Virus record (IMG/VR): IMGVR_UViG_3300009031_000368
Span: 1-64,000 of that record
Source: a virus
Lineage: Duplodnaviria > Caudoviricetes
Direction: 5' to 3' (one strand)
DNA: 64,000 bases
Made by a program: the position numbers and the translations under genes
The notes under the pieces: model-generated
The model's input: only the letters and a program-made list of their open reading frames with translations
The model's database searches: none
Told to the model about the DNA's origin: nothing
Shown here: positions 1 to 64,000 of the stretch, one piece after another
How the letters are laid out: each line of letters starts with the position of its first letter
How positions within the stretch are numbered: position 1 is the stretch's first letter

Positions 1-38
1 AGTATGAAACATCACATGGTAGTTGGGGTGGCGCCAAT

Positions 39-485
39 ATGTTCAATACCGGTAATCGCGTCGACAATGACCGTAACATGTACACCATTCCGCCAAACGT
101 TGTAACAATCGCCGGAAGAGAAGGTGGCAGTCATCCAGTTTATGCGCATCTCTATACGGCTCCCGAAACATTCACACCATTACTTGGTGCCGGAACGGCC
201 GAAGTGGAATTGACCGATGAAGAGAAGTTGGTACTTGTCAGTATGGCGACATTGACAAGTGCTGGACGCAAGAATGAATATCAGAGATCCGGACTAGCCG
301 GTTACGATGGAAAGCCCAAAAAGGCGCTTAACGATGCCCTTCAAAGCCTCGCAGATAAAGGCTATATCCAAATCATGGGCAATGGTTCAAAGATAACGAC
401 TACAGGTAAAAATATTGCGAAAGAGTTTGAGAACGAGAGTTACAGACTATCCGAGCGGTTATCAAAGAAATACAACCGCTATTAA
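39..485 (+). CDS. hypothetical protein, possible C-terminal winged-helix
   Basis: 148-aa ORF; C-terminal ALQSLADKGYIQ...KITTTGK resembles a wHTH recognition helix plus wing. Confidence 0.55.
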   Translation: MFNTGNRVDNDRNMYTIPPNVVTIAGREGGSHPVYAHLYTAPETFTPLLGAGTAEVELTDEEKLVLVSMATLTSAGRKNEYQRSGLAGYDGKPKKALNDALQSLADKGYIQIMGNGSKITTTGKNIAKEFENESYRLSERLSKKYNRY

Positions 486-760
486 TGCAGCATCATGGCC
501 AGCTTTTCCCGCCTCATCTTGTCGATACAATCCTGGTATTCTGCCAACAACATCGGACTATCGGCCACATCTGTAACTTCTAATTTATGTACGATATCAC
601 GAAGCCGTTTTGCCGTTGGGTTACAACTATTGGCGCTCCACCATTCTTCCAAGTTAATCACCAACGAATCATCAATCAACATAACGTCAAACCTCTGTGA
701 AATACGGTTCAATAAACCGTGCAAGGCGGCCTTCATGATAAAACGTGGTGTCCATTTCAT
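482..760 (-). CDS. hypothetical protein
   Basis: 92-aa ORF convergent with 39..485; 5' part overlaps the next ORF, so the true start may be shorter. Confidence 0.45.
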   Translation of the reverse strand: MKWTPRFIMKAALHGLLNRISQRFDVMLIDDSLVINLEEWWSANSCNPTAKRLRDIVHKLEVTDVADSPMLLAEYQDCIDKMRREKLAMMLH

Positions 761-1574
761 TTACCTGTCGTCCCATATAATGTTTCAAGACTTGAGGAAA
801 AAGATATGATGGAACATACTTGAATTCAAATGTTCCATCAATATACTCTTTAACGAAGAATTTATCAACAACCTTTAGTCTAAATGAAATTACCTTAATG
901 CCGGTAATGTGTTGTCCGATAGCACGATAAATATCTTCCAATATGTCCTTATATGGCCGGTTAATTGTCGTTGTATCGACAATGATTTCATCCGGCGATA
1001 TAAAACATTTTTCGGTAAATTGCGGGAGCGCATTCCATACATAATCGGTCATCCATTGAAACTGAATTCGTCGCTGCTTTACCGGATAAAGCTTTTCATT
1101 CCCAAATATGACCTGCCTGATTTTTTTAGACTCTGCAAAGTACCTATGTGGTGAGTGTAGTCCAGCAAGCTTAGCATAGCTGATGTCTGGAAAAAATCCA
1201 TAGTCCTGTAGTGCCGCAAAATTGGCATTGCGCATATCGATCGAAATAAACCATCGACCATCATGCTGTTGCTGATAAATATTTTGAATCGCTGCCGTGC
1301 AACCAATTGCAACTGTCGGCATCGTGCAGTATTCCAAATACCTTGTATGCTGAATGTATGCCTGGACCATGGCCTGCTTAAAATCGTGCGATTCCTTGAA
1401 CAGATCGCTGACTTCATTCCACATCCTAAGTTTATCGGATACTCCAAACATCGGATCGTATAGTGCTACCAGGTAATCCCAATATGGATCATGAAATAGA
1501 TGAATCGGCAGATTGAAATCGTCAGCAAACCGCTTCCGGGTTTCAATTATACAGGGTGGTATCTGGCTCAACAT
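687..1574 (-). CDS. conserved phage protein with palm-polymerase-like motifs
   Basis: ORF track 687..1601 (TTG); ATG at 1574 preferred. Motifs FISIDMRNANF, SKKIRQVIFG and FISPDEIIV occur in the order of polymerase motifs A/B/C. Confidence 0.6.
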   Translation of the reverse strand: MLSQIPPCIIETRKRFADDFNLPIHLFHDPYWDYLVALYDPMFGVSDKLRMWNEVSDLFKESHDFKQAMVQAYIQHTRYLEYCTMPTVAIGCTAAIQNIYQQQHDGRWFISIDMRNANFAALQDYGFFPDISYAKLAGLHSPHRYFAESKKIRQVIFGNEKLYPVKQRRIQFQWMTDYVWNALPQFTEKCFISPDEIIVDTTTINRPYKDILEDIYRAIGQHITGIKVISFRLKVVDKFFVKEYIDGTFEFKYVPSYLFPQVLKHYMGRQVNEMDTTFYHEGRLARFIEPYFTEV

Positions 1575-1956
1575 TTGGCACAATATCCTTAATGAATTCA
1601 ATCAATACGTCTTCAATGCTTTTCAAGCATCGATTCATTATGACAAATATGTCTGTCTGAGGTTTATTTACATTGTAAGCCGTAATGGCTTCCGCAAGTC
1701 TAATGGCATGATGCTGTTTTGCGATCAGACCAACCGTAGGGGCAACCGTCCCGACAAGTAATTCAGCATCATGCACACTTAGTTCTGCGATAACTGAACC
1801 ATATACATATGTCATAACGGCTGACTTTAATTCAATCCGCGCTTCAGTTGGGAGTAGTTCCAATACATCCAGCACATACCGGTCGACAATCTTGAAGACC
1901 TTGTCGTCTCTATCCTTAAGCTTTGCCTTGATTTCGTCAATATTCATATCATCCAT
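1543..1956 (-). CDS. hypothetical protein
   Basis: ORF track 1543..2091; ATG at 1956 (MDDMNIDE) avoids overlap with the upstream gene. Confidence 0.55.
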   Translation of the reverse strand: MDDMNIDEIKAKLKDRDDKVFKIVDRYVLDVLELLPTEARIELKSAVMTYVYGSVIAELSVHDAELLVGTVAPTVGLIAKQHHAIRLAEAITAYNVNKPQTDIFVIMNRCLKSIEDVLIEFIKDIVPNVEPDTTLYN

Positions 1957-1972
1957 CCCATGTTTTGTTCCA

Positions 1973-2389
1973 TCACTCAGGCTTTGCCGCATATCGCGAC
2001 AACCACCGCGACACATTGCTTTCCATATCAGACAATGAAGCGCCAATTGCTTTATCTCGATCCTTACGCTGTTCGGTTGACCATTCCGCAAAGAGCTGAC
2101 GCTTAATGGCGTTTTTTAGGAACCTTACCCTACGAATCTGTTTATGATAGGCTGATTCAGCAGAAAGAAAATCAGCCCTGGCACGGATCATTCCAGGATG
2201 ACTTTCCAGACACTCACCATTATTCATATTGAGTACCCAGGCGTCAAGCGCCTTCAATTTCTCAACGTAGGTACCATACAATCGCTTTTTAAACGACAGT
2301 GCCCCATAATAACGGTCTCGGTAATCATTTCGATCGATCATCATATCAAAATACTCCTCTTTTGCCTGTATTGGCTGTTCGATTGACAC
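1973..2389 (-). CDS. hypothetical helical/coiled-coil protein
   Basis: 138-aa ORF directly downstream of a sigma70-like promoter. Confidence 0.6.
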   Translation of the reverse strand: MSIEQPIQAKEEYFDMMIDRNDYRDRYYGALSFKKRLYGTYVEKLKALDAWVLNMNNGECLESHPGMIRARADFLSAESAYHKQIRRVRFLKNAIKRQLFAEWSTEQRKDRDKAIGASLSDMESNVSRWLSRYAAKPE

Positions 2390-2401
2390 AATATCGACGT
2401 T

Positions 2402-2429
2402 ATGATATCATGGAACAGAAAAACGTCAA
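2402..2429 (-). promoter_or_regulatory. sigma70-type promoter
   Basis: TTGACG-16 bp-TATCAT on the minus strand. Confidence 0.55.
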
Positions 2430-2456
2430 TCAACAATTTTAAAAGGTAAAAGCAAT

Positions 2457-3662
2457 ATGGAATTCAATATTGACAAATCGGTACTTGTGAAAGTGCTCGG
2501 ACAGCTGTCACAATCCGTGTCTAAAAAGGCAACCGATATGCCCATCCTGGAGCATGTCATATTTAAAGCAGCACCTGATGGCAGTTTAGAATTAATGGCA
2601 ACCGACTTGGCTCAAGCCATGGTGGTAAAAAACATTACAGCTGAGGTTGTTTCGTCCGGTTCTTTTGGAATTAAGACAGACCGGCTGTCCGAAATAGTGG
2701 GACTTCTTAACGATAAAGACAATGTTTCATTTAAGACAACTGATTCAAATGTAGAAATCACAAGCGGAAAAGCATATTTTGAACTCCCGCTTATGGCGTC
2801 AGACACCTTTCCAGATATTAACCTTATGTTCGATTTTAAACCAATCGTCAACTTTACAACAAGTGTTCAAAACTTAAAAGGACTTGTAAACAGCACGTCT
2901 CATTGCGTAGCTGCCGAAGACTCAAAAGGTGTTTTTACCGGCATCCTGTTTGATTTTATAACCAATGATGACGGTAATCAATTTGTTCGGTTTGTAAGTA
3001 GTGACGGATTTGGTAGAATATCTATTGCACAAATCAGTTCAACCTTTGACATGTCCGGCGAAATTGCATCAGACATCGTTTCACCGGTAAAGCCGTTAAA
3101 AAAGCTTGGTTCTATATTTGGTAGCAATCAACAAATCGATGTATCGGTTGGAAACAACACCATCGCATTCAAGGCCGATAATGTTTGGTTTGCGACACGG
3201 CTTCTTGACGGAGAATACCCTGATTACACACAAATGATTCAAGACGATTGGAAATTCAAATTCATCGTAAATCGTAATGATTTCCTAGTTACGATGAAAC
3301 GATTAAACACTGTGTCCACTGAAGTAAAAATAGTATTCGACAGTAACAATACAAATCAAGTCAGGTGCGAAACATACAACCTGACTGACGCTAAATTTGG
3401 ATTCGCAAAAGAAGAGCTAGTATGTCGTGTGGAAGGAGATATCCCGGAAAGCAATGTCCCAGGTTACATGGCCGGGCAATATCCTATCGGTATAGTGGCT
3501 AGGCAATTTGTCCAAGCGCTTGATGCAATCAGTTGCGAAACGGTTGAAGTTGAACTGCTCCATAATCTTACTATGATTACCATAAGAGAGCTTGATAGCT
3601 ATAATGTGATCACAATAATCGCGCCATGTAGACTTACCAATGAACATGGGAAGAACCTATAA
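2457..3662 (+). CDS. dnaN: DNA polymerase III beta subunit (sliding clamp)
   Basis: 401 aa; MEFNIDKSVL..., PILEHVIF, LELMATDL, FVSSDGFGR, TRLLDGEYPDY and IIAPCR match the beta-clamp family pattern. Confidence 0.93.
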   Translation: MEFNIDKSVLVKVLGQLSQSVSKKATDMPILEHVIFKAAPDGSLELMATDLAQAMVVKNITAEVVSSGSFGIKTDRLSEIVGLLNDKDNVSFKTTDSNVEITSGKAYFELPLMASDTFPDINLMFDFKPIVNFTTSVQNLKGLVNSTSHCVAAEDSKGVFTGILFDFITNDDGNQFVRFVSSDGFGRISIAQISSTFDMSGEIASDIVSPVKPLKKLGSIFGSNQQIDVSVGNNTIAFKADNVWFATRLLDGEYPDYTQMIQDDWKFKFIVNRNDFLVTMKRLNTVSTEVKIVFDSNNTNQVRCETYNLTDAKFGFAKEELVCRVEGDIPESNVPGYMAGQYPIGIVARQFVQALDAISCETVEVELLHNLTMITIRELDSYNVITIIAPCRLTNEHGKNL

Positions 3663-3666
3663 CGAA

Positions 3667-3698
3667 AAAAGGCATAGGTTTTAACGCCCATGCCTTTT
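3667..3698. terminator. probable bidirectional intrinsic terminator
   Basis: AAAAGGCAT...ATGCCTTTT hairpin with A/T tails on both sides, between convergent genes. Confidence 0.75.
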
Positions 3699-3722
3699 CT
3701 GTTTTTAATATATCGATTCTGT

Positions 3723-4859
3723 TCAGTCGTTCACAAGCCCAAGTTCACGATCTAGCATCTCCGACAGATTACCTTCTCGCTCATTGCTGGTTACTCGTAA
3801 CATCTGATGTCGTCCAAGCTTCCTATTGCCACGCATCTTCAGAATTCTGTCTCGTTTTGCCATATGGCGCTTTGTGGATGCACGCCTTAGATACTTGGCC
3901 CTAACCTGCTTGGCATGAGCGGTATGGGAACGTCGTCGAGCCTTACTCCTCAACGCGCCACTCATTCGCTTGGTGCGAACAATCCTTGCGCCTTCTTCCA
4001 TCCCCTCAACATCATCACGCATTTCAGCAAGATTGCCTTCGTACTCATTACCGGCCGCTAGCCTAACCTGTCGCCTTGCCCCAACATCCCCAATACGAGC
4101 TTTCAATGCATGTTGCTTGTTAATATGACGCTTAGTAGAAGCTCGAGCCATATACTTCCGACGTGTTGCCTTTGCGGCACCAGTTCTAGCACGCATACGC
4201 GCCTTGCGTCGATCAGCATTACTCATTCTCTTGGTGTGGATAATGGTTGCACCTTCGTCCAGGTCTTCAAACTCATTATCAAAATCTTCAAGCTCTAACG
4301 ATTCAGCCTGCGCTGCTTTACCGGCCGCCCATGCTTGCGCGGCACGCAGATTTCGCTTACCTGCCTTTAGAGCACCGCCCAGTTTGCGAAACGCGCTACC
4401 CATTGTCGCAGCATCACCGGCTTGCTTTGCCTTTTCACCAGCGCCCCATGCAGCAGCCGCATCAGCATTAGTTGCGCCTCGAGCCTTACCGAAACCCTTC
4501 AATGCACGCGAACCACGCTCAACGTCTGGCTTTTGGAATCTACCCTTTCCGCCACGAGTCGATCCAGCCCTTGCATCCTGTTGTAGCGACTGGGTACGAG
4601 CCGACTTTCGCCTTGCCTGATAACCGGCATTCCACTTCTTCCACTTATCTGTTTTTCGGTAATTGCGCATGTATGGTGCCATGTATGCGCGACGATCGAA
4701 TGCCTCTTCAAGATCGTCTCCATCTTCATCATCCAACAGATACTGAGCATACTCAAGCATCTCCGTCAGAGACTCAAATTCATCACCATCCTCATCCGAT
4801 TCGTCAAACTCGTCACCAAAATCCAGATCTTCATCTTCAAACATATCAACATCTCTCAT
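3723..4859 (-). CDS. acidic/Arg-rich repeat protein, putative prohead core or DNA-condensing protein
   Basis: ATG at 4859 with GGAG RBS; D/E-rich N-terminus followed by R/K-rich blocks; two ~87-aa tandem repeats; many [LIV]xE sites. Confidence 0.6.
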   Translation of the reverse strand: MRDVDMFEDEDLDFGDEFDESDEDGDEFESLTEMLEYAQYLLDDEDGDDLEEAFDRRAYMAPYMRNYRKTDKWKKWNAGYQARRKSARTQSLQQDARAGSTRGGKGRFQKPDVERGSRALKGFGKARGATNADAAAAWGAGEKAKQAGDAATMGSAFRKLGGALKAGKRNLRAAQAWAAGKAAQAESLELEDFDNEFEDLDEGATIIHTKRMSNADRRKARMRARTGAAKATRRKYMARASTKRHINKQHALKARIGDVGARRQVRLAAGNEYEGNLAEMRDDVEGMEEGARIVRTKRMSGALRSKARRRSHTAHAKQVRAKYLRRASTKRHMAKRDRILKMRGNRKLGRHQMLRVTSNEREGNLSEMLDRELGLVND

Positions 4860-4953
4860 AGATTGATTCTCCAAATGTTGTTGTAAAACTACAACAACAA
4901 ATAGATGTGTGTAAACATCGCATGTCAATAGGCTGATATGATTTTATTGAAAA

Positions 4954-5334
4954 TTATTCCAGCTCGCCGCAAAGCTGAATGATGACGGTGGCTGTTTGGC
5001 CGGAACTATTGGAAACATCCAGTTCTGTGATGCCATCGGTGGTAAGCAGCATGTAACCGAAATCAAGGTCGTCTGGAACCGAAACAGTGACACTTTCAGT
5101 CCCATTGATACGTAACGTTATTTCTTTATCGGTTCGTAGCACCATGTAATTGACTTCCGAAAGTCCAGACATGTCGACCGTTTGATTTTCCGTATCATCG
5201 GCAATTCTGTACGTCCTGGTACTTCCTTCCAGGATTGCATCTGTCGTTTCGTATCCCCATTCCGCATTACCAAGATCTTTATCCCCGGCGCTTGTTGAAG
5301 AGATATAGCTTTCTAGCTTAAACTTAATACGCAT
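4954..5334 (-). CDS. hypothetical beta-rich virion-type protein
   Basis: 126 aa, acidic, beta-strand pattern, co-oriented with neighbours. Confidence 0.5.
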   Translation of the reverse strand: MRIKFKLESYISSTSAGDKDLGNAEWGYETTDAILEGSTRTYRIADDTENQTVDMSGLSEVNYMVLRTDKEITLRINGTESVTVSVPDDLDFGYMLLTTDGITELDVSNSSGQTATVIIQLCGELE

Positions 5335-5337
5335 CGC

Positions 5338-5508
5338 TTAATCCAATAGAAGATGTGGAACCGTAGATTCAATCAATGGTGCGGATTCAGATTCCTCGAC
5401 CTTATCTAAATTCAAGCTATAATCCGCCCCTCCACACTTCGGGCAAACTATCTTAACTGGGAACTTATGGTAATACGGTTGTTCACAATCCGAGCACATT
5501 ACTTTCAT
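5338..5508 (-). CDS. small zinc-ribbon protein
   Basis: hand-translated 56 aa, MKVMCSDCEQ...VCPKCGG...; fills the gap between 5334 and 5514; not in the ORF track. Confidence 0.6.
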   Translation of the reverse strand: MKVMCSDCEQPYYHKFPVKIVCPKCGGADYSLNLDKVEESESAPLIESTVPHLLLD

Positions 5509-5513
5509 CTGTC

Positions 5514-5906
5514 TTATACTCCAAAACGTCTTTTAAATTCTTTTGCGTCACTGTTATGCACTGCAATTGGAATTCTATCTAATCCAATGTCGCGCAGCAC
5601 AGAGAATCTATGCCGGCCGTTACCAAATGTCACATTACCCTTCCAATCAAATCCAACCCTGGAAGCTTCTATCGGTTGATGTGTTTGTAAGAATTCCTTG
5701 AATCTATTATATCTGTTGCCTATGGTGTTCAATGTTCCACCAGGACCGATATAATAGTCTTTGTCTGTACTCCAACTGTCGTTTAGTTTCTCAACCGACA
5801 CTGTAACCAACACGTAGTCTTTCAGCCCAGATTCCTTTACAAATCTAATCCCGTCCAACAGACTCTGTTCAAGTAATGTAACTAACTGCTTTGTATTAAT
5901 CCTCAT
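5514..5906 (-). CDS. ParB/Sulfiredoxin-like N-terminal domain protein
   Basis: VTFGNGRHRFSVLRDIG resembles the ParB/Srx GxHR motif, followed by RIPIAV. Confidence 0.6.
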   Translation of the reverse strand: MRINTKQLVTLLEQSLLDGIRFVKESGLKDYVLVTVSVEKLNDSWSTDKDYYIGPGGTLNTIGNRYNRFKEFLQTHQPIEASRVGFDWKGNVTFGNGRHRFSVLRDIGLDRIPIAVHNSDAKEFKRRFGV

Positions 5907-6340
5907 CGTACAGATAACACCGCATGACCACCTGGTAATGACGGCCGAACCAATCCTGTCCGTCTCAATTCTTGTGGAATGTCTGAATGATAAATGTCAA
6001 CAGTCGAGTATGTTCCGTTGCCGGTAATGTTCCGTCCTGACGATACGTTGAATCCTTCAACCGACAACATCCAAACCAACAGCACGGCAACCGCGTGCGC
6101 CTCTTCAGCTGTATTCATTCGTTTTGTGTCAAGCTGAAGCATTAACGCCGGCTGCTTTTGTCCTTCCACCACGAAAAACCATGTCATGTATGGAACGAGA
6201 AATCTTAACCGCTCAATGGTGCGTTTGACGACATCTACGACTCGTTTTTCTTGCCGGTTTAATTCTGGACGATTGGATCCACCAAATAGGTCTTCTGATT
6301 CATTGACACATGATTTCAATTGCCACAATAGTTCATCCAT
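5903..6340 (-). CDS. hypothetical protein with putative leader (…VNE|SED)
   Basis: ATG at 6340 preferred over TTG at 6370; 4-bp ATGA-type overlap with the next gene. Confidence 0.55.
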   Translation of the reverse strand: MDELLWQLKSCVNESEDLFGGSNRPELNRQEKRVVDVVKRTIERLRFLVPYMTWFFVVEGQKQPALMLQLDTKRMNTAEEAHAVAVLLVWMLSVEGFNVSSGRNITGNGTYSTVDIYHSDIPQELRRTGLVRPSLPGGHAVLSVR

Positions 6341-6420
6341 CAATACTCCAATGTGCTGCCCGACATGCAATCAGTTGCACCGATATAGTTATTGATTGAA
6401 TGATATGGAATAGAATTGAT

Positions 6421-6696
6421 TCAGGAATTGCTGGCAGATGATTTGATCAGATTGGAGTATTGTATGCCATCTGGCGTAAGGCGGTATAGGGTCGTTCCAT
6501 CAACGTCTACCTGTTCCAGGTATCCGCGCCTTACTTCTAGCTTGATAGATTCACGGATAATCTGCTGTCTCTGGCGTTCTGAATAGAACCGACACTGTTC
6601 GATAAACTCTGAAAACCTCACAATCTGTTCAAATAATGCTGACTGGCCATCTGGGAAGAAAATGTAAAAGATACGAAAGAGAACCGTTTCATCCAT
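6421..6696 (-). CDS. winged-helix-like protein
   Basis: RRGYLEQV...LYRLTPDG resembles a PadR/MarR-type wing. Confidence 0.5.
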   Translation of the reverse strand: MDETVLFRIFYIFFPDGQSALFEQIVRFSEFIEQCRFYSERQRQQIIRESIKLEVRRGYLEQVDVDGTTLYRLTPDGIQYSNLIKSSASNS

Positions 6697-6699
6697 AAG

Positions 6700-7263
6700 C
6701 TACTTGTCGCTCCTATGTGTTCGGATCTCGGCAATCTGCTTGCTGATTCTAATGCTCTCCCGTTCTAACTCCTCAATATGCGCGTCCGATACAGATTCAA
6801 GGTATCTCTCATACTCGCGCCATTTTTCTCGGTTCGCTTCTACCAATCGCCTCTTTGCCCGGTATTCCTTCATCTCCGCTTCGTATTGCGTATTGGCAAC
6901 GTTCCATGCATCGATAAGCTCCACACCTCTATCGAAGTCCGGATTGTCCTCCGTGATACTTAAAAAAATCTGATAAGAATCCTGTTCGACCGTAACGCAA
7001 TCAAAGGCAGCAATCAGCTCATCGGTAATAAAACATGACAGTCGATTATACGCTTGCTCAAAATCCTTACGCGGCGGTGTCGCCAGAATCCCCTTTAATG
7101 CACGAAGATGATTGCCAAGTGAATCGCCATCACACCGTGATTCAGTCGATTGAGTAAACATCAAAGATGGAGTCGACGGCCTTACGCCAGGATGTATCGG
7201 CATATCAGGATATTCAAGCCGAACGGCAGGCTTTTCAACACGCTTAATCATCTTTCGCTCCAA
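6700..7263 (-). CDS. hypothetical protein, C-terminal coiled coil
   Basis: 187-aa ORF. Confidence 0.55.
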   Translation of the reverse strand: MERKMIKRVEKPAVRLEYPDMPIHPGVRPSTPSLMFTQSTESRCDGDSLGNHLRALKGILATPPRKDFEQAYNRLSCFITDELIAAFDCVTVEQDSYQIFLSITEDNPDFDRGVELIDAWNVANTQYEAEMKEYRAKRRLVEANREKWREYERYLESVSDAHIEELERESIRISKQIAEIRTHRSDK

Positions 7264-8314
7264 TAATTTCTGATGTCGGAAATTCAGATTTTAGTTCTCT
7301 CACAAGATCATCCAGCTGAGTGTGCCCGTAGTTATCCACATTCACAGGAAACAAGACCTTATATGACGGTATTCCATTCACAAAGCTCTACATACCAGCC
7401 AGACCGCCAGACGGTTCATCCCATCGGATATTAAGTGATGATTGTGCCATTGTGAATCAATCCTTCTTTACGCGCCCTTGCTGCGATCGTTCGGATCCCA
7501 CGGGCCGATTTTATTCATCAGGTGGGTCTGAAATTCGGGATGCCTGTGCTTTACAAGGCTACCGATTTCGGCCAATGTACGAAAAGCATCGGCGACATTT
7601 TTACCGTTACGCTCTGCCTGCCACAAAGCAACCATGAAAGATTCCTCAAGATTCACATCCAGCACCTGTTCGGTTTCGTCATCAAGTGCTACGACAATCT
7701 TAATACCGGTAATCTTCGTATTCATGTAGGACATCCTTGTAGAATAGATTGGCTACCGACCGAACACGTTAATCCTTCTTCCACCGGAGAACCGTATAGC
7801 CGGAATTATTACGATGCACGCTGACGACTTTCGCCAATCCATCGGCTTCATACCGGTACGCTTGAGCAAACTGTTCGGACTCCAATGCCGGAAACGGAAC
7901 ATCCAGACCATTTATTCTTGCCGCTTCCATGTCGATCGGTGCCGTTTCTGGTACCTCACCCCAAGTTCCGCCCAGACAAACCATACAATGGTCATATGCC
8001 CATGGCATCTTATGGGCTTCGCCAGGACACGGTATCATGCGACCAGTAAGCGTACGGTGAGCTTCAGGATAAAGATCAGGCTTAATCTTTTTGCGCGCCA
8101 TAGTTGTTACTCCTCACTGGAAAGATTGTTGTGTTCGCGAATGACGGCCTTGGACAGATTACGCGCATGCTTGTTACCGACAATCCGATGCTTACGGCGA
8201 TTGTTAGTTGTTCGCTCGCGGATAGCCCGATTCGCTTCATCGGACTCACAACGGACAACCCCATAAGGCTTCATAATGGTCTCCTTAACAAGTCTCGATC
8301 CTCAACTGAATAAC

Positions 8315-8343
8315 AGTATAGCATGCCGGAGAGGCATTGTCAA
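8315..8343 (-). promoter_or_regulatory. sigma70-type early promoter
   Basis: TTGACA-17 bp-TATACT. Confidence 0.85.
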
Positions 8344-9061
8344 GATAAATTTAAGGGATCTATTTCAAACAGATGACATAGAAGATTGGTTTGTCTCCAT
8401 CTTTGACAACTGCCACGACAACTGATATCCAAGGGCAAACTGCATACGCTCAGTCTTGGTATAGAAGTGAAATAGATTCCCCGCGATATCAACACTCATC
8501 TCGACAGGAAGATTGTCGCAAAACAAATAATCAACAATCTCTTGTTGTGTGAAATCTGAAATAGATACCACAATAACTGGTTCTACCTGCAAACACTCAA
8601 TTTTCATCTATGCCTCCTGTTACCATCCGTAATATTCAGAGTCAACCAGAATAGCAAATACAGCGCCAACCACATCATTGTTTTGCCAATAATCGTGGAT
8701 ATTCCTATTGTGAAGGCTATCCAGGCACAGTGACTTTCCTTTTGCCGAATCACCAGCACACTTGAGCACAAGCGATTTAAAATCCTCGATGCACGTCGCT
8801 GGCTCAACCGTAACAACGACGATGACGATGGTTGCTCCTGCCGGAATAGTAGACCGCGTGTGACGACTCAGCCCGTAAGCGATATGCTGTTCTGCCTGAA
8901 AATATGCGTCACCGTAACGGTCGTTGTCATCCCAAACCATATCAGACGACGCGCCGAGTCTATGGGCAATCTCTTTTCCATGTTGATCAACAACGGCCAG
9001 CCGATACTTCATTTCGATATCCTCATGTTCATTCAGTAGTCAGCAATCATCAACTGAATAC

Positions 9062-9090
9062 AATATACATCGCGCAGGCAGAAAAGTCAA
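9062..9090 (-). promoter_or_regulatory. sigma70-type early promoter
   Basis: TTGACT-17 bp-TATATT. Confidence 0.8.
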
Positions 9091-9851
9091 GATAAATTTC
9101 TAGCAAGAAGATTTTTAATCCATACCTGCTGGCTGGAAAATTCATCTGCTATCGCAGTCGATCTGGCCAGCTCCCAAGCCTCCTTCACAACATCGGGCAA
9201 ACATGATTTCTTATTGAATCCAGTTTCAGCCATCGCGGCCAACTTTCCCGAAGCACAACACATCAAATAGCTCGTATCTTTGGCGGCAATAAAACTATCC
9301 TCATGAAGCGCACAGAGTATCAACTGTTGCGCCGCATTTGATGGATTCAATCCCCATTTTGCCTGATTCCGAATACTGACATCCAACCGTTTACCATGCG
9401 CGGCCTGTTGGATTCTAAGCACAGCGATTCTGTAGACATCCTCCATATAAGGAGGCACATCTGCGCAATCAATTGCACGTTGCGCCAACCACCCAACGAA
9501 CTTTCGCCGTTGAATTTCGGTAAGCTGAGCAACAAGTTCACCACACTCTTGCCGCAACTTGTTAAGGTATGTGTGTACCGGTTTCATAATTAATCCATCC
9601 ATTGCATGCATATTTATTTTTATGAGACCGTGCCAGATTGGCGCAAAATTCACATTCGATGTCGTCATCATACGCGGGATACGCGGTTACCGATTCGCCA
9701 TCTACATCAGGCATTTCACCAGCATGCTTGTTGCAAACGGCAGCGTCCATCGATTCGCCATTCCCCTGATCCCTAAGCGTATAAATCGAAACGGCGCGCA
9801 TATTGGCTCCACTGTTATAAGCGATTTAAGCTTCAATAATCAATTGAAGAC

Positions 9852-9952
9852 AATATAGCACGCATGTGTAACGATGTCAAGAGAATATTTTAAAAATATG
9901 ATGTGGCCTTTCACTGAAAAAATCTTGACATTTCCTATAATGCGACTATATT
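9852..9952. promoter_or_regulatory. divergent pair of early promoters
   Basis: minus TTGACA(9880-9875)-17-TATATT; plus TTGACA(9925)-16-TATATT; A/T-rich spacer between them. Confidence 0.8.
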
Positions 9953-9986
9953 ATATCTACAATTATGGCTTGCAATGCTCTAATAT

Positions 9987-10313
9987 ATGGAGATATCGAT
10001 GACTTACCCAATTCCGACAAAAGAAGATAAAGGCCAGTATTTCTGGTACAAAGAGCACTACCCACGATCAGTGAAAACGGCAGAAGCGGAAGTTGTCCGT
10101 ATAAAGACTTCATGGATTATCGCTAGTGATGAGAAGGTAAAATATTGCAACGCAGAAAACGCCAATGCATATGAAGTCGTGTTCAGTTATCGTGGCGGAT
10201 TATCTTACTTTGTCGTTATGCTTGATGGCACCGTCGTAAAGCAATTCCGTAATATGGTTGGCGATATTGAACAAATATGGGGACCGAAGGTTATCATGCC
10301 TGACGATCTTTAA
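9987..10313 (+). CDS. hypothetical protein
   Basis: 108 aa downstream of the plus-strand promoter. Confidence 0.6.
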   Translation: MEISMTYPIPTKEDKGQYFWYKEHYPRSVKTAEAEVVRIKTSWIIASDEKVKYCNAENANAYEVVFSYRGGLSYFVVMLDGTVVKQFRNMVGDIEQIWGPKVIMPDDL

Positions 10314-10318
10314 TCTGC

Positions 10319-11809
10319 CTATGAAATGACTCCAGCCATGACAAGAATCAATTCCTTGACATCGTCGATGCCGATTCTCAACTGAATGACCATCATGTAT
10401 CCGTCGTCCTGTCGTTGGAGAGATGAATCAGCTTCATACCCGGCTTCGTTGAACATATTGTCGATAGCACGCTGAATGTTTGCCGCTTCCCTGCGCTCTG
10501 TTGCGGGGAAAAATTCCTCAATATTAACCGCATAGCGTCCATCCACGTAGATATCTGGCTGGATGTTTCTTTCACCATGCCTGTCAACCATCTTGATGAT
10601 ATGTCTGACTCGGCTGCTTGTGTATTTTAGCAACAACTTGTCATATTCGTGATTGGTGCCAAACTCCTGTCGATAGATGTTGTCAACATTTGGTTCTTCT
10701 CTGCTCGATTCAACGGCCAGTTTACTTTGTTTCACCTTCAGCTGTTTAACCTTGCTGCCGTTCCAAACGTTGACATGTTTGGCAATGCCGGCGAAGTAGA
10801 ACTGAGCCAACTGGTTTATGTCATTCTCGTAATCCGATAACCAAACGGCTTCGCGCTTTTTAGGCTCTCGCTTTTCGCGCAACCGGATGAACGGTCCAGT
10901 CAGTTCATACTCTTCCTGATCCGTTCCAACGGCTGAGAATCTTACGTATTCTCCTTTCCCGTCCTTAAACAAATACACATCAACAATAACCTTGCCTGTT
11001 TTGATATCTGCTATAACGTCATCGACACCATTTGATACAATGGTAGATTCCTTCAACCGCTTACCGGATTCATTATACCCGAACAACAATAGCGCATCTG
11101 ATTCCCTCTTGATATTGGCGAAGTGTAATGCGTCCTGAAGATCTCTAATCTTCTTAATATCGGTGGCGCGTTTCGTTACTCTTTCAATATCGCTATCATA
11201 CCTTGACAATACATCCGCCGCATATTCATCATCCTGGTGATCGTCCAATATCTCTTGTTCTGTTTGCTGATCCCAAAATGCAAAAATAATTTCTGTAGGA
11301 TCCGGCCGACCATGCTTCTTAATAAAATTAACGGCAAATTGATAATCTTCATCATCAAATCGTTGCTTTTTAGCCTTCGCCTCCGATAACGATGATTTCA
11401 ATACATATGCCAAATGCTTTGCAGATACTTCAGGCTCTAGCTCTAATGACTCACCATATAGCACCGGACGCCTAGAGTAAAAGTATGGATCAAATATTAT
11501 GAATTCAATCCCGCGCCTGATTCCACGATAGCCTTGATGCTTCAGATATTCTACTTCACCAACTCCGCTTCCGTTGAAGACTTGAAATCCATCACGGCCA
11601 GCCTGCTTCTTTACTTCGTCTGAATTCTGTGACGTAATGCTATAGAAGTCTGATTCATCAACCGACAGTTGATAAATGTATTTCGCACCATGCTGTTTGG
11701 CATATTCCAACTTTGAACTTGTGTAGAAACCAGGATAATATCCAGACAGTTGACGGGACGGATCCCAACTGTTGATTGGACTATTGGTGCCATGGTAAAC
11801 GGTAATCAT
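10319..11809 (-). CDS. multidomain protein with N-terminal ART-like (ART-PolyVal-type) domain
   Basis: ATG at 11809 with GGAG RBS; VYHGT, PGFYTS, YAKQHG and LKHQGYRGI...FIIFDP motifs; internal xxE|S/A sites. Confidence 0.6.
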   Translation of the reverse strand: MITVYHGTNSPINSWDPSRQLSGYYPGFYTSSKLEYAKQHGAKYIYQLSVDESDFYSITSQNSDEVKKQAGRDGFQVFNGSGVGEVEYLKHQGYRGIRRGIEFIIFDPYFYSRRPVLYGESLELEPEVSAKHLAYVLKSSLSEAKAKKQRFDDEDYQFAVNFIKKHGRPDPTEIIFAFWDQQTEQEILDDHQDDEYAADVLSRYDSDIERVTKRATDIKKIRDLQDALHFANIKRESDALLLFGYNESGKRLKESTIVSNGVDDVIADIKTGKVIVDVYLFKDGKGEYVRFSAVGTDQEEYELTGPFIRLREKREPKKREAVWLSDYENDINQLAQFYFAGIAKHVNVWNGSKVKQLKVKQSKLAVESSREEPNVDNIYRQEFGTNHEYDKLLLKYTSSRVRHIIKMVDRHGERNIQPDIYVDGRYAVNIEEFFPATERREAANIQRAIDNMFNEAGYEADSSLQRQDDGYMMVIQLRIGIDDVKELILVMAGVIS

Positions 11810-11881
11810 TAATTCTCCAACATTAGATGTCAATAAAGCGATTCGACACAATAATATTGTTTTATTGAAATGATGTCAACA

Positions 11882-13128
11882 TCATGGCAGGAAAGGATAG
11901 CTGGCAATAGGTACGGATGAATACTCAAACAATCCGCGCTCGTATGGATAATTCCAACCGTTACCGGAAGGTGTGTCCATTAGCAGTTTTGATTTCCATC
12001 CTTCAACGATGTAATCCTCGCCATCATCCAGATATCCTGGAATCCTATCTGTTGCCTTATGGTAAACGATTGAAACCAAGTTCGGCATGGGAGTTTGAAA
12101 TCGTTCAGGATCCATCGTCCACACGTACCACAACCCGCTTTTTAATTGATGCCGTTCCACCGATTCAATGGAAGGAATGATACACGTTTTATTTCTCGTC
12201 ATCTCCCAATACAGACATTCAATGTTTCGATGCTTGGAAAGAATAGCTTCCGCTATGTCTAATCCTTCATAGACAGGAACATACCTGCGCTTAAATGGCC
12301 TTTTTGTCTTTAGAAAGTCAAAGACCATACTGAATGTATCGCGCGTTTCAATCTGTCCAACAAGTAAAAACGTATCATCGATATGGTAATGTGTTGGATT
12401 TATCTCAACATCAAGATGTCTGACGGCTTCAATTACCTGTTCAGACGTTGTAAAAATATTAATCAATGATTGCTCCAACAGTCACACCAGATAACTATCT
12501 GGCGATAGATCTACACCGACCGTCTCAAACGTTTCGCCGTCACCGTATGCCGAATAATCCTCTGTTTCAGCATCCTCGGGTGTAATGCACCACACTCTGA
12601 TAATCTTACCTGAATGGCCAACATCGTTCGGACACCTAACCGGCCTGCCACCGTATCCAGCCTCAGATTGCTGCTTCAACAGTTCAATCAAATGATCGAC
12701 AGTGATACCTTCCGGGATATGGATATACTTCATCAATAAAGTCCTCCGTATTGGATGTCAGCGATCAGATTGCTGACAAACGGTTCCTGCAATGCCGTTT
12801 TGCTCGCCCGAAGCTCGGTCAACAGCTCAATGGTTCTCGCAGCTTTGACGGAAATGAACGCATTCAATCGTTCAATAAAGGCTTGTGCCGACACCTCATT
12901 CATGAAGTTAACAACCGTATACCCGTCGCAAAACGATGCATGATAGCTTGGATCTGTATCGGTTACCACCGACGCCAGGCGCAACATCTCTTCAATGTCA
13001 TACTCGGAATTCGTGTTCGCGAAGAGCCTATACAACTTCGCACGGAGCTGGCTCTCAAACACATACTGGTATCCAAGAAAATTTCCTCCTGCGCGGACGA
13101 CATCTTTCTCGAAACTGAAAGCATACAT
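11882..13128 (-). other. three hypothetical genes (11882-12478, 12482-12736, 12733-13128)
   Basis: tightly packed co-oriented ORFs; ATG at 13128 preferred for the last. Confidence 0.55.
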
Positions 13129-13162
13129 ATCGCGATTCTCCCGCAATCAATTGCACGATGGA

Positions 13163-13786
13163 TTAAACTTCCTCAAAACGAAACATCTCAATATCACTAG
13201 CAACACCGTTCAACGCAACCGCCAATCCGTCTTGAAGTTCTTCCATGGTATTATACGTGGTAGCAAACTGATACCCTTCTGGCTTGTCCTTATACACAAA
13301 CGACTGCCTGGCATGATGTACGCAATCACGAAGCGGCAATCCAGAAATAGCCCGTATCCCCTTAACGGCGAAGATTCTTCGTGTGTCATCCGTAACTCGC
13401 ACGAAACACTTAACGACACGGTAATCGGCACACCGCATCAGAGCCGTCAACACCAGACTACCAGAAACATCACGTCCAGTGGCAATGTCGTTAATGAACT
13501 GCGAAACCGTTTCAGCACTACATGTGAAATTAACCTGCATTGTGGAATCTCCTAAAGGCCGTACCGGTGAAACTGAAACAGACATCTTACCATCGCGCCG
13601 ACCGTCCATGAAGACATGTAGCCGTCGCCGATAGTCCGGATATAATTCTGCGCAACCCAATCCCGAATCATTTGGCTTTCTAATCCTGTCAGATTCCGTT
13701 CCAGGTACCAGTAAGCCTCCCGGCTCATATACTCGAAAAGCTCTTCTTTTGGATCCGTGAAATGCATATCCATGCTGGCTCCGCAT
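13163..13786 (-). CDS. hypothetical protein, C-terminal segment weakly bL12-CTD-like
   Basis: 207 aa downstream of the promoter at 13802-13830; RIFAVKGIRAISGLPLRDC. Confidence 0.5.
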   Translation of the reverse strand: MRSQHGYAFHGSKRRAFRVYEPGGLLVPGTESDRIRKPNDSGLGCAELYPDYRRRLHVFMDGRRDGKMSVSVSPVRPLGDSTMQVNFTCSAETVSQFINDIATGRDVSGSLVLTALMRCADYRVVKCFVRVTDDTRRIFAVKGIRAISGLPLRDCVHHARQSFVYKDKPEGYQFATTYNTMEELQDGLAVALNGVASDIEMFRFEEV

Positions 13787-13801
13787 GCTTACTGTGAATA
13801 C

Positions 13802-13830
13802 ATGATATCATGCATGACAGAGAATGTCAA
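13802..13830 (-). promoter_or_regulatory. early promoter
   Basis: TTGACA-17 bp-TATCAT. Confidence 0.75.
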
Positions 13831-14093
13831 GATAATAATTAATCGTCACATCCTGGATAGTAGATTCCCACTCACACGATTATCCTGATATGAAATCTAA
13901 CCAGATTATTGCCGCTCTGTAAGTTCATGACATCCACACTCTGATCCGCTCAATGGCGTCTCTTGAATCAAACTCACGAACCATTTCATCATTGCTGGCA
14001 AGACACTTCAACAAGTCTCGAAGCCAAAAGGAAACAGATTCGGATACAGATGTGTACTGAATTCTAACTGGAAGATTGCTCACAGCTTAGTCC

Positions 14094-17000
14094 TCACTTA
14101 ATGGCCACATTGCCGAATCGGCCTTCTTCACCGATTGTAGTTACTAATCTCCATGCCACACCACGAATACGGTAAAGCGCATCCTCAAATACTCTTCTCT
14201 CTGACGGATCCAATTTGATTCCAGTCCTGTCTGCTTGATCAATCAGATCTTCAATTTCTTTTATCTTCGCCGTTACGGCGGCCAAAAGTGCGACACGATC
14301 AAAATTCATTTTGTTTCCATTCAGGTTTTATTACTGGTTATCCCGCCATCCCGGATTGTACCTGACATTCTCTTCCAGCAGGTTTGTAATCAAAGACCGA
14401 TTGACTTCATCCTGTTCGCGGAGTTCCTCCATCGGGATCTTCACGAAGTCAACGAACGCCGCAATAGACATTTCGCCGGCAGAAAGCCTGGCTATTGCAT
14501 TTTCAACATCACTCAACACTTCCGCGTTACGTCCGAGTCTAAGCATCGTCATTTCCTTCCCTATAATCAATTCAATCCATAACAGCCAAGTTTACCATCG
14601 GCCACAACCAGGCTTCATCGAATCGATGGCCCAATTGTTCCACGCATCATACCAGTAAACATTGGCCGGCATATGGCCAAGGAATCCGCCCTGAATGACA
14701 AGATCTGAATCGCCATTGGCGCCACCGACGATCTTGTATGCCCCGGTTCGCGTATCCTGTCGCCAACTGGCCCATGTTTCCTTGCCATCCCGCCATACGA
14801 CCGTAAGAATTTCAACGCTCACACCAGTTTGACAGAATAACTGCTTCAGCAATTCACCTGGTCGAAGTTGCGCGATAAAACTATTGAACGTCGGCTTTTC
14901 ATCATTATAATGAGTCGCCGAAAACCTGATACAGCACTTAAAGTGCAGGATATCGTTATTCAACACGGTGAAGCATTCCAACGGCAGAGGAATCCTGTCA
15001 GCTTCATTGGCAGGAAAGATATCCGCCCGCGCGGGATAGTATCCGCGATATCCTTCAACTTCTACTTCCGGAAGGAAAGGATAATCTTTACTGGCTGAAA
15101 AGACCGGACGTGGGCGCGACATATTGCCTCCGTGAAGTTTCAAGGTCATCAATATGATAACAATATAGCATCCTTGGCCGGAATGTCAAGAACTTTTTAA
15201 GCGATATCTCGTTTACTTGTAGCTGCCATAATAGACACGCCTGGTTTCGTCGCCAATATACTGATCCTTGTCGGCTGGCTGGCCATCGGCAACCCATCGG
15301 GTATAACCGCCATTCATCCACTCACTATAGCCAAACCCGTGATAGTTACCTGAATCCATCAGAATCTTTTCAATCATGGAGCAAATACCGTGCCTAAAAT
15401 TAGCATCATGGGTTTTACTGTCGGGAAGCGCCAGCAGCCGGTTCGCCTCTTCCAGCATTACAGATACATCAAACGTCTTACGGGTAGCCATGGCGTTACT
15501 CCTTCGCGCAATTGATTGCAGACAACCAAACAATCAATAAAACCAACCATCCGAGATCGAGAGATTCCCGCCATCATCCAGATCGACAAAATACCCACTT
15601 GGCGACAGCCTTCCTGACAATGTAAGACCTCGATACGCCAATACCGCATTGCGACCATCATGGACCAGCTCCCGGCCATTTTCATACTTGATGTAGGTAA
15701 GCATTTCGTTCTCCACTGACTGAATTGTTTAAAACTACATACAGTATAGCCTGGAAGGTAGCCTTTGTCAAGATAAATTTAAGAAAAAGAAATCTCGGGC
15801 TGACATCCGAACTGTTCAAGGTCAGAGGCTAGCTCGATCGCCTGAGACTCGTCAACGGTGCTGTAACCGTAAAAGTCATTACGTTCAAGCGCAGACATTA
15901 CGCCATCAACCATCCACTTGTCGATGTGTCGGTTGAGGATGTGTCTCAAGTGGAGAACGTCAGAAGATGTAAACGAAGCCGGTAGCCGGAATACGATACG
16001 TGTCATGACAGAACCTCTTGTGCAATTGATTGCGTGCTGTTACCTTGAATCTTGAATCAATCAAAAATTCCAAGAGTTTTCCAGTGTTGGATGGTTTCAT
16101 CGTAAACGCTATTCAGCCATGCAACATACTCGTTAACAGCCTGCTCGTCACGCGACCAAAATTCGATCAATATCCAACCATCATCGTCTCCCTGCAAGAA
16201 CGGACGGGCGGTCTGGCGCTTCAAATAAAACATTGAATCGGTACGGTTATCTAATACCGCACTACGAAGGAATTGACACTGTTCAACCGTCACTCGCTGA
16301 ACTTCGATACACAGCATACCGTGAAACGACGTCGTTACCTTAAACATTTCATGCTCCTTCCAGTTACATGCTCGAAATCATGATACATCATAGCATGAGC
16401 ATGAACTAATGTCAAGGAAATTTTCTATTATTCTATGGATGCCGTCCATGCCTTGAGCGCAGCAACGACTGCGCCTTCCATGGTGGATGATTCTCTGCTT
16501 CCAACCTGGTAATTCCTGGCATTAGCGTGGTGCCTGCGTGGCGTAAAGTCACAACTATAACCCGTTTCATCTTGACCAAGGCCGAACGACAGAACGTAAT
16601 ACTCGTACCGGGCCAGTGCGTCGGAAACCGTGTCAGCAACATTCTGTCCGACGATATTTGTAAAATGTCCATAGTCGGCCGAGCTACCATCAATTACCCA
16701 ATCGATGATAGAACTGTATTGTACGTCAAGCATACAGCCTCACTGGCTTGGTTCTATGTTTATGTTACTCCAGGAAAATCACATCATCGTAATTGAGCTG
16801 TGTATCACATCTATTCCTTTGCGAATATGCAACCACGATTGGCCCATTATCTGACCCTTTGTCGATTTTGGCGATCGTATAACAACCGCACACGAATGCC
16901 ATACCGGCTTTAGTGTATACGGTTTTGAGTACCTTTGCCAACCGCCAACCGTCCCAGTGACCTTTATACTGAGGATATGCTGAATGCGCGGTTTCTGCCT

Positions 17001-17603
17001 GTTCGCGGTAAACGTTTCGCAGATGCTCGACCATAACCTGGAGATTCATGATCGATCGATCGAGATCTGTCAAGCTGGCTTCACGGTCTTTGCATGACTG
17101 GCACATCAGATTGTCTCCCACTGGCGTTATTGGTCAAAACCAAGTTACGCCTATCAATATATCATACCAGGATGGAATGTCAAGAAATTTTTAGAAAATT
17201 ACAACACGTTGGCGATGACCTTAGCTGATGCCAGGACAGGATCGTCATCGGAACGGGAAAGCGATGATTCACGAATATCGTCGTGATACATTTCCCAAGT
17301 TTCATCACTCAGTCGCGGTGAATCCTTGAATGTCATCTTGATCCCAACACAAATTGGAAATTCGCTCATGCGCTTACCTGTATCATTCAAGCGGAATACT
17401 TCCGCCTTTTGGTAACAGTAACAGCAGTCGTCATTATTGCTGTGGCTTGTCAAAACCAACACGAACCTGTTACCGTTGACGACAAACTCCGTGCTGCCGT
17501 CGTCGCAGGCATTAAAGATCGTCACGTCAAGTGACTTGCTGATCCAGTTCTCAGGATTGATGGTTACGATACGAAAAAACCGACGTGAATTCTGCTTAGC
17601 CAT
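14094..17603 (-). other. promoter-delimited cassettes of short hypothetical genes (14094-14309, 14331-14570, 14592-15152, 15213-15491, 15534-15716, 15779-16006, 16057-16347, 16428-16733, 16765-17121, 17199-17603)
   Basis: co-oriented ORFs with RBS; promoters with -35 boxes at 15184, 15766, 16410, 17178 and 17665. Confidence 0.6.
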
Positions 17604-17679
17604 GCTGCAACAACTCCCATATTCATTGTTGAAGATGACTACATTATAGCAAGTGAGTTACAAATGTCAAGAAGTTTTT

Positions 17680-18174
17680 CTATGGATTTTCATCATCGTC
17701 AAAATAATCGTAATTCCAAGGTTGGTCGACTTCCTCAATATACTGTTCGATTATGCGTCTCTGCTTAAAGGCCATATCTGCCCTGGCTCGAATGTTCGGC
17801 TTATTTGACTTAGCGTAATGTTCTGCAAGATCGTCCATAGAAGTACAGATCAAATACAGACTAAGGAGGAATGACCTATCGTCAGCGTCAGGGATGTATA
17901 TCTTACCGTGTGCAGACATTGCACTAAAAGTAAAGATGATATCACACAATTGAGACACACGCTCCTTGGCTGTCTTACTATTATCCTTACCCATATACTG
18001 TACAATATAATCAAAGACATCAAGCCAATGTTTTACTGGTACGACATCTCTGCCAATAACTTCAGCATCCTCTCTCAATTGCGCAACGAACTTATTACGT
18101 TCAAGACTTCCAATGTGGTTAATGCCAGACTCCTCAAGCATATCTGCTATAAAACTTAACGACTGATTCATCAT
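17680..18174 (-). CDS. hypothetical protein
   Basis: ATG at 18174 (MMNQSL) with GGAG RBS; the longer ORF-track start runs through AT-rich intergenic DNA. Confidence 0.6.
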   Translation of the reverse strand: MMNQSLSFIADMLEESGINHIGSLERNKFVAQLREDAEVIGRDVVPVKHWLDVFDYIVQYMGKDNSKTAKERVSQLCDIIFTFSAMSAHGKIYIPDADDRSFLLSLYLICTSMDDLAEHYAKSNKPNIRARADMAFKQRRIIEQYIEEVDQPWNYDYFDDDENP

Positions 18175-18325
18175 TTCATCAACTCCTTTAGTTTCCAGCT
18201 TCCGCCTGTGGCTAAATAGCCACGGGACATATACAATATTCCACATTATTAAATTATTTTCAATAAAATAATAGTAGAACAAAACAATAGCATAAACATT
18301 CAATATAATCTAATATAGGTGCTGT

Positions 18326-18625
18326 GTGAATAAAATAATGGAATATGTGGTCTGGCGGTTTCAGAATGGTGAGTTAACGGTATCAGGCGCTATTTACGAA
18401 TTGTTAAGTTGTGATAATACTCTATCATTTATAGAGATGTCAAAGCTGCTAGGATGTAGCGAGATAGCCGTTCATGTCTCAATGGTGAAACTAAAAAAGT
18501 CTGGACGAGTAGTCTCACACAAGAATCCATCTGATAGAAAACGTAACGTGTACGAGACATTTAGTTATGAGCAAATACATCAAGATAGAACAGGACGACA
18601 AAGCGACGCATCCAGCGTTCCTTGA
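18326..18625 (+). CDS. winged-helix DNA-binding protein
   Basis: LSFIEMSKLLGCSEIAVHVSMVKLKKSGRV HTH pattern plus wing DRKRNVY; alternative ATG at 18338. Confidence 0.7.
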   Translation: MNKIMEYVVWRFQNGELTVSGAIYELLSCDNTLSFIEMSKLLGCSEIAVHVSMVKLKKSGRVVSHKNPSDRKRNVYETFSYEQIHQDRTGRQSDASSVP

Positions 18626-20723
18626 TTTCCTTCGAGCATTACCCAGCCAACCGAATTGTGCTAACGATTATCAAAGTAGCCCCACTCGCTTCCTCAGCAA
18701 AGAGGAGGCAATCGCTTATCGATACATCCAACCTGTTTCAGAATTAAAGCTTGGTGTGATAGTACATGACGTCGACCGTGAAGATAGCCTTGAATTTCAA
18801 GGTGAACACATCGGCCCACACATCATCGTTAAGAATAAAGACAATGGAAAATCTCACTACGTTGAGATTATTGAAGGTGCCATATTTGAACGTGATTCGA
18901 CGGATAAGGCAAAGAACCTATACGGCGACATGAAAAAGAAGCTCACCATTGATTATGGTGCAGATGAAAACTATTCCAGCGTGTTCGTAAAGAATCCATT
19001 CAGTGAAGACTTCGACGCCTACGTGCTGGCCGATTATTGTGGTCCACGAAAATTGAAGGATACCGCCAAACTTGTCAAGGATGTCAAAATCCCAACAGCT
19101 ATGAGGTACTCCAAATCCGGCCGTCGTGCCACTTATATAGATCCTACCACGGTAGTTGTCGGTTGTAGGAATAGCAGTACGTTTCATAGCTGTAGGATTA
19201 AATCGTATCAGCATGTTAGATTCTGTACTGAAAGACAACAACTGGTCGACTACGTATTTCAAACATGCAGTGAGTATAACGACCAAATTCCCGTTCCAAT
19301 GGATAAAGCCGAGATATGGAAGATAACCAGGTCCATCGTAAAGTATACTTGGCGCTATAGGAGTAAATTCGCAAACGGCTATCGTAGGTCTTCCCCTTAT
19401 GAAGGAATGAGTCAAGAAGAGATAATGAAGATAGTCGGGAAGAATAAGACTGAAAAGACAAAGCTGAAAGTAGCTCATGGTGCTGCTCAACTACTTGCTG
19501 AAGGTATTGTTCCAACCGTTACCGAAGTCTCTCGCATCACCGGCTGTAGTCGATCCACTGTTCAAAAGCCAGAGTACAAGGAAGTCATCGCACAAGTGGT
19601 TGCTGGCACCTACTGCTTCGGGATCGATTCCCATACCAATCACGGGGTTTCATGTAGTTCCCAGTCTGAACCATTACAGAAGAACAATGAGACATACAGA
19701 GAAGAAGGTAAAGCAGACCATCATCCACTACGGCACTGTGTAGATCATCATGATCCAGAATTCAAAGACATTATAGATGCGTGGAATAACAGCACCATAG
19801 AGGAACAGGTTGACGCTGCTACTGATGGTGTCGATAATGGGGCTAAAAAGAAGGTCAAGAAAGCCTTTAAGCGACTTGCCGTCAACCAGCTTGAAAAGCG
19901 AATCCGTAGATGTAATAAGGTGGCTGAAGTTGAAGCGTTTATTGCAAGTTACGGCATCGAACCAACCGGGCCTACCGATACTTGTTGGGTAAAGGGTGAC
20001 TTCATGAAGCGTAATAGTGTGACGTTTGGAATGAAGTGGAACAACCTTAGCGCACTGGCGTTTCCCATGTATGATGAGGAAGGGAATTTCGCCAATGTGC
20101 TATTCCGGACAACCGTTTACGGTGAAAAACATTGGACGCAAAACAATAATCATAACCTATGTTTGGGAGACACAGTATTTAATCCAGGCGATTCCGTTAT
20201 ATTAATGGAAGGCGAAACGTCAGAAACATTAATGCGTGCAATGTGGGGATGTGAGGAATCGATAAAAGTAGTTGGTGTGCCAGTATTTGCCGACATGAAT
20301 CAACGATTGTTAGAACGGATTGCAACATCGATCGGGCCGGAAGGGCGGGTAACATTGGTAAGACGGATGAAGAGTGATGGAGTAAAATGGATCATCGATG
20401 GGTTCAAAAGTTACGGCATCCGGGCGGCAGAAATCGATTGGAGATTGATGTGTTGTATGTGTGGTTTGTCGATTGTTGAAGGTGAGGAGCTTGACGAATT
20501 CTGTAACTTCGCCAAGTATGTGAATGACCGGTATGGGCATGATTTGTTTATCGATTATGTCAGTGAAGCAATTAGATCCGGCCATGGTGATGAATCAATG
20601 TGGTGTTACATGAAACCAGTTAAAGCAATAGATGATCCGATGGCTTGGGTTTATGAACAGTTGGCGCGTTACAGGGAAGGCTTAGATGTCGATTTTAATC
20701 CAAACGATACAATGATGTTTTAA
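18567..20723 (+). CDS. ColE2-type replicase (AEP + PriCT-1 + HTH) fused to a DnaG-like TOPRIM region
   Basis: RYIQ, VIVHDVD, IVKNKDNGKSHY, GADENYS and KNPFS (Replicase); GCRNSSTF and EIWKITRSIVKYTW (PriCT-1); TEVSRITGCSRSTV (HTH); LAFPMYDEEG and ILMEGE (primase RNAP/TOPRIM). Confidence 0.75.
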   Translation: MSKYIKIEQDDKATHPAFLDFLRALPSQPNCANDYQSSPTRFLSKEEAIAYRYIQPVSELKLGVIVHDVDREDSLEFQGEHIGPHIIVKNKDNGKSHYVEIIEGAIFERDSTDKAKNLYGDMKKKLTIDYGADENYSSVFVKNPFSEDFDAYVLADYCGPRKLKDTAKLVKDVKIPTAMRYSKSGRRATYIDPTTVVVGCRNSSTFHSCRIKSYQHVRFCTERQQLVDYVFQTCSEYNDQIPVPMDKAEIWKITRSIVKYTWRYRSKFANGYRRSSPYEGMSQEEIMKIVGKNKTEKTKLKVAHGAAQLLAEGIVPTVTEVSRITGCSRSTVQKPEYKEVIAQVVAGTYCFGIDSHTNHGVSCSSQSEPLQKNNETYREEGKADHHPLRHCVDHHDPEFKDIIDAWNNSTIEEQVDAATDGVDNGAKKKVKKAFKRLAVNQLEKRIRRCNKVAEVEAFIASYGIEPTGPTDTCWVKGDFMKRNSVTFGMKWNNLSALAFPMYDEEGNFANVLFRTTVYGEKHWTQNNNHNLCLGDTVFNPGDSVILMEGETSETLMRAMWGCEESIKVVGVPVFADMNQRLLERIATSIGPEGRVTLVRRMKSDGVKWIIDGFKSYGIRAAEIDWRLMCCMCGLSIVEGEELDEFCNFAKYVNDRYGHDLFIDYVSEAIRSGHGDESMWCYMKPVKAIDDPMAWVYEQLARYREGLDVDFNPNDTMMF

Positions 20724-20727
20724 TCTG

Positions 20728-23700
20728 TCAGCCTTTCAACTGCCAACACATCAAGGTGGTGTTAAACCGAATTCTTGAACCATCGGCCCAAATGACGGAA
20801 TATTGATCCTCTAGATCGTCAATTGGCCAACATGATTCAATCAACATCATCAGGTCAAGGCAATATTGAAGCTGTGGCAAAAATCGTAGATCCTTTGTCG
20901 CAAGTTCAATATGTTGGAGATACCAGTAGCCGTGATAACTGGTAATTGATTTTGGCTCGGTGAATATCGTTAAATGTTGCAGTGTATCGATGGCACGTTC
21001 GGCTAGGCTTGGCGGCACTAATTCTAAGGTAGGAATTATGCTTTTCAATTCATCCGATGGAGTAATGAACCGGTACTTGAGTCTGCGCCACACATTCATC
21101 ATCTGTAATGCAATATCGCGGTATTTGGAACCATCGGGCCAAAGTGCCAGCATTTTTGCATACTCAGTATATGAGTTGACTAAACAGTTAAAGTAATAAA
21201 TCCTATACGCGATATCGTTCATGTTAAAGCTTCCTAATGGTAATGGCAAAATCCGTCATAGAAAACGACAGCGTTTTTACTCCGGCAGTTTTCTGTGTAC
21301 CGTTCAGTAGTGTCAGTATTGCGGAGATTATCTCCGGATCATCAAAGCCGATTAGTCCAACAGCATCTTCGGCTGTATCTAAATACACAGCTCCATCAGA
21401 ATCAGAATCGACCAACAGATACTTCTTTCCAGCGATTTCATTCATAGTTAATTCATCCCGTGCAATCAGTTGCATCATCTTACTTCAACGATGCCGACAA
21501 AACGATCCGACCAGTATTCGCGATTATCGCACCAGTGTTTTATCATCTCGGCTTCACCGTTAGTCAACATAACGGCCGGATAGTCGGCCCTTTCATCATT
21601 CATCAACACGCCATATCGGCGGATCTGATTGTTGCCGGCCAGGAAAACCATGTCCTGAATTTCGGCCGATACAATCTGGAACAGTGCATTGATGTAATCA
21701 AATTGACTGTCCTTCCGCATCCTGTCGAACACATCTTCGACATACTGATACGGTGTGCTGTCAGTATTGACATGACCACATGCTGGCAATACAACACGCT
21801 CAAACAAATAGTCGTACAGATGACGTGATATGTTCTTATGGAGCGTTTCAGCAATCCTGTCATACATTTTACTGTGCATCATGCCTGAATTACCTTTTCG
21901 CCATATCGTTTACCATCTGTTCAGCTTCTTCCGGCGTTTCTGGAAACATCCTGAAGCGGAAACAGCTCAACACTTGTTCAACATATTGAGGACTACGATA
22001 GACCAACAGCTCATCTTTCAGCCTGGTCCGTACATCGCCCGGCAACACAAAGATATCGGTTACGTGCAGGTTGCCATCCGACGCTATCAATGCTTCAACG
22101 AATATCTTTGCGGCAAACAGGCCCATACCGGTTAGCTGACGTACGCCAATGATGCAAGGAATTTTATTATCGCTTGTCGGCGACATACCGATTGCGGTCT
22201 TCATACGCTTTTCTCCCAAATTAACGACGAGATCGCCTGGCAAGTTCCCTGGCTGCTTTCCTTGACCGGATACGCATCTTTGCCAAGTCATCTACCACGA
22301 CTCCATCATAGCTTATGGAGTAGGAATAGGAGTAGTCGTCAAAATACCAGTCATGTTTGTTTGCATAGAAGTAAAAAAAGTTCATGTTTTGTTCTCCAAC
22401 ATTCTCAAAACAATAACATCAAGCAATGTTCACTTCAACCTTCACAGGCCGGTAATTCCTGGCCTTTTCTCCCATGAAAAACTTTGAATCAGTACCGTTG
22501 GCGATTCCAGCAGCAATTTCGGCATTCTCGAATTTTTCCCACAGAAGATTTTCATGTCCGGCCACACTTTGCCGATTGACGTAAAAGTACGGCCACTTGG
22601 CCGATGATGAATCAAGGAATACCGTGGTGGTTCCATCGGACAATTTGCCAGCGATTGCGTAATGGTTCATTTGATTCCCTTTCATTGGCGCAATTGGTTA
22701 CACATCAGTTAGCTGAGGTCTTCCGCATAAAGGTACCGGGCACCAGCTTCAAAAGCCTGCCGGTAAGCCGTGTACATGGAGAAGTTTTCCCGGTCATCCG
22801 CGTAATAATGGATGCTGTTAACAGTACACCACTGACGGAACCGCGCGACCTTCATATCGCGATCGTCATCAGACATAAACGGATACGTTTCCGGCTCACC
22901 CAGTTCAGCCTTTTTGGCACAGCTAAGAAGCTCAACGCTCTTCTTCCACTCTTCCAAGTCCTACATGAATGACATGGCGGGCTCCGTTTAAAGCGTCTCA
23001 GTGTTTAAAACTGATGACAATATAGCATGGGCGGATCGGTTTGTCAAGAGAAAATTACAAAAACCAATACCAGATTATCCTCGCTTTACAAGCTCACAGT
23101 CGAAAATGCTGGCTTCATGCCAATATCCGCCCGTTCCGGCCCACACAATGGACGGTTCCCTGCCGTTAGGGCAATCGTGTTGTGGATTTATTCCGTTTAG
23201 GTAGTGGTTGATGGTAACATTCTGCGCACGCTTGAGTACCTTGCTGTCATATGCGGGATGTGTTGATGACACAACGGTTCCCTTTTTGACACGTACCACG
23301 TCGCCATTCGCAAAGGGCAAAAGTTCATCGCTGATATGGGCGGCTTTCCTGTTTGCCATGTCAAGCCGATAGTCGGCTTCATTCTCAACGCAATATCCAT
23401 GTTCCTTAATGGCGTCAAGAATGTAGTGCAGCGTGGCAGAGATGACAAGTTGTCCATTATCATCGAGAAGATTCGCCATCATCCGACGACCATTCGACCA
23501 TGAACCACGCTTAACGTTGACGATACGCATATCGATATCCTTTCAGATTGGAGTCAGATTTAAAATCTGAATACAGGATAACACGGCGGTATTGATTTGT
23601 CAAGATGAATTTTAAATTATTTTAAGCCCGACAGCTATGAAAAACTCTTAAGCACATCGGCGAGATGTTCAAACATCTTAATTTCAACATCAAGTATAGC

Positions 23701-25525
23701 CTTCCTACGTTCAGCCTTGGCAGCTTCTCGTTTAGCTCTAGCTGTTGGTGTCCTGTAGTTTGCCCTAGCTTGCCGATTGCGTGCAATGCGCTTTTCCTCT
23801 TTTGCAAGTTCTATCTCGTACTGTCGATTAGATTCCGTTAACCTGGTATTGTTATATCTACGTTCGCAAACTACACAAGGAAGCGGAGAACCTGCATTAA
23901 ACGGTGTCATTGGAATGAAGCAGTCTTCACATGTGGGATTATCGCAATCCGGACACGACCATTCGGCCGACTGTTCGCAATGGTGACAGATTTCCATGTT
24001 TATCCTTACAGGTAGTGTGCGTTTGCCCAAAACGGTCCAAGGTGGAAGGACAGCCAGTATCCATCATAGTAATCGAGGAAGATGCCGGCCATTGGTTTCT
24101 CGTCGTAAAACTCACATCCGTAATCCCAATCCCCATGACGGATGGCCCAATACAGATGACCAAACGCCCGATACAACTTCATTTATCCTCCTATAATTAC
24201 CGTGCCATATTGGCATAGATTTAAGAATAATATATCACATCAGAAGCGAAAAGTCAAGATGAATTTATGGCGGTAATTCGGGCATGGTGCGGCAGGTAGT
24301 CAATGGTCGGTAGGTCAATATGGCACCATAACCGTTATTCATCCGGATCCGGATAGCTGTTGGACCATAACTGCCATGGTGTTTTAAATCCAAATATCCA
24401 CATGATGTAAAGCATAACGTCGTTCTCCTAGTGATTGGTTTGTGAGCTCGGTAATTAGTGAAGATCGGCATGAAGGCTGAAATACTTTAGCGGATTAGAA
24501 CGAGAAATCGTAATACTCCTGGCGGGAACCAATGACGAATACATCATGGTCGGTCTTTTGACGCAGCCACCGTCCGTCTTTCCGCTTCGTAACCACAACT
24601 TTAGGAGCATTCGGATCTGACTCAAAGTTATACTTCTGCATTTCCGACATTCCGTTACTGTCGGTTCTCGTTGCCTTGTCGCGCTGGACGATGATCTTGC
24701 GCGGAGTCAGCACTTCAACAATCGTGTATGCTTCACGGTCTGAATAACACACGTTGGTCGCGCCCATACCTGCTTCAGGAACAACGTCGCTGACACGTCG
24801 TGCCGACATTAGATTCTGCAAGCTGCCGTAACTGTTCCGCCCCTTCATGTTGACTCCAAGTTGCAATTGTGTGAATCAGCTATCAACTGTTATCAATATA
24901 ACAGCATGCCGGGAGAATGTCAAGATTATTTTGTAGATATTTAGATGTGACCAAACCGCTTCAGAAGCTGTAGATACAACTGGTAGTCGTGTTCATCCTG
25001 CTGCTTTCGTTCAAGCACGATTTGGCCCGACACCGCTTCGCGTGCCGCTTGAATTGTATCATAAAACATGCTTACGGCCAATTCAGGTTCAACAAGAAGA
25101 CAAAGCGGATGATTCTTGAACTCATACTCATCGCCGTTTTTAACAAGCCATAGGGTGACAGTTCTATCCTCAACACAAAATCCTTCAAGTTTCATTCTGG
25201 CCATAACATCGCTGCTATCGGTAACCGCATTATAAAAGTATGGATCCACATATGGCGCAAGCGCTTTAAACACAATGGCCCGAACTTCTGGAGAGATGCC
25301 GCTCAGCAGCTTTCCTATGCCGTCAACGTACCGCCGTACCACATCCATGCAGTATCCTTTCGCGGTATCAAGTTCATCCAGTGCTCGGCCCACAACCGCC
25401 TCCGCCGACTCAAGATCATTCATCCGTGCGATTACCTGTTCTGCCTTGGTCATTTCATTTATCCTCATTTCTCGAAATTTGATTTCAACTACAGACAATA
25501 TAGAGTAGTAGCCTGATAAAGTCAA
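20728..25525 (-). other. cluster of early hypothetical genes (20728-21249, 21224-21478, 21475-21882, 21890-22291, 22419-22685, 22709-22957, 23075-23530, 23635-23997, 24265-24471, 24495-24866, 24941-25525)
   Basis: co-oriented, often overlapping ORFs; promoters with -35 boxes at 23042, 23598, 24252, 24918 and 25520. Confidence 0.6.
23635..23997 (-). CDS. Cys-rich zinc-finger protein with basic coiled-coil tail
   Basis: CHHC-x7-CPDC-x4-CEDC...CVVC; ATG at 23997. Confidence 0.55.
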   Translation of the reverse strand: MEICHHCEQSAEWSCPDCDNPTCEDCFIPMTPFNAGSPLPCVVCERRYNNTRLTESNRQYEIELAKEEKRIARNRQARANYRTPTARAKREAAKAERRKAILDVEIKMFEHLADVLKSFS

Positions 25526-25613
25526 ATAGCATAGCTGCTGATTAATGTCAAGATAATTTTCATCGCATATGGTTTAAATTTCCTCTTGACTTTTCTGTAA
25601 TATGGGCTATATT
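25497..25613. promoter_or_regulatory. divergent early promoters
   Basis: minus TTGACT(25525-20)-17-TATATT plus an extra TTGACA at 25546; plus TTGACT(25586)-16-TATATT. Confidence 0.75.
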
Positions 25614-25642
25614 GTAACAGTAACCTGAACATTGAGGCGGTT

Positions 25643-27817
25643 ATGACCGTTACGGGATTTAAAACCAGGAAGGCTGAGGCATTTTCCAGATCCGAATTGA
25701 ATGGTCATCTTATTATGAGTTGGCGGATGAACGGCACAACAAAGGTTGGCCGATGTGTGAAATGCCGGAAGACGGTCAATATCCCGTATCGGGGCAAGAT
25801 TTACGGCGATTGTCTGGTTGAAACGTGTAACTGATTGCAGTATAAAATAACGTAATAGGATGTTTTATGAACTTCAACATCGATTCAGCGCGGTATTGGG
25901 AAGAGTTGGCCGACATCGGCCTTCCTTTGTCCAGTAAAGAAGTTGAGCTGGAGTATCAGGCAAAATGTATGACGCTTGCCGCCGATTACTATGCCCGAGC
26001 CGGCAAACACCGGAAAGCTATGAATTGTCGCCGCATGGCGCTAGTGGCTGCTGAACTTATCAGGGATGTCATCGATGCTCGTGCAGAGCGTCAGCATCCT
26101 GTCGGATAACGGGTATCACCGGGAAATATACCACAACCTAAAATTTCTCTTGACTTTTCTGCACAGCTGTGTTATCTTGTAGTCACGATGTTTGTTCGTC
26201 CTTTCATCCACGCAACCAATTGCACGGGAGAACTGAAATGTTAAAGATCGAGCTGATCGAACATATCACGGTAAACAGCGAGGCTGAACTTAAGGCTCAT
26301 GTCGCGGCAATGTCTGACCGGTATCCTGGTGTGGAACACTTCTGTGACGGCGATGATATCTGGTATAAGTATCTCGAGTATCCAGCGCATGTGGTGAGTG
26401 TTCCAGAAACCGGTAAGTTTGGAGTTGTTCGGTACATCAATCATATAATCCTTTCGGCCGGCAGTAGAATGTGAGGATAATTCTAATGGGAATGCAAGAT
26501 GTTATCGCGGCGGTAAAAGCGGCTGCATGTGGTGAGAAGTCGGTTTCTCAACTTCACCGTGACATCATCTGTAACGGTATCCGGTACCGCTCAATGGTCA
26601 TGGCTACCAGGTCGGCACTTCGTGTTTGCCGGTACACGCTACCTGGCGACGTGGAATCCGGCAAGTGGTGGAACAGGTATGATGAGCTTCGTTCTGCCGA
26701 ACAACGACAGCGAAACGTCATCATGGATCAGCTGTTCCAGCTCTATGAAGGGTTGGATGATCCCAATGCCAAGCAGGCTATCATTGTCGCTGCGTCCAGG
26801 TTTCGCGGCGAGCATTATCTGAAGCGTCCGGGACAGTTTAAAGCTGAAATGCGCCGGGCGCTATGGAAGTTCTACGTGCAGAAAGTGAAGTTCGGCAAAG
26901 ACAATGCCTTTATGGCGTCATGCGGGTTGTAAGGAGAATTTTGATATGGGTAAGTTTTATGACCTTCGAGAATTTTTGCTGTTAAAGGATCCAGATCGGG
27001 ACAATGTGTCGATTCATTGCGGCGAGCCACTTTCACGGAATTCAATCGCAGAAGATCTTGTCAACAGGTACGATATTGCCAAGCGTTCATGGGAAACGTA
27101 TGGCGATAAAGGACCGCCGATTGGATCCAGGATAATCACGCTTAGATCTGGATTCGGTGGATCGGCTGGCGTGGTGCTGACGCTTTCCAGTTATTATGAT
27201 GGCGATCACTTCGTGGCGGTAGACGGTTCCGGCAGAAAGTTTTTAGTCCGACGCAATATGTGGTGGATCGATATCAGGTTGGCATAACGATGGAAGAAAA
27301 CGAGAATTTCATACACGATAAGTATGGATATTGTTTTTATGTCATTCCTCCCGGGAAAACACCTACAGTATACAACCTGTATGTTGAGCCGCAGTATCGA
27401 CGACGCGGCCATGCCGGTAGATTGCTGCGATATGTCATAAATGAAATCAGGGCAACAGGCTATACAGGACGGATTGAAGCTGAAGCTGTTCCTCGTGAGA
27501 ATAGTATTAACTTGGAACATCTTGTTTCGTTTTATAATAGAATTGGCCTAGATGTCATTTAAGGGATGATTATGAAGGTTTACATTTACCATTGTGGCAT
27601 GGGTAAAGTTACTGACGGCCCGTTCGATGTTGAACAGGCTATCGAAACGTTGAAAGATCTGTGTGGTGAAACTGCCGCACCTGAAGCCATCAATGGCTAC
27701 ATTGTAGTTACAATCAACAAGGATGGCGTGGTTTGTCCGCTCAAGGCATTAGGTGGTGGATTCGTAACCGGGCAACGTATTCATTCAAATCCGTCATATG
27801 TTTATTATCCAGCCTAA
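25643..27817 (+). other. plus-strand early operon(s) (25643-25834, 25867-26109, 26238-26474, 26471-26932, 26904-27287, 27290-27562, 27566-27817)
   Basis: co-oriented ORFs; internal promoter TTGACT(26150)-17-TATCTT. Confidence 0.6.
27290..27562 (+). CDS. GNAT-family acetyltransferase
   Basis: VYNLYVEPQYRRRGHAGRLL acetyl-CoA motif A; LVSFYNRIG motif B. Confidence 0.8.
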   Translation: MEENENFIHDKYGYCFYVIPPGKTPTVYNLYVEPQYRRRGHAGRLLRYVINEIRATGYTGRIEAEAVPRENSINLEHLVSFYNRIGLDVI

Positions 27818-28938
27818 ATAACCTTTACCTGAAACTCATATCCTGACTTCTGCCCAAGTATCCCATTCAACATTTCAGCTATCTGTTTCCTGGCTGATTG
27901 TATCTGTTCTGCACTTCCAATTATTGAGTTTTGTTGTAACACATATCGGATCGTTACATTAACTGATGGTGTAACGGTGTCAACCGATAGTCTGACTATT
28001 TTCAGCATTCCGGCCACTGTGCCATTATGATCGGCCAGCCGGATTCTTGCACCAACCTTCAACCGGCTGAAATCATCAACTACCGGCATGACGTGTTGTG
28101 GCGGATTAACAAACACGCCTTCACGGAATAGACTCATCGACAACTGCTTCCATCCATCTATTATCCTGATATTGTAACCAGCAATCGCCGACTTAAACCG
28201 CTCAGCAAGAGCCGCTTCGACACCACCAAACTGACTTGACATGATGTCCAGAAGTTGACGATACGTTAATCCATATATTTTGACATCTGACAATGGTGCA
28301 GTCATGATGGCCGTGATGGGAAGTCCGATCGAAGGGTCATCGGCACCATTACTCTTACCAGATGTAGCCTCAACGATATCTGTCACGTAACGGCCAGGCA
28401 TTGTGATGATTTCTTGCTGTTTGAGGAACTGAGACACCATAACCGGTAACTGTGATTCATCGATCAACATTTCATCAGGAGTGAACCGCCTCGATATGAC
28501 AACCCGGTGGGCATCAAGGTCTACTCCGAGTCTTCTTGACAATACGTTGTTGGTGAATTGCCTGGCGACATTTATGTTTCGTGTCCAACTGGTAGGGAGC
28601 TTCTGATTAACGGTTAACTGCTTTGCACCATCATGTATTGCTTTGAGTAAGTCGCTATGTTGTTCAGCAATAAACATACCTCGAAACAATAAGATAGGCT
28701 TCGATGGGACAATCTGTAACTGCTTGATGAATTCAAGGACTTGTATTGACGGCTTTACCGTTGTTTCGCCCGAGAAGTAACCATCTAACCACTTGGTTGA
28801 GCGTCGCAACAATTTATCATCATTTAACCCGGACGAACGGGCTGCTTGCTTGAAAAACGTAATGGGATCTACGTTTCTTGAGGCGTGGTAGATGGTTTCA
28901 GATATTGAATCGCGGAGAATGGCTGACAGGTGTTGCAT
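27814..28938 (-). CDS. R-S-E-type ADP-ribosyltransferase-like protein with leader
   Basis: LLFRG, PTSWTRNINVARQF and QQEII motifs; N-terminus MQHLSAILRDSISE|T. Confidence 0.6.
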   Translation of the reverse strand: MQHLSAILRDSISETIYHASRNVDPITFFKQAARSSGLNDDKLLRRSTKWLDGYFSGETTVKPSIQVLEFIKQLQIVPSKPILLFRGMFIAEQHSDLLKAIHDGAKQLTVNQKLPTSWTRNINVARQFTNNVLSRRLGVDLDAHRVVISRRFTPDEMLIDESQLPVMVSQFLKQQEIITMPGRYVTDIVEATSGKSNGADDPSIGLPITAIMTAPLSDVKIYGLTYRQLLDIMSSQFGGVEAALAERFKSAIAGYNIRIIDGWKQLSMSLFREGVFVNPPQHVMPVVDDFSRLKVGARIRLADHNGTVAGMLKIVRLSVDTVTPSVNVTIRYVLQQNSIIGSAEQIQSARKQIAEMLNGILGQKSGYEFQVKVI

Positions 28939-28989
28939 GGTAATTGTTCCATCTGTTGTGTTTGATGAAACAATTATATTGATGACAAT

Positions 28990-31900
28990 TTATGAAACAT
29001 TTTCGTATTTTGATTTAAGTGCGGCCAACAGCTTTAATTCTTTCTCCCTTTCCATATCCTCAATTTCTTTCACGATTTTCCTTTCCGCATCTTTTATTCT
29101 GGCCAGTGTCTCGTTGACGGCCTGATCGACGTTGGTAAGAATCGATAGCGGATGGCCCTTGAACCGGCAATATAGATATTGTCCTTCTCCGTTGTAATGC
29201 CTCATGATGATGGTAATGCTATCCTGCCTGACGTGAAAATCCCGGCATTGGTCTGTCGATGAAAGACCTTTAATACCAACCGCATGCATAACCTGATATC
29301 GATATTCTGTCTCCGGGATTGCTTTCAGTACACGTTCAACATAAAGACACACGTTGTCCATATAGAGAGACTTTTCCAAGTCTAGCTGTCTTTCGGCTTG
29401 CAGCATTATTTCATCGCATCTCTTCCTAGCATCCTTCCATGCCAGGTATGCATCAATAATCTGATTTGCCGCGTTACCATCAGTAGTCATTTGAAACTCC
29501 AATCTTTAACCCCAGGTAAGCCAAACAGAAAAGTCATGCTGGATGCAACATGGCACCGTCGTTTCATCGCCGATGATTTTAAAGTGGCAGATCACACATT
29601 CAATAAACATAACTACATCCTACATCAGTCTACCTGTTTTGAGCTTTGATTAACGATAAACGTCAACAGCGTACCACCGTAGCCATTAATGATGGCTTCA
29701 CACTCATCCTGGTTCGGAAGCCTATACACGATACCCTTACTCACACAATACGCGCTACCATCCTCTGCCAGCAGAACCATTGAATCATTATTCATCGCTA
29801 CATTGATCCACTTATTCATAACATGTATCCTCGTTAAACTTCATTGATCCAGTGTTTAAACGGGCCGACTCGTCGCGGAATCAATCCACGCTCCATCAAC
29901 GCGCCAACAGCCCGAATTGTTTTGTAGAAAGACTGCAATTGTTGTACTGAAAATTCTATCGGTGTTCCATCTTCATTATACGGGTTATCGGGAAATCCAT
30001 CGGTGCCGTGAATGAACCATTCAACGAATCTTGAAGCGTACCAGTGTTCCTCCTTCTGACTGAAGGCTTCATGTCCGCACCGGTTGACAAGCCGAGCTTT
30101 AAGTAAAACGGGAAGTTGATTCCAGTGTCGGACATGTCGGTTGATCTTTTTATTACCGTGTCTCGATATGTTGAAGGTATTCATGACAGAAGTCATACAG
30201 AAGCTCCTAGAACTTTACACTTACAAGCTAATACTGACCACAGCTCGCCGTTGTCAATCATAATCAAAAGCCCGAAATCCAAATCCGTCATGCTACCATC
30301 TGGATCCGTCACGACGCCAACAGCTACAACGACACCAGTTGTTACTACTATACATCTCTCATGTGTGAAATCAGTATGCGAATGAACCTCAACACTTTTA
30401 CCAATCAATGGACTATTCATCGTTACTCCTCCTATTTGACCATGCATATGATGAAACTTGCAATACGATGTGTTTCCGTGTCCAACATCAGTTTAACCAT
30501 TGATGGATCCGTACACTCACATTTCCACTGCTGGTCTTTGACACGGAACCGAGACATGATTTTGAAACCCGTCTGGCTCAAATTCCTGTTAATAACCGTT
30601 ACCGTGTAACAGCCGTCATAGCTGTCAAAACACACTGATACCATCATGATGTTTCCAATACATGTTTGGAATGTCATGAGCAGTGTTTTTGTCCCATCGA
30701 TCAAACAGGAGCACTGCGGTATGTGTCGCTCAACGGTTCCAGCAATCTCTTCCAAGATGCTGCCGACTGGAGTTACTACAAAATCATTTTCGACGATGTG
30801 ATTTATCATACCTGTACCATGTTTTGTCAATCTCTTGCACGAGATGATATCATGACTTGCCAGAATATCAATGTAAAATTAAATCAGTACGAAACCTTCC
30901 ATCCACGTTGAACGGCTGTCCAATAACGGACTACCTGAATGGCGGTAAGATTGCTGAGCCGTTGCATTTCGGCATCCATTCTGCTCATCTCCCAGGCTCG
31001 CCGGTAGTCGTACCTGGACATCATGTTTTCCGCTGCATCCATTTCCCATGACCAACCTTCCGGATCAGGCTGACTATATGTTTTCCACGCTTCATCAACC
31101 TTCCTGGCGGCAAGCTCACTCAACATACCATCCAACAGCTCTTCTCCTTCAACCGTTCCGGTATTGCGGCAATGATAGCATGCGTCAACGACTAACCGGC
31201 CGCGCTCTTCAGTGTCAACATCATCCCTGTTTTCTCCACAACCGTTGCATCGCGGGCAAACGATGACGTCTGGCAGCTTTACGGTTGAGCCTTCAATGAT
31301 AATTTCATAACCGCCATACTGAACTGATTCGCTGCGCATCATCGATATTCTCCAGCCGGAATGTTCAATCAAAACATCTGATATCAATATACGGCAATAT
31401 GATGGGAATGTCAAGAGGAATTTTTAGCTATTTTCCGCGAAGGAGCTTAAAGAGCTGAAGGCAAGCCCGACAATCCGCCGCATCGGGATCCGCCGTCTTC
31501 AGGTATATCGGATTGCTGTTGCAAATAACGTGCCCATGGATGGTAAGATGAGTCCGATAACTTCTGGTTGAATTACGTCGACAGTTGCGGCAGCGATCAT
31601 TGTAGGCTTCATGTTGACGGCATGGCACGTTCATGACATCATCCTTTCAGTATAGTGAATCAATCTGGCCGTTAGCGATATAGTCGACCACATTGCCATC
31701 CGGTGATTGGTACCGGCCTTCAAAACCTTGAAATACCCTACCGCACAAAATCACGCGGCCATCAGGCAGCACTTCGGCGCTATGCTTTTCAACACCGTAT
31801 ACTCCGTTTGGCGCATACTGGCTGGCAAGTCGTCGTTCCAGCTTGAACTTTGCCGCTTCATTGATTGCATCCTCTTCACTCCGATACGGGCCGGTGTAAT

Positions 31901-34900
31901 GATTTTCATTCCGACAACAAGAACAGCCTGTGCTACAGTAAATCATTCATGCATCAACGATGGGGAACATATCGACTCCTTTTTTGATTCGGACCAACAA
32001 CTTCACTACCCGTACAATATAGCATTCGATAAAGAAAAGTCAAGAGAAAATTACAGATATTGTGATGGTGCGACAAGCTTTCAATAATGTGTCTTGTCGT
32101 TGTGGCGTTTTGGCACCATTGTGTGTGACAAACAGATGAATGGAAATGATAAAAGCAAAACGTTAAGTACTGGGAATCTACTTTGTTGGATTTTAACGAT
32201 GATGTTGTGTTATTTGGAAAGAATTGTTAGTAAAGCGAAGACATCGGCATCTCACCGTCTGGTGAATCAAATCCCTTAAAGACATGACTCATCAGAATGA
32301 TCCGTCCGTCTGGAAGAAGTTCACCACGATACTTCAACACATCGTAACGGTACCTTGGACCTTTCGGTGGCACATAATAACCGGCAACGACGTCGCGCGC
32401 CTGCTTTTCATCCCGGTATGGTCCGGTGATTGGACCGAGATATGACTTACTGTCACGTACATCGTTATACTGAATGATCCATACGTCGACAGCTGGAAAC
32501 ATAACTGTAACTCCTATAGTTGTTGATGGAATAATTCACTCGATTGCAAAAATAACATCAGGGAAATAACAAACGGTATCAAGTCCCATACTGTCTGTCC
32601 TTACGTGCTTCAACACGTTAAGGAAATCAACGTCATCATGGTATTTGGCCGCAAGCGCGACCAGAGCCGCGTAGATAAAGATACTATTAAACGCCGGACA
32701 CTGACGGCCATACATGCCACGACCAGAATACCGGTAAGGTTCCAGGTTTTCGTTTTCCAATATTTCCATAAAATCTTCAGCAGTCACATCTATCTCCAGT
32801 CAATTATGCGGTGTAAGTCTGGTATCATGACCTAAATGGCGGTGGATGAATTCAAGTCCAGCTTTTCCATTCAGGAATGACATGGCGCTATTGCAGTCCC
32901 GGCAAATAATGAACATCGGGCCGTCCGCTGAACCGATCAGCCTAACTTGAACGATCTGATATACGGTCATTTAAGCCTCCATGATTGAACTGATATCAAT
33001 ATACCACATATCGGCCCATATGTCAAGCTGAATTTTAAAAATTGTTGTCAATATCGCAATCCAGAAACCGGATGGTCCAGCAACACTAAACCGGTATATG
33101 ACAACATTTTGTAGTTATTCCGTTTTGGTGAATTCATCAACGAATTCCCTAAACCTGCGTCTCATGTCATTCTTGCCTGATTCCATCCCCCTGGAATGGC
33201 TGTGGCGGATCAGTAACATGATAGACTCGGTTCCAATCCGGCTGAAGCATTCTGCCAAGATCTTATCGGCAATATCGGATGACTGATGTTCGCAACTTTC
33301 CGTTAACTCACAAAACAATCCGTACAGAATGTCGGCACAAGTTATCGTGATGTTGAAACAGATATCGCTGTTCTCGATAAAACAGTACCTGGCCTTAATG
33401 GCATCACTGCATTCGACTGTTCCGGATACGACACGTTCCACATGGCCGAACGTAATGGTAAAGCCCGATTCCCTTTCCGGTGAATGATTGGCAACAAATT
33501 TAAACCCGCGACAATTGGTAATGTCCATATGGTCTCCTTAATGAATGGTTTTGAACGGTTTAACCGTTTTCCCGGATGAGACGTTTTACTGACAGGATGG
33601 CATCAAAGACACTGGTTCGCCAGTTGAGAAGATGCTGTTTGTTGACATCGGCAGCATCCATCGCCATCAGCTTGTCGGTGGCTTGATTCCATTCCTGTTG
33701 CAACATGCTCAACTTTAATTCCAATTCCTTATGCTGCAATTGATTGCATTCGCGCTGGCTGAGATCATCAACAGCGCCACATGCCGCAATGTGACGAACC
33801 CATGATACCGTTGCTTGGTATGTGGTGTTCTCAACCACGACGGTGGCATGCAGGCTAAAGCCGTCATCCATCGTCACCACAACACTTCGATTCAAGTATC
33901 TGCTAAGCGTATTGGACAAATCAGCTACGGTATTACCATCAACGGCCTGTTTGACCGATAGACCATTAGGCACAACACTGTCGGCAAAAGTTAAAACAAT
34001 CATGTTTGTTATCCTCGTTTTGTTTGATCTCAAACACTAATCACAATTGTTGTTTACCAGCTCCCACTGATACCAATCGGAACTTGTCCAGTCTCGGGTA
34101 TCCCATTCAAAATCCAGCGCGCGAATTTCCTGTTCGGTTTCCCAAGCGGCGGAATCCAGCTGGTTACACCACTCGCCGAGCTTTAACGCATTTTCTCGTT
34201 CTTCCGCTTCCTCTTCCATAAACCGGTCAATCCGTTCCGACCCAGCCTGCCACTCTGTCAGCAACATATCATGCTTGAAGTTCAGCTCCGCTAACCTGAT
34301 TTCATATTGTCGCTTCGTCATTACCGTTCTCCGCGCGTTTTAGGCTCCCAAACAATCAACAGAACATATACTAGCATGATGATAGGAAAATGTCAAGAGA
34401 AAATTTCAGCAGTCCGTCAATTGCCGGTATCGCTGGAAAGCTGCTTCGCCCCACACCGTATTGGTAAAATCGTACCTGGCGTCAAGGAGGCTTTCAGCGC
34501 CGATATTCCAACTGAATGTTCTAAACAACAGGTCGGTAGACTCATAGTTGATGCCTGATACGTGTAGTCCACCGTTACGTTCCGATACTTCGGCGCGAAG
34601 TACCTTCCAGCCCTTGTATTGGCTATAGAGCTTGACGTCGTGCAGGGTAAGATTCAGCCCATAAACGTAACATTCTATTCCCGCAATGTCGGCAACCCAT
34701 GAGTCAGGTACTTCGCCAAATCGACGAGGCACCAGCTTATGGAGGTAATTCCGCGCAGATTCAACACTATCATGTTCAACGACAATGATTTTCTTGTTGG
34801 CATCCTTCTCATTGCGCCAGATGAAAAACACAGCATCTCCTTTGAAATACAAGGTTTAAAAACAACATCAATATAGCATCGCCGATATGATTTGTCAAGA

Positions 34901-36214
34901 TGTTTTTAAAGCCATTGTCGGATTCAGGAATCATTCAGGCATATTGTTGTTGGTGCGACATCGTGAAGCACAGTTGTGTCCTGGTAATGCGTTATGGCTG
35001 GTGGATTGAATGATGGATAGGCGATTGTATTGGATCGATGCGCAATCAATTGCGCGGTATGCTGCGCAGACACTGGAAGAGAAAACTACTCGGCGGATTC
35101 ATTGAGCGGTAATTCGGTCCAGTCCTTCCCTTCAAGGTAAGGGATAACCGGTGTTCCGTATGGATCTGTACGTTTCTGCCGGTCAGGATGACAGCACTCT
35201 CCAAATTCCCGCTTTTCAACCGGCCGGACCATCAGCGAAGCACCGCACTTGTAACGGTATTCGATCGACTCACCCTTATAGAGGAAGAAATATCGCCCGT
35301 TGATTTCCACTCCCAGTTCGCCGTCACTGTTGACGACCCACCTGACATCCTTCGTTCCTAGTTCAGACATGTTGTCATCCTTTAATTCAAGTATCCGGTT
35401 GATTAGATGTTAACGTGTTGCCTTCACGATGAGAGAAAGCGTCAATCCGCCCAACTCGCACTGCCGCTTCATTTCCGGCATGTCGGTACGCTGCCACGTT
35501 TCATCAAGTGACTTCATGTTGAGCGGCAACGTCCATGTGCAGTGTGCGCCAGGCTCAAAACGATTACGACGCAACACGGCCTTCATAAATGCTTTTGAAA
35601 TAACGCCACGGTTACAGAGTCTGATAATTTCCCAGCCGGCCAGACTGTTCATCGGTCATATCTCCTTTTTGATGTTACCTGGTATCAGGTATACCTTGTC
35701 TCGAATCAAATGTCAAGAGAAATTTAAATTATCCCCAGACAATATCTTGATGATGTTTTGCCGCATAGGCGAGCAAGGCATCAAGCTGGTTCAGTCGCCG
35801 AAGGATGGAGGCATCTGTTGTTCCAAAATGTAAAACGTGACAGCCTGCGGCACCGATTTCCTCATGCGGATCAGACGTATAACTGAATCTCATGCTGGAG
35901 ATGTTTTTAGCCCGCATGATGCCGCGTGCAACGGCCGGAATTTCTGAAACCTTTATCGTGCCACAACAATCAACCGGAAGTCCAATCATCCGCATGACGT
36001 CATCCGCATTACCGTTGGCAAAATTGCATTCCGGTGCTTCTGACTCCGATATGCCGGCCATAAAACCGCATTCGTCACATCCCCATTGTTGCTGAACATC
36101 AAACGGTTGACGTTCTATCCAACCATCAATGTCGTCAACCGGTAAACCGACCATACATTCTCGACAAACCCTGTAATGCCGGGGAGCGTCAGGACATGAA
36201 AACGTGATCGACAT
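28990..36214 (-). other. promoter-delimited cassettes of short early genes (28990-29502, 29625-29819, 29834-30196, 30193-30447, 30432-30830, 30884-31342, 31428-31634, 31647-31946, 32227-32502, 32536-32787, 33115-33528, 33560-34033, 34037-34321, 34406-34852, 35086-35370, 35410-35652, 35729-36214)
   Basis: co-oriented ORFs; promoters with -35 boxes at 31409, 32038, 33021, 34391, 34893, 35711 and 36278. Confidence 0.6.
30884..31342 (-). CDS. protein with DnaJ-type CxxCxGxG zinc-finger motifs
   Basis: CPRCNGCG and CYHCRNTG; start placed downstream of the promoter at 31386-31414. Confidence 0.5.
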   Translation of the reverse strand: MMRSESVQYGGYEIIIEGSTVKLPDVIVCPRCNGCGENRDDVDTEERGRLVVDACYHCRNTGTVEGEELLDGMLSELAARKVDEAWKTYSQPDPEGWSWEMDAAENMMSRYDYRRAWEMSRMDAEMQRLSNLTAIQVVRYWTAVQRGWKVSY

Positions 36215-36300
36215 ACGTTCACCTCAAAACAACGTTCCAGCATTCAACAGGTGCCAGGATAGCATTCCTGGTAGAAAAGTCAAGACAATTTTCAAGTAAT

Positions 36301-37800
36301 TCGGATCCAATTTTTCATAGATCAAATTCTGCATCCTGTTATGGGCGTTTTGCAATAAGGCCGGGGGGATCGTCGGAGTAAACGACATATTTGAGGATGC
36401 GTGATATATCAAGATCGGCCCAATGGATCCGAACTAACAACACATTGAACAGGATATCTGACGTTATGTCCACCTTTATTGTTACCATTTCAATGATTGC
36501 CGGTCTAGCGGTTAGTCTTCTGGGATTTTGGATAGGTATCTGGCACCAGTACAGTAGGCCGCTGGTTCACGAAGATATTCAGTATCTTGCCGCGATAGCT
36601 CAATTCATACTGACATGCTGTATCGTGCTAGCATGGTTGTTGTATTGAACTGGTAAAATTGGTATCCCCAATCAATATGTGAAAGGACGTTGTCATGTTG
36701 CCCATCCTGTTAGCGGTTAGTCTTTTACTGTTCTATCTAGACGTGTGGCACACATAAACATGGCCGCCAGGTTCAATACATTCTGGTCTTGCGTACCCTA
36801 TATTCCGCTGTAACGTTTGAAGCAACAACGGCCATGGTGCGGCAAATCGGATCCAATTTTTCATAGTGAAATTCTACGTGGTCGTATGACCCTCCCTAAA
36901 ATCGACCCCCTATGCCTGTCGGAGTAATTGAGTGTTGTTACAACCGGTAGTTGGTAATGGTGCAACAATCCACGTCGGGCGATACATGCGCACCATAACG
37001 ACATGGCGTTAATAATTTAACATTCAGTCCAGTTAACTGCCGATGTACAGATATGGAAATTGAAAAAAGACGGGGTTTTTCTGTTTTGCCCATGGTAGAG
37101 ACATCATTAATCCGATCTGCGGCTAAATCCGTGTTGGATGACTCAACGATAAATAAACTGCCAACGACAATTATAGCCCATAATCCACATACGAAGTGCG
37201 ATTGTCAAATCAGAAAATTGCCAAAGATGTTAAATAAGTAAATCGTCAAATTAAAAACTAACCATTTGAAATGGAAAATCCCTTTAGGAATCTCTATTTT
37301 GAATAGTTAGTTTTTAATTTGAAACAGACTTGCCAAGTTGTATCATGCCCGAAGTAGTCAATCGACATATAGAAGCGTGGACGGCTGTAGCTATTCTGAA
37401 AAAATGAAATTCTCCCTATAGGGACTTTTTCATTTTCACAGAATCAAGTCATCCTTCGCCGGCCGGCAATCAATTGCGCTATACGGGTAAAACGTCATAA
37501 CGTTATGTTAGCGCTAGATAAATTGCACCGACGCGCTGCCGGTAACGCCTAAATGGCAGTTGTGCAATGGTGCAGTGATTGAAGAAATCAAAAATCTCCT
37601 ATAGGGGAATTCTCATTTTCAGGATTCGGCACCATCGCACAACTATGTCGTTATGTCGGCCCGACAAACTGGCTGAAAATGTAACCGGTTGATAATATTA
37701 GATAAGTGGCGCAGCCAGCACCATGACGGTTGCTGTTGTCGGCTGGATATGCGGTATTATCGGTTGGGAAATAAAAATCTCCCTATAGGGAAATCTTAAA
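36301..37800. repeat. repeat-rich, largely non-coding region (candidate origin or terminus)
   Basis: 20-bp exact direct repeat at 36301 and 36847; 77-bp inverted repeat at 37246-37322; CCCTATAGG-type palindromes at 37279, 37413, 37595 and 37780. Confidence 0.7.
36391..36648 (+). CDS. small membrane protein with two predicted TM segments
   Basis: hydrophobic stretches FIVTISMIAGLAVSLLGFWIGIW and LAAIAQFILTCCIVLAWLLY. Confidence 0.5.
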   Translation: MRMRDISRSAQWIRTNNTLNRISDVMSTFIVTISMIAGLAVSLLGFWIGIWHQYSRPLVHEDIQYLAAIAQFILTCCIVLAWLLY

Positions 37801-37803
37801 TCA

Positions 37804-38694
37804 TTAGCTGGACGATCGGTTGCGACGTCGATTCATCTTTTCCAGCAATGCGCGCAACTGTTTAACTTCATCGGTGGTAAGACTACAGTCACGAAGTTTG
37901 TTGCGTTCAGTAACAACATGGGTAGCATATTCAAGTGCCAACAATCGTTGCTCGATTTGATGCCGATCGCCGCCAACCACGGTTGTACTGTTAAATATCG
38001 ATTCAGGTAAACGGCCGGTTGGATTACTTTTATGCGGTGGTTCCAAACTACCGATCAACATCGCCATAATGATGACAAACACTGTTAACGACACAACACA
38101 CCACATATCAACCCGCCTGTTCGTTCAATATTGTGCGGATCGATTCGGCATATTTGACGATGAAATCAATGGTTTGTCTGGACTGTGCGCCTAGTGACAG
38201 GTAGTCAATCGGACATAATTCCATCTGGTCACAGTAATTGCGCGCCAATCTGTCTCGAAGATTCAATGCCCGCTGGTGTTGGTTGGCATGATGCAAATCA
38301 TCAAACAGTTGGCCGTCACTGGTCAATATCTTCTGTACCAACGTTGCGCCTTCAACAAGATTCATAAAATACCTCATTTCAATTCAACGTACAATGTATC
38401 ATCGGCATTACTGCCACGCCAACAACTGGTATGAATGGTCAATACTTGATCGCGGTCCAATGCCAATAGATTGTCTCTATTATACTCCTCTGGCGCGACC
38501 CATTTAACAACAAGCCCATTGACGGCACTTATGGTTCCGTAATCGTCCCAAACATAAAGTCCAGCTTGGCTGCAAGCCTTCAACGCGGCAACCAATTGAC
38601 GGAATGCCTTTACTTGTGCCGATGTCGGCTCATAACGGATTTCATCACACATCGATTCCTCCAGCCCGTTAACCGTTATTGCAATTATCGCCAA
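37804..38694 (-). other. three hypothetical genes (37804-38106 with N-terminal TM helix, 38108-38377, 38374-38694)
   Basis: co-oriented ORFs downstream of the promoter at 38801-38829. Confidence 0.55.
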
Positions 38695-38800
38695 AGTGAC
38701 GTTTAAACGTCAGCTTGACATTTGTCACAACAACGTAGCAACGATGTTACATTTAGACGTTTGGCTATTCCGGCCGATACTGTATGGCAATTATCAGTGC

Positions 38801-38890
38801 ATCATATCACCGATGACTGTTTTTGTCAATCGCAATTTTTAATCAAATGATTAAAAACATCTTGACAAACCAGCTTTGACGTGTTATATT
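38801..38890. promoter_or_regulatory. divergent early promoters
   Basis: minus TTGACA(38829-24)-17-TATGAT; plus TTGACA(38862)-17-TATATT. Confidence 0.8.
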
Positions 38891-38927
38891 ATCGGCATGA
38901 TTTGGTTTTAACCGTGAAGGAACCGTT

Positions 38928-39405
38928 ATGAAACAGCTACACGCCGATGTACTGTCATGGATTGCTGGTCATGAAGGCAAGGATATCACGTATAGCAGTT
39001 ATCCGATTCAGTGTCTGATTGTCGCCGGGCGTCATTTCGCAGAACGAGATGCCGCGTTTTGCGTTCAGCGTCGGACCATTGAAGCAATGATCAGACTTGG
39101 GCTTTTGGTTCGTGGTACGACTACTGCTGTCGGTTTCTACGTTGAACTGCCCGGTTAATTAAGGGGATTTAGCAATGAGCAATATCGCATACATCGTAAC
39201 TCGTGATATCGACGTCAGCCGTGCTGAAGGTCGGCCCTATATGCGCCAGCTGGTGTTAACATACAACAGTGATGAGCGGGACAAGGCATTCATATATTTC
39301 GATAATTGTAGGTCATATCTGGGCGACGAATCGGTACGGATTTATGAAGTGAAGGACATCTCCAACGATGTTCCGGTGCTGCCCGAAAACCGCCCACCGG
39401 TCTAA
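38928..39405 (+). other. two hypothetical genes (38928-39158, 39175-39405)
   Basis: follow the plus-strand promoter; the last stop overlaps the stop of the convergent late block. Confidence 0.55.
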
Positions 39406-39797
39406 TCGGTTTCTCCTATCCCGCCATCTGGATTTTTAATCCTAACGGTAATGTTGGCACCGTATAGCTGATTTGTTGACTCCAGGTTTCCGCCCAAACG
39501 CTCCAGCTGCAACATCAACCGCTGTATGGCGAACTGCACTGAGGCCGGATCGCCGAATTGCCGGATGGCTATAGCGACCTTGCCTGATTCCATGGTGAAA
39601 TCTGATACCAGTTTTGGGTTAGCCGTCAATACTTCACCGATAGCTTTTTCGATTGGACTTACTTCCGGCTGCTTCGGTTTAGGCGGTTCGGTTGGCTCTT
39701 TCGGCACCGGCTTCGATTGCGGCTGAGGCTGTTTCTTTTTGAATTCCTCAACCAATGACCGGTTCAATGTATCCAGCAGATGGTGTCGTTGAATCAT
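39402..39797 (-). CDS. hypothetical protein with Pro-rich linker
   Basis: KQPQPQSKPVPKEPTEPPKPKQP; N-terminus ends …SLVE|E. Confidence 0.6.
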   Translation of the reverse strand: MIQRHHLLDTLNRSLVEEFKKKQPQPQSKPVPKEPTEPPKPKQPEVSPIEKAIGEVLTANPKLVSDFTMESGKVAIAIRQFGDPASVQFAIQRLMLQLERLGGNLESTNQLYGANITVRIKNPDGGIGETD

Positions 39798-40528
39798 TAG
39801 AAGTCAAACCTTGTTGGAACGTCATAATCATCGGTAGCTTGATTATAGGCCAGGCAATGGATCGTTGTGACACGTTGTTCGACCGTTCCACCGAACCGCT
39901 TACCGATTGAGCCATTGATGGCAATCAGTCCTTCCGATAGTTGCCGTGACGTGGCAAATAGCGGCTTATCGGCTTCCATCAGTTTGAAATCAAGTCTAAC
40001 AACTAGGCCATTGCCTTCACGTAAGGTTTCTGCAACCGCATAACGTGATAGCTTGGAATTCACATGTAGCACCATCTGGTCGGCGATCACATAATCGTGC
40101 GTATACGTTTCATTCAGGTCGGCTGATGGCAACAGGTATAGTGATTCCGATACACCGGCCACTGCTTCAACCTCATGCCAACAGGCTGCTGGTGTAGGTT
40201 GTCGTCGTTGCGCACCAACCGACAGTTGATAGCAACACTGTCGGCTATCCCAACCCAAATTCTGGGCAAGCTGTCGTCTATTGCCTCGAATGAACACCAC
40301 AATTCCCGGACGCACCGGTTTCCACCTTGTCGGTGGGCGGCTTGATATAACTGAATCATCGTGTTGCGTATCGAGGAATTCATTCAGGTTTCGCTTGATC
40401 TTTGTGCAATCGCCGATGGAAACCGTCTTACCGGTATTGCTATTCTGTTCATCCATAACAAACAGCTTCCCGAAACCTTTATTGATATCAAACGTAGGTG
40501 CCTGGTTGCCGGTGTGTAACGTATACAT
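39797..40528 (-). CDS. hypothetical protein
   Basis: 243 aa in the late-oriented block. Confidence 0.6.
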   Translation of the reverse strand: MYTLHTGNQAPTFDINKGFGKLFVMDEQNSNTGKTVSIGDCTKIKRNLNEFLDTQHDDSVISSRPPTRWKPVRPGIVVFIRGNRRQLAQNLGWDSRQCCYQLSVGAQRRQPTPAACWHEVEAVAGVSESLYLLPSADLNETYTHDYVIADQMVLHVNSKLSRYAVAETLREGNGLVVRLDFKLMEADKPLFATSRQLSEGLIAINGSIGKRFGGTVEQRVTTIHCLAYNQATDDYDVPTRFDF

Positions 40529-40540
40529 GTTTTACCTCTG

Positions 40541-41227
40541 TCAGAATGTGACGATGCCTTTTTCGTCAAGCACTATAATGCATCCGGCCAAATGGCGTAC
40601 CGAATCATTAACCTGTTTAAACTTATCATTAACGGTATAGAAATTTTCAGCAATGCCATTTCCGCTTGACATCGTTACCCGCATTTCTCGTTTTATATCC
40701 AACCTGTGCCCTGAGTCTGTTTCCTTCAGGTACCGTTCCATCAATCCAGTCAATACATTCAATGCCTTCATATTGATCTGAGTCAGGTTAAGGATCGTAG
40801 AAAGAATCGTTTCGTCTAGCTGCTGGAATCCACGGGACAACAAGTCTCTGATGTGTTGACTGTCCATCTTTCTTGCCGCTCTATCGGGCGGTATGAAATG
40901 GGTAAAACGCGCCAATTCATAATCTGGCGGGACATTGAATTTCAATGTCTGCCACTTCCCAGGATCATCGAATGCCAGGTCTTGAGCGAATCCATAAAAC
41001 GCGCCATAGGACTCATGCATATTGTGATATGCCTCATACACCTTGGGAACCAGGATACCCATATTGGTGTTGATGTCCCTATATCGGACTGTTTCTTTTT
41101 CAAACAGATGACGAGATCGCTGCGTCATCGTCTTGCATTCAATCACAACATCTTTAGATGTTTCGAGTAAAGAACTTGAAAGATGTAGATGCGCTAATGC
41201 GTTTTTTGTCGGATCTTGATTCATCAT
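40541..41227 (-). CDS. hypothetical helical protein
   Basis: 228 aa, coupled to neighbours. Confidence 0.6.
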   Translation of the reverse strand: MMNQDPTKNALAHLHLSSSLLETSKDVVIECKTMTQRSRHLFEKETVRYRDINTNMGILVPKVYEAYHNMHESYGAFYGFAQDLAFDDPGKWQTLKFNVPPDYELARFTHFIPPDRAARKMDSQHIRDLLSRGFQQLDETILSTILNLTQINMKALNVLTGLMERYLKETDSGHRLDIKREMRVTMSSGNGIAENFYTVNDKFKQVNDSVRHLAGCIIVLDEKGIVTF

Positions 41228-41730
41228 GTGTTACCCATCAGGTAGGAAACGATTTGAACCGTTGCGTCATATCCGGCCCGGCCCTGTCTGACGTCGGCGC
41301 GATATACTTCAACGTCTCGCTGTTCAAACATCCTGGTCAACCTGGCAGCTTCTGTCTTTGCCTTTTCAATATTGTCAAATCCGCTAACTTGAACCGCCGT
41401 GATTATTCCATTGATTTGTTCGGATTCCCAGCAATCGACATCGGTGTTTACGTTTTCACGCTCTGCAATCAATTGCACATAACCGGTAAGCAATGAAACG
41501 ACTTGCTCTGGAATCAAGTGTCGGCCGGTTCCTGTTAACTGCTGTGCTTCATAAATCACTATATTGTCGCACTCTGCCGCAACAACGTCAGCAGTTTCGA
41601 TCAGGTTCCTGTATAGGAATTTATCGAACGTTTCACCGGGATTCATTACTCCAACGTCTCGTGTCCGATGTCGCAGGTATCGGTCTTTTAGATTCTCTAC
41701 TTTGTTTGCTTCAACTATGATACCCATCAC
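41224..41730 (-). CDS. hypothetical protein
   Basis: 168 aa, coupled to neighbours. Confidence 0.6.
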   Translation of the reverse strand: MMGIIVEANKVENLKDRYLRHRTRDVGVMNPGETFDKFLYRNLIETADVVAAECDNIVIYEAQQLTGTGRHLIPEQVVSLLTGYVQLIAERENVNTDVDCWESEQINGIITAVQVSGFDNIEKAKTEAARLTRMFEQRDVEVYRADVRQGRAGYDATVQIVSYLMGNT

Positions 41731-42200
41731 TATACCTCTTCATCGTCGAAAATATCTTCTTCATCTTCGGCGTCTGATTGTGATTCAATAAAAGCCCGCA
41801 CAAGTGGCGCGACAACCTTAACGTCAAAACACTTAAACGTTACCTTTTCCACCAACTCAATCAACCGAGATTGCTGCATATCTGTCAACGCGATATCGCC
41901 AACCAGTGATTCAAATGATTCAATTACCGTTTCGGCAAAATCTTGAACAAACAGATCGAGCGCCTCTTTGTCGATGTCGGACATCTTTGCAATATCGGCC
42001 AACGCTGATTCGGTAATCTGTTTACTTTCAACCTTTTCATCAACAACATCAGTCGTAACTTCATCTGGACGGTTGGTTGGCTGGTCCAGTTTTTCATCAG
42101 CCGGCACGTCTTCCGCCTTATTGTCTCCATCCAACAACGCGCGCATTTCTGCCATCAGTGCCTTAAGCTCATCGATAGAAACATCATTCTTTTTACTCAT
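41730..42200 (-). CDS. acidic scaffold-like protein
   Basis: very D/E-rich, helical, ITE|SA and VIE|S sites. Confidence 0.5.
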   Translation of the reverse strand: MSKKNDVSIDELKALMAEMRALLDGDNKAEDVPADEKLDQPTNRPDEVTTDVVDEKVESKQITESALADIAKMSDIDKEALDLFVQDFAETVIESFESLVGDIALTDMQQSRLIELVEKVTFKCFDVKVVAPLVRAFIESQSDAEDEEDIFDDEEV

Positions 42201-42210
42201 CGGTCATCTC

Positions 42211-42978
42211 CTAAAGCAGGGCATCCCAGCCATCACGGGTTACTTCTGGATCTACCATTGCGACAATTTCAAATGGTGAATATGTTTCGGCAAGGAAATC
42301 CCAGAACACCGTTCTAACATTATTCACAAATTCTTCTTGTGACCTGGTTAGTCCTAAAATAAGACTATTTTGCTTAATACCGTAAGCGGTCAACAAGTCA
42401 TCAACCGCATCTTCCACTGTATTACCGATTTCGTCCAACGTATCACCGTATGTTGATTCTTGAGACTTTGTAAGCTTCGGTTGGCTGGATTCAATAATCG
42501 GTCCAGTCGTTGCTTCAGTCTTTGGCTTTTTGAAACGCGGCGCGGATTCTCTGATCATGGCGGCTATTTCGGCCATCCATTGCTTTGATGTTTCGTCACC
42601 ACCATTGGCCGATTCGGCAAGTCGCTGAACGAATCCTGACACCTTGCCGTAATTTACAGACTCTTTCTTTTTCATGTACGGCTTAAGATAAGTGTTATAT
42701 GTGTCTGAACCTATTACAAGGTCTTGTCCAGAAAAATTAAACCAAAGACTTTTGAAGGCTGGATGGCTCATAAGATCAAGCGCATCAGCATCCGAGTCGA
42801 ACTTAACAACATATTCAATTTCATTCGCAACAAATCCGCCAAGAGCCTTTTTGTTTTTTGCACTTTTGAAGTATACCTTAAGCGTTCCTTGGTGAAGATC
42901 GAACCCACCGATAAGTCTTTTATCTATATCGGATTTAATCCTTTTCACACCAGCATTCTGATCTAATACATCGGCCAT
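42211..42978 (-). CDS. hypothetical protein with repeated xxE|S sites
   Basis: 255 aa; KKE|S, LAE|S, IRE|S, IIE|S. Confidence 0.6.
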   Translation of the reverse strand: MADVLDQNAGVKRIKSDIDKRLIGGFDLHQGTLKVYFKSAKNKKALGGFVANEIEYVVKFDSDADALDLMSHPAFKSLWFNFSGQDLVIGSDTYNTYLKPYMKKKESVNYGKVSGFVQRLAESANGGDETSKQWMAEIAAMIRESAPRFKKPKTEATTGPIIESSQPKLTKSQESTYGDTLDEIGNTVEDAVDDLLTAYGIKQNSLILGLTRSQEEFVNNVRTVFWDFLAETYSPFEIVAMVDPEVTRDGWDALL

Positions 42979-42991
42979 AAACCGTTACTCC

Positions 42992-43144
42992 TCAATGTCT
43001 TGCAATATATTCATCAATCGCGACAGCCATTAACCGCATTGGGTCCATCTTCAGCTTTTGGGCTGATTCCATGATGGATTCCCATGTTGGTTTTGGAAGT
43101 AATATCATTCTTACTTCCGGTTCTTCCTGTCGCTGGTTTTGCAT
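42992..43144 (-). CDS. small ribbon-helix-helix-like protein
   Basis: hand-translated 50 aa, MQNQRQEEPEVRMILLPKPTWESIMESAQKLKMDPMRLMAVAIDEYIARH; fills the gap exactly. Confidence 0.55.
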   Translation of the reverse strand: MQNQRQEEPEVRMILLPKPTWESIMESAQKLKMDPMRLMAVAIDEYIARH

Positions 43145-43159
43145 TTTAACCGGCACACA

Positions 43160-43633
43160 TTATCCAATCATGCTTTTGGCAATTTGTTTGAAGTCGTTCC
43201 CGCTAACCCATCCAAATCGTGCATTCAATTGCGCAATCTTGCTCAGCTCATGGTTTAGCCGGTCGGGTTCCGTCCCGTTAACTGCTTGCTCGATCAAACA
43301 TTCCACTTTAACGACATTCGGGTCCTTCATGCTGGCAAGGTCTCTGACGTCCCAGGAATTCTGTTTTACCGTCATAACTGATTGACCTTCGAGAATCAAC
43401 GACAACGTGTCTCCATCAACATCGGCTTCAACGATATTGATGCCCTTTAGTCCAAGCTGCTTTGAAACAGCTCCATATACCTGTTCACACTCGCGCCTAG
43501 ACTTGAATCCAGACAATTCCAGATGACATTGCTCATCATTATAAATCTGAGCCTGAATGCCACTGCTTTCGAGTTTGAACAACATATTGCCCAGTTGGCT
43601 CCTAAGTTGTCTTTCATTAAGTTCTAACTGCAT
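43160..43633 (-). CDS. hypothetical protein
   Basis: 157 aa; N-terminus MQLELNE|R. Confidence 0.6.
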   Translation of the reverse strand: MQLELNERQLRSQLGNMLFKLESSGIQAQIYNDEQCHLELSGFKSRRECEQVYGAVSKQLGLKGINIVEADVDGDTLSLILEGQSVMTVKQNSWDVRDLASMKDPNVVKVECLIEQAVNGTEPDRLNHELSKIAQLNARFGWVSGNDFKQIAKSMIG

Positions 43634-43644
43634 AACTTCCTCAT

Positions 43645-44292
43645 TTATTTAGGTGGCATCAGATAGTCTAATGCGCCCCAACTTGAACTATTTTGTTTTA
43701 CTTCTAAACTGTCACGGCTATGCCAAAACACCTTACCGTCTTCTTGCACTATCTCTACGAAAGAAAGCGAAGCATCCATTCTTCGTGGGGAACCATCGGG
43801 CCAAAAATCTTTATACTGTTTTTCACAACTGGTCAATACACACAGGATGTCATCATCGCCATAAAAGCCTAACTGTAACCCGGGCAATACCAATAGCAAT
43901 GTTGGTGGAGACATCGATCTGCCGTTTTTAACATAGAGTGGATAACTATACCAGTCTAACCATTTGGCTACCGCTCTAAGATCTGGATTACGCTTTCTAT
44001 CAAAAACAGCCTCCGGAACATTCCCTGTCGCAATATCTGATGGTGTAATGTTCCCATTAATATCTCTCGAAAACTGTGCTGTAAACGATATGGTGCGTTC
44101 ACCGCCACTAGACCAATACACGAGTGGATGTGATCCACCAGGAATCTGTTCAAAATTCCAACCAATCTGCCTTGAATCTGAAATCTCGGCAGGATGATAT
44201 TGGAATGCCTGGGGCAACATACCGGTCACACCTGTTTTATTGATTAAGCCACCAGCAGGCATCAAGTATCCAATTTTAGGTTTAGTTTTCAT
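43645..44292 (-). CDS. CIS-tube-like baseplate/tube-initiator protein (Pvc7/Afp7, gp48/54-like)
   Basis: IPGGSHPLVYWSSGGERTISF, PPTLLLV and CVLTS...FWPDGSPRRMDASLSFVE. Confidence 0.75.
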   Translation of the reverse strand: MKTKPKIGYLMPAGGLINKTGVTGMLPQAFQYHPAEISDSRQIGWNFEQIPGGSHPLVYWSSGGERTISFTAQFSRDINGNITPSDIATGNVPEAVFDRKRNPDLRAVAKWLDWYSYPLYVKNGRSMSPPTLLLVLPGLQLGFYGDDDILCVLTSCEKQYKDFWPDGSPRRMDASLSFVEIVQEDGKVFWHSRDSLEVKQNSSSWGALDYLMPPK

Positions 44293-44331
44293 ATTTCAAT
44301 ACTATTGTAATGATAACTGTTTGTCTACAGG

Positions 44332-46245
44332 CTACATCATGGTTCCTGCAATTTCAACAACATCATATGTCATAATAAGCGCAGAGATGCCGGCGTCTTG
44401 AGAACCATCGTCGGCAACAACTATCTTCCAATAGTATTCATATCCTGATTCGCTTGTTATTTCATGGTTAACATCAAAACTGCTACCTTCTCCCAGCTCT
44501 TCTCCAATATGTGTTGAAAATTCAGCTGAGACAAAACTATCCACATAGGTTCCGACATTTCTTTTTATAAGACGTGCCGTAACGGGATAATCTTCCAAAA
44601 GACCCATCTTCCAAAAGAAACGGACAGTTTCTATCGAACACGGTGGGACCGTTATGGGAATATAGAACGTTGCCGTTCCGGCTAGCGGTAGTGTGACGTA
44701 TGGGGAACCGGAATCTGTTGCCGATGCCAACAACGAACTACTATTGGAAGCAGCAATGCCAAGCCATCCATCACAGTGCATTGATTTATAAAATGTCTGT
44801 GCAGAATTATACTCAACACCCTCTAACGATACTACACCGGCATCAATCGTTGCAGTATCGACGCCATCGGTAACAGTCATGGCACCGGTAAGCTGCATAT
44901 CTCCTTCTAACGTGACATCACCATAGGATGCAAATGAGCCATAATGAGTCAAATCTATTTCAATAGACTCGGTGCCAATTTGAAACATATTGACAAGTGC
45001 TGTCGCGCCACCGTTTGGCCTTGAAAGATATAGCTTGCCGTCAGTGTGTTGATGCAATACAAAATCGCTATAACCTGAATCTCGTGATTCAATATGTATT
45101 CGATTTGTCCTTTTAGTGGCGGCCCTATAGCGAGATACACCGTCACGCCAGCCTGGTTCATTTCCACCATATGGTTTGGCATATATTTGGATTCCATCAA
45201 TCGTAATGGTTCCATACGTGCTATCAACAGTATCGTCTTGTCGATCAAATAATAGTTCTATTCTTGCACTTCTAGCCGTTGCTGGTGCCTGTGTATTTCT
45301 AGACGCTCCGCTATGCACAACGATGTCGCCAGTCATCAATATCCATTCACTATCTGCCAAATCGGCAATATCGTATTCATCATTAGCGCGGTAGTGAAAA
45401 TATCCAATACTGCTTAACGTTGCAGTTTCCGAATAAAACCTTACCAGAAATCTGAAACTATTATAGACGCCGGCCGTATCGGTGAGCCGGCATTCAGTAA
45501 GTAATGCGCTACGCTTAATCCAAAAAGAGGCCGACAGCTGCTCGCCGGCGTTTACATAGAATCCGCCTCGTTGTTTTACGTATCCGGTATAGCAATCATT
45601 GTAATCAACCTGAAGTGCATTTGATTGCGCGACACCGGCTCCTGTTGAAAATCCAAGCCATGCTGTTTCAGATGTTGTTGGCGTGCTGCCAACAGCAGTG
45701 CTGGATAATTCCCATCCATCGTTATCGTTAAAATCGTGCTCGATCAGTGGAAGCCATCCGGTTTCATCGTGCGATTTCCATTTCCACTGATCGTCTCTAC
45801 ACCAATAGCCGATATATCCATCAGTAACATTGTAACAAAAGGCAAGGATTGCACTATTGGTTGTCCCGTCATCGTATTCGGCTTGTGTATACACCTTCCA
45901 TTTTGCAGATGTCGACGTATCGCTGGCGAAAATGTGCTCCACGCCAACGTATACGGTACCGGTTAATCCTTCTGGAAATACCAGCGAGACATCGGATGAT
46001 TCCCTATATGTCAATCCATATGGATCGTCCGCACTAGCTTGACGTAACACCATTGCGCTATCTTGTGAGAGTGGATCCACGGAAAGAGTAACTATGTTTC
46101 CGCCTTCGACCGTAGGTGTAAAACCTCGCACGACACCACGGGCATTTACAGCGCCCGTTTTTCTATTGGACGCAATAGAAAATTGTGGAGACTTCCATCC
46201 CACTGAAAGCTTTTCGCTATTGATGGTAGCTAAATCGGTTGCCAT
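44332..46245 (-). CDS. tail fibre / receptor-binding-like protein
   Basis: 637 aa, S/T/G/D-rich, central jelly-roll CBM-like region; follows the gpI-like wedge gene. Confidence 0.55.
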   Translation of the reverse strand: MATDLATINSEKLSVGWKSPQFSIASNRKTGAVNARGVVRGFTPTVEGGNIVTLSVDPLSQDSAMVLRQASADDPYGLTYRESSDVSLVFPEGLTGTVYVGVEHIFASDTSTSAKWKVYTQAEYDDGTTNSAILAFCYNVTDGYIGYWCRDDQWKWKSHDETGWLPLIEHDFNDNDGWELSSTAVGSTPTTSETAWLGFSTGAGVAQSNALQVDYNDCYTGYVKQRGGFYVNAGEQLSASFWIKRSALLTECRLTDTAGVYNSFRFLVRFYSETATLSSIGYFHYRANDEYDIADLADSEWILMTGDIVVHSGASRNTQAPATARSARIELLFDRQDDTVDSTYGTITIDGIQIYAKPYGGNEPGWRDGVSRYRAATKRTNRIHIESRDSGYSDFVLHQHTDGKLYLSRPNGGATALVNMFQIGTESIEIDLTHYGSFASYGDVTLEGDMQLTGAMTVTDGVDTATIDAGVVSLEGVEYNSAQTFYKSMHCDGWLGIAASNSSSLLASATDSGSPYVTLPLAGTATFYIPITVPPCSIETVRFFWKMGLLEDYPVTARLIKRNVGTYVDSFVSAEFSTHIGEELGEGSSFDVNHEITSESGYEYYWKIVVADDGSQDAGISALIMTYDVVEIAGTMM

Positions 46246-46246
46246 T

Positions 46247-47488
46247 CTATACCTCTGTTACATCTACGAACATGACATGCGCCGGCTTGACATCATTTAA
46301 TTTACCAATCAAGCGTGTACCGGCATCTCCTGGATCTTCTTCAACTGTTTCAAACGTATCATTCTGTTCAATTATCAACTTAACCAGATTAGATTTGCAC
46401 CACATACTTGATTCCACAACCGGTGGATTGTATCGAAACGTGCATGCGCCCATCTGTGGTTCAATTGAGCCACGGACGGTAAAAATACGATCCGTCAATT
46501 GGGACTCAAGCGCAAATTCGCTTCCCGATGAATCTATAATGGTCCAATTGGACACATCGGCTATTTCGACAACGGCCACATGTGCTTCAATCTGGTATTC
46601 AGAATCAACCGTCAATTCACCGTCCGGAACAACGACATCGGTCAACAAATATGTCGTTATGTCGAGAAGACTTGCATCAATATCTCGTGACAATGTGTCG
46701 GCCGGAATAAAATCTGTCGTGTATTCGTCAAACAAAACAAATCTAGGGGCAATAACCGTATAATACGTTCCAGAGCCATCCGGATATTGAAAGTATTCAT
46801 CATCAGACAATTCACTTAACCATATTGGATCAATCTTCCAGCACGGATAAACGGCAACATCATAACCTGACATCCTACCACGGTACGCATATCCGGTATT
46901 GGCCCCTTTAACGTTTAACCACGAAACCGCATGTTCCAATTCACCGCGCATGAAGGTATCATTGAAGTATCGGTCTGGTGTAAGTCCATAATCGGCATAC
47001 AGGGTTGACAGTTGTTCTGGACGATAGAATGAAGCCGTCCCGACAGATGGCTCCACGATGCCCGTTACATCAATTCGATTTTCATACCGGTTGACGCGAA
47101 TTACCGTATACGTTGTGTCATTTATTTCTGTCTTCCAATCAGCGCCAATATCAACAGGACTGGTCGCGCAAAACAGTTGTATGTGCTGCCCCCATCCATC
47201 AGAATCGGCATCGAGTATCTTTTCCGTGGATGTTATCTCAATCGATTCCGTTACCGAATACTTTGATGTCACGAAGCCTGGATGTCGTAGACTGGTAAAA
47301 TCTCTTACACGTTGAAGCAAAAAATCTAATGATGGCTTAATGGCATCAAGGATTGCGGCAAAATATCCGCCAGCATCCTCATCGGTTTTACGGCTTACCG
47401 GTGGAACATTTTCATGCAGCACAAGTTTTGACCAATCGGCCCTTCCAAATGGTCCTTGACCAAATTTACCACGTCCAAATCCGGCCAT
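46247..47488 (-). CDS. baseplate wedge protein (P2 gpI / gp7-like)
   Basis: WLNVKGA...GYDV segment and terminal LNDVKPAHV motif; position in the baseplate block. Confidence 0.7.
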   Translation of the reverse strand: MAGFGRGKFGQGPFGRADWSKLVLHENVPPVSRKTDEDAGGYFAAILDAIKPSLDFLLQRVRDFTSLRHPGFVTSKYSVTESIEITSTEKILDADSDGWGQHIQLFCATSPVDIGADWKTEINDTTYTVIRVNRYENRIDVTGIVEPSVGTASFYRPEQLSTLYADYGLTPDRYFNDTFMRGELEHAVSWLNVKGANTGYAYRGRMSGYDVAVYPCWKIDPIWLSELSDDEYFQYPDGSGTYYTVIAPRFVLFDEYTTDFIPADTLSRDIDASLLDITTYLLTDVVVPDGELTVDSEYQIEAHVAVVEIADVSNWTIIDSSGSEFALESQLTDRIFTVRGSIEPQMGACTFRYNPPVVESSMWCKSNLVKLIIEQNDTFETVEEDPGDAGTRLIGKLNDVKPAHVMFVDVTEV

Positions 47489-47491
47489 ATG

Positions 47492-48073
47492 CTAGCCTCG
47501 CACTACGCGCATTGCTTGCCATGAATCACCATCACTGAATGTAATAACAAATCGCTCAATGTTTTTTGCACCATTTTTACCGTAACGTTTCACGAATTCA
47601 TCAACTAAGCTTTTTAGTGAACCTTTGGGACCAGATTGGCCAATCACTTGACCGTCTAGAAACATTAGTATGGCATTACTGCTTGTGACATTATAGACTG
47701 GAAACTTCTTACCATTTATTGTAACATACCTAACCATTTGGCCTGAGTTGCCATCAGTCGATTTGACAATCTCAATAGTTCCTCGATATGAACCTATAGA
47801 AGTGGATTCAACGATTGATTCTGCAATCAATTGCACCAAATAGGAAGTGTCGATACATTCTTGTTTATTCATATTTACCAACCCTTGTCGTTGCAACACA
47901 GCATGTGCTGAAGCGTAGGCTCTCGACTTATCGCCGGTTCGATTCAATACACTGTTTACAACATGCATAAATTGCCTGGCTTGTCTTTCCGGCACATTGC
48001 CATATGTCTTGCCAAGCTTCCTTTTCTTTCTAACTACATCTTTTCTAACCGTCGTATCGTATGGTACCGGCAT
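47492..48073 (-). CDS. ChaB-like N-terminal domain protein
   Basis: MPVPY...NVPERQARQFMHVVNSV...KSRAYASAHAVL resembles ChaB; followed by LIAE|SIVE|S. Confidence 0.55.
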   Translation of the reverse strand: MPVPYDTTVRKDVVRKKRKLGKTYGNVPERQARQFMHVVNSVLNRTGDKSRAYASAHAVLQRQGLVNMNKQECIDTSYLVQLIAESIVESTSIGSYRGTIEIVKSTDGNSGQMVRYVTINGKKFPVYNVTSSNAILMFLDGQVIGQSGPKGSLKSLVDEFVKRYGKNGAKNIERFVITFSDGDSWQAMRVVRG

Positions 48074-48089
48074 AGACCTCCTTCAATCA

Positions 48090-48842
48090 TCATTCTGCAT
48101 GATATTTAACAATAAGTGTGCTTCCAGCCAAAGGGACATCTGTTGTTGTAAATGTACCCAACGTTGAATCTGTTTCAACAAACCCGTTACCATTAAATCC
48201 AACCATCCGGCCATCAAGATAGACTTCCAAAGTATCACCAGAATACGGTTCAGAAATGGTAAATAGATTTGCAACACCATCTACTTGATCCGATAAATCT
48301 TCCTTTTGCTTTTCACTCAACGTTTTAATCTGAGTCTGTGTGACGAATGGATTAAGACTGCTTGGACTACTGGCACCATTAAGCGCATCAACGATATCAT
48401 CACTAAGCGCTAAATCGGAACCCGATGGGCCTAATCCGTTTCGCCAAACCAGCTGACCGCCATCTCGGCGAGCAATTGCAAGCGCATTGTGATCGGATGG
48501 CACATTATCGGCAACAGTAGCCGTTAGACTGTATGATGTCGTCGCATACCGGGTAACCGTTACATAAAGCACTTGTCCATCTTCAATTGTTACTGAGCCG
48601 GCCGCCAGACTGCCTGAACCGCCAACGATTGGAGAAATAATCTTAATCGGACTAGACCATGTCAACGTGTCGGTGCCGCTATCCCAATCAATGGTGCCAC
48701 CACCTGAAATAAATAGGTTTCTATCTTCTCTGGTCGGATATATACATCCATCAAGAAAGGACATAAGTGTTTCAAATGCATCCCACCACGGGTCAATATC
48801 TTGTGATGGATATGGTATTCCAATACGCGACGTTTCAGGCAT
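48090..48842 (-). CDS. virion structural protein (baseplate/fibre associated)
   Basis: 250 aa beta-rich; C-terminal FTISEPYSGDTLEVYLDG...FTTTDVPLAGSTLIVKY module. Confidence 0.55.
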   Translation of the reverse strand: MPETSRIGIPYPSQDIDPWWDAFETLMSFLDGCIYPTREDRNLFISGGGTIDWDSGTDTLTWSSPIKIISPIVGGSGSLAAGSVTIEDGQVLYVTVTRYATTSYSLTATVADNVPSDHNALAIARRDGGQLVWRNGLGPSGSDLALSDDIVDALNGASSPSSLNPFVTQTQIKTLSEKQKEDLSDQVDGVANLFTISEPYSGDTLEVYLDGRMVGFNGNGFVETDSTLGTFTTTDVPLAGSTLIVKYHAE

Positions 48843-50938
48843 CAGACAACCTCTGTAACCGTTATGGTTCCCTTTGTTATCGTTTCATAACTGGCAACAA
48901 CTATATTGCCATCACCATCCACATAACCGGACGGCCCAAGTGTGACGTTAAGATAGTCAATGCCATCGATTTCATTCTTGATATCATATACGGTTTGCAG
49001 CATCAAACCATCTCCAGGCGTATTGTCTTTCAATAACTCTTGCACATACACGTCAACCTGTGACAGTATTGTTGTCGATACATAGTTTCGACTGACTTTA
49101 ACCTTAACGGTAACGTCAAGTTCAACAAGGTCATCTGCACCCGATACAACATTAATTGTATGTGTAACATCTTTCCTGGCATCTAGATACGTTTGAAGCG
49201 CTCGTATCAAGCCATTGCTCGGCGCGACATAAAAACCATCACCATCTTTTGCAAGAATCGGTACCGACACAATGTTTGATTCCGTATTTGATGCCCAATG
49301 AGTATTGATGTGTTCAGCGATTGAATCTGTAAGTTCCGAGATATCATCGCTATAACCATCTATCGATGATTCAATTCCTGTCATAGATGTATTGATTGTT
49401 GCAATAAGTGTCGTCAACGATGTGGTGGCTACATCTATCGTTTCTAGTCCCGTCGTAACATCTTCATTAACATCACTAAGAACTTCAATTTCCGATGAAA
49501 CAGAATCCGAACTATTTTGAATGCTGCCGACAAGTGCATTAATCAACACCACGAGGCTTTTTATTTCAGTTGCGATTGACGTTACATCATTAACCAGATT
49601 TGTAGTTCCACCAGTTAGCGTTTCATCTGTCAATATTTCGGCAGTATCTGATATGATGCTATCCGCTTTAGCAGATACCGTATTGGCCTTAATGTTGATC
49701 GATGACGCATACCCGTTTATAGCCGTCAATAATGACACTACATTGATTTGTGTAGAAGCTATCGTGTCATTGGCATCAGATATATCATCATGTGCATCCT
49801 CGACTGATGTAATCTGGCTGGTAGCCGATGCAATGTCAGCTTGAACGGCTGCTACATAACCGTTTACTTCACTGACCGTGTCTGAAATATAATTATTGAT
49901 TCTGGTCAGGTCGGCGCGCAGCTCAATATCCTCTTCATAGCTTCTCGTATTGACCGCTGACGCCATAGCCGGTTGACCATATTGACCGTCTACGAAATTG
50001 ATGGCAAGACCTTCATAATCCGATTCAGTTACTGCAACATCTCTGGCCGAATAATACTTTGGCGCATTAGCCTTTATCGACTCCAGAGATTCTGGATCAT
50101 CGCCACCAGATGCCGCATCTGGTTGAGATATCGATAAACTGATCGTCGTTCCTTTTACGATCAAAGGGATACTGGTTGACGTGATTTGACTTGATGTAAT
50201 GTTACCTAGAAGTCCGCTACCTGCCCGATACGTGACTCTTATTTCACCATCTACCGTTGGAATATTGCCAGCTATGCCGTCCCCAAAGCGCAATACCGTG
50301 GGTTCTTCCTCGTATTCGATTTCATACTGATCCGTTTGCTCAGCCGACAGAATATCTGATTCAGTCCATGTTGATGAATCAACGACCACCGTTATCGAAC
50401 CAGACGTTATGTATTTATCAGACGATACTGGCAGTTTGAAACGCTGATTGGCTGTGCCATCTGATACAAACGTTACTGACTTTGTTTCACCTTCCGATAC
50501 ATCTACATCTTGAGCAGACGTTACACCGGCCGACCAGGTGGTGGACTGTGTGGTTTCAAATACAAGCCCACTGATGGAAACAAACTTAAACCCAACCGGT
50601 ATCCTGACATCAAATCCATACGTGTTCTGAAGAGAAACCGATAACGTGGTTGATGCCGATGTGGCTCGCGATGGCTTATACCCAAGCGCGCGCACAATAC
50701 GAGCAGCAATAGATCTCTTTGTGCAGCTGTCAAGATATGACTCATTCGTTTGACGGTCAAGATACCATGACATTGAATGTAGTGCATAACTGACGAGGTC
50801 TGTGATGATTCTTAATGGATCAGTATGTGATGCATTATTGATCACGGAACCAAAAGTTGTGCTTAGACGATTTATGATATCATCGTAAAACGTATCGTAA
50901 TCTTTTCCGACATACAATATTTTATTTAACTGCGACAT
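48842..50938 (-). CDS. baseplate J-like / gp6-like wedge protein
   Basis: KDYDTF, ALGYKPSRATSA, SDGTANQRF, LRFGDGIAGNIP, GGDDPESLESIKANAP and AVTESDYE. Confidence 0.9.
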   Translation of the reverse strand: MSQLNKILYVGKDYDTFYDDIINRLSTTFGSVINNASHTDPLRIITDLVSYALHSMSWYLDRQTNESYLDSCTKRSIAARIVRALGYKPSRATSASTTLSVSLQNTYGFDVRIPVGFKFVSISGLVFETTQSTTWSAGVTSAQDVDVSEGETKSVTFVSDGTANQRFKLPVSSDKYITSGSITVVVDSSTWTESDILSAEQTDQYEIEYEEEPTVLRFGDGIAGNIPTVDGEIRVTYRAGSGLLGNITSSQITSTSIPLIVKGTTISLSISQPDAASGGDDPESLESIKANAPKYYSARDVAVTESDYEGLAINFVDGQYGQPAMASAVNTRSYEEDIELRADLTRINNYISDTVSEVNGYVAAVQADIASATSQITSVEDAHDDISDANDTIASTQINVVSLLTAINGYASSINIKANTVSAKADSIISDTAEILTDETLTGGTTNLVNDVTSIATEIKSLVVLINALVGSIQNSSDSVSSEIEVLSDVNEDVTTGLETIDVATTSLTTLIATINTSMTGIESSIDGYSDDISELTDSIAEHINTHWASNTESNIVSVPILAKDGDGFYVAPSNGLIRALQTYLDARKDVTHTINVVSGADDLVELDVTVKVKVSRNYVSTTILSQVDVYVQELLKDNTPGDGLMLQTVYDIKNEIDGIDYLNVTLGPSGYVDGDGNIVVASYETITKGTITVTEVV

Positions 50939-50946
50939 AGACTAAA

Positions 50947-51300
50947 CTACCTTGGAAGAGGAATTGTAATGTCTTCAATCTTATTGTTGAATTCATATTC
51001 GATGTAGACATTTATTTGAGTATCGGTTATTTCTGCCTTAACTGAAACCAATGTAACCCTTGGTTCTCCGACCCTTATTGCATTAATGATACTTCTTTTT
51101 ATCAACACCGCTGTTGCGACGTCGGCATTTTCAAACACATATTGATAAATGTCAGCACCTAACTGTGGACGCATACGGCGCTCTCCACGCTGTGTTTCCA
51201 ATATGGTTCTGATTGAAGCTGCAACGACGTCTTCATCATAAACTGTTTCAATAGTATTGACGTCTCCAAGCGTAATGGGCCATGCAATTCCTTTAAGCAT
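50947..51300 (-). CDS. gp25-like baseplate wedge subunit
   Basis: SIRTILETQRGERRMRPQLG and EPRVTL. Confidence 0.92.
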   Translation of the reverse strand: MLKGIAWPITLGDVNTIETVYDEDVVAASIRTILETQRGERRMRPQLGADIYQYVFENADVATAVLIKRSIINAIRVGEPRVTLVSVKAEITDTQINVYIEYEFNNKIEDITIPLPR

Positions 51301-51303
51301 ATC

Positions 51304-52182
51304 TTAACCTAACTTTACTTTTACCGATAACATATCCGGTGTTGGCGGTTTTAATGGAACGGTTGACGGTGATGTTGGATTCGTCGGCGTAGTGGTTAAA
51401 TGAACATGGCCAACGGCCCAGCCATAAAGTGTTGAAAGCCATGTATATAGATTATTACCCAACACGGCCTGTTGCCCGGACCCATTGATGTTTATAATAC
51501 CAGAATTGATGTCAACCTTACCGGTTGAGGATATCTCCAGCGCTGTTTTTGTTTCAATCTTCATTGATCCGTTATTCATATCTACTTTGTCGCCGGATGA
51601 TGTTTTTATTTCGCATCCAGTTGAATCCATCACTATACTGTTTTGATTTGAATCAACAACCGATATGGTGTCAAGTCCTATAGTGATTTCATCTTGATGT
51701 TTTGATGACAGCGTAATGATGCCTCCATTAATGACAACCGTTGCATCTCCGTCGTCGGCATGATGGGTTACCGTTATGGTGTCGGATGTTTCATCTATCA
51801 CGATGTTATGACCATGTGGTGTCACAATCCCGACAGCGTTATCCTGTTTGTCTCTAAAGGCTGTCGGAAGCTCATCCTTCCCATACCAGCCACCGATCCA
51901 GATTGGATTCTGTAACCTGCCGCCTTCAAACATAATCCAAACGGTATCTTTTACCTTGGGAACCTGATACCAACCATAGCCGTTACCGGCGAATGGAAAT
52001 ACCGGATATGCCCATGCTGAAAGCGGTGTTCCGTCATTACCGGTTCCAGGAACGATGACCTTTAACCTACATCTATTCTCTACATCTAGCTCTGATACTA
52101 CGCCGCGATAAACGCCATACCATAACCCATAGTATTCCAGCCCAAACCGCTTTATATTCTTAATAAAATCAACAAAACTCAT
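51304..52182 (-). CDS. baseplate spike (gp5/gpV/VgrG-type OB fold + beta-helix)
   Basis: YGVYRGVV, RLKVIVP, WAYP, VPKVKDTVWIMFEGG..NPIWIG; C-terminal GHVH metal-binding tip. Confidence 0.9.
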   Translation of the reverse strand: MSFVDFIKNIKRFGLEYYGLWYGVYRGVVSELDVENRCRLKVIVPGTGNDGTPLSAWAYPVFPFAGNGYGWYQVPKVKDTVWIMFEGGRLQNPIWIGGWYGKDELPTAFRDKQDNAVGIVTPHGHNIVIDETSDTITVTHHADDGDATVVINGGIITLSSKHQDEITIGLDTISVVDSNQNSIVMDSTGCEIKTSSGDKVDMNNGSMKIETKTALEISSTGKVDINSGIININGSGQQAVLGNNLYTWLSTLYGWAVGHVHLTTTPTNPTSPSTVPLKPPTPDMLSVKVKLG

Positions 52183-52184
52183 AG

Positions 52185-53462
52185 TTATTCCGGTCTATCT
52201 TTTGATGACGTGTATCCTGTCGCATTATCGGCTCTTTGTGCAAAATCCAATCCCTCACTATAGCCTTCACATCTTAATTCCAGACCTGTTGACCACTTCC
52301 CATCCGATATTTCGTGTTCAACCTGTTCAACCCTATATACACCTTCAAATCGTCTTGATACTCCGGCAATCTGTACAAGGTCCATCGGTTTTACATGAAT
52401 ATTGCCCAATATGCTTGCTGTTGCCTGTATGCCGGCCAATGCACGAGATTCATCGTATCTGGACTGAAGCGCATCTCTCTCCAACGATTTATTATCGCCT
52501 GTCGGCACATATGCGGACATCGGAACTTCGTAATCGTCTTCACGGATTCCTTTTGAATGGACCAAACCACTAAGGGAATCCTTTTTACCTTTTGAATCAT
52601 TACCGCCGTGCATCACTCTTGCCATCGGCGAAGGAACGTCTGAAGTACCATTATTCACCGAAATGGTTTCTATCTGCTTTGAATCGCGATCGATCTCTTT
52701 AGAGACAATGCCTTGACTGATGGCCGGCAACCATGCCTGCTTGGCATCGGCGTCAAATGAAAGAAGTGGATATTGGCTAATGGTGGGATCGAAAACACCA
52801 CGCATCACGAACCGGCGAACCGGAACCGAGGCATTCATTTTTTTTAAAGATGAAACGAATACGACAGACTTCCCGTCCCTATTGGTGCCAAACCAAAAAG
52901 TGCATCCGCGCTGTTCGATGACTCCTTTCATCGTTTCCCAATCGGTAACACCACCCTGATCAAGTGCAGGTATTTTGACTGCTAATTTTTGTATCGCGTC
53001 AGTATCACCGTCCATGTATTCCAAGTCATATCCAAACTTACGTGCAATTGATTGCGCAATATCGTGAGCAGACACATTGGACCAACTCTTGACTCCTGAA
53101 GTCCTCAGCATACTGTTCATCGGCTGGCCGGTTAATGTTACCGATACGGTATCTGGGCTAATCGGCACCGATGGCTCAAATACAAGCCCATGATACCATG
53201 GTGTATACAATCCTTCATCCTCGTAACCGAATCGAACCGACAGGATGTTGCCGATATCAAAAATGTGCGGTTGTCGGTTGTCGACAAGATCGATGAAATC
53301 ATCATATGGTATCGTCAACGATACTTCCACGGTCGCGATTCCGCCTCGATTCAAAGTAATCTTTGCTGATTGCAGATATGGGTAATCGGGTTGCCACAAG
53401 TCTATGACTTCCCCGGTGGCGACTTGTTTTATCCTTGCATATATGACGGCTGAGAGATACAT
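52185..53462 (-). CDS. baseplate hub protein (gpD / gp44 / gp27-like)
   Basis: SAHDIAQSIARKFG, QGGVTDW and GNIHVKPMDLVQIAGVSRRFEGVYRVEQVEHEIS. Confidence 0.88.
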   Translation of the reverse strand: MYLSAVIYARIKQVATGEVIDLWQPDYPYLQSAKITLNRGGIATVEVSLTIPYDDFIDLVDNRQPHIFDIGNILSVRFGYEDEGLYTPWYHGLVFEPSVPISPDTVSVTLTGQPMNSMLRTSGVKSWSNVSAHDIAQSIARKFGYDLEYMDGDTDAIQKLAVKIPALDQGGVTDWETMKGVIEQRGCTFWFGTNRDGKSVVFVSSLKKMNASVPVRRFVMRGVFDPTISQYPLLSFDADAKQAWLPAISQGIVSKEIDRDSKQIETISVNNGTSDVPSPMARVMHGGNDSKGKKDSLSGLVHSKGIREDDYEVPMSAYVPTGDNKSLERDALQSRYDESRALAGIQATASILGNIHVKPMDLVQIAGVSRRFEGVYRVEQVEHEISDGKWSTGLELRCEGYSEGLDFAQRADNATGYTSSKDRPE

Positions 53463-53463
53463 G

Positions 53464-62571: not shown

Positions 62572-62907
62572 TTACCAGCTTGATGCCTTCCCAGTTTTGC
62601 CGACTCTGATAAAGAACGTCTGACTGAACGTAATGTCATCAGATGCAACATTCATTATGTCTAATCCCCTAAACTCTGCCGACTCAAGAAACCCCTTTAA
62701 TCCTTTTTTAAGTTCAGATACCGTATGGGCTTTGTTTAGCTTTAGGGTAACTATGAAACCATCAGCAGCTTCTGTAACAAACGATTCAGCCGACACATAT
62801 TTTGCGTAAGCGGTTGGCCTAAATACAGACTTTACCACTTCCATTGTCACACGGTATGTATCGCCGGCAGCTTCTTTAAGTTTTGATATCAGTTTTAATC
62901 TATGCAT
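62572..62907 (-). CDS. hypothetical protein with leader
   Basis: MHRLKLISKLKE|AAG. Confidence 0.6.
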   Translation of the reverse strand: MHRLKLISKLKEAAGDTYRVTMEVVKSVFRPTAYAKYVSAESFVTEAADGFIVTLKLNKAHTVSELKKGLKGFLESAEFRGLDIMNVASDDITFSQTFFIRVGKTGKASSW

Positions 62908-62910
62908 CTG

Positions 62911-64000
62911 TTATGCCGTTTTCTGTGACAGGTTAAACACTACAAACTCAGCCGGCTTGTGTGGCGCAAATCCGACGTCGATATTGACAACACCTTGATC
63001 GATTGATTCCTGCGGATTATTGGTACCATCTACAACGATGAAAAATGCTTCATCCTCAGTCTTGCCGGCAAAATAATTGTTGTTAAACAAATTCTTCATA
63101 AAGCTTTCAAGCTGAAGCTTAATCCGGGTCCAAAGCTGCGGGCCATTGTTTTCAAAAGGAACCCAATGCATCGCGTTATAGATTGACTTACTGAGATACA
63201 TGTAAAGCATTCTTGCCTGAATGTATTTATACTCATCATTGACGTCAAGCGTCCTGGCTCCCCATACCGCCGTTCCGATCCTGGTTCGTTTAATGATGGC
63301 ATTCAATCCTACGTCATTGGCCGTTCCAACCTCGCCATCTAGCGCATTGGATTCAAGTCCCAGCAGGTAGGCCAATTGTCCATCTTCTTTACCGGCTGGT
63401 GCCTTTGAAACGTTCTTATTACTTATCGTTCTAGCATATACGCCAGCCACATGACCGATTGGTGGCACAGTCTTTGACTTTTCTGTCACTGGGTCTATGA
63501 CTCTTATCCATGGCCAATAGATGGCTGCATATGTTGACAGCTTATTGAGCGTATTCTTTTTATAATTGACTGCCTGTTGAACCGTCATACCTGATGGTGT
63601 AGCCAGGATTGCAAACCTGTCACCCTTATCTTCACAAAAATCAACAATGGCACCATCTACCGTTTCATCACCGGCAAAATCAGGCACAACGATCAGCAGG
63701 TTATCTTCAATGGCGTTGAATGCAAAGATACCCTTTCCATCCGCCTCAAGACTTGCTGATGTTACATCGCTTGACGAAACGGCTGAGCCATCATCGCCAC
63801 CAGCCATTGTAACCGTATAAGTTGTTTCGGCCGGCTGCTTCACGTAATCGATTGTAACATCACTATCGGCAAGTGGTGCAGTGCTTAACGTGAATGCATA
63901 CACGCCGGTATCGTAATCGATCGTATTGTCGCCCGAACTATCAACATCACCAATCAAATTGCCAGAGCCATCATCGGTAATTGAAAGTTCAGAACTATCG
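62911..64000 (-). CDS. contractile tail sheath protein (5' end outside the window)
   Basis: YAAIYWPWI, VPPIGHVAGVYART, AVWGARTL, PFENNGPQLW and VGFAPHKPAEFVVF; frame stays open to the window edge. Confidence 0.96.
   Translation of the reverse strand, partial: DSSELSITDDGSGNLIGDVDSSGDNTIDYDTGVYAFTLSTAPLADSDVTIDYVKQPAETTYTVTMAGGDDGSAVSSSDVTSASLEADGKGIFAFNAIEDNLLIVVPDFAGDETVDGAIVDFCEDKGDRFAILATPSGMTVQQAVNYKKNTLNKLSTYAAIYWPWIRVIDPVTEKSKTVPPIGHVAGVYARTISNKNVSKAPAGKEDGQLAYLLGLESNALDGEVGTANDVGLNAIIKRTRIGTAVWGARTLDVNDEYKYIQARMLYMYLSKSIYNAMHWVPFENNGPQLWTRIKLQLESFMKNLFNNNYFAGKTEDEAFFIVVDGTNNPQESIDQGVVNIDVGFAPHKPAEFVVFNLSQKTA

Follow-up and report, generated by a model that had tools for sequence, protein, structure and literature searches.

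The 718-aa protein P0001, encoded by a large groundwater phage (at least 232 kb, the length of its record, which is about 76% complete), is a real fusion, within a single chain, of two unrelated primase modules. Its architecture, its conserved residues, and the integrity of its reading frame show a ColE2-type plasmid Rep followed by a primase core of the T7/DnaG type. AEP and DnaG/Toprim primases form superfamilies unrelated to one another, and this phage carries both. A survey of dsDNA viruses found one primase superfamily or the other in each virus, with a single exception (PMC4889955). No description of a ColE2-type AEP joined to a Toprim core was found in the literature searched, nor did the same fusion turn up in PLSDB plasmids, in the phage collection, in the clusters of the ESM Atlas, or in 401 sampled bacterial genomes. 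P0001 is a new domain architecture made of known parts, in one phage population. As to function, we infer that P0001 most likely serves as an origin-specific initiator-primase, with a Toprim half that takes no part in catalysis.

Within the window (the whole stretch of DNA analysed, 64,000 nt), the earlier note had described a 718-aa ORF that overlaps an upstream wHTH gene and follows an AT-rich divergent spacer of about 160 bp. The ORF was confirmed at the coordinates given in Table 1 and is free of stops; the overlap amounts to 59 nt, and the spacer to 151 bp, with a GC fraction of about 0.28-0.35 (0.28 at 18200-18349), as against about 0.44 in the window. The motifs also lie where they had been placed (HDVD at 18765-18776, GCRN from 19161, the HTH at about 19479-19568, LAFPMYDEEG at 20055-20084, and ILMEGE from 20199), but position 18175, given as the start of the module, marks where the spacer begins and lies ahead of the ORF. 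On the plus strand the spacer shows only weak sigma-70-like matches. At the other end of the locus, the Rep stop is followed after just 4 nt by the next gene. The wHTH and P0001 genes make up an isolated plus-strand pair, the surrounding genes being minus-strand ORFans.

The upstream protein of 99 aa is a likely regulator of the module. In the ESM Atlas it resembles MarR/HTH_24 clusters (TM about 0.6 by structure, 0.92 by features), and its ten best family matches all belong to one clan; its matches to Pfam and PHROG are weak. The gene on the far side of the spacer has no match in Pfam or PHROG, and on an independent contig (L010) it was likewise called with a length of 164 aa.

Table 1. Features of the P0001 locus and the phage's own primase (positions are those of the window, except in the last line)
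Feature	Position	Strand	Basis or remark
164-aa gene	17680..18174	-	ORF list; divergent from the wHTH-Rep pair; context only
AT-rich divergent spacer, 151 bp	18175..18325	.	Presumed promoter/operator region of the wHTH-Rep pair
99-aa winged-helix (MarR/HTH_24-like) protein	18326..18625	+	ESM Atlas structure and features
P0001, 718-aa fusion: ColE2-type Rep, then T7/DnaG-type primase core	18567..20723	+	
AEP catalytic domain (Pfam Replicase PF03090), aa 42-152	18690..19022	+	Pfam E 1.5e-13
PriCT-1-like segment, aa 199-263	19161..19355	+	PDB 3vw4; weak Pfam match; invariant residues
C-terminal HTH of Rep module, aa 305-334	19479..19568	+	Alignment with plasmid Rep HTH
Linker, aa 341-455	19587..19931	+	Cys/His-containing stretch, then Lys-rich helical stretch
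Primase RNA-polymerase N-subdomain, aa 456-540	19932..20186	+	BLASTP to Syn5 gp24; hhalign
Toprim-like domain, aa 541-650	20187..20516	+	hhalign; ESM Atlas structure
C-terminal helical part and acidic tail, ending ...DVDFNPNDTMMF	20517..20720	+	Sequence
Phage's own DnaG-like primase	G000 111904-113040	-	Pfam Toprim_4, Toprim_2

A protein of this kind might be thought to arise from an assembly or frameshift artefact joining two genes, one of the possibilities that the earlier note itself had named as refuting it. P0001 is not an artefact, because the same 718-aa sequence recurs, letter for letter, on five separately assembled contigs. Contigs from four further groundwater or soil samples differ by 5 SNPs only, with neither indel nor joint in the gene. 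Three of the four changed codons are synonymous, and the protein is identical or nearly identical across samples of four studies. A gene that appears split on one scaffold (L009) was rejected as an exception, as the scaffold contains a run of N. All carriers of the fusion belong to one groundwater phage population; no related locus was found by P0001 in viral and genome contigs, nor was any found by both flanking genes.

The first 340 residues make up, as had been claimed, a complete ColE2-type Rep, with AEP, PriCT-1, and HTH in the order of plasmid Reps. The Pfam Replicase model scores 51.4 bits on P0001 against a cut-off of 26 (55.2 bits in a six-frame search). The AEP motifs as defined in PMC5862659 (I, hhhDhD; II, sxH; III, hD) are all present, motif I as D68/D70, motif II as H97, and motif III, just past the Pfam match, as D133, and these four residues are invariant in an alignment with four plasmid Reps. 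In the PriCT-1 segment, the DNA-binding domain of ColE2 Rep (PDB 3vw4) matches aa 201-266 with an E value of 8e-4, the Pfam PriCT_1 match (E 0.006) falls under that model's cut-off, and G199, R201, and N202 are invariant with the four plasmid Reps. In the HTH, the Pfam models HTH_23 and HTH_7 match weakly, under cut-off, and G313 and T331 are invariant in the alignment with the plasmid HTH. The nearest ESM Atlas structure clusters to this half combine Replicase, PriCT_1, and HTH_23. Also, 957 plasmid records in PLSDB, with the annotation of replication initiation protein, align with aa about 8-335 at 23-27% identity. Judging from sequence, aa 1-340 apparently constitute a catalytically competent ColE2-type initiator-primase.

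P0001 thus shares with the Rep of ColE2-P9 and the rest of the PF03090 family the AEP motifs I-III, the PriCT-1 segment, and the C-terminal HTH, in the same order. It differs from plasmid Reps in its low identity to them (23-28%), in its additional primase-type half, and in its replicon, a phage. It is also long: three of the four plasmid Reps fetched measure 309-321 aa and the fourth 425 aa, and Replicase frames in the 401 bacterial genomes range from 135 to 453 aa. ColE2 Rep synthesizes a primer specifically at its origin and depends on Pol I (PMC4538821). Three of the four plasmid relatives carry the ori core ATCAGATAAYAGC directly behind rep; it was not found for P0001, the 232-kb record holding no copy with at most one mismatch and copies with two mismatches only at chance level. 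Iterons or other repeats around the P0001 gene amounted to short, chance-like matches, and nothing telling came from a search for 11-mers that the spacer shares with other parts of the genome.

That a DnaG/T7-like core follows the Rep is supported, and three lines of evidence place aa ~455-690 in the primase core of T7 gp4 and DnaG (N-subdomain and Toprim). First, a tblastn search of 2.3 Gb of phage DNA with the C-terminal half returned a single match, the primase/helicase of Syn5. By BLASTP, aa 487-582 align with residues 79-170 of Syn5 gp24 (pairwise E 3e-6), a segment that comprises Helic-prim_T7_N and the start of Toprim, in register. Second, hhalign of the C-terminal half with a T7/Syn5 profile gives a score of 41.7 (P 2e-5), in a register that sets aa 495-581 on T7 gp4 105-188. 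With the same profile, no score above 20.9 came from 200 shuffles and none above 23.6 from 60 other proteins of the phage; the reversed sequence scored 13.2, the N-terminal half scored 13.0, and the phage's own Pfam-positive DnaG-like primase scored 49.9. The same motifs were aligned by a second, independent profile, made from 30 DnaG-like phage primases (P 0.0017; 120 shuffles reached at most 22.6), and a profile built on 13 bacterial DnaGs could not be aligned meaningfully (P 0.3). The hhalign probability for the C-terminal half is only 16-77%. Third, in the ESM Atlas this half scores 0.96 by features to Toprim_2/DNAG_N clusters, and the structure of aa 440-697 has a TM of about 0.5 to ten Toprim-primase clusters (mean pLDDT of the model 0.61), its matches including Toprim_3, Toprim_2, and DUF7146 primases. 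The fold is assigned here from ESM-type models and from the profile alignments, because AlphaFold2, run without an alignment on aa 345-718, gave an unusable model (pLDDT 35).

The N-subdomain motifs (FPxxDxxG at aa 499-506, then R514 and K521-H-W) and the EGE motif of Toprim align in register with the primase domains of T7 gp4 and Syn5 gp24. Toprim or DNAG_N models from Pfam and NCBIfam do not match the C-terminal half even at E<=10, and six-frame searches with PF13362, PF13155, and PF08275 matched other genes of the phage but not that of P0001. A word-index search of 15 billion proteins found no sequence relatives of this half and no long Rep fusions, and an exhaustive phmmer search of 1.8 billion representatives returned only P0001 itself and one spurious repeat protein. 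The linker, about 115 residues long, has no Pfam match, and against the primase profile it scores only 16.4 by hhalign.

The Toprim metal site is only partly preserved. Its glutamate is kept, E548 corresponding to E157 of T7 and to E258, which is invariant among the phage primase family, and S552 stands where T7 has D161. The DxD motif, suspected earlier of being degenerate, falls on R599-M-K601 in the gap-free register and on D611-G-F613 in the gapped register of hhalign, neither of them a DxD; the alignment of P0001 past aa about 582, this call included, is of low confidence. No zinc ribbon of either the CHC2 or the C4 type was found in aa 341-455, which has no Zn_ribbon match and no CxxC pairs. 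In T7 and DnaG primases the zinc-binding domain serves in template recognition. Compared with T7 gp4 and Syn5 gp24, then, P0001 has neither zinc ribbon, nor DnaB-type helicase domain, nor intact DxD. The acidic tail ending in Phe recalls those of T7 gp4 (…WSNDTDF) and Syn5 gp24 (…SYDDF), a likeness to be taken as a lead only.

Might both halves nonetheless be active, the AEP starting the leading strand at an origin and the Toprim half making further primers? This would call for non-canonical acidic ligands, namely E548, E550, D611, and the cluster E638-E641. The Toprim glutamate and the N-subdomain motifs (FPxxDxxG, R514, K521) are indeed in place, in one possible alignment the leading Asp of DxD survives as D611, and acidic residues occur at 636-645, the site of the primases' third acidic motif. 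However, an intact DxD appears in no alignment, S552 replaces the Asp of EGxxD, the zinc-binding domain is missing, and a canonical DnaG-like primase exists in the phage as a protein of its own. Two active primases in one chain are quite unlikely.

P0001 is not the phage's only primase, because the DnaG-like primase just mentioned, along with a DnaB-like helicase (G000 118795-120045), is encoded elsewhere in the 232-kb record. The family of that primase conserves E258, D262, and D302. It belongs to the same superfamily as the C-terminal half of P0001, and both score with the T7/Syn5 profile, but the two have no pairwise similarity and only the former matches Pfam Toprim models. The idea of a recent internal duplicate was rejected, because BLASTP found no similarity between the C-terminal half and the phage's own primase or between P0001 and P0048. 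The latter is a second AEP-like protein of the phage.

Alternatively, a captured plasmid rep may have become fused accidentally to what was left of a T7-like primase-helicase gene and have lost its role in replication, the product being either a decaying relic or a protein put to other use, for example interference with competing plasmids or phages. The isolation of the plus-strand pair among minus-strand ORFans would suit such an event, as would the degenerate Toprim site, the absence of the helicase part that follows Toprim in T7 and Syn5 gp4, and the failure to find an origin, partition genes, or an integrase gene (three models tried, for ParB_N, AAA_31 of the ParA type, and tyrosine integrase, had no match in the 232-kb record, ~76% complete). 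This account must be counted improbable, though, for a gene with an intact ORF, every AEP catalytic residue, its own regulator gene, and a product that is identical or nearly so in the samples of four studies, with most of its few codon changes synonymous. Finally, an orphan domain in the C-terminal half, with a likeness to Toprim primases owed to chance or convergence, is very unlikely: the lack of a Pfam match, the two sequence searches without homologs, the failed AlphaFold2 model, and the modest hhalign probability, TM, and pLDDT would fit, but three partly independent methods agree on family and register, and the real-protein, reversed, and shuffled controls all scored far lower.

The explanation preferred here, a two-primase fusion serving as a sequence-specific phage initiator with a non-catalytic Toprim half, is on balance probable as a whole. 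P0001 and the upstream winged-helix regulator would together provide the phage with such an initiator. The Rep half would bind and melt a site of a sequence unlike that of ColE2 origins and lay the first primer there, and the degenerate Toprim half may hold ssDNA or the primer or else dock partners from the replisome, perhaps the phage's DnaB-like helicase or a polymerase. This arrangement would replace the simple hand-off to Pol I practiced by ColE2 plasmids. Candidates for the site bound by the Rep half are the spacer (18175-18325) and a repeat-rich non-coding region at 36649-37803. It counts against this explanation, too, that no origin was found and that a DnaG-like primase and a DnaB-like helicase are already at the phage's disposal. 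A partial parallel exists in metazoan Twinkle, where a T7-type primase domain inactivated by sequence changes is retained in a replication protein (PMC3610141). Twinkle, however, keeps its helicase and has no AEP module, and the loss of activity, demonstrated there, is presumed for P0001.

One might go further, though with a good deal less confidence, and suppose that an AEP initiator-primase captured an inactivated DnaG/T7-type core as an adaptor that hands the primer to a DnaB-type replisome. The Rep half would melt the phage origin and make the first primer, and the dead Toprim half, with its acidic, Phe-ended tail, would pass this primer on to the DnaB-type replisome of the phage. If this unlikely proposal were true, a jumbo phage would be firing its origin by a mechanism that in small plasmids depends on Pol I, and the two primase superfamilies would be linked physically and directly.

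The significance of P0001 is bounded by its being a singleton from one groundwater phage population. If functional, it would offer a tractable case of a plasmid initiator adapted to a large viral replisome, and it would show that a primase fold can be re-used without catalysis.

The frame encoding P0001, the 718-aa protein, contains 718 codons without a stop and ends 4 nt from the stop codon of a convergent gene; the genes around the wHTH-Rep pair are nearly all on the minus strand and without family match. An earlier note had described the frame, an overlapping wHTH gene upstream and an AT-rich divergent spacer, and all were found so, every named motif at its place. The upstream product is a MarR/HTH_24-like winged helix according to ESM Atlas structure and features (Pfam matches are weak). 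The phage record has 231,714 bp in IMG/VR (about 76% complete by CheckV), the window being its first 64 kb; four studies supplied the groundwater and soil metagenomes in which the window stretch is also found.

One might suppose that an assembly or frameshift artefact joined two genes, as the earlier note allowed. The long frame is not an artefact, because five separately assembled contigs (one of 137 kb) encode the identical protein, because an apparent split of the gene at residue 559 on one scaffold coincides with a run of N, and because contigs from four further samples show no insertion, deletion or joint across 18100-20800, only five SNPs, amounting to three synonymous changes and K168Q. 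The 137-kb contig (L010) is 100% identical to the window over the Rep module; nearby it lacks a short segment, just upstream of which identity is only 95%. This is strain variation beside a conserved module.

Features of the locus and of the rest of the phage record
Feature	Coordinates	Strand	Remarks
Segment absent from L010	17145-17174		~30 bp
Sigma-70 promoter	17156-17183	-	extended -10; 11/12
Sigma-70 promoter	17643-17670	-	extended -10; 12/12
Divergent gene	17680-18174	-	
Spacer	18175-18325		151 bp; GC about 0.28-0.35; between plus-strand wHTH-Rep pair and minus-strand gene
wHTH ORF	18326-18625	+	99 aa; 59-nt overlap with P0001 start
Promoter-like site	18414-18443	-	TTGACA-18-TATTAT; 11/12; antisense within wHTH gene
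P0001	18567-20723	+	718 aa
P0001 last 12 residues	20685-20720	+	ends ...DVDFNPNDTMMF
Non-coding stretch	36649-37803		candidate origin or regulatory region
Tandem repeat, 25-nt	37203-37250		inside non-coding stretch
Hairpin, 36 nt	37246-37322		inside non-coding stretch
Replication cluster	105-127 kb		conventional
ORF, 616 aa	G000:C1:125208-127058	-	outside window
P0048	G000:C1:221965-224139	+	724 aa; = L100:2966-5140; outside window

The N-terminal half has the ColE2-type Rep architecture that had been read from its sequence. Pfam Replicase (PF03090) matches residues 42-152 far over its cut-off (E 1.5e-13), residues 201-266 match the solved structure of the ColE2 Rep DNA-binding domain (3vw4; E 8e-4), and there are weak matches to PriCT_1 and to several HTH models. 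By tblastn, P0001 matches 957 plasmid records at 23-27% identity, all confined to residues 8-335 or so and annotated as replication initiation proteins. When P0001 is aligned with four plasmid Reps, the AEP motif residues D68, D70, H97 and D133 (motifs as defined in PMC5862659) are invariant, and so are PriCT-1 and HTH residues. Together these results identify residues 1-340 as a predicted complete ColE2-type initiator-primase, its catalytic residues intact. In three of the four plasmid relatives the ori core ATCAGATAAYAGC lies directly 3' of rep, but the phage lacks this family feature: no site above chance occurs in its record, and the 3' side of the P0001 gene offers no space for one.

Even at E<=10, neither Pfam nor NCBIfam has a match to the C-terminal half; neither a word-index search nor exhaustive phmmer against 1.8 billion cluster representatives found homologs of it, and AlphaFold2 without an alignment gave a pLDDT of 35. 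The viral clusters nearest to it by ESM Atlas language-model features (0.96) carry Toprim_2, DNAG_N or DUF3854, and the Atlas's own model resembles ten Toprim primase clusters (TM about 0.5) over residues 440-697. A tblastn search of 2.3 Gb of phage genomes (E<=10) gave one match, the primase/helicase gp24 of cyanophage Syn5, represented by two records of that phage; by pairwise BLASTP, residues 487-582 align with Syn5 79-170 (E 3e-6), which comprise the T7-type N-terminal a+b subdomain and the first strand of Toprim. Compared by hhalign with 80 Syn5-like primase domains, the half scores 38.2 (P 1.1e-4; 200 shuffles of residues 480-640, mean 14.0, maximum 20.9). With T7 gp4 added to the profile, residues 440-718 score 41.7 (P 2e-5, probability 77%), placing 495-581 on T7 105-188; the same residues reversed score 13.2, residues 1-340 score 13.0, 60 other proteins of the phage average 15.0 (maximum 23.6), and the phage's own Pfam-positive DnaG-like primase scores 49.9. 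The same motifs also line up with a second, separate profile, built from 30 DnaG-like phage primases (P 0.0017; maximum of 120 shuffles of residues 480-640, 22.6). Since these approaches agree, residues 455-690 or thereabouts very probably form a divergent T7/DnaG-type primase core, within the segment that the earlier note had likened to DnaG/T7 primase and TOPRIM.

Whether that core is active is another matter. E548 aligns with the Toprim glutamate, which in T7 is E157 and in the phage primase family the invariant E258, and S552 stands where T7 has D161. The DxD motif, which coordinates Mg2+ (PMC4538821), had been suspected of being degenerate, and in the weakly aligned region past residue 582 or so neither register supplies it: the gap-free one puts R599-M-K601 there (the next Gly retained), the gapped one D611-G-F613. 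No zinc ribbon was found upstream of the core. The absence of both features makes loss of catalysis in the Toprim half likely. The tail of P0001 may be compared with those of T7 gp4 (...WSNDTDF) and Syn5 gp24 (...SYDDF), a likeness that is a lead only. The acidic gp4 tail, with its terminal Phe, binds DNA polymerase. Such binding by an acidic, Phe-ended T7 tail has been demonstrated for gp2.5 (PMC12339929).

The largest non-coding stretch of the whole record, a candidate origin or regulatory region, contains a 42-nt palindromic unit (core TCTCCCTATAGGGA) three times, at a spacing of 183-184 bp; no link in sequence between this stretch and the Rep module was found. The two near-perfect sigma-70 promoters sit within a repeated motif, AATGTCAAGAA(A/G)TTTTT, 5' of small minus-strand genes, which suggests that these are early genes transcribed by host RNA polymerase. 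ColE2 replicons make antisense RNA over the operon start, and the antisense promoter-like site, in a region where the total count of such sites is at chance level, could do the same here.

Elsewhere the phage record includes a replication cluster of conventional kind, which encodes a 378-aa DnaG-like primase (Toprim_4/Toprim_2) together with SF2 helicases and a DnaB-like helicase. Comparison of P0001 with that primase led to rejection of the idea that it is a recent copy. Six-frame Pfam searches of the incomplete 232-kb record, with single models, found no PolA, PolB, Pol III alpha, tyrosine integrase, ParB or ParA-type ATPase; the polymerase either lies in the missing quarter of the record, is too divergent for detection or is supplied by the host. 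A third Toprim-like protein, of 616 aa, matches Toprim_2 and Toprim_3 below threshold and scores about 31 by hhalign against both primase profiles. The AEP/Replicase match of P0048, a second AEP-like protein, is weak (motifs LDFD and GYH); the protein also contains a CHC2 zinc ribbon of DnaG type (CPFHQDEHPS..., E 0.0012), and its acidic ending, ...DDDDPIP...MDIPY, resembles SSB tails. Like P0001 it mixes AEP and DnaG-type parts, but P0001 lacks the zinc ribbon.

According to a global survey (PMC4889955), dsDNA viruses, one exception apart, carry an AEP or else a DnaG homolog, and searchable reviews and surveys gave no description of an AEP-Toprim primase fusion. By tblastn, plasmid records cover at most 46% of P0001, and no phage record matches it; the nearest ESM Atlas clusters consist of Reps, about 290-500 aa long, and a single cluster of 926 aa, none with Toprim, and PF03090 frames in 401 sampled Pseudomonadota genomes span 135-453 aa. 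The earlier observation and domain reading were right, and its suggestion of plasmid-like maintenance of the phage has no support so far. P0001 combines known modules in a new architecture that only one phage population is known to carry, and the putative mechanism proposed for it, in which two primase folds would make up an origin-specific initiator, is plausible.
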